Shown: positions 1 through 64,000 of the stretch, piece after piece | How positions within the stretch are numbered: position 1 is the stretch's first letter | Layout: each line of letters starts with the position of its first letter | Assembly (NCBI GenBank): GCA_041694815.1 | Contig: JBGFSC010000049.1 | Coordinates: forward strand, 1 to 64,000 | Length of the DNA stretch: 64,000 bases | Direction of reading: 5' to 3' | Origin: Elusimicrobiota bacterium | GTDB taxonomy: Bacteria; Elusimicrobiota; Elusimicrobia; UBA1565; JACRDR01 | Position numbers and translations under genes: made by a program | Notes under the pieces: model-generated | What the model saw: only the letters and a program-made list of their open reading frames with translations | Database searches by the model: none | Told to the model about the DNA's origin: nothing

Positions 1-222
1 CTCGGGCGCGAGGGTCCATTCCCTGCGCGCCGGCGCGGCAGGCGCGGCCGGGCGCTTCGCGGCGGGCCCCGCCTCGCGCCGGTCCGCCAGCTCCAGCTGC
101 ACCGTCTCGGAAGGCTCCCAGTGCGAGTGATGCAGCGGCCAGCCGAGCAGAAGCACCGCGTGCATCAGCGCCGACAACGCGATCATGCCGGGCAGTAACG
201 CCTGGTCGTATGCGAAATTCAC
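1..222 (-). CDS. tonB: Energy transducer TonB, N-terminal part (runs off window)
   Basis: Manual translation from a GTG overlapping the exbD stop (GTGA): MNFAYDQALLPGMIALSALMHAVLLLGW..., TM anchor with S-x3-H motif then Pro/Ala-rich linker; last gene of the receptor-exbB-exbD operon. Confidence 0.75.
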   Translation of the reverse strand, partial: MNFAYDQALLPGMIALSALMHAVLLLGWPLHHSHWEPSETVQLELADRREAGPAAKRPAAPAAPARREWTLAPE

Positions 223-632
223 CGGGCGCGGCGAAGGCCGACCTCGGCCGCGATGCGCTTGACACCCGCGTGCTTGATGTCATCGAGCAGCGCCGCCAGT
301 TCCCCCCAGCGCACGGCCTCGTCGGCCGCCACCGAGACCCTCAGCCCCGGCTGCCTCTCGGCCAGCCCCTTAAGGGCGAAGGTGAAGTCGTCGCGGCTCA
401 TGCTCCGCCCCGAAAGCTCGACGCTCAGGTCCTTGGCGAGCACGACGCGCACGTCGGAGGGGGCCGAGGGGTCCGCATGCCCGGCCTTGGGCAGGGCCAC
501 CTGCAGCTGGCGCCTGACGATGACGGGGGCCGCGACCATGACGATGATGAGCAGCACGAGCACCACGTCGACGAGCGGCGTGACGTTGATCCCCCCGATC
601 GGCGAGCGCGCCGAAGACGCCTGGCCGGCCAT
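219..632 (-). CDS. exbD: Biopolymer transporter ExbD/TolR
   Basis: INVTPLVDVVLVLLIIVMV signature. Confidence 0.9.
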   Translation of the reverse strand: MAGQASSARSPIGGINVTPLVDVVLVLLIIVMVAAPVIVRRQLQVALPKAGHADPSAPSDVRVVLAKDLSVELSGRSMSRDDFTFALKGLAERQPGLRVSVAADEAVRWGELAALLDDIKHAGVKRIAAEVGLRRAR

Positions 633-1171
633 TACGAAACCCCCGCGGAGGAGAGGAGCCGTTTCGCGGCGATCTCCGCGTCCGCGACCCGGTCCTCGAC
701 CGCCTTCTGGAACAGGTTGTAGGCGATCACGCAGGGAAGGGCCACGAGTATGCCCACGGCGGTGGCGACCAAGGCCTCGGAGAGGCCCTGCATCACGACC
801 TCCGGTCCGGCGCTGGCCGAGAAGGCCAGGTCGTGGAAGGCCCGGATGACCCCCAACACCGTCCCGAGAAGGCCGATGAAGGGGGCATTGTTGCCCAAGG
901 TGTTGATGACGGTCAGGCGCTTTTCTAAGAAGCGCCTCTCCAAAACAAGCTGCGCCGCGGCGACGTTCTCGGGGCGCTCACCGCGCCCGGCCGCCCGCGC
1001 TAAGGCCGCCGACAGATCGCTCTCGAAGCGGCCCGCCGCCCTCCTGCGACGGAAGATCAATGCGCGCTCGAGGATGATCCCTATGGACAGGACCGAACAG
1101 GCGATGAGCAGGTAGATCACCCAGTCGCCCCCCGACATCGCGAAAGCCTTTACGAAGCCCAGATGCTTCAT
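632..1171 (-). CDS. exbB: MotA/TolQ/ExbB proton channel protein
   Basis: APFIGLLGTVLGVI and GLSEALVATAVGILVALP motifs; TAATG coupling to exbD. Confidence 0.9.
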   Translation of the reverse strand: MKHLGFVKAFAMSGGDWVIYLLIACSVLSIGIILERALIFRRRRAAGRFESDLSAALARAAGRGERPENVAAAQLVLERRFLEKRLTVINTLGNNAPFIGLLGTVLGVIRAFHDLAFSASAGPEVVMQGLSEALVATAVGILVALPCVIAYNLFQKAVEDRVADAEIAAKRLLSSAGVS

Positions 1172-1189
1172 CGATACCCCCCGAGTGGA

Positions 1190-3157
1190 TCAAATATTGC
1201 CGAACGGAACGCTCAAGCGCAGGATGAAGCTGCGCCCCGCGTTGAGCGCGAAGGCGCGCCAGCGGTTCAAATGGTCTCGGTACGGCTGGTCGAAGGCGTT
1301 CTCGACGCCCAGGTCCGCCCGGACGTCCCCGCCGGGAAACGGTATTTCCGCCCCGAGGCCGAAATCGACCAGGCCGTAGCCGGCGGTAGAGGTTTCATAG
1401 GAGGCGACGCGGCTTTGCCTGGCCGCGATCCGGCCCGCAACCGACAGATAGGGTCGGCGCGCATGGCCGAGCTCCGGCAGCGTCCAACGCAGCCCCCATT
1501 TGAATCGGTTGGCCGGGATCTGGGGAAGGGGCTCGCGGAGATCCTCGTTTTGCGCGCGCACCCAATCGGCTCCCGCGCTCAGCACGAGCCCTTGGGTCGC
1601 CTCGGCCTGCAGCGAAGCCTCGCCGCCCAGCAGCGTCGCGTTGGCCTGGCTGATATTGAAGACGGGCAGGCCCGAGCCCGGATCCACGGCGCCGGTCGGG
1701 GCCGCGAAGATGAAATGATTGACCCGGTTGCGGAACACGGTCAACTCCGCCTGCACGCCCGCGGAAGCGCGCCGCAGGGACAGGTCGGTATTGATGGAGC
1801 GCTCGGGCTTAAGATCCCGCCGGCCGACCTCGAAGCGGCTGGTGCCTTCATGTTCCCCGTTGACGAACAGCTCGAAAGCCGAAGGCGCCCGCCATCCGGT
1901 GCCCATATTGGCGGCCAGTGCCCAGCCCTCCGAGAAATTCCAGGCCCCGCCAACGGCACCGGTCAGGCTGTCGTACTTGAGCGTCTGGGCGCCGACCCCC
2001 AAATCGGCCTCCTCGCGCACGAAGAGCCGCCGCGCGTCGTAGCGGCCGCCGGCCGATACCGTGAAGGCTCCGCGGGTCCATTCCTCGAACAGGAAGGCCC
2101 CCAAATCATGCATCAAATAACCGGGGATCAACTTTTCAGCGGCCTGCGTATCGTTTCTCTGCAGCATCCCGTAGAACCCTACGGTTCCCTCGAGAGGCCC
2201 CAAGGGCTCGTGATGCAGCTTGATGTCCGAGGTATACGAATTCAACACGAGCCTTAGCTTCGGCTCGGTATCCGGCGCCGCCGTGAACTCTTGGCGGACG
2301 TTCTGCTGCCAGCCCCCGTTGAATTCCACGCGAGCGCCTTCGAAGGGAAGGTCCAGGCGCAGCCGCGCCTTGTCATGCCTGACGCGTTGGTACGGGGTCG
2401 CTCCCGGAGACGAAACCGGGTCCTCGTGTATCCTGAGCTTTTGATCGAAATGGGCGTAATCGATCCGCACGGCGCCCCAATCCTTTTTTACGCCCGCCGA
2501 CGCCGCATGATCGACCTCCTCAAAGCCGCTGTTGCGAAGCCTTCCGACGGGCGTGCGGATATCGTCGGCCCGCCTGCGGCCCGTCTTGGCGGCCAGGCCG
2601 AAACCCCGCCCGCCGCCGCGCAAGTCGAGGGATCCGGCGCCCTGGTCGTTATGCGTGAAGCCGTCGAAGCTGAAATAGCCGCCGGACCGCCAACGATCCC
2701 CGTCCAGGGGCAGGGGCCGGCGCAGGGCGTTGAGCACCCCGCTTAAGGCCTCGGGACCGTAGAGCAGGCTCTGCGGGCCGCGCACGACCTCGATGCGGTC
2801 GATGTCATGGGCGTCGATCTCGGGGCCGTGCTCATCGCCCCACTGCTGTCCTTCCTGACGGATCCCGTCGGTCAAGACCAGCACGCGCTGGGAGCTCAGG
2901 CCGCGTATGACCGGCTTGGCGATGCCCGCGCCCACGGTGGCCGCCGATACGCCCGGGGCGTTCTGCACGCTTTGGATCAGCGTCTGGCCGCGCTCGCGCT
3001 CCATCTGCCTTCCCTCGATGATGGAGACCGAGGCGGGGGCGGTCAGCGCGCGGGAAGGCTTAGGCTTGGCCGTGACGGTAATAGGGGGAGCTTCGAGCAC
3101 GCCCGGAGCTTCGGCGCCCGCGGCTGCCAACGACAGGGAAAATATCCAAAACAGCAA
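1190..3157 (-). CDS. TonB-dependent receptor
   Basis: Signal peptide, plug motifs PVIRGLS and IEVVRGPQSLLYG, barrel motifs GWRAPS, LKPERS, VENAFD. Confidence 0.92.
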   Translation of the reverse strand: MLFWIFSLSLAAAGAEAPGVLEAPPITVTAKPKPSRALTAPASVSIIEGRQMERERGQTLIQSVQNAPGVSAATVGAGIAKPVIRGLSSQRVLVLTDGIRQEGQQWGDEHGPEIDAHDIDRIEVVRGPQSLLYGPEALSGVLNALRRPLPLDGDRWRSGGYFSFDGFTHNDQGAGSLDLRGGGRGFGLAAKTGRRRADDIRTPVGRLRNSGFEEVDHAASAGVKKDWGAVRIDYAHFDQKLRIHEDPVSSPGATPYQRVRHDKARLRLDLPFEGARVEFNGGWQQNVRQEFTAAPDTEPKLRLVLNSYTSDIKLHHEPLGPLEGTVGFYGMLQRNDTQAAEKLIPGYLMHDLGAFLFEEWTRGAFTVSAGGRYDARRLFVREEADLGVGAQTLKYDSLTGAVGGAWNFSEGWALAANMGTGWRAPSAFELFVNGEHEGTSRFEVGRRDLKPERSINTDLSLRRASAGVQAELTVFRNRVNHFIFAAPTGAVDPGSGLPVFNISQANATLLGGEASLQAEATQGLVLSAGADWVRAQNEDLREPLPQIPANRFKWGLRWTLPELGHARRPYLSVAGRIAARQSRVASYETSTAGYGLVDFGLGAEIPFPGGDVRADLGVENAFDQPYRDHLNRWRAFALNAGRSFILRLSVPFGNI

Positions 3158-3164
3158 GATTCAG

Positions 3165-3194
3165 ATGCTAACAGAGAAAACGCGGGGGTGTCAA
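3165..3194 (-). promoter_or_regulatory. Sigma70-type promoter of the TonB receptor operon (probably leaderless)
   Basis: TTGACA-18 nt-TAGCAT with TGn extension, 7 nt upstream of the TTG start. Confidence 0.55.
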
Positions 3195-3277
3195 TTACGA
3201 GCCCGTCATCCGGGCATCACGTTAATTTTGCGCGCAACGCATGGGTCGAGGGACGACGGCTTGTTAAGATGCCCCCC

Positions 3278-4741
3278 ATGCGTAAAGCCGTGTTCCTAGC
3301 GCTGATATTTTCGGCCGCTCTCGCCGGGGCCTCCAGCCACCGCGATTCCCCGTTTATCGCCAAGAATCCCAAGGTCAACGGCACGAACTTTTATATGTTC
3401 CTTTCTTATCAAGAGGGCCATGCGGATTCGCTGGTGCTGCTGGCCGATTTCCAGCCCTGGCAGCCCATCCACGCCGGCCCGATGTTCTATCCACTCGACC
3501 CGGCGGCGCTCTACGAGATACATCTCGATAACAACGGCGATTGCCGCGAGGACCTGACATTCCAATTCCGCTTCAGGCATGCGCTGCTGAGTAAAACGAT
3601 CACCGTCGGCGATAAACAGATCCCGACGCCGTTCCTATATACGGGCCCCGTCAGCGCCGCCGACTCGAGTCATCAGAACTTCTTCGAACAATACACCGTA
3701 AGCCTGGCGCGCGGCGGCGCCCGCAGCGGGCAAAGGACGCTGCTCCGCCATGCCCTGACCGATGAGACCGTATTCGGCAAGCCCATGGATTACGTCGGCG
3801 AAAAGATATTGGGCGACACCGCAACCTATCGGGATTATGTCAAGAATTTCTTCTATCCCATCGGCATCCCCGGCTGCCCGAGGCTTGGGCGGGTTTTCGT
3901 CGGGCAGCGCGACGATCATTTCAATATGGACCTGGGTCGGATTTTCGATCTTTTCGATACGGAGATCGCGAACCCCAATAACGCCCATCATTCGTCGCTT
4001 CACTCCGTGGGCGCCACTACTATCGCGCTAGAGCTTCCCGCCGCCTGCGTGCTCGCCTCGACTCCGGTTATCAGCGGCTGGAGCTCAGCCAGCTTGCGCC
4101 AAGCCCGCGTGCTCAACCCCAGGCCGAGCTTCGAAGCGCCCAACATGGAAGGAGGCCCCTGGATGCGGGTTTCCCGCGTGGGAAACCCGCTCGTAAACAT
4201 GATGTTCATCGGCCTACCAGATAAGAATCGCTTCAATGCGGGCCCCCCCGATGAGGATATCCGCTATCTGGATTATTTCACGCACCCCACGCTCCCGGTT
4301 TCCATCGAGTCACAATTCGGATTTACCCCACCAAAACCGCCACGCCAGGATTTAGTGCAGCTCTTCCTCACCGGCTTTCCGGGGCTCAATGCTACCCAAG
4401 GAGTATGCGATGCACTGCGCCTCAATACCTCCTACCCCTCGCGGCCCGGACCGCAGCAAAACCGGATGGGTGCGCTGCATTGTTTCGATCCGGGGCCGGT
4501 GTTTAATCCGTCGCGGGCCAATTGCGACCCCACCGGTTTTCCCAACGGACGGCGGCCCGGCGACGATGTCATGGATTTTATTCTAAGAGCCTCGATGGGA
4601 CGGCTGCTTCCGTCCTCCGAGGCGCCGGATGGAGGGCTTTCCTACAACGACGGAGTCTGGACGAGTCAACAGTTTTTTTTCCAAGGTTTTCCTTACCTGG
4701 CGACCCCGCATGGCCCTCATAACGAGGAACCCGCTCAATGA
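3278..4741 (+). CDS. DUF4331 family secreted protein, paralogue 1
   Basis: Signal peptide then SSHRDSP; FVGQRDD, VSRVGNPLVN, GFPNGRRPGDD motifs; start moved from 2807 to ATG 3278. Confidence 0.82.
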   Translation: MRKAVFLALIFSAALAGASSHRDSPFIAKNPKVNGTNFYMFLSYQEGHADSLVLLADFQPWQPIHAGPMFYPLDPAALYEIHLDNNGDCREDLTFQFRFRHALLSKTITVGDKQIPTPFLYTGPVSAADSSHQNFFEQYTVSLARGGARSGQRTLLRHALTDETVFGKPMDYVGEKILGDTATYRDYVKNFFYPIGIPGCPRLGRVFVGQRDDHFNMDLGRIFDLFDTEIANPNNAHHSSLHSVGATTIALELPAACVLASTPVISGWSSASLRQARVLNPRPSFEAPNMEGGPWMRVSRVGNPLVNMMFIGLPDKNRFNAGPPDEDIRYLDYFTHPTLPVSIESQFGFTPPKPPRQDLVQLFLTGFPGLNATQGVCDALRLNTSYPSRPGPQQNRMGALHCFDPGPVFNPSRANCDPTGFPNGRRPGDDVMDFILRASMGRLLPSSEAPDGGLSYNDGVWTSQQFFFQGFPYLATPHGPHNEEPAQ

Positions 4742-6195
4742 AAATTCTCACGACCATTTTGCTGACGGTCGGCGCGGTCGCGGCCTGGGGAAGCGACGGA
4801 CGGGAAGCCCCCTTCATCAGCCGCCATCCGTCCGCCAACGCCATGGATCTCTACCTTTTCCGCAATTACGAGCCGGGCCGCGAGGATATGCTCGTTCTGA
4901 TGGGGAATTTTCAGCCGCTGCAGCTTCGCGAATCGGGTCCGCTCTACTATCCCTTGGACCCAGACACGCTCTACGAATTCCATCTCGATACGAACGGGGA
5001 TTGCCGCGAGGACAAGACCTTCCAGTTCCGCTTCAAGAACGAGGTCCGAGACATCAAATTCGCCGTCGGCGATAAGGAGATCTCGGCCCCGGGCGTGCTC
5101 ACGGGGCCGGTCTCGGCGACCGATGAAAGCCGGAGAAATCTCCTGGAGAGCTACACCGTGACCCTGGTCAACGGAGACCGCCGCGCGGGCAGCGCGGCGC
5201 CCGTTCTGGACTCGCGGACGGGATCGAAAAGCTTCGCGAAGCCCCTGGACTTCGTGGGGCCCAAGACCTTCGGCAGCTCCGAAACCTATAAGTCCTATTC
5301 CGAGTCGTTCATCCATCCGATCCGCCTTCCCGGCTGCGGCCGGGACGGCAGGGTCTTCGCCGGCCAGCGCGAGCACATCACCCGCACCAACTCCGCGGTC
5401 TACGACCTATTCAACATCGACGTCACGAGCACCACCGGCGGCTACGACGACCTGCATGGGATCTCCGCGACGCTGCTCGCCTTGGAGCTGCCGGTCGAAT
5501 GCGTCGTCGGCTCGAGCATGACCGTGGGCGCCTGGGCGAGCGCCAGCATGCGGCAGGCGCGGCTGCTCAATCCCCAACCGAGCGCGGAGAAGCCCTCGCT
5601 CGAGGGCGGGGCCTGGACCCAAGTGTCGAGAGTCGGCAACCCCCTGGTCAATTCGCTCGTCATCGGTCTTCCTCACAAGGACGCCTTCAACGCCTCCAGG
5701 CCGCATGAAGACGACGCCTTCCTTGACTATTTCACGCACCCGACGCTGCCGGCCATCCTGGCCTCGCAATTCGGCTTCCAGGCGCCTCCGCCGCCGAGGA
5801 ACGATTGGGCCGCCGCCTTCCTCAAGGGATTCGCGCGACTCAACCAGACGCCGGGACGCTGCGACATGCTGCGGCTCAACCTATCCTTCGCCCCGGTCCC
5901 GCATGGGCGCCAGCGCAGTTCGGGCGCGCTCTACTGCTTCGACTCGGCCCAAAATTTCAGCGTCTCGCGCAGCAGCTGCGACGCCGCCGGCTTTCCCAAC
6001 GGCCGCCGCCCGGCTGACGACGCCACCGACATCGTCCTGCGCATCGGCATGGGAGCGTGGCTGCCCGCCAGCGAAGCTCCAGACAACCATATCCCCTTCT
6101 CGGATAGGATCACGATCGGGAGTTGGCGATTCTTCCCGAATTTCCCATTCGCGACGATACCTAGAACGCACGACGACCCGCCGTTTCCCCCTTAA
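4738..6195 (+). CDS. DUF4331 family secreted protein, paralogue 2
   Basis: Colinear with the upstream paralogue; GREAP, VSRVGNPLVN, GFPNGRRPADD; ATGA overlap. Confidence 0.82.
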   Translation: MKILTTILLTVGAVAAWGSDGREAPFISRHPSANAMDLYLFRNYEPGREDMLVLMGNFQPLQLRESGPLYYPLDPDTLYEFHLDTNGDCREDKTFQFRFKNEVRDIKFAVGDKEISAPGVLTGPVSATDESRRNLLESYTVTLVNGDRRAGSAAPVLDSRTGSKSFAKPLDFVGPKTFGSSETYKSYSESFIHPIRLPGCGRDGRVFAGQREHITRTNSAVYDLFNIDVTSTTGGYDDLHGISATLLALELPVECVVGSSMTVGAWASASMRQARLLNPQPSAEKPSLEGGAWTQVSRVGNPLVNSLVIGLPHKDAFNASRPHEDDAFLDYFTHPTLPAILASQFGFQAPPPPRNDWAAAFLKGFARLNQTPGRCDMLRLNLSFAPVPHGRQRSSGALYCFDSAQNFSVSRSSCDAAGFPNGRRPADDATDIVLRIGMGAWLPASEAPDNHIPFSDRITIGSWRFFPNFPFATIPRTHDDPPFPP

Positions 6196-8192
6196 TTTCG
6201 CGGGCCGGCGATGAGAAGCCGCCCAAGGAAGTAAAGAGAGCTCAAGAAAAGCCCGAGCGCCGAAAGCAGGAGCCCGAAACGGAAGCTGCGGGGCGAAAAC
6301 TCGAAACGGACCCGATGCGTCCCGGCGGGCACGACGGCGCCCATGAAATCGCCGTCGGCGCGCGTCACCGGGATCGGACGCCCGTCGACGAAGGCCTTCC
6401 ATCCCTCATGGAAGCTTTCCGCGAAAACGAGCGGCTGGCTCGAGGGGGCCTCGGTCAATACCTCGACGGCTCCGGGGGCCTCGCTGGCAATCCTCGCCCG
6501 TCCGCGGAGCGAACGGAAACGGACCCGGGGCAGGGGATTTCGAACCCGCTTCCACACGCCGGCATCCCGTTCCCAGCCGGCCGCGGCCAATCGCCGCGCC
6601 TCCGCCGCATTATAATCCAGCGATCTGGCCGGCTCGAGCCCCATGTACCCGTCGACCAGGGAATACCCCAGCATGGCGAGGACATTGTTCCGAGTGGACG
6701 CGATGCGGCCGTCCGGAGGGGGCGGATTATCCTTGGCGTGCATAAGGGCCGCATACGATTGCAATGTGTGGGCAGGAGAGGAACGGATAAAGCTCAAGCC
6801 GAAGGCTCCCTGCTCGACGATCGCCGCCGCCGCCAAAGCGATCAGCACGGCGGGCCTGCGACGCGCTAGAAGGAGCAGGTAAGCGAAGATGAGCAAAGAC
6901 GCCGGCCCGATCCATGCGACGGGCCAGGGCCGCACGCCATGGTTGAGCTCCCCGGTCGTGGCCTGCGCGAAGCACACGAACCCCGCCGCCAGCGCCGCGG
7001 GCAAAAATAACGGCCAGGCCCGACGCCAATCCCAAGGCTCTTTTTCCCTCGAATCGGCGATCAGCTGGTAACTCAGGGCCGCGGCCCCCGCCAGCGCGAA
7101 GTGGAGAAGGACGATCGCGCGGCTCGGCATCCGGAACAGGGAGAGGGGAGGCAGCCGCGAGAACCATTCGAACCCGGGCACGAACCGGCCGAATGCGAGC
7201 AGCAGCGAGAAGACCGCGAGTCCCCCGCAGGCCAAGGCCGGCGCGCGATGCTCTTTGAGGGACTTCCGATTCAAGAACAACCACAAGAAGGCCAGCGTCG
7301 AAAAGGCTCCGTTGTAGAGCCCGAATTCCCAAGTCCCCTCGTGTATCCTCGTCGAGGCCAACACCCGGCCCTCGTAGAGATACGGCGAGGCCCATTGCCA
7401 CAGTTGCAGGGGGTGCAAGGAGCCGTAGCCCCGAAATTGGGCGTTAGTATCGGCTCGCGCCGAATGGGACACGGCGTCCCACATCGGCAGAAGCTGCACG
7501 GCGGCCGTCGGCAGCGCCAGGAGCTTGGCGGCGGCGATCCGGGCGACGGCCCCGGGACTCATGCGGCCGAGCCGCCATAGGAAGAAGGCGTAGAAGGCCT
7601 CGAGATACAGGGAATAGAGAACGCATTGCGGGAAACCGGAAAGCAGCTGCGAGGCGGTCATTAGCCATAGGCCGCATTCGGCCGCCAGGCGCCTGCGCCC
7701 GCCCGCGGTGGACGCCTCATGAACGCAAAGAAGCAGCCAAGGGATATGCGCCACGGTCTTGACCATGCTCATGTGGATGAAGTGGAGCGTATTGAAGCCG
7801 GAGAAGGTGAATACGAAGGCCCCGCAGAGGGCCGCCTCGACGCGCACCCATTTGCGGAAAAAAAGCGCGCAGCCCGCGAACAGGAACGGATAGCTCGATA
7901 GCAGCTCGAGGTTGAAGGCGGCGGGCAAAGGGAGGAGGCGGTAGGCGAGCCACAGAAGGGGATGGAATATATCCGCCTGGCCCAGGTAAACGCCGCAGTA
8001 AATGTTGGGGAACCACAGCGGGCTCTGCCCGTGCGCGAGGCACCAGGAGTAAAAATGGCGCACGGGCAATGCCAACAGGCCGAGATCGTTGCCGATGTAA
8101 ATCTGGCCGCGCCAAAAAGGAACGGCGAATACCGCCAGCGCGATGAGCGAACCGGCGGTCCAAGGAAGCAAGCCTACCAAGACCCGAAGCAC
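6192..8192 (-). CDS. YfhO-family multi-TM protein (putative GT-C glycosyltransferase)
   Basis: PLWFPNIYCG, many TM helices, C-terminal ESFHEGWKAFVDG...VPAGTHRVRFEFSP. Confidence 0.8.
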   Translation of the reverse strand: MLRVLVGLLPWTAGSLIALAVFAVPFWRGQIYIGNDLGLLALPVRHFYSWCLAHGQSPLWFPNIYCGVYLGQADIFHPLLWLAYRLLPLPAAFNLELLSSYPFLFAGCALFFRKWVRVEAALCGAFVFTFSGFNTLHFIHMSMVKTVAHIPWLLLCVHEASTAGGRRRLAAECGLWLMTASQLLSGFPQCVLYSLYLEAFYAFFLWRLGRMSPGAVARIAAAKLLALPTAAVQLLPMWDAVSHSARADTNAQFRGYGSLHPLQLWQWASPYLYEGRVLASTRIHEGTWEFGLYNGAFSTLAFLWLFLNRKSLKEHRAPALACGGLAVFSLLLAFGRFVPGFEWFSRLPPLSLFRMPSRAIVLLHFALAGAAALSYQLIADSREKEPWDWRRAWPLFLPAALAAGFVCFAQATTGELNHGVRPWPVAWIGPASLLIFAYLLLLARRRPAVLIALAAAAIVEQGAFGLSFIRSSPAHTLQSYAALMHAKDNPPPPDGRIASTRNNVLAMLGYSLVDGYMGLEPARSLDYNAAEARRLAAAGWERDAGVWKRVRNPLPRVRFRSLRGRARIASEAPGAVEVLTEAPSSQPLVFAESFHEGWKAFVDGRPIPVTRADGDFMGAVVPAGTHRVRFEFSPRSFRFGLLLSALGLFLSSLYFLGRLLIAGPRN

Positions 8193-8358
8193 GGTACTCT
8201 CTTAACAAATACAAGGCTCCATGGACAATGTCCGTATCCACTTTCAGGGGATCTTCAAGCACGCAATGGCGTGGCTAAAATTATCCTTATTTAAATAGTA
8301 TTTTTTGCTGACAGAAACCTTCATCGACCCGAGGAGGCTATCACCTTAAAATATGCGC

Positions 8359-10485
8359 ATGATCCGGACATCCCTATTTTTAATGGCACTAATCCTCGTT
8401 CTTGCCCCGAGCGCATGGCCAGGGCAGGGAGCTTGGGAAATCCATCTGCTTAGGCATCCCGAACTTCTGGGCGCCTTGTCCATTTCCAAGAACAACATCG
8501 GCTCCCTCGAGCGCGTAATGGAAAAAACCCTGTTCGCGCCGCATCAGATCGCGGACCTGCCGGCCAAGGAGCAGGCCGAGTTCATCCGACAACGAGTCAG
8601 GTTGCGGGCGAGGCAAGTCCTTTCAAGAAACGATGTAGACGCTGCGGAACTCCGCGAGCTATTGGGAGTTTCGACCCTGGTGCCGGACCTAAGATCGCGT
8701 TTGATCGAAAAGAAACTCTCCCTATCGAACGAGCCGCGCTGGGAAGGGGGCGATAAGCAGGACACGGATGCGATCGCGGTAGCAGCTCCGCTCACGAAGC
8801 GGGCTCGGCTCATCGAAACGATGATTTCACTCGATTATCGAAAGGGGGCCTGGGGACAGGAACGGGTCGTGCTAGACAGCATCTCGAACCATCTTCCCGC
8901 TGACAGCGGCGGGACCCGGGCGACGGTGCGACTGCTCCAGGGAGGCCGCTGGTTGGAGCTCCGCGAAGCCGATCCGACGAAGCCGACCGAGCAGATCGCT
9001 TTCGAGGATAACGGCAAGGGATACGATGTGGGCCTACTATCGCTTATGTTTTCAACGAAACAGGAGGAGCGGGCAAGCGTCGGCCAGTTCGGCGAGGGAC
9101 TTAAGATGGTCGCGGCCGCCGCCTTGAGGCTAGGCATCCGTCTCCAGTACCAATCTAAGAATTGGACGGCTACGCCGGAACGGCAGGACGTCCAAGTCGA
9201 CGGGCAATCGATAGCCAAGTTGAATTTCAAGATCGAGGAGGGCGGCCCTCCGATCCAAGGCTCCCGGACCCTCTTTACGAACCCGCCGCAGGCCCTCATC
9301 GACGAGGTGTTCCGTCTCCCTCAAAAGGTGCTCGCCTTCAATCGGGACTACAAGGAGCTTTACCGCAAGTTGGCCATCAGTCTAACGGATTTATTTTTAG
9401 TCGAGGACATTAGCCGTTCCGGTGCCACGAATCGTCCTAAGGCCGTTTTCTCCAGGATACTGGACCTGGGCCGCTCCCAACCAGGCGTCTTCATTAAAGG
9501 GGTCCGGGTTTCCGGCATGCGCGAGAACGCCTTGTTCAGCTATGATTTGGCGACGGAAAAAATATCCCCCGACCGCGCCGTCGTGGATTCGCAAGCCCTG
9601 CTCTCGGAAATCCAGGTGCTGCTCAAGGGAACCGACAATTCGGAGGTGGTTGAAAAAATCCTCCAAACAGCCAAGCTCGATCCTCGTGGGCGCTACTATG
9701 AGTTCTCGGCGATCGGCTGGAACCCGCGAGAGAAATTCAACAACCCAGCCGGTGCCGATCGGATATGGACGGGATCATTGTATGGCGGTTGTGCGGATCG
9801 CCCCAACCCTTCAAGCCCCTGGGGGAAGGCATTCCATCGCCTCTTCGGCGAAAGGGCGGTTCTGGCTTCCACTGATATTTTCGATACCGGAACCAATAAA
9901 GACGCGGCAATCATGGGCTACACGCCGATCGAATTGAATCGAGAGATTCACGAATATTTATCCTGCTTGGGGGTACGGACAGCCGACTCGGTTAACAAGG
10001 AACAGAGGGTGGCATGGGTCCATGAAGACGATCTCAGCGAGCCCGAGAAGGCGATGCTCGCGCGGGCCGCGGAAATCAACCAGGCTCTCGGCATAACGGT
10101 ATCGGTCCCCATTCGCGTATTCGCAGGCATTTTCCTCCCTTCAGGGAGGGAAGTCGACACGAACGATGACATCCATGCCATCAAAGGGTTTGCCCCCACG
10201 GCTGGAGAGGAAAAATATGTCGCGATCCGCCAGACGAATCTAAAGAATTTTTGGGATTTCGCGCGCGTTTACATCCACGAATTAGGCCACTTCATCACGG
10301 GAGCCGACGATTACAGCCGCGCGTTCACCGACTTTTTCGTGAAGGCCCTGGCCGACGGCCTCGCGCCGGCGGAAGCGACGGCGAGAAATCCCGCGCCCCC
10401 GGCCGGATCGATCGAGGCATTTATGTGCAAACTAAGAAGGCTTTTCCAATCCGCCGACAGGGTGCTGCAGGATCACAACTTATAA
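8359..10485 (+). CDS. Signal-peptide protein with GHKL-type ATPase domain and C-terminal HEXXH metallopeptidase-like motif
   Basis: DSISNHLPAD, EDNGKG, GQFGEGLK, GSRT; YIHELGH near the C-terminus. Confidence 0.65.
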   Translation: MIRTSLFLMALILVLAPSAWPGQGAWEIHLLRHPELLGALSISKNNIGSLERVMEKTLFAPHQIADLPAKEQAEFIRQRVRLRARQVLSRNDVDAAELRELLGVSTLVPDLRSRLIEKKLSLSNEPRWEGGDKQDTDAIAVAAPLTKRARLIETMISLDYRKGAWGQERVVLDSISNHLPADSGGTRATVRLLQGGRWLELREADPTKPTEQIAFEDNGKGYDVGLLSLMFSTKQEERASVGQFGEGLKMVAAAALRLGIRLQYQSKNWTATPERQDVQVDGQSIAKLNFKIEEGGPPIQGSRTLFTNPPQALIDEVFRLPQKVLAFNRDYKELYRKLAISLTDLFLVEDISRSGATNRPKAVFSRILDLGRSQPGVFIKGVRVSGMRENALFSYDLATEKISPDRAVVDSQALLSEIQVLLKGTDNSEVVEKILQTAKLDPRGRYYEFSAIGWNPREKFNNPAGADRIWTGSLYGGCADRPNPSSPWGKAFHRLFGERAVLASTDIFDTGTNKDAAIMGYTPIELNREIHEYLSCLGVRTADSVNKEQRVAWVHEDDLSEPEKAMLARAAEINQALGITVSVPIRVFAGIFLPSGREVDTNDDIHAIKGFAPTAGEEKYVAIRQTNLKNFWDFARVYIHELGHFITGADDYSRAFTDFFVKALADGLAPAEATARNPAPPAGSIEAFMCKLRRLFQSADRVLQDHNL

Positions 10486-10753
10486 GAGCGGCGATATTTG
10501 CCACATGAAAAACTCTTTATTCTTACTCGGCCTATGCGGTTGTCTCGCTCGCGGAGAAACACCATCACGGACGACAAGGGAACACACCATGTCTGGGGAA
10601 CGATCTTTCACGAAAACAAAGTCTATTCTTTGAAGCAGTTGGAGGGCCTTTCCCTCTGTTCTTTTTCAATGAAGACGCCTTCTGCCCGCCCGAGTATTGG
10701 GCGAAAGGCTAATTATCTTCATTAATGCTTCGTGAGCTCTCCCGCCTATTTCC

Positions 10754-11080
10754 TTAAATTACTATTGCCGCATAAGCCCCGGAGCTTGCCGCCGATATCA
10801 CGCGAGCGCCGCGCCATGCCTTTGTGTCGTGCGTAGCGCGCCAAAGGTCATAGACCCGCTGAAGGTTCAACCAGAGCTCCGGGGTGGTCTGAAAGGTCTT
10901 CGCTAGACGAAGCGCCATCTCTGGCGTCACGTCACCTCGTTCATTTACGATCTTGGACACGGTCTTGCGCGACACCCCCAAAGCGGTAGCCACCTCGGAA
11001 ACAGAGAGACGCAAGGGCTCCAAATACTGCCTCTTTAGAATTCCACCGGGATGCGCCGGCCGCCTATTCTTAGGAATCAT
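10754..11080 (-). CDS. higA: HigA/VapI-family antitoxin (XRE HTH), no adjacent toxin
   Basis: PAHPGGILKRQYLEP...TPEMALRLAKTFQTTPELWLNLQ. Confidence 0.88.
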   Translation of the reverse strand: MIPKNRRPAHPGGILKRQYLEPLRLSVSEVATALGVSRKTVSKIVNERGDVTPEMALRLAKTFQTTPELWLNLQRVYDLWRATHDTKAWRGARVISAASSGAYAAIVI

Positions 11081-11081
11081 A

Positions 11082-11134
11082 GGAAAAATTGGTGGCGCGT
11101 AGGGGATTTGAACCCCTGATCTCTGCCTTGAGAG
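11082..11134 (-). repeat. att direct repeat (displaced 3' half of tRNA-Glu)
   Basis: ggaaaaattggtggcgcgtaggggatttgaacccctgatctctgccttgagag, identical to 17422-17474 and diverging at the anticodon loop. Confidence 0.93.
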
Positions 11135-11255
11135 TGCGAACCGGCACTTTTTGATTCTCCGACGTAACTTTTATTTTTTCTTTATTTTCGAAGAGAAATC
11201 CGCATGCATACAGCCGCATCCATTGACATGGATTTACGCCCGTTTTCATCCCAAA

Positions 11256-11277
11256 ATGGCAGAAAAATGGCAGAAAT
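11256..11277 (+). repeat. Putative integrase arm-binding sites, left
   Basis: ATGGCAGAAAAATGGCAGAAAT, 21/22 identical to 17319-17340. Confidence 0.6.
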
Positions 11278-11337
11278 TAAATGGCCACGATTTTGAAAAG
11301 ACCAGGCGAATCTTAGAGCTCAACGACCAGAAGGGCA

Positions 11338-12237
11338 CTATGACGGCGCAACAGGCAATGCAAGTCTAGAAGCGAATTTATTAGGGTCTATCCTCCAGGT
11401 GTCGACCTCAGAGATAAAGTATTCCCATAACCGACTACTCCAGTCCTTGAGCCGGTAAAAATGCTTCCTCATGACTTCTTCCGCTGGAAGAAAATCTGAT
11501 TGCTTCTGGAACAGCGTGTCGGTCCACCCTTTCGAGTTCTTTAACACGCCGGCCTTCAAAACCAGGGCTTTCCCCTGCTCGTATCGTATCGCATGGGCCG
11601 TTCGATGAAGCAGATTTCGATACTGCGTGATCTCTCCGTTCCAGCTTCCAAATGTATCGCCCGTTGCCTTTTCGGTACGGGAAGAGATAACCGTCTGAAT
11701 CTTCCCAAAATCCCAGTCCTTGCCACGACGAAGTTTGGCTGTATAACCCGATTCCCTGCAGAAGGCCTCGATCATTAGGCAGGCCATGTCTCGGAGACGA
11801 CCCATGTGAGAATAATACGTGACGAACCTCTCATTCGAGAAATAGGGCTCCAGTGGATGCCCAACGCCTAGGTGAGGCGTTTCAAGTAAGCCGTGACAGA
11901 AGAGGAAGCTCCGAAGAAAGGTGTATTGTGCTTCCGCGAACTGGCGCAACGGCTCAGAACACGCAGCGCGTGGCTGATCCAGCCCGCCTTCAAAATCGCG
12001 GTCAGTAATGTCCCAGATCAACCGTTTCCAAAGCTGTTCATAGGTCGAGAATTCGCGAGTGATGATCTCGAAGGCGTATTTCTCTAGTAGATCGCCACGG
12101 TCTCTGAGGCTTCGCTTTGCAAGCGGTGTGGCCGAGTAGTTTATTAAGGCCGGCGGCCGAGAAATATCCTCGGCCGAACCGCTGGCGATGACCGCGGAAA
12201 GGGATAGATCTCGTAGTCGGATTTCTTTTTCAAGCAT
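11338..12237 (-). CDS. Hypothetical helical protein, possible HEPN-like RNase
   Basis: YRNLLH(RTAH) motif in a helical context; start overlaps the upstream nuclease gene. Confidence 0.45.
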   Translation of the reverse strand: MLEKEIRLRDLSLSAVIASGSAEDISRPPALINYSATPLAKRSLRDRGDLLEKYAFEIITREFSTYEQLWKRLIWDITDRDFEGGLDQPRAACSEPLRQFAEAQYTFLRSFLFCHGLLETPHLGVGHPLEPYFSNERFVTYYSHMGRLRDMACLMIEAFCRESGYTAKLRRGKDWDFGKIQTVISSRTEKATGDTFGSWNGEITQYRNLLHRTAHAIRYEQGKALVLKAGVLKNSKGWTDTLFQKQSDFLPAEEVMRKHFYRLKDWSSRLWEYFISEVDTWRIDPNKFASRLALPVAPS

Positions 12238-13066
12238 CGAGGGTCTTTAGAACCAACCTAAGCTCAATCACTTCGAGCGGACACTCCGGCCAGTTATGTT
12301 CCCAGCAAACAATGACGTCACAATCCTGGGGCTTGTGCCCTTGATCGCGGAAGTGGCTGGAGAGATACTCAAACTCGATACGGACGCGCTCCCACTTGTT
12401 GCCCTGTTTATCCAGCCGACGCTTAGCCTCGCAGTCAGGATATTGTACGCGGACTGCTTCGACTACGAAGCCTAGCTCATGAGCAAGCATCCCAAAGAGG
12501 AACACTACACCCTGCTCGTTGATGGGGGCATGCTGCATTCCGCGAAAATTCAGGATCGGCCCATAAGTGGTTCCGCCGATACTCTGCCACTGCTGTTTAG
12601 AACGTGATGCGACCTTGGCATCTCCGGTTCCATCAACCGATGATGGGGCAGCCAGTTCTGAAACCTGGGGGAGCTGATCAATGAATGGGAAGTCGATCCG
12701 TTTCTTGATCAGCCATTCCCGAAACGCAAGCAGGATATCCTCCCACTTGCCGTATCGCTTCCGCAAAGAGGCAACACTATACTTCGAGAGCTTGTCGAAT
12801 TTCATCCTGGTGCATATGCCCTTAGTTTCAAGGAACACTCGAAGCATCTCTTCAAAGCGCGTGCCATCGTCAATCTTGACGTTCTGCTCGGGCGCGGCGA
12901 CTCCAGCGGCCTTGCAGGCATCTCGCCACCCATCGAAGAGCCGATAGACATGCCATGCCGACACTTCACTAGCCGCAAAAAATTCCGCCCGCGATAGAAT
13001 TCCGCCGCCCTTTTCTTTGGCGACTCGCTGAATTTCGCGGATGACGAGGTCTTTAGTGACTTCCAT
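12230..13066 (-). CDS. Putative PD-(D/E)XK-like nuclease with N-terminal homing-endonuclease-associated helical repeats
   Basis: N-terminal repeats (YRLFDGWRDACKAAG, RKRYGKWEDIL); C-terminal NEQGVVFLF...YPDC...RIEFE...DVIVCWEHNW. Confidence 0.6.
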   Translation of the reverse strand: MEVTKDLVIREIQRVAKEKGGGILSRAEFFAASEVSAWHVYRLFDGWRDACKAAGVAAPEQNVKIDDGTRFEEMLRVFLETKGICTRMKFDKLSKYSVASLRKRYGKWEDILLAFREWLIKKRIDFPFIDQLPQVSELAAPSSVDGTGDAKVASRSKQQWQSIGGTTYGPILNFRGMQHAPINEQGVVFLFGMLAHELGFVVEAVRVQYPDCEAKRRLDKQGNKWERVRIEFEYLSSHFRDQGHKPQDCDVIVCWEHNWPECPLEVIELRLVLKTLDA

Positions 13067-13135
13067 ATGACGAGCTATTTTAGCACTACTCGGTTGCTGA
13101 AAAACGAGCGATTTTTTGAGTTACAATACCTCGCT

Positions 13136-13885
13136 ATGACTTCAAAACCCTGGCCATCCGATAAGGAACTCCAAGCGTTGCCCATCCATACCACGTCCGG
13201 CGAGGCGTTCAAGCACCTCAGCGAACGCCAAAAGAAAAAGGAAGATCCCCGCTCTCTCCTGGCTGAGCCGGCCTTGATCGAGCTCCTAGACGTCATGAGC
13301 GACGGCGCTTTCAAGGTCACGCCGCGCCTGCTCCGGACTTTTTATTCTCCCAAGGTCGGCCTCATCAGGCCGCCGATTCCGAAGGAAAGCCGGCCATGCT
13401 ACCTGTTCCCCGATCACCACGAACAGCTCATGTTGATCCTGACGCTGAGGCAGATATATCGCCTGCCCTTGGCGTCCATTAAGCCCCTGATCGAGCACTT
13501 CCCGGAGGATTCCCGGCACCTCATCATCGACAGGAAGCTGTCCTTCGATGAGCTCATGGACATGGCCCGGATGATCCCCCAAGGGTATAAAGTCGAGGAC
13601 TTTATCCTGGCCAAGACCTGCGACCTGATGACCGAGGACGTGGTCTCCCCGGCCAAGGCGGTGCTGGCTGCGGCTGACCCCGGCGACGGCCTTAAGAGGC
13701 TAGAGGAGGAAGCCATTTTTTCCAGACTCGATGCGATCAAAGCATGGATTTCTTCCGGCCGACGGCAGGAATTCGTGACCCGGGAATCGGCCGAAGCCAT
13801 CCAACACCTGGCTCAAAAACAGCTGGCGGCGCGCAAAGTCGCGCGCAAAGTTCAGGCCCTTAGCACGCGTCTGGCGTCCCAATAG
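13136..13885 (+). CDS. MerR-like HTH protein
   Basis: TPRLLRTFYSPKVGLIRPP...Y...LMLILTLRQIYRLPLASIKPLI resembles the MerR HTH; start chosen 8 nt after TACAAT. Confidence 0.55.
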   Translation: MTSKPWPSDKELQALPIHTTSGEAFKHLSERQKKKEDPRSLLAEPALIELLDVMSDGAFKVTPRLLRTFYSPKVGLIRPPIPKESRPCYLFPDHHEQLMLILTLRQIYRLPLASIKPLIEHFPEDSRHLIIDRKLSFDELMDMARMIPQGYKVEDFILAKTCDLMTEDVVSPAKAVLAAADPGDGLKRLEEEAIFSRLDAIKAWISSGRRQEFVTRESAEAIQHLAQKQLAARKVARKVQALSTRLASQ

Positions 13886-14120
13886 GCCGGAGTTAATTAT
13901 GTCCGGCGACTCATTGCCAACTGCGAAGCTAATACTCTGGAAAAGTGGACATATTTAATTTGACGGTTTACATGAATATTATTTTTACTTGCTGCCCTTT
14001 TTACGCCTGCCTCAAAACAGGCGTGGCCTGTTTTGGACTCCAACCCCGCCCTCGCCACGAATTAAAGAGTTGGGCGATGGCGGGGTTGGAGTCACGGCAG
14101 GCTGTTTGGGCAGAGAGAGC

Positions 14121-14984
14121 ATGGATTTAGGTATGGCAGAGAATAATTCTCTGGAAGAATTGAAGGGAAAGAGGAGAGCTAGGTCGGATACGGGGCGGCT
14201 TCGGCTCAATAATCGGGACTACAAGATAATGTCGGCGCTCGAGGTCTGGGGCGTCTTGGGCCTTGGGCAATTAGCGAGCTTGGTTTTCTATCCGAAGGCC
14301 CTGAACCTGGACTTAATCTTCAATCGGTACGGGCGCAGACTATACGATGGCTACGCTTATAAGCGGGTCTTTCGACTTGAAAAAGCCGGATACATTAAGG
14401 CCTGCGCTCCGGTCCAGAGCCTCTATCGCGAACCGAATAAAGCCTACGTCCTGGCCATTGCCGGCCAGAAAAAATTAGTCGAGGCGGGCCGCTCGGAAGG
14501 CATTCCGGCGCCAAGAAAATGGTCCCCGAGCGCGGTATCCGGCTACCTTTTGCGCAACGCCTATGGATTGCTGCTGGTCCAAATTTCCAACTGCGCGGTG
14601 TCGCCTCGGCACCAATTATTATGGCTCAATCGAGGCCGATACCCCGACCAAGCGAGCCTCCGGATGGGCGTCCCCGACTTCCAAATTGCCGGGGAGAAAA
14701 CACCTATTGACCTGTGGGTAGAGATCGGGCCCAGACGCTCATATAAGCACTCCTCGGGAAATGATTTTCAACAGGGAACGGAAAACGGACGCCCCGCCTT
14801 TCGGCTGTATCCGGGACCACAAGCCGCCCCAGGTTCGGTGAATAGCCATTACGGTCCATCGGTCTTTACAAACATGGTCCCCTATGACTTTGAAGGAGAG
14901 CTTTTGGATCTCCCGTTCAGAAATTCTCAGGACACTGAGCTGACTTTGCGCCAGGCAATCTTTGGCCCCGAGGAATCTTCCTGA
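14121..14984 (+). CDS. Replication-relaxation (Replic_Relax)-like wHTH + PD-(D/E)XK protein
   Basis: RLNNRDYKIM...GQLASLVF...KRVFRLEKAGYI, later PDFQI...WVEIG; upstream of xis; start uncertain (14121 or 14133). Confidence 0.5.
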   Translation: MDLGMAENNSLEELKGKRRARSDTGRLRLNNRDYKIMSALEVWGVLGLGQLASLVFYPKALNLDLIFNRYGRRLYDGYAYKRVFRLEKAGYIKACAPVQSLYREPNKAYVLAIAGQKKLVEAGRSEGIPAPRKWSPSAVSGYLLRNAYGLLLVQISNCAVSPRHQLLWLNRGRYPDQASLRMGVPDFQIAGEKTPIDLWVEIGPRRSYKHSSGNDFQQGTENGRPAFRLYPGPQAAPGSVNSHYGPSVFTNMVPYDFEGELLDLPFRNSQDTELTLRQAIFGPEESS

Positions 14985-14988
14985 TCTG

Positions 14989-15195
14989 ATGGACCGCCTA
15001 ATGACCGTTGACGAGGTCGCCGAGCGGCTGCAGGTGAGGCCGCGGACGATCTATCAATGGGTCCACGAGGGGTATATCCCGGTCATTAAACTCGGCTCGT
15101 TAGTCCGGTTCAGCCAAGCAAGTTTGGCCGAGTGGTTACAGAAACGAGCGGTCCCCGGCCGATCCAGTCGAAGGCTGGAAGTGGACCTTAGTTGA
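14989..15195 (+). CDS. xis: Excisionase-family HTH protein
   Basis: LMTVDEVAERLQVRPRTIYQWVHEGYIPVIKLGSLVRF. Confidence 0.85.
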   Translation: MDRLMTVDEVAERLQVRPRTIYQWVHEGYIPVIKLGSLVRFSQASLAEWLQKRAVPGRSSRRLEVDLS

Positions 15196-15218
15196 GAATG
15201 CCGTAGCGAGGAAAAGAG

Positions 15219-15473
15219 ATGGACAGAATCTATAAGCGGACTGGCATCAAAGGGCCGGTCTGGTACCTGGATTATTTTGCGGACGGCCGGCGGATTCGCA
15301 GGCGATTCGGGCCTTCGCGAGTGGCAGCGGAAGCGGCGCTGGCCAATATCCAGGCTGGACTCGGCCGGGTCGTGGTTTTGACCGTTCCGGAATTTCATTC
15401 ACTTTTAGCCGCAGCCGGCGACAAGGTCGGTCCGCGCCTGCGCAAGCGGCTCGCCGGGCTTAAAGCTGGCTGA
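15219..15473 (+). CDS. Small integrase-derived protein (arm-binding domain, no catalytic residues)
   Basis: 26/50 ungapped identity to the N-terminus of the adjacent integrase; GAGG SD-like sequence upstream. Confidence 0.7.
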   Translation: MDRIYKRTGIKGPVWYLDYFADGRRIRRRFGPSRVAAEAALANIQAGLGRVVVLTVPEFHSLLAAAGDKVGPRLRKRLAGLKAG

Positions 15474-16503
15474 GCAGCGGAATATCCAGCTTCCCGATGG
15501 CCGCGCGGAGATAATCCGGGGCCAAATGGGCGTAGATTTCGGTCGTCTTGATGCTGGAGTGGCCCAGGAGCTTCTGGACCGTGTAGAGATCTACCCCCTT
15601 CATCGCCAGGTAGCTCGCGAAGGTATGGCGCAGGGTATGGATCGAAGCTCCTTTGACCCCGCATTGCCGGCATAGCTTGCGGAAGTCCCGCGACAATATA
15701 TTGCCGTTCAGCGCGCCTCCTTCCCCGGTCGCGAACACGAAAACGTCCCCGTTCTTGTTCCGCTTGAGCTTGTCCAGCAATTGAAGTAGTCGTTCATTTA
15801 GCGGGATGTGCCGGACCTCATAGTCCTTGGGATGCCAGCCTCCCTTGGCCTGGACCGACAGGAGCTTCTTGTCGAAATTGAGATCGTCCCAGGTCAAATG
15901 GATCAGCTCGTCCCTTCGCAGGCCGGTTAGAAGCATCGTCGCGATGATCGCCTTAAGCCGAGGATTGGCTTCGGCCAAGAGCAGTTTGATCTCCTCTGGA
16001 GCCAAGTAACGGACCTGGCGTTTGTGCTCCTTGAGTTTTTTGACAGTTTGAGCAGGGCTCTTGGCCAAGTAACCCCAGGCGACGGCCTTATTGAGCATGG
16101 CCTTGACCGTATTGAGCTCCCGGTTAATGGTCGAAGCCTTGGCCCCCTCTTTCTGCCTGTGGGCCTTATAGGCCTCCATTTGCGGCGTGGTGATGGCCGC
16201 CAGGCGCTCGGCCTTGATCAGCCGCGTGAAATGCTTGAGGGTTTGGACGTCGCGCTCATGGGACTTCGAGGCCTTGTTGGAGCTTGCGTACTCCAGATAC
16301 TCCTGGATGAAATCGGCCAGGTTCTTGTCCTTGGCCTGGAATCCTAGCTCCCCGCGCTCCAGCTTGACCTGGATGTCGGCCAAGGCCAGCTCGGCCATGC
16401 GCTTGTTGCGCCCGACGCGCTTGCGAACCCGCCGGCCGCCGAGGGCGTAGTCAATGTACCAGTAGGTGCCCTTCTTGCCGGTCCAGGAATAAAGGCGGGC
16501 CAT
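15460..16503 (-). CDS. int: Tyrosine recombinase/integrase
   Basis: Catalytic set TGLRRDE, PKDY, HTLRH, LLGH, EIYAH all present. Confidence 0.95.
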   Translation of the reverse strand: MARLYSWTGKKGTYWYIDYALGGRRVRKRVGRNKRMAELALADIQVKLERGELGFQAKDKNLADFIQEYLEYASSNKASKSHERDVQTLKHFTRLIKAERLAAITTPQMEAYKAHRQKEGAKASTINRELNTVKAMLNKAVAWGYLAKSPAQTVKKLKEHKRQVRYLAPEEIKLLLAEANPRLKAIIATMLLTGLRRDELIHLTWDDLNFDKKLLSVQAKGGWHPKDYEVRHIPLNERLLQLLDKLKRNKNGDVFVFATGEGGALNGNILSRDFRKLCRQCGVKGASIHTLRHTFASYLAMKGVDLYTVQKLLGHSSIKTTEIYAHLAPDYLRAAIGKLDIPLLSQL

Positions 16504-16529
16504 AATTCACAAAACGATGGCCAGGATTG

Positions 16530-17105
16530 TCACAGCGCTATAACTCCCGGCTCACGAATATTTACGGCGCGTGGATATTTCTGAGGGAATTCATTGCAGA
16601 CATCCGCCATGCGGCTTTCGGCGGTAATGATCGTGACGCTTTTGAGGCCCTCGCCGAGATTATGGGCGATCCAAACTGCCATCGAGATAATCAGCGCGTC
16701 GTTGCCACTGAGCATTTGCGCTCGTCGCTTGGGCGGTCTCAGAGAATAATCGTCATTGAATATGTCCTCTATGTCGCGAAAATGATCGCGCTTGAGCTCA
16801 AAGGAATGGATGATCCTATCGTTCGTCACGTCCTTGAGCAAGGCACCCATCATGCGCGCATATCCATCACGCGCCTTTTCATCGTGGCCTACAAGTTTTT
16901 CTTCGTAGCACGCCCTGGCAAACGCCTTGCTGCACTCAGCCATGCAAATATTGGGGACCTGAAAAATCAGCCGGCGATGCTCACGCGCCCGTGTCTCGAA
17001 CAGGCGTGTTAAGCGGGACTGAATCAGCGCCATCTCCTGATTTTTGGAAGGCGGAAGGTACCGAAAGACGAGCGCGCTGGAGTCTAGGAGGAGGTACTTA
17101 GTCAC
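16530..17105 (-). CDS. PIN-domain (VapC-like) ribonuclease
   Basis: LLLDSSAL, MAECSKA, SGNDALIISMA, IITAE acidic motifs. Confidence 0.75.
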   Translation of the reverse strand: MTKYLLLDSSALVFRYLPPSKNQEMALIQSRLTRLFETRAREHRRLIFQVPNICMAECSKAFARACYEEKLVGHDEKARDGYARMMGALLKDVTNDRIIHSFELKRDHFRDIEDIFNDDYSLRPPKRRAQMLSGNDALIISMAVWIAHNLGEGLKSVTIITAESRMADVCNEFPQKYPRAVNIREPGVIAL

Positions 17106-17256
17106 GCAACAGCGCGAGGACTTGGTCTACGGTCAGGGTTTTTTCCGCTTTAGGAAGATTCCTGATCCGCTCGAAGTGTCTTTCCCAGTTGGCGGGATAT
17201 CTTCGAACCTTGGCCCTCGGCTGTTGGGAGGCTTTAGTCTTCATTGCTGTCGCCAT
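17098..17256 (-). CDS. Small basic ORF (52 aa), candidate antitoxin of the PIN protein; absent from ORF track
   Basis: MATAMKTKASQQPRAKVRRYPANWERHFERIRNLPKAEKTLTVDQVLALLRD*, 3' end overlaps the PIN GTG; true start may be the second Met. Confidence 0.55.
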   Translation of the reverse strand: MATAMKTKASQQPRAKVRRYPANWERHFERIRNLPKAEKTLTVDQVLALLRD

Positions 17257-17318
17257 TGTATCATTTGCCCTAATCAGCCGCCAGGGCCCAAAGACCCACC
17301 TGGTTGCGCGGCTTCATT

Positions 17319-17340
17319 ATGGCATAAAAATGGCAGAAAT
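17319..17340 (+). repeat. Putative integrase arm-binding sites, right
   Basis: ATGGCATAAAAATGGCAGAAAT. Confidence 0.6.
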
Positions 17341-17429
17341 GCAAACAGCCCAAAAAGCGGTCGGAGAAGCCGCCCACCCCGGGCGCGGGCTTCTCCGACG
17401 ACGATTTGAGGTTTTTTAGGCGGAAAAAT

Positions 17430-17506
17430 TGGTGGCGCGTAGGGGATTTGAACCCCTGATCTCTGCCTTGAGAGGGCAGCGTCCTAGGCCGCTAGACGAA
17501 CGCGCC
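17430..17506 (-). tRNA. tRNA-Glu (anticodon CTC), CCA encoded
   Basis: GGCGCGTTCGTCTAGCGGCCTAGGACGCTGCCCTCTCAAGGCAGAGATCAGGGGTTCAAATCCCCTACGCGCCACCA folds as a cloverleaf. Confidence 0.96.
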
Positions 17507-17584
17507 ACGAGATCGGTCGGACGCCTATTTTAACAATTTTACGACGGCAGGGGAACAGGCATGGTTTTTGCTATCATGCCGGCG

Positions 17585-18031
17585 GTGCAAATTCGACCGC
17601 TATTGTTGTCGCCTCTTCTGTTCTGGGGCTGCGCCCCGCTGCAGGGTCCCGACGACTCCGCCGCCGTCGCCGGGCCGACCCAGGTGAAGGCCCCGGGGGT
17701 GCGCCGCGTCGGCGTTTATCTCGAGGCCGTCGGCCGCGGGCGCCCCGATCCCTCCCTTCCCCTGGAAACCCAGCGCCGCTCCGGAAGCCGGGACGCGGCC
17801 ATACTCGACGCCCGGGGGCGCTTGAGTGAATACCTGCGGCGCCTGCCCGCCGACGGCAAGACGGTCGGCCAGAAGGCGGACGCCGAGGCCGCCTGGCGCG
17901 AGCGCCTGCAGAAGGCCTTGGCTGTCGCCGAGATACTCGAGACACGCTGGAACGACGACGGCACGGCTACCGCGCGGTTGCGGGCGGAGGAATCTACCAT
18001 CCTTGAAGTGTTAGGAGTCCGAGAAAAATGA
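17585..18031 (+). CDS. Lipoprotein, LPP20-like
   Basis: Lipobox-like LLFWGC; coupled (ATGA) to the peptidase gene. Confidence 0.55.
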   Translation: MQIRPLLLSPLLFWGCAPLQGPDDSAAVAGPTQVKAPGVRRVGVYLEAVGRGRPDPSLPLETQRRSGSRDAAILDARGRLSEYLRRLPADGKTVGQKADAEAAWRERLQKALAVAEILETRWNDDGTATARLRAEESTILEVLGVREK

Positions 18032-19878
18032 CCACCGCCGTTTCGGCGCCCAAGATCATCCCCCGCGAGCTGCTCTTCGGCAATCCCGAGCAATCCTCGG
18101 CCCAGATATCCCCGGACGGCCGCATGCTGGCTTACCTCGCGCCGGAGGAGGGGGTGCTCAATGTCTGGATCGCGGACCTCTCCTACGGTAGGCTCGCCGG
18201 CGCTAGGCCGATCACCAAGGACCGGGGCCGCGGGATCCGCTCCTACTTTTGGGCCGAGGATAACCGAAGCGTGATCTATCTGCAGGACAAAGACGGCGAC
18301 GAGAACTGGCATCTCCACCAGGTCGACGTCGCCAGCGCGATGGTCCGCGACCTGACCCCCTTCTCCGACACCCAGGCGCATGTGATCGGCACCGACCCCG
18401 AGTTTCCGGACGAGATGCTGGTGGGGCTCAACCTGCGCGACAAGCGCCTCCACGACGTCTACCGCGTCAGCCTCAAGACCGGCACGGCGGTGCTCGAGGT
18501 GGAAAATCCGGGCGACGTTGTCGGCTGGCTGCACGACCCTCGTTTTCAGATCCGCGCCTGCAAGGCCACGCGGCCGGACGGCGGCTCCGAGCTGCGGGTG
18601 CGCGACGCGGTGGACTCCCCGTGGCGCGTGCTGGAGTCCTGGGGCCCCGACGACCATGGCGGCGCCCATGCCTTCACTCCGGACGGCAAGGGCCTTTACC
18701 TGGAAAGCAGCCTCGATTCGGACACGACGAGGCTCTGGGAAAGGCCACTGTCGGGGGCGCCTGCCAGGCTCATCGCGCATCGCCCCGACGTGGACGTGGG
18801 GGCGGCGATCCTGCACCCCCGCAAGCGGCACCTGCAGGCCGTCGGCTTCGAGGCCGAGCGCGTTGAATGGCAGGTAATCGACGAGGACATCCGCGCGGAT
18901 TTCAAGGCCCTGGCCTCGGCGGCGGAAGGCGACTTCCAGATCGTCAGCCGGGATGATTCGGACGCGCTCTGGGTCGTGCTGTACAATTTCGACCGCCGCC
19001 CGGCCTCGTATTATCTCTACGATCGCCGCTCGCGCATGGCGGGCTTCCTGTTCACGACGCGGCCCAAGCTGGAGGGCGCCCCGCTGGCCGCCATGACGCC
19101 GGTGGCCATCACGGCTCGCGACGGGCTCAAGCTGCGCGGCTATCTGACCCTGCCCCCGGGGCAGCCCTCCAAGAACCTTCCCCTGGTCTTGAACGTGCAC
19201 GGCGGGCCTTGGGCCCGGGACATCTGGGGCTATCACCCGGAGGCCCAATGGCTGGCCAATCGGGGATATGCCTGCCTTCAGGTCAATTTCCGCGGTTCGG
19301 TGGGCTTCGGCAAGAAATTCATGCACGCCGGCGACCGGCAGTGGGGCGCCAAGATGCAGGACGATCTCACCGACTCGGTCAAATGGGCGGTGGATCAAGG
19401 GATCGCGGACCCGAAGCGCCTCGCCATCTACGGCGGCTCCTACGGCGGCTACGCGGCCCTGGCGGGGGCGGCCTTTACTCCCGGGCTCTATGCCTGCGCC
19501 GTCGACATCGTCGGGCCCTCCAACATCGCGACGCTGATCCGCTCCATCCCGCCTTATTGGGAGCCGCTGCGCCGCATCTTCGACCATCGGGTGGGCAATG
19601 TCGACACCGAGGAGGAGTTCCTCAATTCCCGCTCGCCTCTGTTTAAGGCGCACGAGATCCAGATCCCTCTGCTCATCGCTCAGGGCGCCAACGACCCGCG
19701 GGTCAAGCAGGCCGAATCGGAGATGATCGTCGAGGCGCTGCGCGCCAGGGGCAAGCCGGTCGAGTACCTCCTGTTCCCGGACGAGGGGCACGGCTTCGCG
19801 CGCCCGGAGAACCGTCTCAAGTTCTACGCCCAGGCCGAGGCCTTCCTGGCCAAGCATTTGGGCGGCCGGCAGCAATAA
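18028..19878 (+). CDS. S9 family peptidase (acylaminoacyl/dipeptidyl aminopeptidase)
   Basis: VHGGPW, GGSYGG nucleophile, GANDPRV, DEGHGF; N-terminal beta-propeller. Confidence 0.95.
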
Positions 19879-19947
19879 AATCCAACGCCTCTGTCGCGGC
19901 GCGCTATTGACAAGCCCTTGACGGCCTGTTATCTATTGAAATAGTCC

Positions 19948-20751
19948 ATGAAAATGCGCGTGATTCTGTCGCTGGCTGCCGGCCTGGTCGTCGCTATTTC
20001 AACGGCCGAAGCCGAGGAAAAAGCGCAACGCCCCCCCGCCATTGTCCTCGATGCCGGCCACGGCGGCAAGGATTACGGGGCCGTCATCAAGGGCCGCTAC
20101 GAGAAGACCTTGTCCTTGGCCATCGCCAAAAAGCTCAAGAAGCGCCTGGAAAGCGCGGGGCACTCCGTCCGCATGACGCGGGAAGACGACAGCCACGTCG
20201 CCTTGGACCGCCGCGTTCGCTCCGCCTCGGACGGCTCTCTTTTCGTCTCGCTGCACCTCAACGATCTCGGCGACGAGCGTATGAAGGGCATCACGGTTTA
20301 CAGCTTCGGCAAGAGCGGGCAGAGATGGACGCCCGTCTTCCGCAGCCTGCCCCCCCTGCCCGCGCCTCCCCGCGCGGCGGTCCAAGCGAGCGCGGAGCTG
20401 GCCTCCGCGGTGGCGCGGAGCCTGCGCTCGAGAGGCTTCGAGGCCGCGGCCCCAGAACGCGGGGAATATTACGTGCTCAAAAATCCGTCTTCGCCTTCGA
20501 TTCTCATTGAGATGGGCTGCCTCAGCAACCCGGAGGAAGCGGCGCGGCTCGGCGACGCCGGGTACCAGGATCGGCTCGCCGAAGCGCTGTCCTTAAGCCT
20601 GCGCGAATATCTCGCGCAACAGAATACCGCGGTTGCGACCGCGCGCACCGTTCGCGAGCCGGTAAATACCGATCGGCTCGCGCAAGCGCGGGGCGCGGAA
20701 GCGCCTGACAGGCTTAAGCCTCAGACCGCGCTGATCAGCCATAAGAAGTAG
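19948..20751 (+). CDS. N-acetylmuramoyl-L-alanine amidase (Amidase_3)
   Basis: LDAGHGGKDYGA, EK, SLH, ILIEMG zinc ligands; signal peptide. Confidence 0.88.
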   Translation: MKMRVILSLAAGLVVAISTAEAEEKAQRPPAIVLDAGHGGKDYGAVIKGRYEKTLSLAIAKKLKKRLESAGHSVRMTREDDSHVALDRRVRSASDGSLFVSLHLNDLGDERMKGITVYSFGKSGQRWTPVFRSLPPLPAPPRAAVQASAELASAVARSLRSRGFEAAAPERGEYYVLKNPSSPSILIEMGCLSNPEEAARLGDAGYQDRLAEALSLSLREYLAQQNTAVATARTVREPVNTDRLAQARGAEAPDRLKPQTALISHKK

Positions 20752-22110
20752 AAATCGAAACATTGCGCCGCTTTCCGGCTCCGAATGATCAATGGCGAAA
20801 TATGCCTGATTCCAACCTTCGATCGATATAGGCTCCTTTAACGACGGGAAAGGCAACAGGCGGCCTGGGGGTAATAGGCCAAAAGCGAAATAGTGCGCCT
20901 TGCGGGCAAGGGAGTCCGAGCAAAAAATGGGGCGACGGAGCTTCGTAGCCCATTGGCTGAATTGCAATTCCCGAGCGTTAGCTACGGTGCTCTGGCAGCT
21001 GATATCGTTTTGGATCAGAGAGCTAAAATTCGCCAACAGCCCGCAAAGGATGACGCCCCGCACACCCCGCTGAGCCCATCCGGCGGATTTTTGCGGCGAT
21101 AACGATGGTATCAGCACGATCGCGACCGCTACGAAGGGCAATAACATGAACAGGTGATAGATACCACGGCCAGCGAGCGTAAAAGAGGAAAGAAAATAAA
21201 CTCCAGCGATAGGGACCGCGACGAAGACGAGTCTCGACGACATCCTTTGTTCCCGATGCCACAATATAACGAGCGCACAGGCGCAGATAAGAATCGCGGG
21301 CAACCAGTAGCGAGCGGGAGCGAACACCGTCGGAAGCTGGGTCGTTCGAATCCACAAATTGTCCAAGACCCTGACATTCCCCAGGCCGCCATCCCCTATG
21401 GCATGCAGCACGTTTTTCGCCGGCTGCCACTCGAATAATAAGTTGCCCAACGCGAACGGAATTGACCCCAGGCTGATGAGAATCAGCGAAAGGCCAAGCG
21501 TTCTCACATCACCCAGCCCTGCGGCGCCTAGTTGCTTACGAAGTCGAAACACGACAAATCCCCACGCGGCGAAAAGCGCTAAGGCAGTTTGATGGAAGCC
21601 GAGGCTCAGGCCGATGGCGGCGCATGAGAGGTACCAGCTATTCCGCACCCGGCGGATGCAAGCCTCCGCCAGGAACGCAAACGCAAGCACGCCCAGTGCC
21701 ATGGCGGGAAGACCGTAAATTGCCCCCATACTCACGGACGAGATGATGCCCGGAAAGGTCGGCAACAGGAAGGCACAGGCCGCGGAAAGGAGAAAATCAC
21801 GGGTAAGAAGCATGGCGAGACGGTACGTCGCATAGCTGAGCAGCACCGCCCAGAAGACCGCATGTAATTTCAATGGCAACATCTTTCCGGGCGCCAGGCC
21901 GATGAACGGGTATGAGCTGTAACACGAAAACGGCCCAGTATAATATACGAAGGCCAACGGCACCGGACGGCCAAAAAGCCGTATGCCCCAAGGAACATCG
22001 TAGCTTACCGACGGCTGAAAGAAAGCCGTGGCCGTCGAGGCCGACCATGCCTCATCGTCGCTCAGCCGCCAGGTGGGCTTCACCCACGTGAAAACCACCG
22101 CGAAAGCCAA
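20593..22110 (-). CDS. Multi-TM protein, putative GT-C (ArnT/PMT-like) glycosyltransferase
   Basis: DDEA after the first TM, YTGP motif, many TM segments; start uncertain; 3' overlap with amidase. Confidence 0.5.
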   Translation of the reverse strand: MAFAVVFTWVKPTWRLSDDEAWSASTATAFFQPSVSYDVPWGIRLFGRPVPLAFVYYTGPFSCYSSYPFIGLAPGKMLPLKLHAVFWAVLLSYATYRLAMLLTRDFLLSAACAFLLPTFPGIISSVSMGAIYGLPAMALGVLAFAFLAEACIRRVRNSWYLSCAAIGLSLGFHQTALALFAAWGFVVFRLRKQLGAAGLGDVRTLGLSLILISLGSIPFALGNLLFEWQPAKNVLHAIGDGGLGNVRVLDNLWIRTTQLPTVFAPARYWLPAILICACALVILWHREQRMSSRLVFVAVPIAGVYFLSSFTLAGRGIYHLFMLLPFVAVAIVLIPSLSPQKSAGWAQRGVRGVILCGLLANFSSLIQNDISCQSTVANARELQFSQWATKLRRPIFCSDSLARKAHYFAFGLLPPGRLLPFPSLKEPISIEGWNQAYFAIDHSEPESGAMFRFLLLMADQRGLRLKPVRRFRAPRLREPIGIYRLANGARGRNRGILLREIFAQA

Positions 22111-22138
22111 AACAATACAAAGAACTGCGGTCTTAACT

Positions 22139-22939
22139 TTAACGCCCCCGACCTTTGATCTTCAACGCGCGCGGCAGGTCGTCGTCCTCTTTCTTCGGGG
22201 CCTGCCTGGTTTCCCGCGGATTTTCGGCCAGGAGTATCATGTGGAAGGAGTTGAGGCCGTAGGGCGTCCCGTTGAAGCGTCCCCAGACCTGCTTGAAGGC
22301 GAGCCCCGTTTCCTTAAAGAGCCGCAGCATCTCGGTGAGCGCGTAGAGCCGGAAGCCGGCCGGCACCCGCCTGGAATGGCGATGCCCCTCCAGCCTCCCG
22401 CTTTCGAAATGGAAGCGGATGCCGGACTGCTCCGGCACCTCGTGGAGGTGGCGCATCACCCAGTCCCGGTTAACCAGCTTCATGAGCAGCTTACCGCCCG
22501 GCTTGAGGGCCCTGCGGATGGAGGCCAAGGCCTGCAGGTCGTCTTTCTCATGAAGGTGATGGCCGAAGGAGGGATGCCGGGCCAAGATCGCGTCGAAATC
22601 CCCGGAATAAGGGATATTGCGCATGTCCACCTTCATGAAATGGCAGAAAAGGGCCTCGGATTTGGCCTCCCCCCGAGCCTGGCGTAGCGCCTCCTCGGTC
22701 AAGTCGACGCCGAGCACGCGGTGGCCGCGGCGTGCGAGCTCGAGCGTCTCCTGCCCCGCGCCGCAGCAAAGGTCGAGGATGCGCGAGCGGGGCTCCAAGT
22801 CCAGGATGCGGGCGATCGCGTCGACGCGGGCGGCCACCCATTCCGGGGGGCGCAAAAATGTCGCATCCTCGAAACAATCCTTCCACCAGGCGGTCTTTTC
22901 AGGGAGGGAACGGGAAGGCTCGGTCTTCACCGCGATCAC
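22139..22939 (-). CDS. Class I SAM-dependent methyltransferase
   Basis: ILDLCCGAG, VLGVD, FDAI, LKPGG. Confidence 0.9.
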   Translation of the reverse strand: MIAVKTEPSRSLPEKTAWWKDCFEDATFLRPPEWVAARVDAIARILDLEPRSRILDLCCGAGQETLELARRGHRVLGVDLTEEALRQARGEAKSEALFCHFMKVDMRNIPYSGDFDAILARHPSFGHHLHEKDDLQALASIRRALKPGGKLLMKLVNRDWVMRHLHEVPEQSGIRFHFESGRLEGHRHSRRVPAGFRLYALTEMLRLFKETGLAFKQVWGRFNGTPYGLNSFHMILLAENPRETRQAPKKEDDDLPRALKIKGRGR

Positions 22940-23065
22940 CGTCGATATTTTACAAAAATAACACTTGTGTTTTTTCCGGCATTTGATAAAATGACGGTGT
23001 TCTCGAAAGGGAACCCCTTCCCCGAACGGGGCTGGGACTTAAAGCAGTGAGAGGTAACCCGTACA

Positions 23066-23272
23066 ATGAGCGTAAAAGGCAAAGTGAAGTGGTTCAACGA
23101 CCAGAAGGGCTATGGTTTCATCACACCTGAGGATGGATCTCCGGATGTGTTCGTTCACCATACCGCCATCCAGGGAGAAGGCTTTCGAAGCCTTTCTGAG
23201 AACCAGTTGGTGGAATTCGACATTCTCCAATCGGAGAAGGGTCCGAAGGCCGCCAATGTCGTGAAGCTCTAA
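23066..23272 (+). CDS. cspA: Cold-shock protein
   Basis: GKVKWFN, KGYGFI (RNP1), VFVH (RNP2). Confidence 0.96.
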
Positions 23273-24462
23273 TCCGAGCTGAGCGACCGAACAAGCCCGC
23301 CCCCGACGTCCGGGGGCGGGCTCTTTTTTGGCGGTAATTCCTCGCCGGCCCCGTGGCGCACCTTTTCGATCTTGGCGACCGCGGCTTCGAGTCGCTTGTA
23401 GCTGATGTCCGTTATTTCCTGGTAGGCGTCCTGCGCCTTGCCCAATTGCTCGCCCAATTTGGCGAAGCGTTCCTTGAATTTCTCGTAGGCCTGCTGGAAG
23501 GCGCCGATCAGCTTGACCACCTCGTGGGTCGCCTGGGCAAAGTGAAAATTGTCGTAGGACTGCCGGATCACGGACAAGACGGCGTATAGCGTAAACGGTG
23601 AGCAGAGCACCACTTTCTGGGCCAAGGCCTCATCGAGCAGCCCGGGCGAGGCCTCCTGCAGGAAACCGTACACCTGCTCGTTCGGGATAAATAATAGCAC
23701 GTAGTCCAGGGTGCGTTCGTCCGGATTAATGTATTCGCGCTTCTGGATCTCGCGTATCCTCGCCTTAGCATCGCGTATGAATTCGGCCTTGTACCTGTCT
23801 CGCTCCTCCTGCCCCGAGGCGTTCGTCATCCGCATGTAGTTGTCGAGCGGGAATTTGACGTCCATGTGGAAGCGATGCTGGTCGGGCAGCAGGAAGGTGT
23901 AGTCGGGACGGGTGGAGACCGTCTCCTGCATCTTGTTCTTGAGGTACTGCACGTTCTCCTGCAGGCCGGCGGCGCGCAATATGTCCTCCGCCATACGCTC
24001 CCCCCATTGCCCGCGGGTCCGCGAATTCGTCAGCAGGGATTGGAGGCTCTCGGTAGCGGCCCCGAGCCGGTCCGTGGTCGAGACCGCCTTGCGCAGCTGT
24101 TCCTCAAGGGAGCCGTACTTCTGCTGCCGGTCCTTCTCGAACTCCCGGATCAGGTCCTCGTAGGCCTTGAGCCGCTCGGAAAGCTTGCCGACCGCGTTTT
24201 CCACCGCCTGGCGCCGCTCGTCTAATTCCGCTTTGGAGCGGACCTGCTCGGTCTCCAGCCGGCTGGCGGCCAGCTTGAGCAGCTGATCGCTGGAGGCCGC
24301 CAAGGCCTTCTGGGCCAATTCCGCGAAATGGGCCTTGAGCTCCTCCTTCTGCTGGACCATCTCGGCCTCGGACTTCTTGCGCAGCGAAAAAGCCAGGGCG
24401 TAGAACCCGAGTGCTCCGAACGCCGCGCCGGCCAGCGCCGCGGCCAAAACCCAAAGGATCAT
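23269..24462 (-). CDS. rmuC: DNA recombination protein RmuC family
   Basis: N-terminal TM, coiled coil, RGQWGE, RPD, DVKFPL, LFIPNE; start moved to ATG 24462. Confidence 0.9.
23294..23329 (+). terminator. Intrinsic terminator after cspA
   Basis: 12-bp stem AGCCCGCCCCCG/CGGGGGCGGGCT followed by CTTTTTT. Confidence 0.85.
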
Positions 24463-24995
24463 TTGGGCGCCCTCGGCTTCCTGGCCCCGTCTGCCTTCTG
24501 GAGCATGGACAATTCGGCCAGGGAGAGATGGTCCCCCTTGCAGATCTTGCCCGCCTCCAGATACAGCGACAGCTTGGCCAGGCAGTCCTCCCAATGCTGC
24601 CTCCAAAGCCCCAGATGACGGCGCTGGGAGGCGGCCGCGGAGAACCCCGCATGGAGCAGGGTCACTCGGCAGCGCCCGCGCCCCTGCCCTTCCAGGAAAA
24701 AATTGACGAGCGGAGGAGCCGCGGTAGCCGGCTTCGAAGAACCCCAAAGCCACGCCGCCTTGCGCCCCGGCTCGAGGTCGACGAACTGTCCCCGCGCCTC
24801 GCGCAGCGGAGAAGCGGAGGCGGACGGCCAGACCATGCGCAGGCGGCCGGCGTTGCGGGCCTCGGTCTCCGCCCGCTCGAGCCACCAGGCGCAGAGCTCG
24901 CGCGCCGAGGTCAGGCAGGAGAAGACGCGCTCGGGGGGAGCGGCAAGATCGACGCCAATGCGGATATCACAATGCTTGAATCTCGGCGCGGACAT
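24459..24995 (-). CDS. SRPBCC/AHSA1 domain protein
   Basis: AAPPERVFSCLTS...LCAWW...VTLLHAGF...W..CLAKL. Confidence 0.8.
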   Translation of the reverse strand: MSAPRFKHCDIRIGVDLAAPPERVFSCLTSARELCAWWLERAETEARNAGRLRMVWPSASASPLREARGQFVDLEPGRKAAWLWGSSKPATAAPPLVNFFLEGQGRGRCRVTLLHAGFSAAASQRRHLGLWRQHWEDCLAKLSLYLEAGKICKGDHLSLAELSMLQKADGARKPRAPK

Positions 24996-25075
24996 TGGGG
25001 GGACCGCGCTATTGTAACATGAATGCGACGAACCTGCCAGACCGCGAGCCGTTTCCCCCGTGCGGCGCGGGCCTG

Positions 25076-25753
25076 CTAAAGGGGCTCACCCGCCGGGCCT
25101 TCCTTGAGCAGCTTGAACGACTTGATCATCTGGTAGAAATGGCTCTTGTAGCGGTCGTAGCCATCGCGGGTGGCGGGATAGACCAGCACGTAAAAGCCCG
25201 TGTTCATGGGCAAGATCACGTACCCGTGCCTCTGGCGCACCACCGGCACGCCACGCTCGTCCTTGACCAATCCCATCGACATGAAGGCACCGCGCGGGTA
25301 GAGGTTGTTGTAGACGACGAAATGATACCCTTGCCAGCCCGACACGCTAATAAGGCTCTTGTCGGGCAGCAGCCGCCCCTGCGCTAAGGCCTTGTCCTGC
25401 TCGGCGTCGGGGCCGGCCTTCATGTAAGCCTCCGGCCCGTAGACGTCGCGCATCATCTGGTCGATGAAATCCTGGTAGGAGGCGTAGGACTCGCGAACGC
25501 CCCCCCGTATCCAATGCGGCGCGTTGTGCGAGTACCAGCGGACGCTGATGCTCGGCTTGCCGCGGTAGAAGGCCGGATCGAAGGGGCCGGTGAAGGTGAC
25601 GTTGGTGTAGTCGACCTCGTCGCCCTCGGCGTATATGGACCAGCCCCAGGGGACGCGGCAGCTGAAATCGCCCTGGCGGGAAAGGTAGGGGACGGATTTC
25701 GGCGCGCAGGAACCCAGGGCCAAGGCGAGCGCGCACAGCGGCCATACTCTCAT
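25076..25753 (-). CDS. Hypothetical lipoprotein
   Basis: Lipobox LALGSC. Confidence 0.6.
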   Translation of the reverse strand: MRVWPLCALALALGSCAPKSVPYLSRQGDFSCRVPWGWSIYAEGDEVDYTNVTFTGPFDPAFYRGKPSISVRWYSHNAPHWIRGGVRESYASYQDFIDQMMRDVYGPEAYMKAGPDAEQDKALAQGRLLPDKSLISVSGWQGYHFVVYNNLYPRGAFMSMGLVKDERGVPVVRQRHGYVILPMNTGFYVLVYPATRDGYDRYKSHFYQMIKSFKLLKEGPAGEPL

Positions 25754-25769
25754 AGAGGGCGTTAAACCG

Positions 25770-25841
25770 AGCCCGCGGGGAGAATCGAACTCCCGACCTA
25801 CCGCTTACAAGGCGGTTGCTCTACCGCTGAGCTACGCGGGC
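25770..25841 (-). tRNA. tRNA-Thr (anticodon TGT), CCA not encoded
   Basis: GCCCGCGTAGCTCAGCGGTAGAGCAACCGCCTTGTAAGCGGTAGGTCGGGAGTTCGATTCTCCCCGCGGGCT. Confidence 0.95.
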
Positions 25842-25902
25842 AGCCATCCTATTCTAGCGGATAAATCCACCGGCCGCCATAATCTAAAACTATAATTCAA
25901 GG

Positions 25903-26439
25903 GTGGTGATCCTGTTCCATAAACCCTACGGCGTCGTATCGCAATTCACGCCGCTGGCGAAGCACCGCTCACTCGCCGATTTCGGGCTGCCGAAAGGGGT
26001 CTACCCCGCGGGACGGCTCGATGCCGACAGCGAGGGCTTGCTGGTGTTGACGGACGACGGGGCGCTGCAGCACCGCCTAAGCGACCCCCGCTTCGATCAC
26101 CCTAAAACCTATTGGGCCCAGATCGAACGCGTCCCGAACGAGGAGGCCCTCCGCCGATTGAGGGCCGGCGTGCGCTTGAGCGACGGGCGGACCCGGCCCT
26201 GCCAGGCCCGGCTCTTGGACCCCTCGCCCGCCCCCGAGCCCCGCGCGCCCCCGATTAGATTCAGGAAAAACGTTCCTACCGCCTGGATCGAATTGACCCT
26301 GACCGAGGGTCGCAACCGCCAGGTCCGGCGCATGACGGCCGCCGTCGGGCATCCGACCCTGCGGCTCATCCGCGTGCGGGTGGGCCCCTACGAGCTCCGC
26401 GGCCTTGCGAGCGGAGAATGGCGCGCCTGCCGGCGATGA
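25903..26439 (+). CDS. rluE: rRNA pseudouridine synthase, RsuA/RluE family
   Basis: GRLDADSEGLL, KTYW, PPIRFRK, EGRNRQVRRM; no S4 domain. Confidence 0.85.
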   Translation: MVILFHKPYGVVSQFTPLAKHRSLADFGLPKGVYPAGRLDADSEGLLVLTDDGALQHRLSDPRFDHPKTYWAQIERVPNEEALRRLRAGVRLSDGRTRPCQARLLDPSPAPEPRAPPIRFRKNVPTAWIELTLTEGRNRQVRRMTAAVGHPTLRLIRVRVGPYELRGLASGEWRACRR

Positions 26440-27427
26440 CCCCCAAGCCGAAGGAGCCGGCGGCCAAAGCGGCGGCGCCCATCCCCACGACGAACCTAGG
26501 GGGCCGCCGTCCATCGCTCCCATCGGCGGCGTAAGCCTTCGCGAAGGGCGCCGCCACGAGCTGGGCGCCGGGAGCCGGCTCGATCGGCCTACCCTTCGAG
26601 AGCGCGTGGACGCGGGTGAATTCCGCGCCGAAGAGGAGAATTTGAGAGGAGTAATAGACCCACAAGAGCACGATCACCAGCGATCCCACCGCCCCATAGC
26701 TCGAGCCTACTCCGCTGTGGCCGAGATAGAGCCCGATGAGCGTCTTGCCCACCGTAAACAGCAGGGCCGTGAAGAACCCGCCCACCCAGACGTCGCGCCA
26801 TCGCAGGAGCACGTCGGGAAGCACCTTGAAGATCGCCGCGAAGAGGGCGCCGATAATGCACAGCGAGACCAGCGCGTTGAGCCATTGCCAGAGAGCCTCG
26901 CTGCCGGGGATGGCGCCGCCGAGCAGCTCCGAAAACGCGGAGATCGCGGCGCTGACCACCATGGACACTAGCAGCAGGAAGGCGATCACGACCACCATGC
27001 CGAACGACCATAGCCTCTTTCGGATCGTCTTCCATAAGCCCGCGTCCGGCCTCGGACCAACCTTCCATACGATATTCAGCGATTCCTGCAGCTGCCCGAA
27101 AACGCGCGAGGAGCCCAATGCCAGCGCCGCGACGCCGAGCAGCGTCGCGATCCAGCCGCCGCCGCGCCGGCGGCCCGCCCCTCTCACCATGGCCTCGATC
27201 GCCTCGGCGCCCTGGTGCCCGATCAAGCCGCTGATGGCCTCGAAGATGTCCTCGCCTCCCCGCTCGCCGAAAACGAGGCCCGCGACGCCGATGGCGATAA
27301 CGAGCAGCGGCGCGATCGAAAACACCGTGTAAAAGGCCAGGGCCGCTCCCATCAGGGGCGCCTTGTCGGCCGAAAATTCCCGGAGGGACCGCCGCAATAG
27401 GCGCCGCGAATTATTGAGGGCCCGCAT
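26366..27427 (-). CDS. YihY/virulence factor BrkB family membrane protein
   Basis: GAALAFYTVFSIAPLL, SYGAVGSLVIVLLWVYYSSQILLFGAEF. Confidence 0.9.
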   Translation of the reverse strand: MRALNNSRRLLRRSLREFSADKAPLMGAALAFYTVFSIAPLLVIAIGVAGLVFGERGGEDIFEAISGLIGHQGAEAIEAMVRGAGRRRGGGWIATLLGVAALALGSSRVFGQLQESLNIVWKVGPRPDAGLWKTIRKRLWSFGMVVVIAFLLLVSMVVSAAISAFSELLGGAIPGSEALWQWLNALVSLCIIGALFAAIFKVLPDVLLRWRDVWVGGFFTALLFTVGKTLIGLYLGHSGVGSSYGAVGSLVIVLLWVYYSSQILLFGAEFTRVHALSKGRPIEPAPGAQLVAAPFAKAYAADGSDGRRPPRFVVGMGAAALAAGSFGLGVIAGRRAILRSQGRGARRGPPARG

Positions 27428-27548
27428 CGGGGTCATTATAAGCAGCGCCTAGGCCGCTGCCCATGAATGAACGGTAAAGGCTTCGTGGCATCTTGATTAC
27501 GCCGGCGCCATGGACCCTCCGGCGACGGCTCCATTATGATGTCGGCTG

Positions 27549-29279
27549 ATGGGTGCCGTCCATGCTCTGCTTACGATCCTGCTCGGTTTCTCGACTCCGG
27601 CCGACGCCGCGCAAGAAACGCACGCGCTTTGCCCACGCGTGCGCCTCCTCGGGCGCGACCCCGGGTTCTCGGAAGTGGAGAAGCGGCTGCTCTGCGGGGA
27701 TTCGGATTCCGACGGGTGGAAGGAGGTGCCGCTCTCCCAGGCGCGCCATTTCATGACGGCCTTTCTGCAGAGCCGCGGGTATCATTTCCCGAAGTTTCAG
27801 ACCGAGGGCGAGACCATGCTCGTAGATGTCGGCACCCGGACGTTCGTACGGCAGATCACCGGCAGCGGGACCGAGGGGATCTTCGACATCGCCAAGCGGC
27901 GCAAGATCGTCGGCGAGGCGCTGACCCCGGGCGTGCTCGACAAGGCCAGGGAGGCCATCGCGTTCGAATTGCAAAGCCGCGGCTACGCCTGCCCTAAGGT
28001 CCAACTGAGCGCGGACGCCCGCACCGGCCTCGTCAGGGCGAGCGTGGCGCCGGGCCCGGTCTACACCCTCTCCGGCATCGAGGCGGGCCGGGTCGAAAAG
28101 GTCGATCCCGGGGTCTTTAGCCGCTTTGAGGCCTTCGAGCCCGGCATCCCATTCGATATACGGCTTCTGTCGCTTACCTCGGAGCGCATCAAGCAGGACG
28201 CCCTCTTTTTGAGCGCGTACTATGACGTGGCGTGCAGCTCGACGGGCCTTAAGATCACGCAGCGCGTGATCGAGGGTCCGCCGCACTTGATCACCGTCGG
28301 CGTGGGCCTCGACACGGAAGGCCTCGTTCACGGGAGAGCGCGCGTGCGCCAGTCCCGGATCGGATATCGCGCCAGCTCGGCCGAGGCCTCGGTCTTCGCC
28401 AGCAAGCTGGAGCAGTCGATCAACGGATTCATGCATTACTACTTGTCGCCTTCAGAACGGACGCACCTGCGGCCGGCCGGCTTTTTCCGGCGCGAGGACG
28501 AGGTTCAGTACCAGGCCGCGCGCTCCCAGGTCTCCTTGAGCCCCGCTTGGACCCACGACGGCGAGGACCTGCATTTAGAGGTCCGCGGAGGCCCTTCCGG
28601 AAATTATTTCGACACGATCGAGGGCCTGGGGCCCGCCGAATCGATCTTTTTCGGGTTCGGCGCCCGCGCGCAGATCATGACGCATCTCTATGAATATTAT
28701 GCCCGAGACCCGCGGCGCGGTTGGATGGCGGAACTGGAGACCTTCTCGCGCCTGGCCGGCGCAGGATCGGAGCTGTCGGAGCATCGCGTACTGGCCTCCG
28801 GGGAATCGCTCTGGAATCTCGGCAAATTCGACCCTCCCGTCGCCATCTTGGCGACCCGCGGCCTCTTGGGCACCACATGGACCGCCGACCCGCCCTCCGC
28901 CTTCACGCGGCTGCCGCCCACCGAGCGCTTCTTCCTCGGCGGAGACGCGACGCTGCGCGGCTTCCAGCGCAAGCGCTTGCCCGATGAAGCCACGGGGTTT
29001 CTGACCGTCGCCTATCAAGGCGTGGAGCTTCGCGCCGGAGACATCCTCCCCTACAATCTGCAGCCCCTGGTGTTTATCGACGCCGGCATGGGGGGTGTGC
29101 GCCATTTCCACCTCGACTCGGACGTTTATTATTCGCCCGGTTTCGGGGTTCGCTGGGGCTCTCCCGTCGGCGCCGTGAGGGCGACCTTGGCCCGAGGCCT
29201 GGTCTGGCGCGCCTCCAGTCCGGTGGATCCGCCCAAGCCCCGCTGGCAATTCTTCTTCAGCTTCGGCCGGGAGTTCTAG
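27549..29279 (+). CDS. tamA: Omp85/TamA family outer-membrane protein
   Basis: Signal peptide, POTRA-like region, FFLGG..LRGF, WGSPVGAVR, terminal Phe; upstream of tamB. Confidence 0.8.
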   Translation: MGAVHALLTILLGFSTPADAAQETHALCPRVRLLGRDPGFSEVEKRLLCGDSDSDGWKEVPLSQARHFMTAFLQSRGYHFPKFQTEGETMLVDVGTRTFVRQITGSGTEGIFDIAKRRKIVGEALTPGVLDKAREAIAFELQSRGYACPKVQLSADARTGLVRASVAPGPVYTLSGIEAGRVEKVDPGVFSRFEAFEPGIPFDIRLLSLTSERIKQDALFLSAYYDVACSSTGLKITQRVIEGPPHLITVGVGLDTEGLVHGRARVRQSRIGYRASSAEASVFASKLEQSINGFMHYYLSPSERTHLRPAGFFRREDEVQYQAARSQVSLSPAWTHDGEDLHLEVRGGPSGNYFDTIEGLGPAESIFFGFGARAQIMTHLYEYYARDPRRGWMAELETFSRLAGAGSELSEHRVLASGESLWNLGKFDPPVAILATRGLLGTTWTADPPSAFTRLPPTERFFLGGDATLRGFQRKRLPDEATGFLTVAYQGVELRAGDILPYNLQPLVFIDAGMGGVRHFHLDSDVYYSPGFGVRWGSPVGAVRATLARGLVWRASSPVDPPKPRWQFFFSFGREF

Positions 29280-29590
29280 TGCTGCGACCGACCCATAACG
29301 CCCCTTTGCGCCGCGCAGATTTGCGGCGAGCGCAAGGCGGTCGACGCGTGGCGTACTGGATGTACGACGCGCGTCGACCAACGCAGCGATCGCCCAAAGA
29401 TGCGCGGCCTGTTCCTCAATGGATTTCGTCGGCTATGCCGACGAAATCCTATCAGCGGAAAGGAGGCTCAAGACTGGCCTCCTGCGTCGTTGCTCCTAGG
29501 GCACGGGCATTGAGCCCGAGCCCGTCGTCGCGCCTAGCAGGAGGCCAGTCTTGAGCCTCGCAAAGGGGCGTTATGGGTCGGTCGCAGCAC
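29279..29590. mobile_element. 312-bp MITE-like element with 32-bp perfect terminal inverted repeats, TA flanks
   Basis: GTGCTGCGACCGACCCATAACGCCCCTTTGCG (29279-29310) is the exact reverse complement of 29559-29590; TA on both sides. Confidence 0.85.
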
Positions 29591-29592
29591 TA

Positions 29593-31794
29593 ATGCGCAG
29601 GGTTCTGACGTGGCTGCTTCGTCTCGTCCTGATCTTTCTGGGGATGCTGGCTCTGGCGCTGGCCGCGCTCGTCGCCAGGCCCTCGCTGCTGCTCAATACG
29701 AAGAACGTTTCCGCCGCGTTGCGCCGCTTCGCCGAGGCCTACCAGCCTCGATGGACCGATTTGAGCGTCGCCGCCGAGAACGCGGGACTCAGGGATATCC
29801 GACTGAGAGTTCAGGCCGACGATTTTTGCGTCGATCAACCCGGCAGGCTGGCCGCTTGCGCCACCCGGCTGGACTGCGACGTCACCCTGCGTTTGGGCCT
29901 ATCGCTGATCGGATCGCTTAAACGGCTCGACCATTTAGAGCTCCGCATTCCCCGGGCCAAGCTCTTCTCTTCGAGCCAAACGGTGACGGCCCGCCTCGAA
30001 GCTTTTTTCTCGAGCGGTGAACGCAAGCCGCTCGCCATCGATGCGTATATCGTCGAACGCGCAAGCGCCCCGCCCCGGGCGAGAAGCACCCGCGCAAGGC
30101 TTTTATTAGAGTCTGATCTGCTGCGGGAGGGACGCTTGTCGTTCTTGGAGCTTAAAGCCGGCGTCGAGGCCGAGCCCGGACTGCTGCTCAACTCGCGCGC
30201 GCGGATCGAGCCCGCAGGCGAAGGCCTCGTCCTCAAGGCAGAGGCGGCGGCGCGCTTGGGAGCCCGATTGTCCCGCGCCCGGCTCGACGCCGCGTGGAAC
30301 GCGCAGCATGCTTCGGCGGAGGCGGCCGCGGCGTTCGAAGATCCGGGGGGGCCCTTGCGTCGCGCCGAGCTGCGCTCCTGCCGTCTGGAGGCCCCGCTGC
30401 AGAACGGACGGCCGCGCAAGGCCGAGCTGCGCTGCGCGCTGGCCCTGGGGCCCGCCCCCTTCGGCATGCCGAAGGGCCGGCGGCCGCCCGAAATCACGGG
30501 ACGCCTTTCCCTCGACGCGGATTTTTTCCCGCGCGGGGTCGCGAGGGATCGCTTCAAGGCGGATCTTAAGACGATCATCGAGCCGCAGCCGAGCTTCTAT
30601 GGGTTTTTCGCTCGCCTGGAGGCGAAGCTTTCCGGCGAGACGGGGCGCTTGGCGAAAAGCCTCGAGTCCGAGCATCAGTTGGAGGCGGGTTTCGACGCCA
30701 CGCGTTTTGCGGACGTCGTGGAATTCTTCGAGGGCACGGCCTACGCCATCGGCGCTCCCTTCAACGCGATGCGGGGGCCGCTCCGTTTCCGACTGCGATC
30801 GCAAGGCCGCAGTCGGACCGGTTCCCAGGACGTCGAGTATGGGCTCACCAGCGACCTTGCCTCCGCCAGGCAGCGCCTCAAGGCCCGGGTCCGCGGCAAC
30901 GTGCGGATCAAGGATCTGCTGACGCCAAGGCGGCGAATCATAAACGAGACCCAGGTGGATCTTCAGGACATCGCGCTCGAGCTTCCCTATCTTGAAATCG
31001 GATCGACTCCGGCGCTGCGGCGCGACCCCCGCATCCACGCGGGCGCGCCCGGCCCGGCCCCGCCGCCGGCCAAATCGACGCAATCGGCGGTCGCGTATTC
31101 GGTGCGCGTGCTGACCCGCAGGCCCGTTCGGCTGCTTTCCAATCTCGTCGAGGGCAGCTCCATCCCCATCTCCTTGGACCTGACCGCCAAACCCGCCGGG
31201 CTGAGCGGACAAATCCGCATCGAATCCTTCGACACGGAGCTCTTCCGCCAGAAAGGGCGCGTGGACCACCTGACCCTGACCCCTCGCCCCGGCGTCGACG
31301 CCATGGGGCTCGATGGGCGCCTCGTGTACAAACGGCAGGACGTCACGATCAACATCCTGTTGTTGGGAAGCACGGAAAAGCCCCAAGTCGCGTTCCAGAG
31401 CGATCCGCCGATGGATCAAAACGAGATCGTCTCGGTGCTGCTCTACGGAAAATCGCCCGCGCAGCTCTCCAGCGACGAGCAGGCCAGCGCCGGCAACGCC
31501 GCCAACGCCTTCACCAGCGGCGCCTTCGGCCTAGCCTCGCTCTATCTCTTCGCCTCGACGCCGGTCGAGTCGGTCGGATACGACGCCGCCACCCAGAGCT
31601 ATGAGGTGCGCTTCAAGCTCCCCGGAGGAGCCAGCCTCGCCGTCGGCTCCGACCTCGAGGAGTCGCGGACCTTGTCCTTGCGCAAGCGTGTGGTGCGCAA
31701 CGTGGAGCTCGAGATGCAGTTGCGCCGGGACGGCGACGATGCCCAGCAGCGCAATGTGCTGACGACCTTCCTGCAGTGGTTTCGCCGTTATTAA
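29593..31794 (+). CDS. tamB: TamB/AsmA-like protein
   Basis: N-terminal TM anchor; C-terminal GSTEKPQVAFQSDPPMDQNEIVSVLLYGK. Confidence 0.75.
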   Translation: MRRVLTWLLRLVLIFLGMLALALAALVARPSLLLNTKNVSAALRRFAEAYQPRWTDLSVAAENAGLRDIRLRVQADDFCVDQPGRLAACATRLDCDVTLRLGLSLIGSLKRLDHLELRIPRAKLFSSSQTVTARLEAFFSSGERKPLAIDAYIVERASAPPRARSTRARLLLESDLLREGRLSFLELKAGVEAEPGLLLNSRARIEPAGEGLVLKAEAAARLGARLSRARLDAAWNAQHASAEAAAAFEDPGGPLRRAELRSCRLEAPLQNGRPRKAELRCALALGPAPFGMPKGRRPPEITGRLSLDADFFPRGVARDRFKADLKTIIEPQPSFYGFFARLEAKLSGETGRLAKSLESEHQLEAGFDATRFADVVEFFEGTAYAIGAPFNAMRGPLRFRLRSQGRSRTGSQDVEYGLTSDLASARQRLKARVRGNVRIKDLLTPRRRIINETQVDLQDIALELPYLEIGSTPALRRDPRIHAGAPGPAPPPAKSTQSAVAYSVRVLTRRPVRLLSNLVEGSSIPISLDLTAKPAGLSGQIRIESFDTELFRQKGRVDHLTLTPRPGVDAMGLDGRLVYKRQDVTINILLLGSTEKPQVAFQSDPPMDQNEIVSVLLYGKSPAQLSSDEQASAGNAANAFTSGAFGLASLYLFASTPVESVGYDAATQSYEVRFKLPGGASLAVGSDLEESRTLSLRKRVVRNVELEMQLRRDGDDAQQRNVLTTFLQWFRRY

Positions 31795-32702
31795 CGGCGC
31801 GCCGTCTCCTTCTGGGAGCCAGCCGCTTCCACCCCGCGCCGGGAGGGAGCTCCGCTCGGCACCCCCAAGACCGGCTTGGGGCAATGCCGCAGCACGCGCT
31901 CGGCCGTCGTTCCCAAGATGGTGTCGCTTAAAAAGCCCTTCCGATGCGCCGCCAAGACGACGAGATCGGACTCCCCAGCCGCATCGACGATCTGCTCGAC
32001 CGCGTCGCCGATCGCCAAGTGCATCTGGGGTTCGCAGGCCTCGCGCAGGGGCGCCGGCAGCTTATCTATTTCCTTGGAAAGCAGGTGCCTGCGGGCCTTA
32101 AGCCCTCCCTCCTCGGCGTAGACGGGAGTGTCGAGCACGTTGAGCGCGTGCAGGCGCGCGCCGAAGGCCTGGGCGACCCGTGCCCCGAAGCGCAACGCCT
32201 CCAAGGCGTACGGCTCGAAGTTGACGGGCACCAGCACCGAACGCACGTGCGTCTGGGGGCCCCGGGCCACCCAGACGGGGATCGAGGAATGCCGCAGCAT
32301 CGCCTCGGCGATGGAGCCCTTAAGCAGCCTTTCTAAGCCCTTGCGCCCGTGCGTGCCCATGACCAAGAGATCGTACCCCGGCTGGCGTTCCCAGGAGAGT
32401 ATGTTCTCCTCGATGGAGCCGGAGGCCACGCGCAGCTGCGCGTCCGGCCCCAGGCGCCCTTTCAAGTTCTCCAGCGCCTCGCTGCTGGCATGGGCCGTCA
32501 AGTAGGGCTCCCCCACCCCAAGCCCCATCATCGAATACACCCATTGCTGGACATAAAGCCCCTCGACCTTCGCGCCGAACTTGGCCGAAAGGCTGCGCGC
32601 CTGGTTCCAGGCGAATACCGAGGCCTCCGACACGTCCAATGGAACCAAGATTTTCTTGGGCGGGAAAAGGAGAGGCGGCACTTCTTTCTTGAATTGATCC
32701 AT
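31791..32702 (-). CDS. Tandem-domain universal stress protein
   Basis: ILVPLDVS, LVMGTHGRKG...GSIAE, second domain GTTAERVLRH. Confidence 0.9.
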   Translation of the reverse strand: MDQFKKEVPPLLFPPKKILVPLDVSEASVFAWNQARSLSAKFGAKVEGLYVQQWVYSMMGLGVGEPYLTAHASSEALENLKGRLGPDAQLRVASGSIEENILSWERQPGYDLLVMGTHGRKGLERLLKGSIAEAMLRHSSIPVWVARGPQTHVRSVLVPVNFEPYALEALRFGARVAQAFGARLHALNVLDTPVYAEEGGLKARRHLLSKEIDKLPAPLREACEPQMHLAIGDAVEQIVDAAGESDLVVLAAHRKGFLSDTILGTTAERVLRHCPKPVLGVPSGAPSRRGVEAAGSQKETARR

Positions 32703-32838
32703 GGCGACCTCCTGGCCGGACGATCCGCCATATTTATTGTGCTACGGGGATGTTTAGGCTCTGTGACGAACGGCGGCTGCTTGGGAATAGACATTTACGC
32801 GCCTCGGGCGCGTGACTCGTCGCGCTTGACGTTTGCAC

Positions 32839-32886
32839 GGTGCCAGGGATTGACTTTCGCCTAGGCGAAAGTCAATCCCTGGCACC
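32839..32886. repeat. Perfect 48-bp palindrome (REP/REPIN-like)
   Basis: GGTGCCAGGGATTGACTTTCGCCT|AGGCGAAAGTCAATCCCTGGCACC. Confidence 0.85.
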
Positions 32887-32929
32887 ATCTTCGCGAGTAT
32901 TCCGCGCTCAAAGGGCGTAAAAGCTAGAT

Positions 32930-34801
32930 TTAATGCAGAACGGCCGTCTCAAGCAAAATCAGTATCAACCCGATGATCGACCCCCCGGCGATCCCGCCGG
33001 CGCAAAGGGTCTCGGAATTCTCGACGAAGACGCGATAGGACCAACTCGTCTTCTCGCGCAGGGACTTGGAGGCCCACCACACGAGAATCGAGCCCAGTCC
33101 CATCGCGAGCGAGTCGGGAAACTGCAGGACGAAGGCCAGGCCGATCCCCACGCCGGAGACCGGAAAACGGCCGTGCGTCTTAATATTGGCGATCTCGATG
33201 GCGACGCCCAAAACGGCGCCGATCACGATGGCCGCACGGGCCGTCGGGTGCAGGAAGCTTAAGCCCTTCGTCAGCACCTCGGCGACGGCCCGCCATACCT
33301 GCGCGCCCGGCATGGGGAGGGTGTCGGACATGAGCAGCGAGAGATCGCCGTGGATCATGAAATAGAAGACGGGAATCGAGGCGGCCGCTCCGGCGAAGAT
33401 CCCCAGCACGTGCCCGACGGCCTGGTGCCGGGGCTTGCCCCCCAACATATAGCCAGGCTTGATATCCATGAGCAGGTTGGCCGCGCTGGAGGTCACCTCG
33501 CCGGTGATGCCCGCCGTCATGAGATTGGTGGTCACGTTGCCCGGGGCCAGCACGCTATAAGTAAGCTGGGTCAGCTTTCCCATGGCGCCGAGCGGGGTGA
33601 TCGAGGTGAGGCCGGTCGAATTCACCGCGATCAAGGTGAAAACGAAGACCAGGGGGATGGCGACCAATCCCAGCCACCATTTGATCCCGAAAAAGGCGTG
33701 CCCGGTCCAAATCGTGATGAGGCCCAGCAGGGGAATCCCGATGACGAACAGCCTCATCGGAAGCTCGATGTCCTTGAGCACGTCGACCTGCTTGGAGCGG
33801 CCGAGCATGCCCCGGAAGGAATCCAGGATGACCTTCGGCTTGGCAAGGAAGGAATATAAGGAGGCGGTCGTCATCATCGCGACCCCTCCCCACAGAGCCC
33901 ACATGGTAATGTTTTTGAACCCGGTGCCGGCGATCACGCCTTTTTGGATCATCCAAGGCGCCAGGAAGCAGTAATTGATCACTGCGCCCAAAAGCAGCGA
34001 CACCCCGGTTTTGACCCCCATGAGCCCGCCTGCCGCGACCATCACGATAGAGGAGTCGAATTGGACGTTCAAGTCCCGCAGGGGCGTGCCAAAAATCCTG
34101 GGCGTCCACCAGCGGTAGATCATATCGTCCCAATACTCGGGCAGGGCGGCCCATTTGAGCCGCAGCGCGCCCATCACCTTCTCGCTGCGCATGGTCTGTA
34201 TCAGGGCCGAGGCGGCCGCACCCGCGGCGAGTATCTTCGCCTTAAAAAGCCCTTCCTTGCCTTCGCTGGTATGGAGATTGTCCATGACGATTCCAGCGGC
34301 GAAACCCTCGGGAAAGGGCAATTGCTCGTCGTTGATGAAGCGTTTCTTAAGCGGGAAGGCGAAGAGCACGCCCAGGATGCCGAGCTCGATGACCCAGATC
34401 ATGGTCTGCTGCCACGGGATCATTTGCCCCGTAACGGCCATATAGGCGGCCAACGAGGTTATCAAGGGAGAAGTCATATACCCGGCGCTGGTCGCGATGG
34501 ACTGCATGGCGTTATTCTCGAGCACCGTCATCTCGCTACCCAATTTGAGCTTGGAGAGCAGCTTGAACAGCGCGAAGGAAAGGATGACGGAGGTCACGCC
34601 CACGCCGAGGGTCCAACCGGTGCGGATGCCGACGTAGAGGTTCGTGAGGCTCAGCACCCCGCCGAGAACCATGCCCGTCAAGGCCGAGCGGATCGTCAAC
34701 TGGGGCATGTCGCCGCGGTAGACGTTCTCAAGCCACCAGCGGTCCTTCTCTTCCAGGGTCCAGTTGCGGATCTGCTCGGGGGTCAATTCATGGATGGCCA
34801 T
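32930..34801 (-). CDS. OPT family oligopeptide transporter
   Basis: QLTIRS, NLYVGIRTG, ENNAMQSIATSAG, LPFPEG, DIKPGY. Confidence 0.92.
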   Translation of the reverse strand: MAIHELTPEQIRNWTLEEKDRWWLENVYRGDMPQLTIRSALTGMVLGGVLSLTNLYVGIRTGWTLGVGVTSVILSFALFKLLSKLKLGSEMTVLENNAMQSIATSAGYMTSPLITSLAAYMAVTGQMIPWQQTMIWVIELGILGVLFAFPLKKRFINDEQLPFPEGFAAGIVMDNLHTSEGKEGLFKAKILAAGAAASALIQTMRSEKVMGALRLKWAALPEYWDDMIYRWWTPRIFGTPLRDLNVQFDSSIVMVAAGGLMGVKTGVSLLLGAVINYCFLAPWMIQKGVIAGTGFKNITMWALWGGVAMMTTASLYSFLAKPKVILDSFRGMLGRSKQVDVLKDIELPMRLFVIGIPLLGLITIWTGHAFFGIKWWLGLVAIPLVFVFTLIAVNSTGLTSITPLGAMGKLTQLTYSVLAPGNVTTNLMTAGITGEVTSSAANLLMDIKPGYMLGGKPRHQAVGHVLGIFAGAAASIPVFYFMIHGDLSLLMSDTLPMPGAQVWRAVAEVLTKGLSFLHPTARAAIVIGAVLGVAIEIANIKTHGRFPVSGVGIGLAFVLQFPDSLAMGLGSILVWWASKSLREKTSWSYRVFVENSETLCAGGIAGGSIIGLILILLETAVLH

Positions 34802-34820
34802 GGGGGGATTATATCGCTTT

Positions 34821-34863
34821 AACGGCAGCTTTTACGCGCCCGAGGCGCGTAAAAGCCGCCGTT
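34821..34863. repeat. Intergenic 43-bp near-perfect palindrome
   Basis: AACGGCAGCTTTTACGCGCC-CGA-GGCGCGTAAAAGCCGCCGTT; related pieces at 32769-32925. Confidence 0.7.
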
Positions 34864-34869
34864 TACGCC

Positions 34870-34896
34870 GCGAGCCCGGCTTAATGCCGGGCTCGC
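34870..34896 (-). terminator. Hairpin downstream of the SWIB gene
   Basis: 11-bp stem GCGAGCCCGGC/GCCGGGCTCGC, no strong U-tract. Confidence 0.4.
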
Positions 34897-34918
34897 TCAA
34901 CGGATGCGACGAGACGGT

Positions 34919-35176
34919 TTATTTCAGGTGCTTGGCGACGAGCTTCGTCATCTCGAACATGTTGACGGTGCCCTTGCCGCCGAAAACGGCCTTGAGATTC
35001 CCATCGGCATTGATGTTGCGCTTGTTCTTGGAATCCTGCAGCTTGTTCTTCTTGATGTAGGCCCAGAGCTTCTTGGTGACCTCGGTGCGCGGCAGCGGCT
35101 TGCTGCCGACAACCTTCGCCAACGCGTCGCTGGGCTTCAACTCCTTCATGAAAGCAGCATTCGCCTTTCTAGCCAT
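34919..35176 (-). CDS. Stand-alone SWIB/MDM2 domain protein
   Basis: PSDALAKVVG..PLPRTEVTKKLWAYIKKNKLQD..NKRNINAD; AGGAGG SD. Confidence 0.92.
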   Translation of the reverse strand: MARKANAAFMKELKPSDALAKVVGSKPLPRTEVTKKLWAYIKKNKLQDSKNKRNINADGNLKAVFGGKGTVNMFEMTKLVAKHLK

Positions 35177-35287
35177 GAATTCCAGCCTCCTTTTATACGC
35201 CCAGCGGCCGCACCCAAAGCCGCTTAGGGTGCGATATTCTACAACAATAATTTATCGCCCGCGCAAGGGCTCGGCGCGGGTCCCGGG

Positions 35288-35848
35288 TTAATGGAATGCC
35301 ACGGGAACGTCTTCCCGATGGGCCGCGGCCACCTGGAACATCTCCTGTGGCTTGAGGCGCAATAGCAGCGCCACGAACAGGTCGGGGATGGTCCGGATGC
35401 GTATGTTGTAGGTGTTGACCGTATCGTTGTAGAACTCGCGCCGATCCGCGATCTGAGATTCCAGGCCCGTAATCCTAGATTGCAGCTGCTGGAAGGAGGC
35501 CTGGGCCTTGAGGTCCGGATAATTCTCGGCCAAGGCGAAGAGCTGCCGCAACGCCCCTTGCAGCCCCCCTTCGGCCTGGCCCTTGGCTCCCGGCCCCTGG
35601 GCCAGCATCAAGGCCTCGCGCGCCTTCATCACGCGGTCGAAAACGGCCTTCTCATGGGTCATGTAGCCCTGGCAGGCGGCCACTAGCTTGGGGAGCTCGT
35701 CGTAGCGCTGCTTGAGCAGCACGTCGATATTGGACCATGCCTTCTGGATGTTACTGGAGACGACGACGAGCCCGTTGTAGATCACGATCCCGTAGGAAAG
35801 CAGCGCGAACGCGACGAGCGCGGCGACTACCAAGCCAACCAGTCCCAT
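35288..35848 (-). CDS. lemA: LemA family protein
   Basis: AWSNIDVLLKQRYDELP, LAENYPDLKA, RREFYND. Confidence 0.93.
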   Translation of the reverse strand: MGLVGLVVAALVAFALLSYGIVIYNGLVVVSSNIQKAWSNIDVLLKQRYDELPKLVAACQGYMTHEKAVFDRVMKAREALMLAQGPGAKGQAEGGLQGALRQLFALAENYPDLKAQASFQQLQSRITGLESQIADRREFYNDTVNTYNIRIRTIPDLFVALLLRLKPQEMFQVAAAHREDVPVAFH

Positions 35849-36813
35849 GAATTCCTCCTCTGCCTTTCTTTAAACAGCACTATCGCCACCCCGAGCACGA
35901 ATCCCCCCAGAGCCATCTCGGCGGTCGTCGCGTGGGAAAAGCCCCTGGAAAGCGCGGCATGCGCCCCAAAGGCGCTGACGGCGATGCCCCCGAGGATCCC
36001 GACCAGCGACCTCCACCCGAACAGCCGCGCCATCTCGCTGCCGGACTCCGTATCGTCTAAGAGCATACGGTGATCGGCGCCTTTGCGCAACACCAATCGA
36101 TCCTCCTCGGGAACGCGCTCCTCCATGGCCCTCTCGTCTTCCCAAAATCTGGCTTCCTCGCGGCGGCGGAACTCGTCCCACGCCTGCAGGTCGTAACTGC
36201 CGTCGGGCTTAAGCCCCGTCTCGGCGCCGCGCTGCGGGTCCTTCTTGGCCGCCTCGATGCGCGCCGCCAGCCTCGCCTTCGCCGTGGCCGCAATCGGCGA
36301 GACCCGCGCCAGCTCCCCGACCGCGTAGAGGGGCGCGTAGGGATGCACGGCCCACTCCCTGACCCGGAGCCTGCGCCCCCCGAGCCACCCGAAAGAGCTC
36401 ACACCCCAGGAGCCCACGAGGGTTTGAAGGCGGGCGTCACTGACGTCTACGGGGATGATGCGCTCCTCCACGTGCAGCTCGGCGCCCCGGGCGTCGACGG
36501 TGACGCGCCCCGTGTCGTCTTCCAGGTAGAAGAGCTGCTTGGAGTCGACCTCGCGGATCACGCACCAGCGCGAGTTCTTTTCCCCCTTGAGTTCTTCGAC
36601 GGCGCAGCGCCACCAGCAGGCGGGAAGCTCCGAGGCCGGGGCTTTGAGCTCCTCCCGAGGCATGGAGTTCCCCGAAAGCGCGACGAGGCCCAATGCCGCC
36701 GAGCGCACCTTGGACACGGGTATATTCTCCAGATGCCTCTTTTTCTTGAGCTCGAGCAGGCCCCAGGAGAGCATCGCTGGGCCGGCGATGAGCGCGTAGA
36801 GGGCGTGCGCCAT
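35827..36813 (-). CDS. GIDE-domain membrane protein
   Basis: IPVSKVRSAALGLVALSG, FYLEDDTGRVTVD; upstream of lemA. Confidence 0.7.
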   Translation of the reverse strand: MAHALYALIAGPAMLSWGLLELKKKRHLENIPVSKVRSAALGLVALSGNSMPREELKAPASELPACWWRCAVEELKGEKNSRWCVIREVDSKQLFYLEDDTGRVTVDARGAELHVEERIIPVDVSDARLQTLVGSWGVSSFGWLGGRRLRVREWAVHPYAPLYAVGELARVSPIAATAKARLAARIEAAKKDPQRGAETGLKPDGSYDLQAWDEFRRREEARFWEDERAMEERVPEEDRLVLRKGADHRMLLDDTESGSEMARLFGWRSLVGILGGIAVSAFGAHAALSRGFSHATTAEMALGGFVLGVAIVLFKERQRRNSWDWLAW

Positions 36814-36816
36814 GCG

Positions 36817-37551
36817 CTAGGATTTGGAGTCGATAAGCTCGGCGAGCTCCATGTACCCACGCCTGCGGGCGATGCCGGCGGCGCTCTCGCCGGTGAGATC
36901 CGTGAGCCGGGTGTCGGCGCCGGCATCCAGCAGCATGCGCACGGCATCGGCGTTGCCGTGATGCGCCGCCCACATCAGCGCGCTGTAGCCGAAGCGCCCC
37001 TGGACGTTAAGGTCGGGCTTCTTGGAGAGAAGGAAAAGCAGCGGCGCCGTGGGCTTGAGGCGAACGACTCTCATCAACGGAGTGAACCCGTTGGAGTCCC
37101 GGGCGTTGACGTCGGCCCCGTGGCGGAGCAGCGCCTGGGCGGCCTCTTCGTAGCCGGCGATGGCGGCATACATGAACGCGGTCATCCCGTGTCCATCCTT
37201 GGCGTCGACCTTGGCGCCACTCTGCGCCAGGAGCTCGAGAATATCCGCCTTCGCGTTCTTGGCCGCCTCGATAACCGCCAGGAAGGAGGGGGCCCCCTCG
37301 GGCTTGATCTTCGCGCCGCGCTCGAGCAGCAGCTTCACGGTCTCGGCGTTTCCGTGCCCGACGGCCCACATGAAGGCGGAATATCCGCGCGAGTCCTTGG
37401 CATGTAGATCCGCGCCTTGATCCAGCAGCGATTTGACCTCATCCACCTTACCGCCCTTGGCGGCTTCGATGAGCGAATTATTTAGGTCCGCCGCGCGGGC
37501 GGATACCGCAAAAAGAAGGAAAAATAAGGATAAACGCGCCGGTTTCTTCAT
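36817..37551 (-). CDS. Ankyrin-repeat protein with signal peptide
   Basis: About six GxTALMxA-type repeats. Confidence 0.9.
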   Translation of the reverse strand: MKKPARLSLFFLLFAVSARAADLNNSLIEAAKGGKVDEVKSLLDQGADLHAKDSRGYSAFMWAVGHGNAETVKLLLERGAKIKPEGAPSFLAVIEAAKNAKADILELLAQSGAKVDAKDGHGMTAFMYAAIAGYEEAAQALLRHGADVNARDSNGFTPLMRVVRLKPTAPLLFLLSKKPDLNVQGRFGYSALMWAAHHGNADAVRMLLDAGADTRLTDLTGESAAGIARRRGYMELAELIDSKS

Positions 37552-37600
37552 GGATTCCTCGAGAGGGGCGCATTAAGTATAGACCCGGTTCCGGCGCTCG

Positions 37601-38338
37601 TCAAGGGCAACAACAATCGAATCGATAGGTGTATTCAATGTCGGGGGGGCATGTCAGCGTCTCGGGAGGGGGTTGGTAGCACTCCCCATATGGGTTTGTC
37701 GGGGTGATGCACCATGTGGTACCAACGTGTTCGCCATTGTCGCACATAAACAATGCGTAACCGCATCGCGAGGCGGACGTTGCCGTCGGCGTGCAGCTCC
37801 TCGAGCAGGGCTGACCGCAATCGTCAACGCCCCACGCATCCGGTGATGGGCAGGGTGCTGGGGCGGCGCTGCAGGCATTAGGATCCGAAACGCAGCCCAA
37901 GGGACCCATAGCTGCGGCGGCCGGGCACGCGGAGCAGCTACCCGTTGCGCTCAGCTCGCCCACCTTGCCGGAGGCTGACATGCAGAAACCGGTGCTCGTG
38001 TCGCGACGCATGGCCTTGGCGACAACGCAGCCTCCATCGTCAGCGCCATAATAGACGTAGGGCGCCCTTTCCCAGTCTGGTCCCGAGAGTTTCTCTTCGG
38101 CCACCAAGACACTGGCCTCGTTGACCACGCCGACCGCATAGGCCTTGCCTGAGAGTTTCCGCGCCCGATTGGCGGCCGCTATGCTCGCCATGATGGTCTT
38201 GGCGTTATCAGCGCGCCATTGCTCGATAACCTTCTGGAAATGCGCCGCGCCCAGAAAGGCTAGCACTCCTACAATGACGGCGGCGAACAAGAGTTCGATC
38301 AAGGCAAGGCCGGTTTCCTCCGTCGACGCTAAAAACAC
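37601..38338 (-). CDS. Prepilin-type protein with Cys-rich C-terminus
   Basis: G|LALIELLFAAVIVGVL class III signal; 18 Cys. Confidence 0.7.
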   Translation of the reverse strand: MFLASTEETGLALIELLFAAVIVGVLAFLGAAHFQKVIEQWRADNAKTIMASIAAANRARKLSGKAYAVGVVNEASVLVAEEKLSGPDWERAPYVYYGADDGGCVVAKAMRRDTSTGFCMSASGKVGELSATGSCSACPAAAAMGPLGCVSDPNACSAAPAPCPSPDAWGVDDCGQPCSRSCTPTATSASRCGYALFMCDNGEHVGTTWCITPTNPYGECYQPPPETLTCPPDIEYTYRFDCCCP

Positions 38339-38360
38339 CGAAGGAATTAGCCGCCCAACG

Positions 38361-38933
38361 CTAAAAGCACTCCAAAGTCATCGTGCAGGGCAGGCCACAA
38401 TCGTCGGTACCGGAATTCGTCTGGCCGCATTGGGTTGGCATGGGAGCGCTGCAGTTCGTGGGCTTGCATGCAGGGGCCGAAACCAATACCCCCTCGCAGG
38501 CCGAGCAATTGCCGGCCTCATCGATGGTGCCAATCTTTCCGGTGATAGAGGCGCAAAAAAAATTGCCGGCATAAGGCATCTTAAGCGTTCCCCCTGGGCC
38601 GAACCATCGGCGCTTGGCAACCGCCATCACGCAGTTTCCGTCGGTACCGGCGAAAAGGTACGACGACCGATCCCAATCGGTCCCAGCGATCTTATCCTCG
38701 ATGACTAAGGGACTGTTCTCGTCAATGGGCCCGGCGACGACCGGCTTGCGCGCCGCCAACCTGGCGCGATTGGCGGCCGAGATGCTCGCGAGTATCGCCG
38801 TAGCGTTGTCAGCCCGCTGCTGTTCGACGAGCTTTTGAAATTGGGCAAGTCCTAGCATGGCCAAGATGGCGATGATCAAAACCGCGACCGTGAGTTCGAT
38901 CATCGTGTATCCGGGACATTCAAAATTTCTCAT
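38361..38933 (-). CDS. Prepilin-type (PilE-like) protein with Cys-rich C-terminus
   Basis: G|YTMIELTVAVLIIAIL; paralogous to the downstream gene. Confidence 0.8.
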   Translation of the reverse strand: MRNFECPGYTMIELTVAVLIIAILAMLGLAQFQKLVEQQRADNATAILASISAANRARLAARKPVVAGPIDENSPLVIEDKIAGTDWDRSSYLFAGTDGNCVMAVAKRRWFGPGGTLKMPYAGNFFCASITGKIGTIDEAGNCSACEGVLVSAPACKPTNCSAPMPTQCGQTNSGTDDCGLPCTMTLECF

Positions 38934-38954
38934 GCCGCTTGCATGATTAAGTCA

Positions 38955-39986
38955 CTAACCGCGGATCACCGCTGTAGAGGCGGGGGTCTTTACTTCAAAT
39001 TTATTGGAAGTGAAAAGCTTATTAATATGGAGCCACGTTCGGGAAAGACTCCCAATCGCTCGATCGACCAAATTGCCCGATTCTAGCGGCTGCAGCGTAA
39101 AGGCGGTGCCGGCTTGTAGCTCCATAGTGCTCCCGTCAAAGCGCATTACCATCACCCGATCACCATAATCCATATAAAGGACCCAATTCTTATGCTCATC
39201 TTTCATTCCAGCCGGGAGGACATACATCAGGCCGTCCGATAATACCGCCTTGACATGGCAATTCGTACAGTTCATGGTATTCGTCTTGCTGCCGGATGTA
39301 TCTGTTGTGCCCGCGGAACTGTCCGTCGTGCTACCGGAATCGATCACGTTACCATCGGCCGTCTCCGAGTCAGCGGTCGCGGAACTATCCGTCGTAGCGC
39401 CGGAATCGATCACGTTGCCATCGGCCGTTCCCGAATCAGCGGTCGCGTTGGGATCGATAAAATCGAGGGTAGCTTCATTCCATACGAAGCCGCTACCGGA
39501 GGTATCGGTGGTACTGCCAGAGCCGTCCGTCGTGCTGCAGGGATCAATCACGTTGCCATCGTAGGTGCTGCCGGAGCTGTCCGTCGTACTGCCGGAGCCG
39601 TCCGTGATGCCGGGGTCGATCACGTTGCCATCGTACGTGCTGCCGGAGCTGTCCGTCGTACTGCCGGAGCCGTCCGTGATGCCGGGGTCGATCACGTTGC
39701 CATCGTACGTACTGCCGGAGCTGTCCGTCGTACTGCCGGAGCCGTCCGTGATGCCGGGATCGATCACGTTGCCATCGTATGCTGGCTCCGAATCAGCAGT
39801 CGCGTTGGGATCGATAAAATCGAGGGTGGCTTCATTCCATACAAGACCGCTGTCATCGGTCGTAGGGGCTGGGTCAATGGGATCGACATACCAGCTCCCG
39901 TCATCGGTCTCATAGGTAAGCGCCGCGTAGGCGCTCGAAGCCAAGCAAGCCGATAACAAACAGATCGCAATGAATTTCGTTTTCAT
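38955..39986 (-). CDS. Secreted Asp/Ser/Thr-rich repeat protein ending in a partial FecR-like domain
   Basis: Signal peptide, 24-aa repeats, CTNCH, C-terminal FEVKTPASTAVIRG*. Confidence 0.65.
   Translation of the reverse strand: MKTKFIAICLLSACLASSAYAALTYETDDGSWYVDPIDPAPTTDDSGLVWNEATLDFIDPNATADSEPAYDGNVIDPGITDGSGSTTDSSGSTYDGNVIDPGITDGSGSTTDSSGSTYDGNVIDPGITDGSGSTTDSSGSTYDGNVIDPCSTTDGSGSTTDTSGSGFVWNEATLDFIDPNATADSGTADGNVIDSGATTDSSATADSETADGNVIDSGSTTDSSAGTTDTSGSKTNTMNCTNCHVKAVLSDGLMYVLPAGMKDEHKNWVLYMDYGDRVMVMRFDGSTMELQAGTAFTLQPLESGNLVDRAIGSLSRTWLHINKLFTSNKFEVKTPASTAVIRG
39490..39780 (-). repeat. 72-bp coding tandem repeat (~4 copies)
   Basis: Unit YDGNVIDPGITDGSGSTTDSSGST; DNA period 72 (e.g. 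39601 vs 39673); boundaries approximate. Confidence 0.85.
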
Positions 39987-40165
39987 ATCTTAAGGCTAGC
40001 CGGTTGTAGTTGCAAATTGGCAACAGCCAGTATATAAGGACAATGGCACTACCCGCAAGCCCTAAAAAATGATTATATTTAAATGCCTTCTTGAGATTAA
40101 CCCTGTTAATACATTGACTCAAATCCCATTTACTCCTAAGATGTAGATGCATTTTTAAAAATTCC

Positions 40166-40879
40166 TTGCTCAATAAGCCAACCGCCCTATTTTGGACCGC
40201 GATCGGGGTCCTGTATCTGGCCTGCATGGGCCTGGGTTGGCTTTTGTTTCAATTTGCCTCCCCCCGGGACGTCCAACAGGTATTGATGGCGCTAGCTGGA
40301 AATGCCAAGGCGCAATATATCCAGGGAGTGCGTTACGAGAAGTGGGGCCTGGCGCCCGATCCCAGGACGGCTGTGAGCTTTTATGAAAAATCCGCACGGC
40401 AGGGCTTCGCGCCGGCACAACATCGATTGGCCATAGCGTATCTTAAAGGGATAGGCGGCCTCACGGCCAATCCACAGGCGGCCTTCGAGTGGGAAAAAAA
40501 AGCCGCCGAGCAGGGATTCGCGCCCGCTCAAAACGAACTGGGTCTTCTCTATCAGGTAGGTCGCGGGGTTGCGAAGGATTACAAGCAGGCGGCCGCTTGG
40601 CATCGGAAGGCCGCGGAAAGGAATTTTCCCCAGGCCATGCATTATCTGGGGCTTCTGCATAAAACCGGCCGCGGCGTGGGCCCTCCAAATATCGTCCTCG
40701 CCTATCAATGGCACGCCGCCGAGCGGATGCGCTCCCGACGCCCGTGCACGGACTCGGCCTTTCTGCGGAAATTGCTTAAGCCACAGCAGATTTCGGCCGC
40801 CGAAAAGGCGGCGGCTGCCTTCCTAAAAAAGCATCCCGCCCCCAAGGCGAGTCCCTCGGAAGCTTTTGACCCCGATTAG
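40166..40879 (+). CDS. Sel1-repeat protein with N-terminal TM
   Basis: AQYIQG, AQHRLA, AQNELG, AMHYLG repeats with KAAEQG. Confidence 0.88.
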   Translation: MLNKPTALFWTAIGVLYLACMGLGWLLFQFASPRDVQQVLMALAGNAKAQYIQGVRYEKWGLAPDPRTAVSFYEKSARQGFAPAQHRLAIAYLKGIGGLTANPQAAFEWEKKAAEQGFAPAQNELGLLYQVGRGVAKDYKQAAAWHRKAAERNFPQAMHYLGLLHKTGRGVGPPNIVLAYQWHAAERMRSRRPCTDSAFLRKLLKPQQISAAEKAAAAFLKKHPAPKASPSEAFDPD

Positions 40880-40917
40880 CAAGAAAATTCGCATCAGAGC
40901 CTAACCACGATAGCCCT

Positions 40918-41808
40918 GTGAACGCTGTTTTTCGACTTGGCATCGACCTAGGCGGCACCAAGATCGAAGGAGTGGTGCTCGGGCCGCGCTTAAAGCAGCT
41001 TTTTCGGGAACGCATCCCGACGGAACAGGAGGGCGGCTACCGCCATATACTCTCGAATATCGCGCGCCTGTATGCGCGCATGCGGCGGGAGATCGGCGGA
41101 CGCACCCACGCGCTTGGGCTCGGCGCCCCGGGGACCGTCGATTACCGGACGGGGCGGGTCAAGAACTCGAACACGCTCTGCCTCAACGGCAAGCCGCTGC
41201 GCCGGGACCTGCGGGGCCTGCTGCGCCATCCCCTGGTGGTCGAAAATGACGCCAATTGCTTCGCATTGGCCGAGGCCCTGCTCGGCGCCGGACGGGGGCA
41301 TTCGATGGTCTTCGGAATCATCATGGGCACCGGCTGCGGCGGGGGCATCGTGCATCAAGGCCGGCTCTGGCGCGGCAGGCAGGGCATCGCCGGCGAGTGG
41401 GGCCATTCCTCGATAGACCCCAGGGGGCCCCTCTGTTACTGCGGGCAGAGGGGCTGCGTGGAAACCTTCATCAGCGGCGGCGGCCTCGAGCGGCTCTATC
41501 GGCTGCGCTACGGGCGGCGGCTAGCCCTCCCGGAGATCGTGGCCCGCTTCCGCAAGCGCGAAAGGAACGCGTCGCGGCTTATGACCGAGTTCTTCGCGCG
41601 TTTCGGCCGAGCCGCGGCCAACCTCATCGACCTGCTCGACCCGGATATTATCGTGCTCGGGGGAGGAGTCTCGAATATCCGGGAGATATACACCCGGGGA
41701 ATCCGGGAAGTCGCGCGGCGAGTCTTCAACGAGCGCCTGGAAACCCCGATCGTCCGCCACCAGCTCGGCGATTCGGCCGGCGTGCTGGGCGCCGCGATGA
41801 TCGCCTAG
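40918..41808 (+). CDS. ROK family sugar kinase (Mak/fructokinase-like)
   Basis: GIDLGGTK, ENDANC, GTGCGGG, GEWGH, CYCG..GCVE. Confidence 0.92.
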   Translation: MNAVFRLGIDLGGTKIEGVVLGPRLKQLFRERIPTEQEGGYRHILSNIARLYARMRREIGGRTHALGLGAPGTVDYRTGRVKNSNTLCLNGKPLRRDLRGLLRHPLVVENDANCFALAEALLGAGRGHSMVFGIIMGTGCGGGIVHQGRLWRGRQGIAGEWGHSSIDPRGPLCYCGQRGCVETFISGGGLERLYRLRYGRRLALPEIVARFRKRERNASRLMTEFFARFGRAAANLIDLLDPDIIVLGGGVSNIREIYTRGIREVARRVFNERLETPIVRHQLGDSAGVLGAAMIA

Positions 41809-41813
41809 TCAAA

Positions 41814-42686
41814 TTAATCGACGATCTCGCCACCCTGCAGGGCCAAGGTCTCCCCGCTCACATAGCTTGAATCGGCCTCGGAGGCGAAAAAGACGAAGGC
41901 GGGTGCTATCTCCTCGGGCTGGGCGGGACGCCCCATGGGCGTTTGGCCCCCGAACTCAGAGACCTGCTCGGGAGGCCGGTCGGAGGGATTGAGCGGGGTC
42001 CATACCGGCCCCGGCGCCACGCTGTTGACGCGTACGCCGCGCTCGATCAAGTTCGCCGCCAAGGAACGGGTGAAGGCCTCGATGGCTCCCTTGGTCGACG
42101 AGTAGTCAAGCAAGTGCTTGCTGCCCCGCAGCGCGGCGACCGAGCTACAATTGATGATCGACGATCCCGGTCCCAGATGCTTGAGCGCCGCCTGTACCAT
42201 ATAGAAATAACCATAGATATTGGTCTTGAACGTCCTGTCCCATTGCTCCAGCGAAATATCCTCGGGGCGCTCCTGCGTGCGCTGGTAAGCGGCGTTGTTG
42301 ACTAGTATATGCAGCCCCCCGAGCTCCCGCACCGTGCGCTCCACCGCCTTGCGGCAGAAATCGGGGTCGCGCACGTCCCCGGGGATCCTCAAAGCCTTTC
42401 TTTTTTCCGCTTCGATCGCGCCGGCCGTTTCCCGGGCGTCGCTCTCTTCCTCATGCAGGTAGACGATCGCCACGTCGGCCCCTTCCTGGGCGTAGAGCAC
42501 TGCCACGGCCCTGCCGATCCCCGAGTCTCCCCCGGTCACCAAGGCCACCTTCCCGCGAAGCTTTCCGGCGGGGCGGTATTCCGGACCGCGGTATTGCGGC
42601 CTCGGTTTTAGCTTCGACTCGATGCCCGGTTTCTTCTGGTGCTGGGGCGGAAACGGCGGCTTGGGATAGGCGTGTTTTCGATTCAT
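41814..42686 (-). CDS. SDR oxidoreductase (YdaD/YhxC general-stress type)
   Basis: TGGDSGIG, NNAAYQ, YSSTK, PGPVWTP. Confidence 0.92.
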   Translation of the reverse strand: MNRKHAYPKPPFPPQHQKKPGIESKLKPRPQYRGPEYRPAGKLRGKVALVTGGDSGIGRAVAVLYAQEGADVAIVYLHEEESDARETAGAIEAEKRKALRIPGDVRDPDFCRKAVERTVRELGGLHILVNNAAYQRTQERPEDISLEQWDRTFKTNIYGYFYMVQAALKHLGPGSSIINCSSVAALRGSKHLLDYSSTKGAIEAFTRSLAANLIERGVRVNSVAPGPVWTPLNPSDRPPEQVSEFGGQTPMGRPAQPEEIAPAFVFFASEADSSYVSGETLALQGGEIVD

Positions 42687-43052
42687 GGCTGGACTTTAGC
42701 CTACTCCTTAAAGGGACGGCGACGGCGGAAGGGTAAAGCTTACTTGCCGAAGCTACGACGGCAAGCCTAGGCCGAGCGCCTAAGCCTGGATCCGGCGCTC
42801 TTGGGGCGTAGCGGGCGCAGGAACCAGTGGCGGGCATTACCGACGGAGCCGCTGTCCTTGCGCCAGAGATACGCTTGGGCGTTTAGGAAACGTCGCATAC
42901 CCCCACACTATAACTATTTTTTTAAACGATTTGGCAAGAGGCAGCCTGTATTTTAATATTACGCTCATTTTATAAGCATATTTTTCTTGAAAATTTCTTT
43001 CGAGGAACGGAGGAGGAATAGCAGCTATCCTATGGCGAAGCAGGAGGATCGA

Positions 43053-43910
43053 ATGAATATCGGAAAAGCGGCGATGATAGCGGCGGTGGCGGCCATGAGC
43101 CTCGATGCGGCCCAAGCGCAGGTGCCTATCGTTCCAGAAAGCCACATTCCTTACATTATAGATGCGGCACGACAGGCCAATATTGACCCCGCATTGATAG
43201 CGGCGACGGCCGCCAAAGAGTCCAATTTCGGGCCCAATGCTTTTCGAGAGGAGCCCGGCCTTGCTCGCGTCTCCTGGGAGGACTGGGTGCATTTCGATGG
43301 CTCATTAGGGCCGATGCAGGTTTTGCGTTCCAATTTTAAGGCCTACGGCATCCATTCGGACGCGCAAGCCATGGACCTGGCTACTAATTATCTAATCGGC
43401 GCACTCATCTTGCGCAGGAACCTCGATCGATGCGGCAGCATTTGGGGAGCCGCGACGGCTTACAATGGCGGCTCCTGCGCTGGATATACGACTCCAGGCT
43501 ACGCGGCGCATGTTGTATCGCTGTACCGGACCTACAAGACTCATTTAAATGCGATAAACGCCTCTCGCTGCCGTGTATCAGCGCAACATGTTCGGGATTG
43601 GTATGCGGAGTTCTTAGGGCGAAGCGCTGCTTGGGAGGAGATCAGCGGCCGTATCGGCCGGGATTGCGAGGCGGCGCGCGCCGAGATCATGGACTCCGTG
43701 GAAGCGATAAGACGCAAAGCTTATTTTGCCGAAGGATGCGCGGTGCGGCCCAATCACGTTATCGCCTGGTATAATCAGTTCCTCAGCCGCCCGCCAGAAA
43801 ACTGGGGCGCGATCGCGGGCAATCTGGAACGCGATTGCAACGCGGTGCGCCAGGATATCAAGAACTCAAGAGAGGCTCAATTGCTGGCGTTTAGTTTCGA
43901 CCGCTATTGA
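43053..43910 (+). CDS. Lytic transglycosylase (SLT) with duplicated C-terminal domain
   Basis: Signal peptide, KESNF, GPMQV, AYNGG; GGAGG SD. Confidence 0.8.
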   Translation: MNIGKAAMIAAVAAMSLDAAQAQVPIVPESHIPYIIDAARQANIDPALIAATAAKESNFGPNAFREEPGLARVSWEDWVHFDGSLGPMQVLRSNFKAYGIHSDAQAMDLATNYLIGALILRRNLDRCGSIWGAATAYNGGSCAGYTTPGYAAHVVSLYRTYKTHLNAINASRCRVSAQHVRDWYAEFLGRSAAWEEISGRIGRDCEAARAEIMDSVEAIRRKAYFAEGCAVRPNHVIAWYNQFLSRPPENWGAIAGNLERDCNAVRQDIKNSREAQLLAFSFDRY

Positions 43911-43914
43911 GTGC

Positions 43915-44448
43915 TCAATTCCACCACTTCTTCCGCCAGGCCTTGTTCCACCACGATTTAAGGGGCACCATGGTCTGGGTATGCCAGCCGGATTGGTTCA
44001 ATTCCCAGACATGGGACCAGACCTCCTCCCAGCTCTTTCCCCCGTTCCAGACCAGATAATCCCAATCGCCCGGCACCGACGCCGCCGAGCTGGCCCAGGC
44101 CCATTTCCCGATGCTCTTAAGCTCGCCGTTCAAACGCGGGCTGCGCACCCAGACCCAGCTTCCGGCCGGCCATTCCCACCACCACTTCCCGTTTTTCATC
44201 CCCTTGAAGACGAAATGCGACGAGGTGGCCTTGACGCCCTTTTGGTTGCGAATCCAGGCGGCCTTCTTGTAGAGCTCTTCCCAATCCGGGGCGTCGACCC
44301 AGATCATCATGTCCCACGGGCCGGTGACGAGCCAGGCGCCGATTGCCTCCTCCCATCCCTGGGCTTGCTTCCATAGCTTTTCGCTGACTTCGCGATCCGC
44401 CTGGACCAACAAATAGGCGCTGCGCTTAGACCACTCCTTCGTTTTCAT
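43915..44448 (-). CDS. Trp-rich protein with two Lrp/AsnC ligand-binding-like modules
   Basis: VTGPWDMMIWV and VPGDWDYLVW; 27 Trp in 177 aa; AGGAGG SD. Confidence 0.6.
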   Translation of the reverse strand: MKTKEWSKRSAYLLVQADREVSEKLWKQAQGWEEAIGAWLVTGPWDMMIWVDAPDWEELYKKAAWIRNQKGVKATSSHFVFKGMKNGKWWWEWPAGSWVWVRSPRLNGELKSIGKWAWASSAASVPGDWDYLVWNGGKSWEEVWSHVWELNQSGWHTQTMVPLKSWWNKAWRKKWWN

Positions 44449-44559
44449 GTCTCCTCCTGAATTTCGAGCAAGGTATGAATTTTTACGGGCAGCGTCAAAC
44501 TTTATTTGCCGGCCCGTCGTGGCCGGCCTTCGTCGTCGCGGCTATAATCCCCGTTTCCC

Positions 44560-47436
44560 ATGGACGCGACCCGACTGGCGAAAGAGCTCTCCGCGAACCT
44601 GCGGGGAGAGGTGCGCTTCGACGATGCCAGCCGCGCCCTCTACGCCACCGACGCCTCCAATTACCGCCAGACGCCGATCGGCGTCGTCCTCCCACGGGAC
44701 GCCGAGGACGTAGAGGCGGGGCTGGCCATCTGCAGGGCGCACGGCGCGCCCGTGCTGGCCCGGGGTGGGGGAACGAGCCTGGCCGGCCAATGCTGCAACG
44801 TCGCGGTGGTCTTCGACTTCTCCAGGCATATAGGGCGCGTCCTCGAGATAGACCCGGCCCGCCGGACGGCGCGGGTCCAGCCCGGAGTGGTTTTGGACCG
44901 GTTAAGGGCCGAGGCCGCTCCCTTCGGCCTCACCTTCGGCCCGGACCCGTCGACGCACGGGCAATGCACGATGGCCGGCATGATCGGCAACAACTCCTGC
45001 GGGGTGCATTCGCTGGCGGCCGGGCGCAGCTCCGACAACGTGCATGAGTTGGAGGTACTGACCTACGAGGGGGAGCGCTTCAAGGTCGCCGCCACCGACG
45101 CGGCGTCCTACGAGAAGATCCTCGCGCAGGGAGGCCACCGCTCGGAGATCTACCGTAGGCTGCGGCGGATCGCCGAGGTCCACGGGCCTCTTATCCGCAG
45201 CCGCTTTCCCAAGATCCCGCGACGGGTCTCGGGCTACAATCTCGACGAGCTGCTTCCCGAAAACGGCTTCCACGTCGCCCGCTCCTTGAGCGGCAGCGAG
45301 GGCACCTGCGTGATCATGCTCGAGGCCCTCGTGCGGCTCATCCCCGACCCCCCGTTCAAAGCCCTGCTCGTGCTCGGCTATCCCGACATATTCTCCGCGG
45401 CCGACCATGTCCCCGAGATACTGCGGCACGAGGCCCACGGCCTGGAAGCCATCGACGAGGCGCTGATCGCGGATCTCAAGAGGAAAAGGCTCGCGGCCGC
45501 GCACGCCGCGCTGTTTCCTCCGGGCCGCGGCTGGCTGCTAGTGGAGTTCGGCGGCTGGAGCCGGCCGGAGGCGGAAGGTCGCGCTCAAGGCCTGATGCGG
45601 CGGCTTCGGGAGTCGCCGGAGGCACCGTCGATGCGCCTATACGACGACCCGGCCCAAGCGCGGCAGGTATGGAAGGTGCGGGAATCCGGGCTCGGTGCGA
45701 CGGCCCGGGTGCCCGGCCAAAAAGACGCCTGGGAAGGCTGGGAGGACTCCGCCGTGCCTCCCGACAGGCTCGGGCGTTACCTTCGAGAATTCCAGGCCCT
45801 CCTGAAGAAGCATGGCTATCGTTCCGCGCTCTACGGGCATTTCGGGCAGGGCTGCGTGCACTGCCGGATCGACTTCGACTTGACGACCCGCGAGGGCCTG
45901 CGCCGTTACCGGGCCTTCGCGGAGGCCGCGGCCGATCTCGTCGTCCGGCACGGCGGCTCGCTTTCCGGCGAGCACGGCGATGGGCAGGCCAGGGCGGAGC
46001 TATTGCCCAAGATGTTCGGCCAGGAACTGCTTTCCGTCTTCCGGGAGTTCAAGGCGGCCTGGGACCCGGGCAACAAGATGAATCCCGGGAAGCTGGTCGA
46101 CGCCTATCGTCTCGATGAAAATCTCCGACTCGGCGCCGACTACGCGCCTTTGGCGCCGGCGACGATCCTCCGCTTCCCGGAGGACGACGGCAGCTTCGCC
46201 CGCGCGGCCCTGCGCTGCGTGGGCGTGGGAGACTGCCGCAAGGAGAAAGGCGGCGTCATGTGCCCCAGCTACCGGGCCACACTGGAGGAAAGGCACAGCA
46301 CGCGCGGCCGGGCGCACCTGCTCTTCGAGATGCTGCGCGGCTCGCTTCCGCTCTGGGGCGAACCCGTGCACGAGGCGCTCGACCTCTGCCTTTCCTGCAA
46401 GGGATGCAAGAGCGATTGCCCGATGAGCGTGGATATGGCCGCCTACAAGGCGGAATTCCTTTCGCACTACTACCGTGGCCGGCTGCGGCCGCGCTCGGCC
46501 TATTCGATGGGCTGGGTCCACCGTTGGGCGGCCCTGGCCGCGAAGGCGCCCCGGGCCGCGAACGCCCTGGCCTCGATGCCGCTTCTGTCATCGGCGATCA
46601 AATGGGCGGCGGGGATCGCTCCCCAGCGCCGGCTCCCGCGTTTCTCCGAGCGCAGCTTTCGCGCCTGGATGGCCGAACGCCGCCCCCATGCCGCGGCCGG
46701 CGCGGAGCCCGTCATCCTATGGCCCGACACCTTCACGAACTACTTTCACCCGGAAGTCGGCCGCGCCGCCGCGGAATTGTTGGAAGCCGCCGGCTGTCTG
46801 CTGGAAATCCCGCCCGCCGGCCTTTGCTGCGGCAGGCCCCTCTACGACTACGGCATGCTGGGCGAGGCCCGCCGCCTGCTCCAACGGGTCCTGGAATCCC
46901 TCCGCCCCCGCATCCGCGCCGGAGCACCCCTCATCGCCCTGGAGCCCGGCTGCCTGTCCGTCTTCCGAGACGAGCTCGCGCAGCTTTTCCCGCAGGACCA
47001 AGACGCGCGCCGCCTAAGCGAGCAGAGCTTCTCGCTGGACGAATTCCTATGCAAGAGGCGCCCGGGATTTAATCCCGGGGAGCTGCAAAAGAGGGCCCTG
47101 GTGCACGGCCATTGCCATCAGAAGGCGCTCGTCGGCATGTCCTTCGAGGAAAGCCTGCTGCGCAAGGCGGGCCTGCAGATCGAGACGCTCGACGCCGGCT
47201 GCTGCGGCATGGCGGGCGCCTTCGGCTTCGAGAAGGCGCATTACGAGGTCTCGCAGAGATGCGGCGAGCTGGGCCTGTTTCCGGCCGTGCGCGCGGCCGC
47301 TCCGGATACGCTGCTCGTCGCCGATGGCTTCAGCTGCCGCGAGCAGATACTGCAGGCCACGGGCCGGCGCGCGTTGCACCTAGCCCAGGTGCTGCGCCTG
47401 GCCCTCGATCACGGCGGAGCGGATTACATATACTGA
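44560..47436 (+). CDS. FAD-linked oxidase / 4Fe-4S / CCG-domain fusion (GlcD-GlcF, YdiJ-like)
   Basis: RGGGTSLAGQ, SGEHGDG, CVGVGDC, CLSCKGC, two CCG motifs. Confidence 0.92.
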   Translation: MDATRLAKELSANLRGEVRFDDASRALYATDASNYRQTPIGVVLPRDAEDVEAGLAICRAHGAPVLARGGGTSLAGQCCNVAVVFDFSRHIGRVLEIDPARRTARVQPGVVLDRLRAEAAPFGLTFGPDPSTHGQCTMAGMIGNNSCGVHSLAAGRSSDNVHELEVLTYEGERFKVAATDAASYEKILAQGGHRSEIYRRLRRIAEVHGPLIRSRFPKIPRRVSGYNLDELLPENGFHVARSLSGSEGTCVIMLEALVRLIPDPPFKALLVLGYPDIFSAADHVPEILRHEAHGLEAIDEALIADLKRKRLAAAHAALFPPGRGWLLVEFGGWSRPEAEGRAQGLMRRLRESPEAPSMRLYDDPAQARQVWKVRESGLGATARVPGQKDAWEGWEDSAVPPDRLGRYLREFQALLKKHGYRSALYGHFGQGCVHCRIDFDLTTREGLRRYRAFAEAAADLVVRHGGSLSGEHGDGQARAELLPKMFGQELLSVFREFKAAWDPGNKMNPGKLVDAYRLDENLRLGADYAPLAPATILRFPEDDGSFARAALRCVGVGDCRKEKGGVMCPSYRATLEERHSTRGRAHLLFEMLRGSLPLWGEPVHEALDLCLSCKGCKSDCPMSVDMAAYKAEFLSHYYRGRLRPRSAYSMGWVHRWAALAAKAPRAANALASMPLLSSAIKWAAGIAPQRRLPRFSERSFRAWMAERRPHAAAGAEPVILWPDTFTNYFHPEVGRAAAELLEAAGCLLEIPPAGLCCGRPLYDYGMLGEARRLLQRVLESLRPRIRAGAPLIALEPGCLSVFRDELAQLFPQDQDARRLSEQSFSLDEFLCKRRPGFNPGELQKRALVHGHCHQKALVGMSFEESLLRKAGLQIETLDAGCCGMAGAFGFEKAHYEVSQRCGELGLFPAVRAAAPDTLLVADGFSCREQILQATGRRALHLAQVLRLALDHGGADYIY

Positions 47437-47442
47437 CGGCCG

Positions 47443-49728
47443 ATGCCTTCACCCAGGCGTGCGGCGGCCGCCAGCCTGCTGGCGCTCGCGGCGGCGGCCG
47501 CGTTCTTGCTGCGCGAGAGCCTTTTCGGCGGAAGCGCGCTGGCACCCGCCGAATCGCTGCTGGCCCTGCCCCCCTGGAACGGCGTTTATCCGCCCGGGGG
47601 AGGCAATCCCCTGCTCTCCGATATTTACCTGGTCTTTACGCCGTTGCGCCATTTCCTCCACGAAAGCGTTTTAAACGGCTATTTCCCGCTTTGGAATCCG
47701 AACATCGCCTGCGGCGCTCCCTTCCTGGGAGCGATCCAGGCCGCCGCCCTCTATCCGGTGAATCTCCTTTTGGCCTTTGTGCACCCGTTTTACGCCGCGG
47801 GCTGGGCGGCCTTCCTCAAGCTGCTGATCGCGGGGTTCTTCACGTGGCTCTACCTCCGGCGCCTGCGCGCCAGCGCGGAGGCCGCGCTTTTCTCCGCCCT
47901 GAGCTTCGCCTTTTGCGGGTTCCTCATCGCCTGGCTGGGGCATCCTCAGTCCAACGCGGCCTGCCTGCTGCCGGCCCTGGCTTATTTCCTGGAGTCCGGC
48001 CATTGGACCGGCCTGGCGCTCGCCTATGCCGCCATGATCTTGGGAGGACACCCGCCCACCGCCGTGCACACGAGCCTTTGGCTTATTTTTTACGCGGCGG
48101 CGCGATTCCGGGACAAGCCGAGGTCCCGGCCGGCGTTTGCGACGGCGATCGCGCTGGGAACACTGCTCGCCTCCCCGCAGCTGCTCCCCTATCTCGAGTA
48201 TTGCCGGCTCGGCTCGCAGGGCGCGGCCTCCGAGGCCCTGCGGCGCTGGGATCACTCCCTGTCTCCGGCGACCTGGACTCATTTTTTCGCTCCGCACATT
48301 TCCGGCAATTACTCGCGCGGCTTCGAGCAGCTCCGCGTGCTGCTCGCCCTCGCACCGCACGAGAACTTCAACGAGCGCACGGGCTTCGTCGGCGTGCTCG
48401 CGCTGCTGTTGGCCTCCTTCGCCGCCGTCTACCGACGCAGGGAGGCGCCCGTCCGCTTCCATATCGGAGCCGCTCTGCTCTGCGCGGCGGCGGTTTACGG
48501 GCTTGCCCCCTTCCCGCGGCTTCTCGGGATCGTGCCGGTGATCAACTCGATCAACCCGACGCGGCTTTTGCTCGTCATCTGCTTCTCGCTGTCTGTCTTG
48601 GCGGGTCTCGGCATGGATCGGCTCGGCAAGGTCAAAAGACCGGGCCATTCCCGGGTCCTCCTGGCCTCGCTCGGCCTCATCGCCGCGTCGCTGGGGTTTT
48701 GGCTCTGGCATCTATTTTCTCCCGCCTGGGGCGAGATGACGCCGGGGGAGATCCGCTTCGTGCTGCGGCAATTGCCGGCGATGGCCCTTCCCTTCGCGGT
48801 CGCGGGGATTCTCGCCGCGCTGCGCCTGTCGCCTCGCGTCCGCGCGCTTCTTTGCATCGGCTGCGCCGCCGTCGAGCTGATCCATTTCGCCGATGGGGTG
48901 CATCCGATGGTCTCCCGATCCCGCTATTACCCGAGCACTCCGGCCATCGAGCGGCTGCGCGCGGACCCGTCCCCTCTCCGCGTCCTGGGCCTCGATTGGA
49001 CCCTGCCACCGAACACGGGCTCCCTCTACGGTCTGCAGGACGCGCGGGGAGTCGATTATGTGAGCCTCAAACGCTACGAGGAACTTGTCACCGGGCGGGC
49101 GGGGAATTTCGATTTTTATTTGAAAGCGGCGGAGCTCCCGGCGGCCCTCCCGGCCTTGGGCGTCAAGTACCTGCTCTCATCGCGCCGGGAGCCGCCCAAG
49201 GGCTTTAAGCCCGTCTACCGCGGCGAGATGTCGATATTCGAATCCGTGCGGCAGGCCGAGCGGGCCCTGATCGTCCATCGGCATCGGGTGCTGCCGAAAG
49301 AGGAAATCCTCAGGATCATGCGCTCAGGCCGCTTCGACCCGAGTATCGAGCTCTTATTGGAAGAAAATCCGCCGATCCCCCCCTCTCCCGCGGGCGTCAT
49401 CGAGCAAGAAAGGGTCGGCGTCAGGGATACGGCGCACATCGTTCGATATCTCCCCAACGAACTCGAAGTGGAATGCCGCTCTTTAAGGCCCGCCTTCCTG
49501 TTGCTGCTGGATTCTTATTACCCCGGCTGGAAGGCCTCGGTCAACGGCAGGCCGGCGGATATCTTGAGGGCCGATTATAATTTCCGCGGGGTGCCAATCC
49601 CCGCTGGGCCCTCGAGCGTCCGTTTCGTCTATCGGCCGATCAGCTTTTATGCGGGACTGTCATTGGCTGCGCTAGCGGCGCTCTTGCTGCTCTACTGCGT
49701 CCGGACGCAGTGGAACACGCGATCCTGA
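47443..49728 (+). CDS. YfhO-family multi-TM protein (putative GT-C)
   Basis: PLWNPNIACGAP, DSYYPGWKASVNG...RADYNFRGVPIPAG. Confidence 0.82.
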   Translation: MPSPRRAAAASLLALAAAAAFLLRESLFGGSALAPAESLLALPPWNGVYPPGGGNPLLSDIYLVFTPLRHFLHESVLNGYFPLWNPNIACGAPFLGAIQAAALYPVNLLLAFVHPFYAAGWAAFLKLLIAGFFTWLYLRRLRASAEAALFSALSFAFCGFLIAWLGHPQSNAACLLPALAYFLESGHWTGLALAYAAMILGGHPPTAVHTSLWLIFYAAARFRDKPRSRPAFATAIALGTLLASPQLLPYLEYCRLGSQGAASEALRRWDHSLSPATWTHFFAPHISGNYSRGFEQLRVLLALAPHENFNERTGFVGVLALLLASFAAVYRRREAPVRFHIGAALLCAAAVYGLAPFPRLLGIVPVINSINPTRLLLVICFSLSVLAGLGMDRLGKVKRPGHSRVLLASLGLIAASLGFWLWHLFSPAWGEMTPGEIRFVLRQLPAMALPFAVAGILAALRLSPRVRALLCIGCAAVELIHFADGVHPMVSRSRYYPSTPAIERLRADPSPLRVLGLDWTLPPNTGSLYGLQDARGVDYVSLKRYEELVTGRAGNFDFYLKAAELPAALPALGVKYLLSSRREPPKGFKPVYRGEMSIFESVRQAERALIVHRHRVLPKEEILRIMRSGRFDPSIELLLEENPPIPPSPAGVIEQERVGVRDTAHIVRYLPNELEVECRSLRPAFLLLLDSYYPGWKASVNGRPADILRADYNFRGVPIPAGPSSVRFVYRPISFYAGLSLAALAALLLLYCVRTQWNTRS

Positions 49729-50280
49729 TCAGCGCTTATATAAGCCGATGACCTCGGCCTGGCCGAGTATACGCCCCTTCATCGCCTGGACCAACGCGGT
49801 CTTGGTGGCGTTGGCGGGAAGCCCAAGCTTCTTGTCCAAGGCGTAGAGCTTGAAGAAATAGCGATGAGGTTTTCCGGGCGGCGGCATCGGGCCGTAATAG
49901 CCGATCCGCTCGTAGCTCGATACGCCCCAGCAGGCGCCCTGCTTGGAGCCGTCCGGCAGCTCCTCCTTCTTTTCCACTCCCTCCGGCAGGCCCGTGGCAT
50001 CGGCCGGGATATCGTAGATGAGCCAGTGCACCCAGGTGCCCGGAGGGGCGTCGGGGTCATCCATGATCAGGGCGAAGCTTTTGGTCCCGGCGGGGACGCT
50101 CGACCAGCGCAGCTGCGGGGAGACGTCCTCGCCTTCACCGGTGTGCTTCTTCGGAATCAAGGCGTTAGGCTTAAAGGCGGTGCTTGAGATCTCAAAGGGC
50201 ATTTTTTTCCTCCGTGCGGCGTCGGCCGAAGCGAGGGGAAGCATAAAAGCGATAAGCAGTAGGCCTAGGCGTCGTTGCAT
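49729..50280 (-). CDS. YbhB/YbcL (PEBP) family protein
   Basis: DDPDAP, WVHW, YYGPMPP, HRYFF. Confidence 0.92.
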   Translation of the reverse strand: MQRRLGLLLIAFMLPLASADAARRKKMPFEISSTAFKPNALIPKKHTGEGEDVSPQLRWSSVPAGTKSFALIMDDPDAPPGTWVHWLIYDIPADATGLPEGVEKKEELPDGSKQGACWGVSSYERIGYYGPMPPPGKPHRYFFKLYALDKKLGLPANATKTALVQAMKGRILGQAEVIGLYKR

Positions 50281-50379
50281 GGGCGCCATTATACAACAGA
50301 AGGACGCCGCTAGGGCCTATGGGGAAAATAGGCCCAAAGCCCCTTTTTACTTTCAAGCCGAACGCCCATCATATTACCG

Positions 50380-51552
50380 ATGGATCCCTTCCCCTTCGCC
50401 TTTTTTTGCTCCGCCAAATCGGCGGCGCAAAAAATACGGTCAGCACGGATCTCGTGGGTCTTAATACTGCTTGCATTCGCTCCGTTAACGACGAACGCCC
50501 AATACGGCCTGCTGCCGGATTCCCCAGAATCATTGCAAGTCGAAGCGACTAAGACGCTCGACGTTTGCGTCGATAAATACCTCCACTTCGCGATTTCCGG
50601 GAAAGTGCTTTTCACTCAATGCCATGAAAAGTTCGCCGCCTGGGATTGGATGACGGGCAAACGGTTATGGAGCTATTCCGCGCCCGACAACCTTATGCGG
50701 CTCGCGGTCAGCCCTAACGGCGAGAAGGTCGCCGCGGGCGTTGGAAACGGCGACGAGAAAGGAACGCTCATCCTATTGGACGCCCGGACAGGGACTCCGA
50801 CCGAGACCTTGAAGAAGCCCGGACATTATTTCAACGGGATCGAATTTAGCCCGGATTCCTCCCGCATCGTAAGCGTCGGCGGCGGAGAGGCCTATCTATG
50901 GCTTCTCGACAGCAAGACAATCGTACCGCTCGGAGAGCGCGGTGTCGTCAATGCGGGATTTAGCATCGATGGCGCATTCGCTTTTACGGTCCAAGACGAG
51001 AACTCTTTCTCGGTCTGGGATGGGCGCAGTGGTGAGCGCGCGCAACTATCTCAATGGACCGGAAGGGCCGGCTCGGATCATGAAAGCCTGGGCTGGGCCA
51101 TCAGCGCGGACGGCTCGAGATTCGCGCAGCTCGCCGAGGACGCCCCGCACGCCACGGTCATCCGAGACATGCGCAGCCGCAAGGAGCTGGCCCGAATCTC
51201 TTTCGAATGCCCGCATTACCCGAGAATGATGTTCAGCCGGGACGCCACGAAACTGCTTTTAGGATGCTATGACAAAGGCGCCGTAATTTTCGACACACGT
51301 ACCGTGAAACCGTTGCTGACGATCCGTGACAACGTTGATTACGCTTCGTTTACCCCGGACGATTCCAGCCTTATTCTTTCCAGCGAACACGATGGGAAGC
51401 TACGGATACTCAAAATCGATTCCTCGGGAGACCTCTCGCGGCTCAGAGAGGCGTTAAAGAACAAGGCTTCAACAGCCGACCTCCCATTTGCCGACGGCGA
51501 AACCGCCGAAGAGCGCTTCAAGCTGCCCTGGTCGCTCTTTCAGACGCGATAG
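50380..51552 (+). CDS. WD40/YVTN beta-propeller protein, probably secreted
   Basis: AVSPNG, FSPDS, FSIDG, ISADG, FSRDA, FTPDD blades; start uncertain. Confidence 0.75.
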   Translation: MDPFPFAFFCSAKSAAQKIRSARISWVLILLAFAPLTTNAQYGLLPDSPESLQVEATKTLDVCVDKYLHFAISGKVLFTQCHEKFAAWDWMTGKRLWSYSAPDNLMRLAVSPNGEKVAAGVGNGDEKGTLILLDARTGTPTETLKKPGHYFNGIEFSPDSSRIVSVGGGEAYLWLLDSKTIVPLGERGVVNAGFSIDGAFAFTVQDENSFSVWDGRSGERAQLSQWTGRAGSDHESLGWAISADGSRFAQLAEDAPHATVIRDMRSRKELARISFECPHYPRMMFSRDATKLLLGCYDKGAVIFDTRTVKPLLTIRDNVDYASFTPDDSSLILSSEHDGKLRILKIDSSGDLSRLREALKNKASTADLPFADGETAEERFKLPWSLFQTR

Positions 51553-51554
51553 AT

Positions 51555-52367
51555 TCAGCGCGACAGCAATCCGGCGTCGATGATAAACGGCGAGCCCGTG
51601 ATGTAGCGCGCCTTCTCCGAGGCCAGATACACGACGGCCTGGGCCACGTCCTCCGGCTCGATCCAAGGCACGGGCAATAGATTTCCCGCCGAACGCTCGG
51701 CGATCTCGCGGGGGCTTAAGCCCTCCATTTCCGCCAGGCCGTCGTTCATCGGCGTGTTGACCCCGGTCGGGTGCAGCGAGACGACGCGGATGCCGTAGGG
51801 TGCCAGCTCGATCGCCCAGGACTTGGTCAGCCCCGTCAGGCCCCATTTGGAGGCGGCGTAATGGCTGAGCCTTCCCATGCCGCGCAGTCCGCCGACGGAG
51901 GAGTTATTGATGATCACGCCGGATTTCTGCGCGATCATGAGGGGAATCACCCGGCGCGCCACGAGCCAGGCGCCTTTAAGGTTGATGTCCAGCATCATGT
52001 CCCACTGCTCTTCCGTGAGCTCATGGGCGAGCCCGTAGGCGCAGATCCCGGCGTTGTTGAACAAGAGATCGATGCGGCCGAATCTCTTGCGCGCCGAATC
52101 GACCGCGCGTCCGACGGCTTTGTCATCGCGCACGTCGGCCTCGAAAGTCAGGCATCGCGCGCCCAAGGAGGCGCAGGCCTTGGCGAGTGATTTCAGATCC
52201 TCTGGCGATCCTAGCTTGTACGCCGGATACTTGAGCGCTCGCGCCACGTCCAGGGCCACGATGTCCATGCCCTCCGCGGCCAGGGCGAGGGCGGCCGCTC
52301 GGCCCTGCCCGTGAGCCGCGCCCGTGACAAGGCCGACCTTACCGCCCAGCTCTTTCTTTCTTGCCAT
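51555..52367 (-). CDS. SDR oxidoreductase resembling the mycofactocin-coupled (carveol dehydrogenase-like) subfamily
   Basis: TGAAHGQGR, insertion YPAYKLGSPEDL, YAASK, HPTGVNTPM. Confidence 0.8.
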   Translation of the reverse strand: MARKKELGGKVGLVTGAAHGQGRAAALALAAEGMDIVALDVARALKYPAYKLGSPEDLKSLAKACASLGARCLTFEADVRDDKAVGRAVDSARKRFGRIDLLFNNAGICAYGLAHELTEEQWDMMLDINLKGAWLVARRVIPLMIAQKSGVIINNSSVGGLRGMGRLSHYAASKWGLTGLTKSWAIELAPYGIRVVSLHPTGVNTPMNDGLAEMEGLSPREIAERSAGNLLPVPWIEPEDVAQAVVYLASEKARYITGSPFIIDAGLLSR

Positions 52368-52893
52368 CGGGAGCGCAGTAGGGCTGCAGGTATTCGTCGA
52401 GGTCCACGCGAAGCGCGTTGTTGAAGACGTTGGTCGCGATCATCATGCCGCCGAAGGCGGTCAGAGCCACGATCTCGGCAGGCTTCAGGAACCGGGCCAG
52501 CCGGGCGTAAAGCTCATCGTTTACCCCATTGGAATCCTTGGCCAATTGCCGGCCGTAATCGACCACGGCCTCTTCTTTCTCGTCGAGCTTGAGCGAACCC
52601 GGATCCTCCCCGGAGTCGATGAGGATGCGGCGGAAGAACGTGGAGCAGATGAGGCAGTCGGTCTGCGAGGAGATGGCGTGCACGAACAGGGTGGCTGCCC
52701 GCTCGCCGAGAAATCCCGCGACCTCGGCCTGCAAGGGATACCATTGCATCAGGGCCGCGAGCGCCGTCGGGCTATGCCCGAGCGTACGTTTCATATTGGT
52801 GACCCGGCCGTGCGCCGCCTTCTGCCGGTCGTATTCGGCGCGCGAGGCCGCGCCCGCGCTCTCGTATTCGAGGGGAGGGATGCGCGCCGTCAC
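52339..52893 (-). CDS. AhpD/carboxymuconolactone decarboxylase family protein
   Basis: LGHSP, ISSQTDCLIC, NVFNNAL.VDLD. Confidence 0.75.
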   Translation of the reverse strand: MTARIPPLEYESAGAASRAEYDRQKAAHGRVTNMKRTLGHSPTALAALMQWYPLQAEVAGFLGERAATLFVHAISSQTDCLICSTFFRRILIDSGEDPGSLKLDEKEEAVVDYGRQLAKDSNGVNDELYARLARFLKPAEIVALTAFGGMMIATNVFNNALRVDLDEYLQPYCAPDGKKERAGR

Positions 52894-53945
52894 TGCAGCA
52901 TGCGCCGGCGGACCAGCTCGAGCACCTTCTGGTAGCCGCCCAGGAATTGATCCAAGGTGTGCACGGAGGCGCCGTAGCGCACGAACTCCTCTGGCTTCAT
53001 CCCGTTTTCGTCGTAAGCCTTTCTAAAATCGGCGAAGCCGTTCTCGAGCGCGGCGAGCACGCGGGGTTCGACGGGTTGCTCGAGCGTCCGGGAGACCGGA
53101 ATCGAGGAGTCGTTGAACTGCTTCCACCAGGCGTAGGGGATCGACTGGACTATCCCCTCGCCGATGAGCTCCGACCAATGCAGGTGATGCCGATAGGCGG
53201 CGACCAGGAGCTTGGCGCGGAACTTGCGGCGCTTAAACACTTGCCGGGCCTTCTTGAACACCGCGATGCCGGCCCAATTGAGGAAGCCCGGGTCTATGGA
53301 GACCTTCTCCCGCTCCATGATGCGCTTTAGATGATCGTCCAACCGTCCGACCATGAGCGTTACATAAGGCTGCGGCGGGACCTTGGCCCTCTTGAGGCCG
53401 CGCTCCATGGCCTCGGCGCAGGCGACGGCCTGCGGGAGCGTGAAGCTCACCGTCGCGTTGACCGGCACGCCTTCTGCGGTGAGCGCCTCGATGGCCTCCA
53501 ATCCCTCCGCCGTCGCGGGGGCCTTGATGGCGATATTGGGCGCTAGCCCCGCCAGATGGCGGCCATGCTCGAGCATGCGCTCGGGACTGCGGTAATATTT
53601 CGGGCTCACCTGCACCGAGAGATAGCCCTTCTCCCCCCCGGTCTTCTGGTGGACGGGCGCCAAGAGCGCCGCCGCGTCCACGGCTACTCGTTCGATAAGC
53701 TTCCAGGCGATCTCATCCTCGCTGTCCTTGGGGTTCTTGCGGATGATTTCCGAGAGCGTCGGCATCCAGGTCTCGGGGTCGTTTTCCAGCGCCGAGCCCA
53801 CGATCACCGGGTTGGAGGTGGCGCCGACGGCCCCCTGCTCTACCGCGTCGCGCAGCTCTTTTAGGTGGCAGGAATCGTTCCAAAAATCGACCCCCAATGC
53901 CTGGGTCCCTCCCAACGGCGTCGCCTTCTTCGTCTTTGTCAGCAT
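52890..53945 (-). CDS. Transaldolase family protein (non-canonical)
   Basis: WNDS, GATSNP, IAIKAPAT (Schiff-base Lys), NATVSF, VGRLDD. Confidence 0.85.
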   Translation of the reverse strand: MLTKTKKATPLGGTQALGVDFWNDSCHLKELRDAVEQGAVGATSNPVIVGSALENDPETWMPTLSEIIRKNPKDSEDEIAWKLIERVAVDAAALLAPVHQKTGGEKGYLSVQVSPKYYRSPERMLEHGRHLAGLAPNIAIKAPATAEGLEAIEALTAEGVPVNATVSFTLPQAVACAEAMERGLKRAKVPPQPYVTLMVGRLDDHLKRIMEREKVSIDPGFLNWAGIAVFKKARQVFKRRKFRAKLLVAAYRHHLHWSELIGEGIVQSIPYAWWKQFNDSSIPVSRTLEQPVEPRVLAALENGFADFRKAYDENGMKPEEFVRYGASVHTLDQFLGGYQKVLELVRRRMLQ

Positions 53946-54817
53946 CCGATGGCCTTCCTGAGATATTCTCGGCCCTTGCGGGCGTACTCCAAGGGGTTGG
54001 CTTTCGCTGGGTCCTGCTCGGCCTCCACCACCAGCCAACCCTCATAATCCTTCTTTTTGAGCAGTTCGAAAATGGGGCGGTAATCGATGCACCCGTCGCC
54101 GGGCACCGTGAATACGCCCTCGCGCACCGCCTGCTCGAAGCTATAGCCCCGCGCGCGGGCCCTCTCGGCCACCTCCGGGCGCACGTCCTTTAAATGGACA
54201 TGGACGACCCGGTCCAAATGCCGCCCGATGACCGAGACCGGATCCATGCCGGCGAAGGCCATATGCCCGGTGTCGGCGAGCAGGCGCAGCTTCCTCGTCA
54301 TGGACATCAGACGGTCGAGCTCGGCCTCGTTCTGAATCACCGTGCCCATATGGTGGTGGTAGGCCGTCTGAAGGCCGAGGCCCTCTCCCAATTTCGCCAG
54401 GCGCTCGAGCCCCGAGGCGAGGCGCTCCCATTGCTCTTGCGTCAAGGGTTGCGCGTCGAAGCGCAGCGGGACCCCGCTGCGCTCGTAGACGCGCCCGCTA
54501 CACTCGGCCACGATGGCCACGCGGCTTCCCATCTCCGTGAGCAAGCGCGCGTGCTCGAGGAATCTTTTTCCCTCTTCTTCTACGCTTTTCGAAAGCAGGT
54601 AGCAGCTATGCCAGCCAGAAGCAAGCGCAAGCCGGTGTTGCGATAAAAGGGCCTTGAGCGCGGAGGGCTGCCTCGGGAATTTATGGCCCAATTCGGTGCC
54701 CGCGTAGCCGGCCTCGCGCATCTCGCTCAAGCATTGCTCGAGCGGGATCGAGCCGCCGAGATCCCGGAAGTCGTCGTTGCTCCAACCGATCGGCTGGGCC
54801 GCTATCCGAACCTTCAT
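53939..54817 (-). CDS. iolE: myo-inosose-2 dehydratase
   Basis: PIGWSNDD, GTELG, YHHHMGT, DTGH, VHLKD, FTVPGDG, VEAEQDP. Confidence 0.95.
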   Translation of the reverse strand: MKVRIAAQPIGWSNDDFRDLGGSIPLEQCLSEMREAGYAGTELGHKFPRQPSALKALLSQHRLALASGWHSCYLLSKSVEEEGKRFLEHARLLTEMGSRVAIVAECSGRVYERSGVPLRFDAQPLTQEQWERLASGLERLAKLGEGLGLQTAYHHHMGTVIQNEAELDRLMSMTRKLRLLADTGHMAFAGMDPVSVIGRHLDRVVHVHLKDVRPEVAERARARGYSFEQAVREGVFTVPGDGCIDYRPIFELLKKKDYEGWLVVEAEQDPAKANPLEYARKGREYLRKAIGC

Positions 54818-54818
54818 C

Positions 54819-56684
54819 TCAGTAATAAAACCTCTGGCGTTTCGCCTTAGCGACGTAATCCGCGCGCGAGCGCCGCACCGAGGCGGGCCTGGAGACCTCG
54901 GCCACCGGGACATCCCACCAGGAAAAGCCCGGCACGAAGCGGTCGGGGTCGACGGGGACGTGGATGAGGGCCGTGCGCGGCTGCTCGCGCGCCTCGCGCA
55001 GGGCGTGGGCCAGCGAGTCGCGGTCCTTGGCCGACCAAGTCGCGGCCCCTAGGCTCGCCGCGTTGGAGACGAAGTCGAGCGCGAGGGTCGGCCCGGTCAA
55101 TCGGCCGGTCGCGGCCTCGCGGTGGCGGAACTCGTTGCCGAAGCCGGGCCCCGCCGTGTGCCGCTGCAGGTTGTGTATGCACTGGTAGCCGTGATTGTCG
55201 AGCAGCACGATCGTGATCTTGAGGCCCTCCTGCACCGCGGTCGCGATCTCGTGGTTGAGCATCAGGTAGCTGCCGTCCCCAACGGCGGCGTAGACCTCGC
55301 GGTCGGGCCGGGCCATCTTGATCCCCAGGGCCCCGGCGATCTCGTAACCCATGCAGGAATAGCCGTATTCCGAATGGTAGTCCCCGGGCGCCTTCGAGCG
55401 CCACAGCTTATGCAGGTCTCCCGGCAATCCGCCGGCGGCGTGCACGAGGATCGAGTTCTCATCGAGCGCCTCGTTGAGTACCGAGATCACCTCGGCCTGC
55501 GACATCCGCGCGCCTGCGGGAGGCTTTACGATCGCGGCATAGCGGCGCTCCCAGTCCTCCTTGGCCGCGCGGATCTCCGCCGCGTAGGCTCGCGGGATTT
55601 TATGCCCTTGCAGTGCCCGACCCAAGGATTCGAGCGTGGCCTTGGCGTCCGCGGCGATGGGCAGCGCCCCGTGCTTACGGGCGTCGAAGGCGTTAAGATT
55701 AATATTGATGAAGCGGACGCCTGGTTCCTGGAACTGCGTCTTGGAGGCCGTGGTAAAATCGGAGTACCGGTGGCCCACCGACAGGACGAGATCGGCCTTA
55801 AGGGCGAGGCGGTTGGCGGCCGAATTGCCCGTCGCGCCGACGGCGCCGATGCAGAGCGGATGCGAATCCGGCAGAGCACCCTTGCCCGCCTGGGTGCATG
55901 CCACCGGGATGCCCAGGCGCTCGGCGAAGGCGCGCAGGGCCTCGGTCGCCTCCGAATAGTGAACACCACCGCCCGCGATGATGAGGGGCCGCCGCGCCGA
56001 GCGCAGCCAGCGCGCCGCCTCCCGAAGGGCCTCGCGCGAGGGCTGCGGACGAGGCACCGCGTAGACCCTTTTTTCGAAGAAGGCCGCCGGATAGTCGAAG
56101 GCCTCGGCCTGCACGTCCTCGGGAAGGCAGAGCGTCACCGCCCCGGTCTCGGCGGGGTCGGCCAGCACGCGCATGGCCTCGGGCAGCGCCGCTAGGATCT
56201 GCTCGGGACGGTTGATTCGGTCCCAATATCGCGAGACGGGCTTAAAGCAATCATTGACGCTTACATCCATGCTCTGCGGGAACTCGAGCTGCTGGAGCAC
56301 CGGATTGGGCCGGCGATTGGCGAAGATATCTCCGGGCAGTAGGAGGACCGGGATGCGGTTGATGGTCGCACCCGCCGCGCCGGTGACCATGTTGGTCGCG
56401 CCGGGGCCGACCGAGCTGGTGCAGGCCATGGCGCCGAGGCGGTGCAGGGTTTTCGAGTACGCCGCCGCGGCATGCACCATCGCCTGCTCGTTTTTCGGCT
56501 GGAAATAGGGAAGCTCCCGGCCGCCGCGCTCCTCCAAGGCCTGGCCGAGGCCCGCCACGTTGCCGTGGCCGAAAATCCCGAATACCCCGCGGATGAGCCG
56601 ATGCTCCGCGCCGTCGCGCGAGACGTATTGCCGCTTGAGGAACTCCACCATGGCCTGGCCCATCGTCAGGCGGATCGTCCTCAT
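54819..56684 (-). CDS. iolD: 3D-(3,5/4)-trihydroxycyclohexane-1,2-dione acylhydrolase (ThDP)
   Basis: GIFGHGNVAG, NEQAMVH, EYGYSCMGYEI, GDGSYLM, WWDVPV. Confidence 0.96.
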   Translation of the reverse strand: MRTIRLTMGQAMVEFLKRQYVSRDGAEHRLIRGVFGIFGHGNVAGLGQALEERGGRELPYFQPKNEQAMVHAAAAYSKTLHRLGAMACTSSVGPGATNMVTGAAGATINRIPVLLLPGDIFANRRPNPVLQQLEFPQSMDVSVNDCFKPVSRYWDRINRPEQILAALPEAMRVLADPAETGAVTLCLPEDVQAEAFDYPAAFFEKRVYAVPRPQPSREALREAARWLRSARRPLIIAGGGVHYSEATEALRAFAERLGIPVACTQAGKGALPDSHPLCIGAVGATGNSAANRLALKADLVLSVGHRYSDFTTASKTQFQEPGVRFININLNAFDARKHGALPIAADAKATLESLGRALQGHKIPRAYAAEIRAAKEDWERRYAAIVKPPAGARMSQAEVISVLNEALDENSILVHAAGGLPGDLHKLWRSKAPGDYHSEYGYSCMGYEIAGALGIKMARPDREVYAAVGDGSYLMLNHEIATAVQEGLKITIVLLDNHGYQCIHNLQRHTAGPGFGNEFRHREAATGRLTGPTLALDFVSNAASLGAATWSAKDRDSLAHALREAREQPRTALIHVPVDPDRFVPGFSWWDVPVAEVSRPASVRRSRADYVAKAKRQRFYY

Positions 56685-57487
56685 AACGGCGGCCGCCACC
56701 CCTGCTTCTTGGGATCGAGCGTCCATTCATGCTCGGGAAGGAACTTAAAGCCCCGGTACGGGTTGTCCTTAAGATGGCGCACCACCCAGAGATACCACAT
56801 CCCGTAGCCCGGGGCGGCGACCTGCGCATGGCCGACGCAGTTCAATATCTTGAGCGTGTCGCGCTGGCGCACCTTGTAGACTTCCTCGCCGAGCTCGCCG
56901 TGCCCATAGCCCTGCGGCTCGGTGAAGCGGTAATGGTAGATCTCGGCCTGCGGGTGCGTGTGGGGCGGGTAGCTCGACCAGCGCCCCGGATAGTTGACCA
57001 CCTCGCCCAGGACGAGATTGGCCTGGGGCCGGTTGTTCCAATCGAAGATGAGTCGGACATTGCGCAGCGCGGCCTCCTGGACCAAGCCCTTACCGCGGTA
57101 CTCGGACTCAAGCCCTTCGGGCAGGAACAGCTTGGGCTCGAAGCGTCGGCTGTTTTCCGCGCGCATCAGCGCCCATTCCACATCGCCCAACGCCTTAATA
57201 CACACGGGCGTCGACGGCCCCACGTGTAGAGCGGTCGGCTGCTCCTCGAACAGCGAGCGGCGCGACAGGCGGCTCCGGATGCCTCCCGCCTCGACCTCCA
57301 CCTCGCCGCCTAAGAGCAGCCAAGCCGATTCCTTGGGGTGCGTCTCGGAAATCGTATCGCCGGCCTTTAGCTTCCAAAAGCCGAGGTCCATGCCCGTGTC
57401 GCATTCCCGTTCGCCCTCCTCGGTCACCGCCGTGAATCCCGGAGGGAAGCCATCACGGAACCGGGTGATATGCGCCGGGCTATTCAC
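56681..57487 (-). CDS. iolB: 5-deoxy-glucuronate isomerase
   Basis: GRWSSYPPHTH, EIYHYRF, APGYGMWYLW. Confidence 0.92.
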   Translation of the reverse strand: MNSPAHITRFRDGFPPGFTAVTEEGERECDTGMDLGFWKLKAGDTISETHPKESAWLLLGGEVEVEAGGIRSRLSRRSLFEEQPTALHVGPSTPVCIKALGDVEWALMRAENSRRFEPKLFLPEGLESEYRGKGLVQEAALRNVRLIFDWNNRPQANLVLGEVVNYPGRWSSYPPHTHPQAEIYHYRFTEPQGYGHGELGEEVYKVRQRDTLKILNCVGHAQVAAPGYGMWYLWVVRHLKDNPYRGFKFLPEHEWTLDPKKQGWRPPL

Positions 57488-58491
57488 GCCAGCTCCGACA
57501 GGCGCACGGGGCGCTTCTCCTGGAACGATTTCTTGGCCGCCAGCCCTAGCAGCACGGCCTGGAGCCCATCCTCGCCGCCAACGGGCGGCGCGGCCTTGTC
57601 CCGAAGGGAGTCGACAAAGGCCTGCATCTCGTCACGATAGGCCTGGGCATAGCGTTCGATGAAGAAATGATGCGGCGGGTCCTTGCGCGAGCCCTCGGGC
57701 CCCCAATGCTCGACGCCGTTGGGCCCGACGTTGGAGGACTTAGCGCAGCCTCCCGAGCCGAACACCTCCACGCGCTGGTCATAGCCGTAAGCCGCTCTTC
57801 GCGAATTATCGATGGCGCCGATGGCCCCTCCCTTGTAGCGGAGGGTGATGAGCGCCGTGTCCACGTCTCCCAAGCGCCCGATCTCGGGATCGACGAGCAC
57901 GGCTCCCGCGGCATAGACCTCCTCGATTTCGTCTTGGATCACGAAGCGGGCCATGTCGAAGTCATGGATGGCCATATCCAGAAACAGCCCTCCGGACACC
58001 CGGATATATTCCGAGGGCGGTGGCTGCGGGTCACGGCTGGTGATGCGCACCAGCTGCGGCGAGCCGACCTCGCCACGGCGCACCAGCTCGGCCACGCGCT
58101 TGAATTGCGCGTCGAATCGCCGGTTGAAGCCCACCTGCAGGCGGACTCCATGCCTGTCGACCGCGGCGAGGGCCCGGCGGATGGCGGAAATCTCGAGGTC
58201 GATGGGCTTTTCGCAGAAGACGTGCTTTCCCGCCGCGGCGGCCTCCTCGATGAGCCGGGCGTGGGTGTCCGTGGAGGAACAGATGACGATCGCCTCGATC
58301 TTGCCGTCCCCTAGCATCGGGCGATGATCGGCCAACGCTTGCGCCCCCCCGGCCTCCGAGGCAAGCGCGCGGGCGGCCTCCAGGTTGATGTCCGAGACGG
58401 CCTGAAGGCGGGCGCCCCCGACGCTCCGGAAAAGGTTCAAGGCATGGACCCGGCCGATGCGCCCGGCGCCGATGACGCCGATGCCGATCAT
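57484..58491 (-). CDS. iolG: Inositol 2-dehydrogenase
   Basis: GAGRIG, CEKP, GFNRRFD, SGGLFLDMAIHDFD, YGYDQRVE. Confidence 0.93.
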   Translation of the reverse strand: MIGIGVIGAGRIGRVHALNLFRSVGGARLQAVSDINLEAARALASEAGGAQALADHRPMLGDGKIEAIVICSSTDTHARLIEEAAAAGKHVFCEKPIDLEISAIRRALAAVDRHGVRLQVGFNRRFDAQFKRVAELVRRGEVGSPQLVRITSRDPQPPPSEYIRVSGGLFLDMAIHDFDMARFVIQDEIEEVYAAGAVLVDPEIGRLGDVDTALITLRYKGGAIGAIDNSRRAAYGYDQRVEVFGSGGCAKSSNVGPNGVEHWGPEGSRKDPPHHFFIERYAQAYRDEMQAFVDSLRDKAAPPVGGEDGLQAVLLGLAAKKSFQEKRPVRLSELA

Positions 58492-58620
58492 GCGCGCATT
58501 GTAACATTCTCCACCCGCGAGCATCCTAGGCCGAAGGGCTCGTATCGACCTGGGTCCTGCGCCTCATCCATGCTCGAAACCCTCTCTGCTACAATCGCTT
58601 CACTCGCCGATACCAATCCG

Positions 58621-59955
58621 ATGTTGACTCTATTTGCCGTTTTAGCGAGCAGCGGCGTGCTCAAGAGCACGCCGGCAGCCATAGCTCCGCCCGTCGTCCA
58701 CGCGGAGGCAGCGGCGGAGCAGGGCTCGCCCTACCGGGAATTCGAGCGCAAACTCCGCCGATGGGAGCCGATCGAGGGCGCCGAGGCCTTGGACGCCTTC
58801 TACGACGGCTCCGCCTCCAAATCGCCATGGGGAGACCCGGTCGCCGGGCACAAACTGCGCATGATGTCGGAGCAGGCCTCTCCGGGGGACCCCGGCAAGG
58901 CCCTGGCCAAGCTTTTCGACGCCATCCTTCGACAAATAAAGACCGTTTACAGCCGCGGACTCTGGTCCTCCGAGGTCCAAGCCGTCGAGGGGGTGTTCGC
59001 GCAGGCCAGCGCGCGATACGAGGAATGGAAAAAGAACGGGGGAAACGGCACCCTCGATGAGAAATTCCGCGCCCTCAAGGAGGCCATGTCCTACCTGTCG
59101 GAGGTCTCGGCCACGCTGGAGGCGCTCGAAAATAAAGACAGCATAGAGCCGGAAAAAATCCGCATCCTGGACCAGCAGCTCAAGGCCCTGGCCATCGCCG
59201 TGGGCATTCCCCCGGTCGAGGCCCAGACCCTGGTGGCCGCGGCGATTTCCCGCGTGGCTCCTCCCCAAGAGATCCAAGGCGACATCCTCGGTCAGATCAG
59301 CGCCGCCCGCGGCTTCATGCGTCAGAATCAGCTACTCCAAAAATACTCGGACCGCCTGACCGCGCTCGAGACGGCGCTGCGCCTGGGCATGTTCAAGGAC
59401 GCGCGCGCCATGGCCGAGCATTTCTTCGACGGCGCCAACCTCATCGACCAGTTCATGTTTCATCCGGCGGTCATCGTGATGAGCGATCTGCTCGAGCAAC
59501 TTAATCCCTTCGGCAACACCAACGGCATCTTCCTTTCCAACATCCAGATCCTCTCCTTGGAGCTGCATGCCTTCGGCGACATCAAGACGCCCGAGGATTT
59601 CGAGAGGCGGCGTCGGGACCTGGCGCGTGGCCTCGAGACGATCGGCGCCGTCGTGCCGTTGTCGGAGGCCGACGCCAAGCTCCTTGCCTCCGGCAGGGAT
59701 TGGCAGCGCAACGGGGGCCTGATCCAGAGCATAGGCAATTTCACCGGCATGCTAGCGCCTACGGCCCTGTGGCTCAAGGGGCCGCTGCTCACGGTCGTGG
59801 GCCTGGGTGGGATTCTGCCGTTTTTCGGGAAATTCATCTACGGCTGGGGCAACCACCAGGAGCGCATCGCGCGAGGCGACGATAGCCGCCCGGCGAAAAA
59901 CCCCAAGCTCTGGGGCGAGCTGATCCGCAATCTCGCCCGCCGCTTCTTCCGCTAA
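58621..59955 (+). CDS. Hypothetical helical protein with N-terminal hydrophobic leader and C-terminal TM
   Basis: Long ORF with host-like codon usage; no recognised domain; start uncertain. Confidence 0.6.
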   Translation: MLTLFAVLASSGVLKSTPAAIAPPVVHAEAAAEQGSPYREFERKLRRWEPIEGAEALDAFYDGSASKSPWGDPVAGHKLRMMSEQASPGDPGKALAKLFDAILRQIKTVYSRGLWSSEVQAVEGVFAQASARYEEWKKNGGNGTLDEKFRALKEAMSYLSEVSATLEALENKDSIEPEKIRILDQQLKALAIAVGIPPVEAQTLVAAAISRVAPPQEIQGDILGQISAARGFMRQNQLLQKYSDRLTALETALRLGMFKDARAMAEHFFDGANLIDQFMFHPAVIVMSDLLEQLNPFGNTNGIFLSNIQILSLELHAFGDIKTPEDFERRRRDLARGLETIGAVVPLSEADAKLLASGRDWQRNGGLIQSIGNFTGMLAPTALWLKGPLLTVVGLGGILPFFGKFIYGWGNHQERIARGDDSRPAKNPKLWGELIRNLARRFFR

Positions 59956-60869
59956 TTAGCGCCGAGCGGGAGCTCCACGAGCTCCGCGTCGGCCATCGTT
60001 TCCCGGACACCCGCCTGAAGCCGCGTCCGCGCCTCGATCGCCTCGCGGCGCAGCATCGCCAGGGCCAAGGGGCCGCCGAGCTTGGGCGAGTCGACGACGC
60101 TGGTGACTCGGCCGACCTCCTTGCCCCCCATAAACACCGCCGAGCCGGCGGCGACGTGGCGCGATAGGCGCAAGCCGGCGAGCCCGCGGTTGACGTGTCC
60201 GAAATTCTTGATTCGGGCCGTGGTCTCCTGACCCATGTAGCAGCCCTTGGTGAAGCTGATCGCGGATTCGAGATTCGCCTCGAGAGGCAGCGTCTCGGCG
60301 TCCGCGTCGACGCCGAAGGCGGGGATGCCGGCCTCCACTCGCAGTGTTTCCAAGGCCTCCGTGCCTGCCGCCATCCCGCCATGATCCGTGAGCGCCGACT
60401 CCAGCGCCTTGCCGAGGGCCTCGTCGCCGAGCAGTACCTTTCCTGAAAGGCCGAAGTCAGGATAATCCAGGACATGCGCCGCCGCCCTCCCGCACGCGTG
60501 CGCGATCTCGGCGGCCTTCGGTCCGCCGATGAAGTATTTCCGCCAACGAACGCTCGAGTCCTCCATCACCGTGTCGCTGAGGATCAGCGGCTTCGACAAG
60601 GCGTCCATGACCGGCTTCGTCGCGGCGGGACGCTGCAGGGTCAGGAACTGCGAGCCCAGCTCGTAGAGCCACAGGTCGCCGACGAGCTTGCCCTTGGGGG
60701 TGAGCACGCAGGTCTTGAGGGCCCCCCCCGCCGCCATGGAGGCGACATCGTTGCTCATGAGCCCCTGCAGGAAGCGCTGGCGGTCCGGACCCTTGAAGGA
60801 GAGCACGCCCAGCTCGGGCTCGGCCAAAACGGCGCTCCGGCGGGCCGCGCGGTAGGCGGCTTCTTCCAT
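59952..60869 (-). CDS. ygfZ: Folate-binding protein YgfZ/GcvT-like
   Basis: KGCYMGQE signature. Confidence 0.9.
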   Translation of the reverse strand: MEEAAYRAARRSAVLAEPELGVLSFKGPDRQRFLQGLMSNDVASMAAGGALKTCVLTPKGKLVGDLWLYELGSQFLTLQRPAATKPVMDALSKPLILSDTVMEDSSVRWRKYFIGGPKAAEIAHACGRAAAHVLDYPDFGLSGKVLLGDEALGKALESALTDHGGMAAGTEALETLRVEAGIPAFGVDADAETLPLEANLESAISFTKGCYMGQETTARIKNFGHVNRGLAGLRLSRHVAAGSAVFMGGKEVGRVTSVVDSPKLGGPLALAMLRREAIEARTRLQAGVRETMADAELVELPLGAN

Positions 60870-61300
60870 CAGACGGGCTTCTGGGGTTTGGGCTCGCGCA
60901 GGGGAGCGCGGGTCTTGAGCGCCTTGTGCAGAGCGGCCAGGAGCTTTTCCTGGTTGATGGGCTTCGAGAGTATCTCGACGACGTTGGGGTCCTGCTCGAC
61001 CTGCTTGATGGCCGGGTCGCTGGCGTAGGCGGTGACGATGATGATGGGGATGGCCGGGCGCTTGGACTCGCGAATGCGCCTGAGCACCTCGAAGCCGGTG
61101 GTACCCCCAGGCAACATCAGGTCGAGCAGCAAGGCGTGGGGATTGCGCTCGAGGCGGCTTAAGGCGCGCTCGCCCGTCGCCGCGGTGTCCACCTTGAAGC
61201 CGTCGCGCTTGACGAGTATTTCGAGCAGGTTCAGGATCGACTCGTCGTCATCTACGATCAAGACGGTCTTGTTCTTCGGGTCGCCCGCGTCTTCAGCCAT
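60869..61300 (-). CDS. Single-domain response regulator
   Basis: LIVDDD, LLDLMLP, IIVTA, KP; start moved to ATG 61300. Confidence 0.9.
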   Translation of the reverse strand: MAEDAGDPKNKTVLIVDDDESILNLLEILVKRDGFKVDTAATGERALSRLERNPHALLLDLMLPGGTTGFEVLRRIRESKRPAIPIIIVTAYASDPAIKQVEQDPNVVEILSKPINQEKLLAALHKALKTRAPLREPKPQKPV

Positions 61301-61321
61301 GGCGCGCATTGTAGCAACAAT

Positions 61322-61414
61322 GGGTGCCATGTATCCACTTTCTACACTTTCTTCACTTTCTCGATGAGAATCCGAGAATTTCAACAAAGTGGAGAAAGTG
61401 GATGCCTGGCACCC
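61322..61414. repeat. 93-bp inverted-repeat element with GGGTGCCA...TGGCACCC termini
   Basis: 29-bp arms with 3 mismatches; internal CACTTTCT x3. Confidence 0.7.
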
Positions 61415-62157
61415 TAAAGAAGCGATTCGAGGGCGTCGGTGAGCTCGTTGGAGAGGGGGTCGGTCTCGGGGCCGAAGCGCCCGGCCACTCGCCCGTCGCG
61501 AGCGACGAGGAACTTGGAGAAATTCCACGGTATCGCGCCGTTGTGGCCGGACTCCTGCGTGAGGAACGCGTAAAGCGGATGCTGTTGAGGCCCCTTCACC
61601 GGGATCTTGGAGAAGAGCTCGAAGGAGACGTTATAGCGCGTCGAGCAAAACTGCTTGATCTCGGCATCGGCGCCCGGCTCCTGCGCGCCGAAATCGTTGG
61701 ACGGGAAGGCCAGCACGCGCAGCCCCTTGTCCTTGTATTTGGCGTGCAGCATCTGCAGGGACGCGTATTGGGGCGTGAAGCCGCATTCCGAGGCCGTGTT
61801 CACGATAAGCAGGACCTGGCCCTTGTATTCCGCCATCGACTTAGCAGCGCCCTCGATAGTCTTCACCTCATAGGAATAAATTTTTCCTGGAGCCGCCGTT
61901 TTCGTATCCATTCCTAATGTCTCCTTAATAAAGCGCCGCCAGCGCTCACGCAGGCCGAAGATGGCCCTGCCCACGGCCAGCCCCAGCCCGCCGGAGGCCT
62001 TGGCCGTGATCTCCCGCTCCAGGCAGCCGCGGCAGAGGCAGCCTTCTTGGGCCTCTAGTGGCATCGCCTTTGGCAGCTCGGCGCACCAGCATTTCGCCTC
62101 CTGGCGCCCGCATTCGAAGGCATCGCCGCAACGAACGCATTTCTCGCTGATCGCCAC
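61414..62157 (-). CDS. Cys-type glutathione peroxidase, in frame with an N-terminal Cys-rich CWC domain (internal start at 61911)
   Basis: NTASECGFTPQY, FPSNDFGAQEP, WNFSKFL; N-terminal CVRCG..F.C...CWC...CLC..C. Confidence 0.85.
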   Translation of the reverse strand: MAISEKCVRCGDAFECGRQEAKCWCAELPKAMPLEAQEGCLCRGCLEREITAKASGGLGLAVGRAIFGLRERWRRFIKETLGMDTKTAAPGKIYSYEVKTIEGAAKSMAEYKGQVLLIVNTASECGFTPQYASLQMLHAKYKDKGLRVLAFPSNDFGAQEPGADAEIKQFCSTRYNVSFELFSKIPVKGPQQHPLYAFLTQESGHNGAIPWNFSKFLVARDGRVAGRFGPETDPLSNELTDALESLL

Positions 62158-62297
62158 GGCTCCATTATATACGAGAGCCGACACGGCCCGAAAGGCCCAA
62201 GCCCATCCAAGTTGGAACTCAGGACTGCAAAAATGGATAAAAATGGCCTATTTTACATTCTATGACTCAATTTTTACGTATTTTTGACGCCTTTCGG

Positions 62298-62342
62298 TTG
62301 CAAAAATGCCTCAAAAGGGCTATTCTATGCAGGTCGTGCATA
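62298..62342 (+). promoter_or_regulatory. Sigma70-type promoter and palindromic candidate operator upstream of GSIII
   Basis: TTGCAA-17-TATTCT; TATGCA-N5-TGCATA at 62326-62342. Confidence 0.5.
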
Positions 62343-62361
62343 TTTGCCGCGAGGGGGAAAC

Positions 62362-64000
62362 ATGGCTCTACCGGAACGCAGCTTCGTCGAGGAAACGATC
62401 AAGACCCTGGCCAACGGGGGCGCGTTGAAAAACGGCGGCGGCGCGCATGAGGCGCGCACGCTGGCAGAGACATTCGGCAGCGCCACCTTCAGCAAGAAGG
62501 TGATGGCCAAGCATCTGAGCAAATCGGTTTACGAGAAGCTTCTCGATACGATCGAGAATAACGAGAAGCTCGACGTCGAGATCGCCGACGAGGTTGCCCA
62601 CGCCATGAAGGAGTGGGCCATTAGCCACGGCGCCACCCATTTCTGCCATTGGTTCCAGCCCCAGCGCGGCGTGACGGCCGAGAAACACGACGCTTTCTTA
62701 AGCATCGACCGCAACGGCGCCCCCATCCAGCGCTTCTCGGGCCGGCAGCTCATCCAGGGCGAGCCCGACGCCTCCTCCTTCCCCTCGGGAGGCATGCGGA
62801 GCACCTTCGAGGCGCGCGGCTACACGGCCTGGGACCCCACCTCGGCCGCCTTCCTCCTGCGTACCGGGAAAGCCGTGACCCTCGTCATCCCCAGCGTCTA
62901 TCTCTCTTATACGGGAGAGGTGCTCGACATGAAGACGCCGCTTCTGCGCTCGCTGCACGCCATCGAGGAGCGCGCCTTGCGCGTGCTCAAGCTCTTCGGC
63001 AACCGCACGGCGAAGTACGTGCGCGTCACCGTGGGCCCGGAGCAGGAATACTTCCTCATCCCCAAGGAGCTCTACGCGCGGCGGCCCGACCTCATCTACT
63101 CGGGGCGTACGCTATTCGGCGCCAGCTCGGCCAAGCACCAACAGATGGAGGACCACTATTTCGGCTCGATCAAGCCTCGGGTGCTCGATTTCATGGCCGA
63201 CGTCGACGCGGCGCTATTTGAGCGCGGCATCCCGGCCAAGACCCGGCATAACGAGGTCGCGCCCAACCAGTTCGAGATCGCGCCTATCTTCGAGGAGGCC
63301 AACCTCGCCATCGACCACAACCTCCAAGCGATGGAAATCATGCGCAAGATCGCCGACGACCACGGCTTGGCACTACTCTTGCACGAGAAGCCCTTCGCGG
63401 GCATCAACGGCAGCGGCAAGCACCTCAACTGGTCGATGATGGATTCCGACGGCAACAACCTGCTCGAGCCCGGGGCCGCCCCCAAGAAGAATATCCAGTT
63501 CCTTGTCTTCCTGTCGGCGATACTGGCCGGCGTGGAGAAATACGGCGCCCTACTGCGCACGGCGGTGGCCGACGCCGGCAACGACCATCGGCTCGGGGCC
63601 AACGAGGCGCCGCCGGCCATCATGTCGGTGTACCTGGGCTCGTACCTCGACCGCCTCCTGGGGGAAATCGAGAAGGGCAGCTTCACCTCCGACACGGCCA
63701 AGGCCGCGCTGGATTTGGGCATCAAGCGCCTGCCCTCGGTGGTCTTCGATAATTCCGATCGAAACCGCACCTCCCCCATCGCCTTCACGGGCAACAAGTT
63801 CGAGTTCCGCGCGGTCGGCGCCTCCCAGAACTGCTCGGAGCCGGCCACCGCCTTGAACCTGGTGGTCGCCTACGGGCTCGACGTCGTCTTGCAGAAGCTC
63901 GAAAAGGGCCTAGGCGAGGGCGACGTAACCGACAAGGCCCTCTCCGTCATCAAGGAAGTGGTGCGCGACACCAAGCGCGTGCGCTTCGAGGGCAACAATT
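62362..64000 (+). CDS. glnN: Glutamine synthetase type III (partial, runs off window)
   Basis: Manual translation: GATHFCHWFQP, AEKHDAF, EPDASSFPSGG, EQEYF, HNEVAP, HEKPFAGINGSGKH, HRLGANEAPP, DRNRTSP. Confidence 0.95.
   Translation, partial: MALPERSFVEETIKTLANGGALKNGGGAHEARTLAETFGSATFSKKVMAKHLSKSVYEKLLDTIENNEKLDVEIADEVAHAMKEWAISHGATHFCHWFQPQRGVTAEKHDAFLSIDRNGAPIQRFSGRQLIQGEPDASSFPSGGMRSTFEARGYTAWDPTSAAFLLRTGKAVTLVIPSVYLSYTGEVLDMKTPLLRSLHAIEERALRVLKLFGNRTAKYVRVTVGPEQEYFLIPKELYARRPDLIYSGRTLFGASSAKHQQMEDHYFGSIKPRVLDFMADVDAALFERGIPAKTRHNEVAPNQFEIAPIFEEANLAIDHNLQAMEIMRKIADDHGLALLLHEKPFAGINGSGKHLNWSMMDSDGNNLLEPGAAPKKNIQFLVFLSAILAGVEKYGALLRTAVADAGNDHRLGANEAPPAIMSVYLGSYLDRLLGEIEKGSFTSDTAKAALDLGIKRLPSVVFDNSDRNRTSPIAFTGNKFEFRAVGASQNCSEPATALNLVVAYGLDVVLQKLEKGLGEGDVTDKALSVIKEVVRDTKRVRFEGNN

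Follow-up and report, generated by a model that had tools for sequence, protein, structure and literature searches.

A small gene with an integrase-type arm domain and a conserved tail beside xis in a tRNA-Glu element of an Elusimicrobiota bacterium: a candidate arm-site binder

The element and its 84-residue ORF

The stretch of DNA analyzed here (the window, 64,000 nucleotides of contig JBGFSC010000049.1 in the Elusimicrobiota assembly GCA_041694815.1) carries a 6.3-kb element flanked by a 56-nt direct repeat (98% identity) that overlaps tRNA-Glu(CTC). One copy of this att core (17422–17477) overlaps the tRNA-Glu(CTC) gene (17430–17506, minus strand), and the other, a displaced 3' fragment of tRNA-Glu (11082–11137), marks the far end of the element. 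The plus strand carries two putative backbone genes without annotation (13067–14984), encoding proteins of 272 aa (13067–13885) and 286–331 aa (13989 or 14124 to 14984, depending on the start), followed by a xis-like gene (14989–15195; HTH_17, PF12728, E=3.9e-16; phrog_66, E=2.6e-13), whose product is presumably an excisionase, and lastly by an ORF of 84 codons (15219–15473, here P0001), the subject of this work. Of 101 genomes of the order, 38 encode a relative of the second backbone gene. A 21-nt inverted repeat (14036–14093, 95%) between the backbone genes could be an origin or a terminator.

On the minus strand the order is a 52-aa gene (17098–17256), a PIN-like putative toxin gene (16530–17105) upstream of int, and int itself, encoding a tyrosine integrase of 347 aa (15460–16503; PF00589, E=1.9e-32) that converges on the ORF. 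The resident integrase runs about seven residues beyond the usual end of its family (339–340 aa), at 15460–15486, and this C-terminal extension accounts for the overlap of int with the ORF. The product of 16530–17105, which we take to be PIN-like from its N-terminal motif, and its ~50-aa partner have no match in Pfam, NCBIfam, PHROG or PADLOC. Relatives of the PIN-like gene occur in 13 of the 101 genomes of the order (loci L205–L218, with a second copy on contig C48, L217), and most have a similar ~50-aa ORF on their 5' side, the 52-aa product being the putative antitoxin in the window; the two genes are possibly an unclassified toxin-antitoxin pair. Cargo at the far end (12230–13066 and 11338–12237, minus strand) encodes an HNH-associated-repeat protein (PF18780) and a 299-aa protein without a library match. 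A lone HTH_3 gene, presumably HigA-like, lies just beyond the far att core (10754–11080, minus strand).

The initial annotation described the ORF as an internally deleted copy of the element's own integrase, encoded behind xis and retained by selection. Its description of the anatomy is borne out: the frame is present on the plus strand, starts 23 nt after the xis stop, is preceded by an SD-like GAGG (15208–15211, 7 nt 5' of the ATG), and converges on int with a 14-nt overlap (15460–15473). Residues 1–50 (15219–15368) match the resident integrase without gaps at 26 of 50 positions (BLASTP, E=8e-9) and are modeled as three β-strands and a helix (E3–9, E12–21, E24–29, H34–45). The remaining codons (15369–15470) encode a tail with a hydrophobic stretch and two helices, which resembles either the antitoxins Phd/YefM or the start of the integrase catalytic domain. 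The absence of the core-binding and catalytic domains is likewise confirmed: similarity to integrases ends at residue 50, a Pfam scan of the 84 residues matches 0 families, and a catalytic domain with the R-K-H-R-H-Y residues is lacking. Nor does the ORF have a winged-helix or HTH fold, to judge from the same scan and from a different topology in the model, a fold of that kind being found next door in the PF12728 match of xis.

The arm-domain assignment is based on homology to integrase N-termini (52–66% identity) combined with the predicted β-β-β-α topology, and library matches to this region are weak (PF14657 below the cut-off for one relative; phrog_1 at E=1e-5 to 0.06). Foldseek returns no solved structure at E≤0.001, and sequence searches of the PDB give only unrelated weak matches. 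A model of a longer relative aligns with the arm domain structures 3jtz (Z 4.3, rmsd 2.1, 50 residues aligned) and 2wcc (Z 4.1), both scores lying below those of unrelated PH domains (Z 5.7). In the Atlas the ORF matches unnamed clusters (0.94–0.95) and a Tn916 integrase DNA-binding cluster (0.92).

A family of arm-plus-tail proteins

The ORF has relatives that share its architecture. A word-indexed single-protein search of 5.8 billion clusters found only the ORF itself among 29 candidates; a full HMMER scan yielded 28 hits that included three arm-plus-tail proteins, and two profile searches (11 hits from 3221 candidates; 16 among 8000 scored) added five more. The resulting family comprises nine clusters at 90% identity (21 sequences) whose members begin alike, combine the arm domain with a conserved tail and stop at similar places, in short forms (P0001, P0003, P0004 and P0046) and long forms with about 20 additional residues (P0008, P0038, P0039, P0044 and P0045). 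P0047, P0006, P0040 and similar hits, which continue as integrase or as unrelated sequence, were left out, and P0045, which lacks its N-terminus, was excluded from arm counts and trees. The tail has a hydrophobic stretch and then an E-Y/F-x-x-L-L helix in all members; several stop soon after this first helix, several end in a similar basic helix, and the last four residues of P0046 are those of the ORF. A tail HMM built from the eight other members picks out the ORF as the top hit of all six-frame segments in the genome, at E=1.1e-7 compared with 0.43 for the runner-up. The ORF's own 90% cluster has a single member; one family member is labeled Elusimicrobiota, and two related integrase loci come from Elusimicrobia. 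Judging from these relatives, the ORF is not a one-off decay product but belongs to a conserved family, apparently rare and undescribed; a literature search, mostly of open papers at the level of their abstracts, found no natural arm-only regulator or arm–antitoxin fusion.

Descent of the ORF from the resident integrase, as the initial annotation had it, does not hold up. Other integrases are closer to the ORF (up to 66% identity), and the best other matches in 61 related genomes are full-length integrases at 52–59%. A tree built from 41 integrase arms and eight family members places the resident integrase within a clade of 32 integrases (support 97/84) that excludes all eight, and joins the ORF to P0039 and P0046 (98/89); the alignment has 44 columns, few for the number of rows, and the bootstrap is not fully settled. 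The position of the ORF is less sure because its end branch is long (0.68). We take the ORF to be older than the element in which it now resides. Support for a common origin of the arm in the eight members falls from 89/90 with 25 integrases to 51/77 with 41, so a firm single origin is not claimed. The integrase at L192 (7783–8782) has an arm 66% identical to that of the ORF and 22 consecutive residues in common with P0003, and is frameshifted near residue 312; it may mark the lineage that supplied the arm of the family.

The pattern of conservation carries the case for selection further than the initial annotation, which had argued from the intact frame, because it is seen across nine clusters and concentrates on the β-sheet of the arm. 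In the eight members whose N-terminus is complete (arms 50–84% identical in pairs), 14 of the 25 columns invariant in integrases are invariant too, against 2 of the 19 that vary (Fisher p=0.004), a contrast to be read with the caveat that members were recruited by arm similarity, which inflates arm conservation, and that the rows are related by descent. The sheet (residues 2–33) retains 140 of 152 integrase-invariant positions and the helix (34–50) only 38 of 80; L39, present in 41/41 integrase arms, is found in 0/8 family members. In the ORF itself 16 of the 19 invariant sheet residues remain; A2, K10 and K28 are gone. Against 25 integrases its median pN is 0.31 and pS 0.71 (0.18 and 0.55 for pairs of integrases). 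A neutral-decay control for the ORF alone is not decisive: as many invariant residues survived in 15 of 150 runs, and pN was as low in 23 of 150. Taken together, the ORF is real and probably under selection.

The tail was read by the initial annotation as the start of the catalytic domain, joined to the arm by an internal deletion. The resemblance stands for this particular ORF (7 of 16 residues identical to the resident integrase, in a segment absent from the BLASTP output, and 11 of 23 shared with the L002 integrase), but the deletion is not established, and at the level of the family Phd/YefM is the better match (hhalign 19–76% vs ~1%). Taken alone, the ORF tail scores higher on average against 27 integrases than 200 of 200 shuffles, its best score against the catalytic-domain start (54–55) exceeds all background windows, and its mean z is 2.5 for that start vs 1.2 for 27 Phd/YefM proteins from relatives; hhalign gives it 4% for either origin. 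The family tail reaches 76% for Phd/YefM with all nine members, 39–52% without P0003 and 19–23% in subsets, compared with 0.3–1.2% for the integrase body, the templates differing in length in a way that favors the shorter one. The tail HMM scores at best 1.5 bits against the 27 integrases, and the tail compared with integrase residues 49–108 gives z -0.3. A first core-binding helix was also considered as the source of the tail and rejected (z ~0 in eight of nine members and 1.7 for P0003).

P0003, from a contig of 4.1 kb, carries a near-complete Phd/YefM C-terminal half behind its arm domain (52 columns, 31 bits, z 4.7). The family tail aligns without gaps to β3-α3-α4 of Phd/YefM, strongly for P0003 and weakly for the ORF alone, and the model of a long form has a hairpin (63–72) followed by two helices, the YefM order β2-β3-α3-α4. 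The aligned region includes the YefM dimer contacts: YefM dimerizes through β3 and α3 (PMC7544224), and the Phd N-domain is described as a dimer module (PMC4803016). PF02604 does not match any of the four members scanned (P0001, P0003, P0004 and P0008) at E≤5, no Phd/YefM structure appears among the fold matches, whose lists are dominated by residues 1–60, and the P0003 tail has no match in the Atlas. On balance the tail is probably of Phd/YefM origin, and its derivation from an integrase by internal deletion is a possibility to which we give clearly less credence; the ORF protein is perhaps a chimera. It differs from Phd/YefM proteins in starting with an arm domain instead of the Phd DNA-binding part and in having no adjacent toxin.

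The xis–int slot and the arm-like repeats

The arrangement of xis, mini-ORF and convergent int, which the initial annotation had proposed to look for in related elements, recurs in none of 18. A search with xis matched 20 of 301 genomes and gave 25 stretches around the matches, 18 of which show xis facing int or the 3' end of int; the ORF is absent from the xis–int gap in all 18, with gaps of -4 to 5904 nt, four of them below 80 nt. Searches of 101 genomes from the order, 393 from the class and 401 sampled across the phylum gave a match to the whole family model in this genome only, the larger searches having scored 13–14 candidates per genome and many genomes being incomplete. The tail is found in the window's own copy alone among 203 loci, and in none of the loci from a metagenome scan (17) or a genome-contig scan (2). 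Viral contigs gave nothing relevant, the matches on L164 and L165 being due to chance, and plasmids and phages gave no match. The position of the ORF behind xis is known from one locus, that in the window. The ORF is a rare accessory gene: related elements work without it, as its absence from 18 of 18 gaps and from the 392 other genomes of the class searched indicates, and this counts against the role preferred below.

The loci L041–L064 make up a family of small tRNA-targeting elements consisting of the 272-aa backbone gene, xis, a variable slot and a convergent int, with targets that include tRNA-Glu, Val, Ala, Asp, Gly and Arg. Five proteins encoded in the slots of four elements match models of defense systems (AbiD, SoFic, PDC-M21A/B and PDC-S01); the slots contain other cargo as well. 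Some genomes of the class hold two or three integrases of this family, the present genome only the resident one, and frameshifted integrases occur. An element at the same tRNA-Glu(CTC) in L191 has both backbone genes and int, without a xis match or a mini gene.

Tandem 10-nt repeats are present at both ends of the element, and are the sole two tandem pairs in the genome. One pair (17319–17340), with an 11-bp period, lies in the tRNA-side junction and the other (11256–11277) in the far junction. Around the tRNA-side pair are promoter-like -35 and -10 sequences (17316–17345, minus strand) that face the 52-aa, PIN-like and int genes and are at chance level when taken alone. The comparison across the family is more informative: of 36 distinct family integrases, counting that of the window, 30 have a repeat pair with the 11-bp period upstream of the gene (1.8 expected from shuffles; 9 of 36 loci by a stricter match). 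Because the second repeat copy ends in a -10-like hexamer in 26 of these 30 pairs, in most of the 26 with a TTG or TGG hexamer some 17 nt before it, the repeats appear to be part of a probable int promoter. The same repeat is common to elements that target different tRNAs. We infer that the repeats are arm sites and that the conserved site is a promoter. In 10 loci only 10–16 nt separate the end of the pair from the start codon of int, a spacing that points to leaderless transcripts of the gene, and in others cargo lies between promoter and int.

Such an arrangement resembles that of KplE1, where an att-side promoter overlaps recombination sites; the integrase promoter there is reported to overlap attL and to be autorepressed (PMC2951348).

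Possible roles of the ORF protein

The ORF is not a tyrosine integrase, a Pfam Phd/YefM member or an HTH-type recombination directionality factor (RDF), as its domain content indicates. Its N-terminal half resembles the arm N-domains of heterobivalent integrases (λ Int residues 1–64/70; the integrases of HPI and of P4-like elements; PDB 3jtz, 3rmp and 2wcc), which combine a three-stranded sheet with a helix, and specifically the arm of the tRNA-targeting integrase family (52–66% identity). Unlike these domains, it is encoded by a separate gene, has a changed helix and a different conserved tail, and is not followed by core-binding and catalytic domains. The protein is expected to act much as the arm domain of an integrase would on its own. 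The free λ N-domain, which binds arm sites in isolation, is a precedent; as far as the consulted portion of PMC9791396 goes, it is a laboratory fragment and not a natural gene, as the ORF is. Being a small basic protein beside xis and int, the ORF product is also reminiscent of RDF and autoregulation systems (λ Xis; TorI/IntS of KplE1). Known RDFs of tyrosine integrases are winged-helix proteins with their own sites (compare PMC11963761). The ORF product instead derives from an integrase, and its predicted targets are the arm sites of that enzyme, in an element that already has an HTH_17 xis.

The reading we prefer, with a probability of roughly 50%, is that the ORF encodes a dedicated, catalytically empty arm-site binder, produced alongside Xis, that turns off int and impedes reintegration. 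As the last gene of the xis-containing row, it would be co-produced with Xis, and its protein would bind the integrase's own repeats through the retained β-sheet, probably dimerize through the tail, and stay out of the Int tetramer because the conserved face of the helix is gone. Repression of the int promoter together with occupancy of the arm sites would lower the supply of integrase and hinder reintegration after excision. The competitor role, which was among those suggested initially, fits the anatomy of the protein and gains a concrete candidate target in the repeats, which coincide with a conserved promoter-like stretch 5' of int. Since the elements of the family have common repeats, the protein could act likewise in trans on them. 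Besides the rarity of the ORF and its single known setting, the weak fold matches, the neutral-decay control and the recruitment of members by their arm weigh against this reading, as do two observations from other systems: in vitro the free λ N-domain makes the C-domain bind and cleave better, without triggering its recombination (PMC9791396), and autorepression in KplE1 is not lifted by single arm-site mutations (PMC2951348). A bolder form, which we put forward tentatively, is that of a natural dominant-negative mini-protein in which an integrase arm and an antitoxin-derived dimer module make a two-headed arm-site binder. Coming on together with Xis, it would silence the int promoter and block reintegration, and could also jam rival elements that have the same repeats. 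In contrast to winged-helix RDFs, such a protein would govern direction at the arm sites of the integrase itself.

A second directionality factor, also among the roles suggested initially, would fill or bridge arm sites and, with Xis, favor the excisive complex or stimulate Int in trans. The place of the ORF in the xis row accords with it, as does the stimulation of the λ C-domain by the free N-domain (PMC9791396), and a dimerizing tail could bridge sites. Against it, the invariant helix positions, which are likely the face for protein contacts, are largely lost (38 of 80 kept). Moreover, all 18 related elements do without the ORF, and four leave less than 80 nt between xis and int. We regard a role in excision as unlikely.

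A passive relic, in which a deleted or chimeric integrase fragment sits in the variable xis–int slot without function in this element, would agree with the rarity of the ORF (1 of 393 genomes, a single-member cluster, an end branch of 0.68), with its loss of A2, K10 and K28 from the sheet (16 of 19 invariant residues kept), with the neutral control, which is compatible with decay for the ORF alone, and with the existence of frameshifted integrases in the family. It does not explain why, with arms only 50–84% identical, the frame stays open through a homologous tail in every member, whereas broken integrases elsewhere run into unrelated sequence and not into the family tail; the SD-like site and intact start of the ORF also speak for a working gene. 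Such a relic is quite improbable in our view.

An antitoxin or toxin-antitoxin regulator of the Phd/YefM type, with an arm domain swapped in for the DNA-binding part so that a toxin is coupled to the state of the element, draws on the P0003 tail (31 bits over 52 columns, z 4.7), on the family tail profile (76% with P0003 and 39–52% without it), and on the promoter-like site around the repeats, which faces the PIN-like gene. This proposal is more doubtful again, as PF02604 is missing from the four members scanned, the ORF alone gives the same 4% for Phd and for integrase, several members end short of the toxin-binding C-terminus, and int, not a toxin gene, lies after the ORF and converges on it. 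The ORF as a needed antitoxin of the PIN-like gene was rejected, since that gene has its own conserved ~50-aa partner, also in its relatives.

Least probable of all is an exclusion factor that binds the common repeats of incoming or co-resident elements and prevents them from expressing int or integrating, while hardly affecting the element that carries it: the repeat is indeed common to elements with different tRNA targets, some genomes have two or three family integrases, and the slot holds defense genes in relatives (AbiD, SoFic, PDC-M21, PDC-S01), but the element has the same repeats itself, which leaves self-discrimination unexplained, and this genome has one family integrase only.

If the preferred reading of a catalytically empty arm-site binder is true, the ORF would be a natural counterpart of the laboratory fragments of the λ Int N-domain. 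With it one could then ask directly how the occupancy of arm sites determines the amount of integrase and the direction of recombination, and integrase-based tools could gain a compact off-switch. Short ORFs with an arm DNA-binding domain are usually dismissed as broken integrases; as the present one belongs to a conserved family with a tail of its own and a selective pattern of loss, some of them are probably real regulators. More broadly, the overlooked small tRNA-targeting elements have an int promoter that is probably built from arm-like repeats, and a xis–int gap that collects defense genes.

Follow-up and report, generated by a model that had tools for sequence, protein, structure and literature searches.

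By what route does an inositol operon complete the breakdown of its substrate when both the kinase IolC and the aldolase IolJ are missing from it? The question is raised by seven genes of an Elusimicrobiota bacterium (GCA_041694815.1 JBGFSC010000049.1:1-64000; these 64,000 nucleotides, the whole stretch of DNA that was analyzed, are referred to here as the window), where the genes of the upper myo-inositol pathway are followed by those for a transaldolase-fold (TAL) enzyme, an AhpD-like protein and an SDR. The canonical pathway, IolG-E-D-B-C-J-A, is described for B. subtilis and Anaerostipes in PMC8355322, and an IolC-DUF2090 variant of it in PMC9007349. In the present operon, IolG, E, D and B would likewise lead to 5-dehydro-2-deoxy-D-gluconate (DKG). 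In our reading, to which we assign a probability of roughly 0.6, TAL would then replace IolC and IolJ together by cutting unphosphorylated DKG, probably with transfer of dihydroxyacetone (DHA) to G3P, so that the predicted products are malonate semialdehyde and, instead of the DHAP of the canonical pathway, F6P. In the literature searched, which covers subscription journals thinly, we found no account of a transaldolase that takes part in inositol catabolism, and the word "transaldolase" is absent from the main texts of PMC13311982, PMC13617567, PMC12482443, PMC8355322, PMC7618129, PMC9430895, PMC12838507 and PMC9007349.

Organization of the Operon

The sequence-only reading of the window had described seven abutting or overlapping minus-strand genes, iolG-iolB-iolD-iolE-TAL-AhpD-SDR, behind one promoter. 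The gene content is confirmed, and measurement of the junctions gives 4-nt overlaps at three of them (iolG/iolB, iolB/iolD and TAL/AhpD), overlaps of 7 nt at iolE/TAL and 29 nt at AhpD/SDR, and a 1-nt gap between iolD and iolE. As in the canonical pathway, IolG, E, D and B are all present. Three of these score above their NCBIfam cut-offs, namely the inositol 2-dehydrogenase IolG (335 aa, 57484..58491, minus strand; TIGR04380, 461 bits, cut-off 355), the THcHDO hydrolase IolD (621 aa, 54819..56684, minus; TIGR04377, 913 bits, cut-off 715) and the myo-inosose-2 dehydratase IolE (292 aa, 53939..54817, minus; TIGR04379, 389 bits, cut-off 290). The 5-deoxy-glucuronate isomerase IolB (268 aa, 56681..57487, minus) is recognized through Pfam only (PF04962, 177.7 bits); it reaches just 91.6 bits on TIGR04378, below the cut-off of 205, and is therefore regarded as divergent. 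Its homologues, 43–61% identical, adjoin iolD in most loci.

The single promoter fares less evenly. A sigma-70 promoter scan returned 0 sites, but an extended -10-like element, TG-n-TACAAT (58498..58506, minus), lies 6 nt upstream of the iolG ATG, and such a spacing is enriched genome-wide, at 3.0% of 2,370 early ATGs versus 0.44% of 11,012 inner ATGs. This element is likely the leaderless start of the operon. A terminator scan gave 4 terminator-like sites versus 5.1 expected.

The Missing Lower Pathway

The absence of iolC, iolJ and iolA, first noted for the window, extends to the whole genome, which is 97.82% complete and across which all absences were judged. Unlike in the canonical pathway, there is no IolC (at most 61.6 bits, where the cut-off is 300, and no tblastn match to two IolC proteins at E 1e-8), no IolJ (0 matches to the class II aldolase family PF01116), no DUF2090 (0 matches) and no IolA (no TIGR01722 match at E 1e-120, the best of 7 aldehyde dehydrogenases reaching 346.6 of 448.5 bits on the IolA profile). 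The genome also yielded no enzyme for malonate semialdehyde, PF03446 matches there are weak and partial, and queries from other loci for an inositol transporter, regulator, tautomerase and PafA gave weak or no matches. On contig C40, a LacD-like class I aldolase gene adjoins pfk, and a PFK motif in this genome suggests use of pyrophosphate. A canonical Glu/Phe transaldolase is encoded on contig C51 (PRK03343, 484 bits, cut-off 367), and the operon gene is therefore not needed for housekeeping; that it encodes the housekeeping transaldolase is ruled out by this second copy together with the residues and the distribution described below.

A Transaldolase-Fold Enzyme with a Gln/Met Motif

The TAL gene (52890..53945, minus) encodes 351 aa, and the assignment of its product as a Gln/Met-type transaldolase-fold enzyme, predicted to be a DKG:G3P glyceronetransferase, draws on PF00923 (153 bits), fold, residues and distribution. 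The AF2 model (pLDDT 96) aligns with Neisseria transaldolase at Z 38.4 and 2.1 Å rmsd over 315 residues, and the TIM-barrel transaldolase fold with a Schiff-base Lys141 places the protein in the TAL/FSA superfamily. With TalB, the Neisseria and Corynebacterium transaldolases and FSA it shares this fold and lysine, the Asp/Asn/Thr sugar-binding residues and the two phosphate-binding arginines. D24, N45, Q112, K141, N163, T165, R201 and R252 are invariant in 108/108 clade sequences, M198 is present in 107/108, and the Ser neighboring the phosphate-binding arginines is Ala250 in the operon enzyme. In contrast to classical transaldolases, however, the enzyme lacks the Glu, falls below every NCBIfam transaldolase cut-off, and belongs with its relatives on a long branch set off from the housekeeping transaldolases (quick IQ-TREE of 62 selected rows). 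By these sequence comparisons, the operon enzyme is a member of a distinct transaldolase-fold clade.

Transaldolases carry Glu/Phe at the two motif positions (our housekeeping controls have Glu in 11/11 and Phe in 10/11) and F6P aldolases carry Gln/Tyr, whereas the operon enzyme has Gln112 and Met198, positions that we take to correspond to E96 and F178 of TalB. The latter residue numbers follow PDB titles and PMC3962226. FSA combines Gln59 with Tyr131 (PMC13259622); the operon enzyme has the Gln but not the Tyr. The clade has neither the Glu of transaldolases nor the Tyr of F6P aldolases as acid-base residue, a point that weighs against the predicted activity. Gln/Met relatives are found also in non-inositol sugar clusters, on a Shinella plasmid and in genome G051, and the motif is therefore not specific to inositol. 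Two IolE-TAL fusion proteins exist.

A transaldolase-fold enzyme in place of a kinase and aldolase pair, as we predict here, has a counterpart in SftT/SqvA of the sulfo-TAL pathway, which takes DHA from an anionic ketohexose that bears no phosphate, passes it to G3P or E4P, and releases an anionic C3 aldehyde (PMC7491151; PDB 8bc2-8bc4). By this analogy, the operon enzyme likely works like SftT without being a member of the SftT group: SftT has ~218 aa and the operon enzyme a large-type fold, its identity to BmSF-TAL is 23–24%, its fold is nearest to those of the Neisseria and Corynebacterium transaldolases, from which it departs in carrying Gln/Met, its predicted donor bears a carboxylate rather than a sulfonate, and its neighbors are iol genes rather than a sulfoquinovose gene cluster.

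Distribution Relative to IolC

Across 80 loci of TAL homologues, linkage to the inositol genes is conserved, with iolB, D or E nearby in 59. The other 21 belong mostly to Vicinamibacteria and other Acidobacteriota, and several of them lie on short contigs. Among 50 carrier genomes tested, IolD is found in 47 and IolC in 2. We also assembled an independent sample, 55 genomes with iolD that were drawn across four phyla without regard to the TAL clade, and here the anticorrelation with iolC that the sequence-only reading had proposed to look for is clear: the clade occurs in 0/24 IolC-positive genomes and in 20/31 IolC-negative ones, compared with 0/25 iolD-negative controls, and in 17 of the 20 clade-positive genomes the TAL gene lies within 4 kb of iolD. 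Neither gene is present in 11 genomes, of which 9 lack any match to the IolB family and the other 2 have just a KduI-level match; all 43 genomes of the sample with both IolD and IolB therefore carry exactly one of IolC and the TAL clade, at an IolB threshold (116 bits) that was fixed after the scores were seen and in samples that consist mostly of incomplete MAGs, with related genomes that are not independent. Inspection of nine iolD regions from the neither-gene genomes gave no obvious candidate for a third substitute. The split recurs within a single phylum, Myxococcota (that of genome G001), where 16 genomes have IolC only and 6 the TAL clade only. Separately, PMC13617567 reports Megamonas with iolG/E/D/B and without iolC; its supplement includes at least one Megamonas TAL_FSA protein, with a locus number far from those of the iol genes.

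IolA is kept in 42/49 TAL-clade genomes, and the aldehyde dehydrogenase adjoining TAL is of IolA type and above the cut-off in 4/4 cases tested. Malonate semialdehyde is therefore still the expected product, as is the C3 product of the canonical pathway, and in most carriers IolA would then remove it. The proposed replacement of IolC and IolJ thus stands as far as gene absence, linkage and anticorrelation are concerned, and the function of TAL on unphosphorylated DKG is a prediction.

Proposed Mechanism and Competing Readings

Numbered from C6, DKG would present the fructose-like 3S,4R diol required by the transaldolase family. In the mechanism we propose, a Schiff base would form between Lys141 and the C5 ketone, and the conserved pocket of Asn163 and Thr196 would accept the free CH2OH, a point against any donor that is phosphorylated. 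Arg201 and Arg252 may bind first the carboxylate of DKG and then the phosphate of the acceptor. With Gln112 in place of Glu, one candidate for the acid-base catalyst is the substrate's own carboxylate. The bound DHA unit would escape hydrolysis because there is no Tyr at position 198, and would await an aldose phosphate.

An enzyme resembling F6P aldolase, releasing free DHA from DKG for separate salvage, would make the same substitution for IolC and IolJ; it would fit the IolC anticorrelation equally well and agree with Gln112, the equivalent of F6P-aldolase Gln59 (PMC13259622). We nevertheless consider it unlikely, given that the proton shuttle of that aldolase, Tyr131, is replaced by Met in 107/108 sequences, that TalB was turned into an aldolase by a Phe-to-Tyr change (PMC3962226), and that both phosphate-binding arginines are invariant. 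DHA kinase, moreover, is found in 6/49 carriers versus 1/24 IolC genomes (p 0.41) and was not found in the genome studied here, which favors transfer over free release.

It is quite unlikely that TAL has some other role with inositol, a cyclitol or a sugar (a side substrate, or acceptor recycling) while DKG is handled by something unrecognized. A complete IolC route and the clade do occur together in three places, all outside the 55-genome sample: in G024, in G050 and on a Clavibacter plasmid, where iolC, a DeoC-like aldolase and a clade member with the same residues share the iol cluster; TAL may therefore have an added role, and its relatives in other sugar clusters and the lack of a known acid-base residue point the same way. 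Against this stand the 43/43 genomes with exactly one of the two genes, and the clustering of ORFs from the 80 loci, in which, apart from the iol genes and IolA, no enzyme gene is shared between phyla.

That an unrecognized kinase phosphorylates DKG and TAL cleaves DKG-6-phosphate, substituting for IolJ only, is highly improbable: the three cases of co-occurrence, and fructokinase/IolC-like kinases below the cut-off (185–222 bits) that could phosphorylate DKG in several carriers, would agree with it, yet none of the latter occurs in this genome, which encodes three PfkB proteins (an HldE kinase and two others at ≤61.6 bits on IolC), PfkB or IolC kinases are found in 0/80 TAL loci, the C1-hydroxyl pocket residues are retained, and a substitute for IolJ should co-occur with IolC, which it does in 0/24 genomes.

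The AhpD-like/SDR Pair

Returning to the last two genes of the operon, the SDR and CMD-like proteins had been suggested to belong to a conserved module that takes over from IolA. This we reject: the AhpD-like gene occurs in 0/80 TAL loci, iol or TAL genes occur in 0/80 AhpD-like loci (38 of which are ≥5 kb), IolA is retained in most carriers as given above, and no match to the AhpD-like protein was found in four other IolA-less TAL-clade genomes. The SDR gene, by contrast, adjoins the AhpD-like gene in 55 of the 58 loci with room for it, and the two most likely form an independent redox unit that was added to the operon.

In AhpD alkylhydroperoxidase, a proton-relay His follows the second Cys at a distance of four residues. 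The protein encoded here (184 aa, 52339..52893, minus), an AhpD-core, peroxidase-related CxxC protein by a weak TIGR01926 match, PDB 2oyo and 2prr, and CMD-like Atlas clusters, shares the CxxC motif, which is present in 80/80 homologues, with Cys80 and Cys83 invariant in 42/42 aligned sequences; at the relay position, however, it has an invariant Phe87, where 2oyo and 2prr have His. The SDR (270 aa, 51555..52367, minus) scores 298.8 bits on TIGR03971, against a cut-off of 300, and resembles the mycofactocin-coupled SDRs of that family (PMC5264612) in its NAD-covering insertion. Its top PDB matches are mycobacterial carveol-dehydrogenase-type SDRs, and it aligns ungapped with 3oec across this insertion, which in TIGR03971 buries a non-exchangeable NAD (PMC5264612), making the protein a poor fit as a free-NADH sink. 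Unlike for those SDRs, mycofactocin synthesis, judged by MftC, is missing from the genome (best 88.8 of 265 bits), and the gene is tied to that for the CxxC AhpD-like protein instead. Complex prediction for the two proteins gave a score of 0.00 twice, which weighs neither for nor against.

Whatever the role of TAL, we regard as improbable even a local replacement of IolA, in which malonate semialdehyde would be reduced by the SDR to 3-hydroxypropionate or decarboxylated by the AhpD/CMD-like protein. Malonate semialdehyde decarboxylases are tautomerase-fold proteins, whereas the AhpD-like protein has a CxxC peroxidase-related core; the SDR resembles bound-NAD enzymes, and the pair is a conserved module found neither beside iol or TAL genes in its own 80 loci nor in four other IolA-less carriers. 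In favor of such a role, both genes overlap the operon end and match it in GC3 (0.82–0.83 versus 0.81–0.86), IolA and a Tautomerase_2 protein are both missing from this genome, and a reductive 3-hydroxypropionate ending, through another enzyme family, is described for Mitsuokella (PMC7618129). The pair is a separate lead, as a bound-NAD-type dehydrogenase without mycofactocin genes (MftC was not found).

Conclusions

The authors of the largest inositol survey count IolC among four essential core genes and ascribe missing core genes to incomplete sequence, assembly errors or frameshifts (PMC9430895). We think it probable instead that a kinase-free ending of myo-inositol degradation is widespread, in at least seven bacterial phyla, and that it depends on transaldolase-fold enzymes of a new Gln/Met subfamily, which would move DHA from a deoxy-keto-acid without a known acid-base residue, possibly by means of the substrate carboxylate, and would spare one ATP for each inositol in organisms with a pyrophosphate-dependent PFK. 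If this is true, nearly half (20/43) of those sampled genomes from four little-studied phyla that have both IolD and IolB would use a route that annotation has missed, and the clade would offer a natural exception, within the transaldolase fold, to the rule of Glu/Phe versus Gln/Tyr.

Operon Structure and Gene Content of the Genome

The seven minus-strand genes of the operon at 51555..58491 (iolG-iolB-iolD-iolE-TAL-like-AhpD-like-SDR) overlap or abut throughout, as the sequence-only reading had described, and an extended -10 element located 6 nt 5′ of the iolG ATG would fit a single leaderless transcript. In a profile search of the window's proteins, IolG, IolD and IolE scored over their NCBIfam cut-offs and IolB proved to be a divergent KduI/IolB-family protein, while the transaldolase-like (TAL-like) fifth gene (52890-53945, minus strand, start 53945, 351 aa) matched PF00923 yet stayed under all transaldolase and F6P-aldolase cut-offs. 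Neither an iolR-like regulator nor a transporter was seen in the operon flanks. A divergent plus-strand ORF of ~450 aa lies upstream of iolG (58611-59955), with no Pfam or NCBIfam matches, and a very Trp-rich 177-aa protein at 43915-44448 (minus strand) has an Lrp/AsnC ligand-binding domain without a helix-turn-helix match.

The absence of IolC (the kinase of 5-dehydro-2-deoxy-D-gluconate, DKG), of a class II aldolase and of IolA (malonate semialdehyde dehydrogenase), first noticed within the window, extends to the whole 2.77 Mb genome, which is 97.82% complete; nor did this assembly yield a DUF2090 match, a DHA kinase or a Tautomerase_2 protein. A second transaldolase, of the canonical type, is encoded elsewhere in the genome.

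A Gln/Met-Type Transaldolase Clade

Of 8,000 candidates scored, at least 5,000 are relatives of the TAL-like protein at E 0.001; the best 120, self excluded, are 56-71% identical to it and are named only "transaldolase (family protein)". Homologues in cultured bacteria include those of Stigmatella aurantiaca (WP_013377565.1) and Hyalangium gracile (WP_224250036.1). Its AF2 model (pLDDT 96) most closely matches large-type transaldolases (Neisseria, Z 38.4, 2.1 Å over 315 residues). Among 108 sequences scoring at least 400 bits on the clade profile, which include some duplicates, Asp24, Asn45, Gln112, Lys141, Asn163, Thr165, Arg201 and Arg252 never vary and 107 carry Met198, whereas the 11 housekeeping transaldolase controls have Glu at 112 in every case and Phe at 198 in 10. 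Transaldolases are described as pairing this Glu with Phe, and F6P aldolase as pairing Gln59 with Tyr131 (PMC13259622, PMC3962226); the clade has the acid-base residue of neither; a Phe-to-Tyr change is reported to turn TalB into an aldolase (PMC3962226).

In a quick tree, the iol-linked sequences form one 46-row clade (SH-aLRT 94), separate both from housekeeping transaldolases and from Gln/Met relatives of other sugar clusters; the nearest neighbor of the TAL-like protein, at 68% identity, comes from an Elusimicrobia MAG. Other sugar clusters carry Gln/Met transaldolase-fold genes that are more distant, one in G051 (L278:6283-10157) and one on a Shinella plasmid (L267:7771-16313), where it sits within an operon of acetoin-dehydrogenase-like E1/E2/E3 genes that also has triose-phosphate isomerase.

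Linkage to iol Genes and Anticorrelation with IolC

We kept the best 80 of 333 genome loci with a TAL-like relative, which span Myxococcota, Acidobacteriota, Verrucomicrobiota, Elusimicrobiota, Lentisphaerota, Bdellovibrionota, Latescibacterota, Krumholzibacteriia and SAR324. Of these 80, 59 have iolB, D or E (IolE at 56, IolD at 50 and IolB at 41, a few of the matches being weak), 32 have an aldehyde dehydrogenase, and none has a PfkB/IolC kinase. All four neighboring dehydrogenases tested, three from TAL-like loci and one from genome G283, are IolA-type over cut-off. Two proteins, P0121 (655 aa) and P0271 (647 aa), fuse IolE to a transaldolase-like domain; each was seen once, on a short contig, and may be a sequencing artefact. 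Among the 50 carrier genomes tested (30 of the 80, mostly Opitutaceae, were left out), 47 have IolD and two have IolC over cut-off. At several Acidobacteriota loci (L019, L022, L024, L038 and others), a PafA-like alkaline phosphatase (398.7 bits, vs a cut-off of 650) lies just upstream of the TAL-like gene with iolD not nearby, an arrangement that may be linked to phytate use.

For an independent sample, IolD was searched across four phyla (251, 251, 301 and 301 genomes), giving 59 positives, or 55 after removal of four center genomes, two of the 55 being shared with the earlier set. IolC is present in 24 (22 over cut-off and two adjoining iolD at 298 and 285 bits; next score 192) and the clade in 20 (at least 414 bits; next score 111), and the expected anticorrelation was borne out, in that no IolC-positive genome has the clade; it is likewise absent from 25 iolD-negative control genomes. 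The Fisher p of 3e-7 ignores kinship and is overstated, because related genomes are not independent. The 11 genomes with neither IolC nor the clade are all Acidobacteriota: two have IolB-family matches no stronger than 101-110 bits, close to what the second KduI-family copies of other genomes score (86-99 bits), and nine (G932, G979, G989, G1009, G1036, G1063, G1081, G1090, G1101) have none, where 5-deoxy-glucuronate possibly has a different fate. Removing these 11 and one IolC genome without IolB, under an IolB threshold chosen after the data were seen, leaves 43 genomes, 23 with IolC only and 20 with the clade only.

Outside the sample, both occur together in G024, G050 and a Clavibacter plasmid (NZ_CP021037.1, L266:1-11092), where one iol cluster holds iolC, a DeoC-like aldolase, a tautomerase-family gene and a Gln/Met transaldolase. 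Actinomycetota and Bacillota lie outside the sample, and such co-occurrence may be commoner there. The clade is rare in the window's own phylum (three clade-level matches and two distant relatives in 401 genomes).

Linkage and anticorrelation give strong comparative-genomic support to the proposal that the TAL-like enzyme would replace IolC/IolJ.

The AhpD-Like/SDR Pair and Malonate Semialdehyde

The further suggestion that the AhpD-like/SDR pair replaces IolA now appears improbable. Of 205 metagenome loci with an AhpD-like relative, the best 80 were kept (L186-L265; just 38 of at least 5 kb), and none carries an iol or TAL gene, nor is any third gene conserved across them. AhpD-like genes are in turn absent from the best 80 TAL-like loci, where the top match to the window SDR has 36% identity. 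IolA is kept in 42 of 49 carriers, and four other IolA-less carriers gave no AhpD-like match, in a search without a positive control. We therefore consider the pair (51555-52893) a separate module. CxxC is present in all 80 relatives, and a matching SDR (>55% identity) comes next in 55 of the 58 loci with room. The module combines an AhpD-like protein that has CxxC but not the His of AhpD with a TIGR03971-type bound-NAD SDR; the window SDR is TIGR03971-like and has the insertion described as burying NAD (PMC5264612). We speculate that this NAD is recharged by the CxxC protein, possibly as mycofactocin-independent nicotinoprotein recharging. MftC was not found in the window's genome. Fifteen radical-SAM-like matches lie on a single contig (G000:C48:4903-53214), most at 4.9-39 kb.

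Candidates for malonate semialdehyde removal in this genome are a broad aldehyde dehydrogenase, the acylating dehydrogenase of a bacterial microcompartment locus, a gene within the unassembled 2%, or the window SDR. The microcompartment locus (G000:C38:32675-39444) encodes this acylating aldehyde dehydrogenase and DeoC; a short ORF resembling RpiB and others resembling shell proteins were recognized there by eye.

Proposed Mechanism and Implications

From its structure, read from C6, DKG can be derived to be a ketohexose of 3S,4R configuration whose CH2OH is free and which ends in a carboxylate, matching the geometry that transaldolases require (for the family's stereochemistry, see PMC3962226). 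We put the probability that the TAL-like enzyme cleaves unphosphorylated DKG at about 0.77. An imine would form on Lys141; malonate semialdehyde would then leave by retro-aldol cleavage, with the DHA unit handed on to G3P or E4P. Such transfer, which we judge likely but less certain than the cleavage itself, is favored over release of DHA, because the Tyr is missing, two arginines are invariant and DHA kinase is rare (6 of 49 carriers vs 1 of 24 IolC genomes). Sulfofructose transaldolase likewise stands in for a kinase and an aldolase (PMC7491151); the TAL-like enzyme would work like it, but is not itself one.

The kinase-free route alone would save no ATP, since PFK is required to turn F6P back into G3P. 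The single PFK found carries GGED and PKTMDND, which we take to be a pyrophosphate-using signature, so that an ATP saving would be possible. A LacD-like class I aldolase adjoins this PFK (G000:C40:28958-30762), and no class II FBP aldolase was found in the genome.

No description of a transaldolase in inositol catabolism was found in the portions of the inositol literature searched. One of these papers regards iolC as essential (PMC9430895, section 5). The known alternatives, DUF2090 (PMC9007349) and, as proposed, class II FBA (PMC13311982), substitute for IolJ only. The TAL-like route would be a new form of the known inositol pathway.
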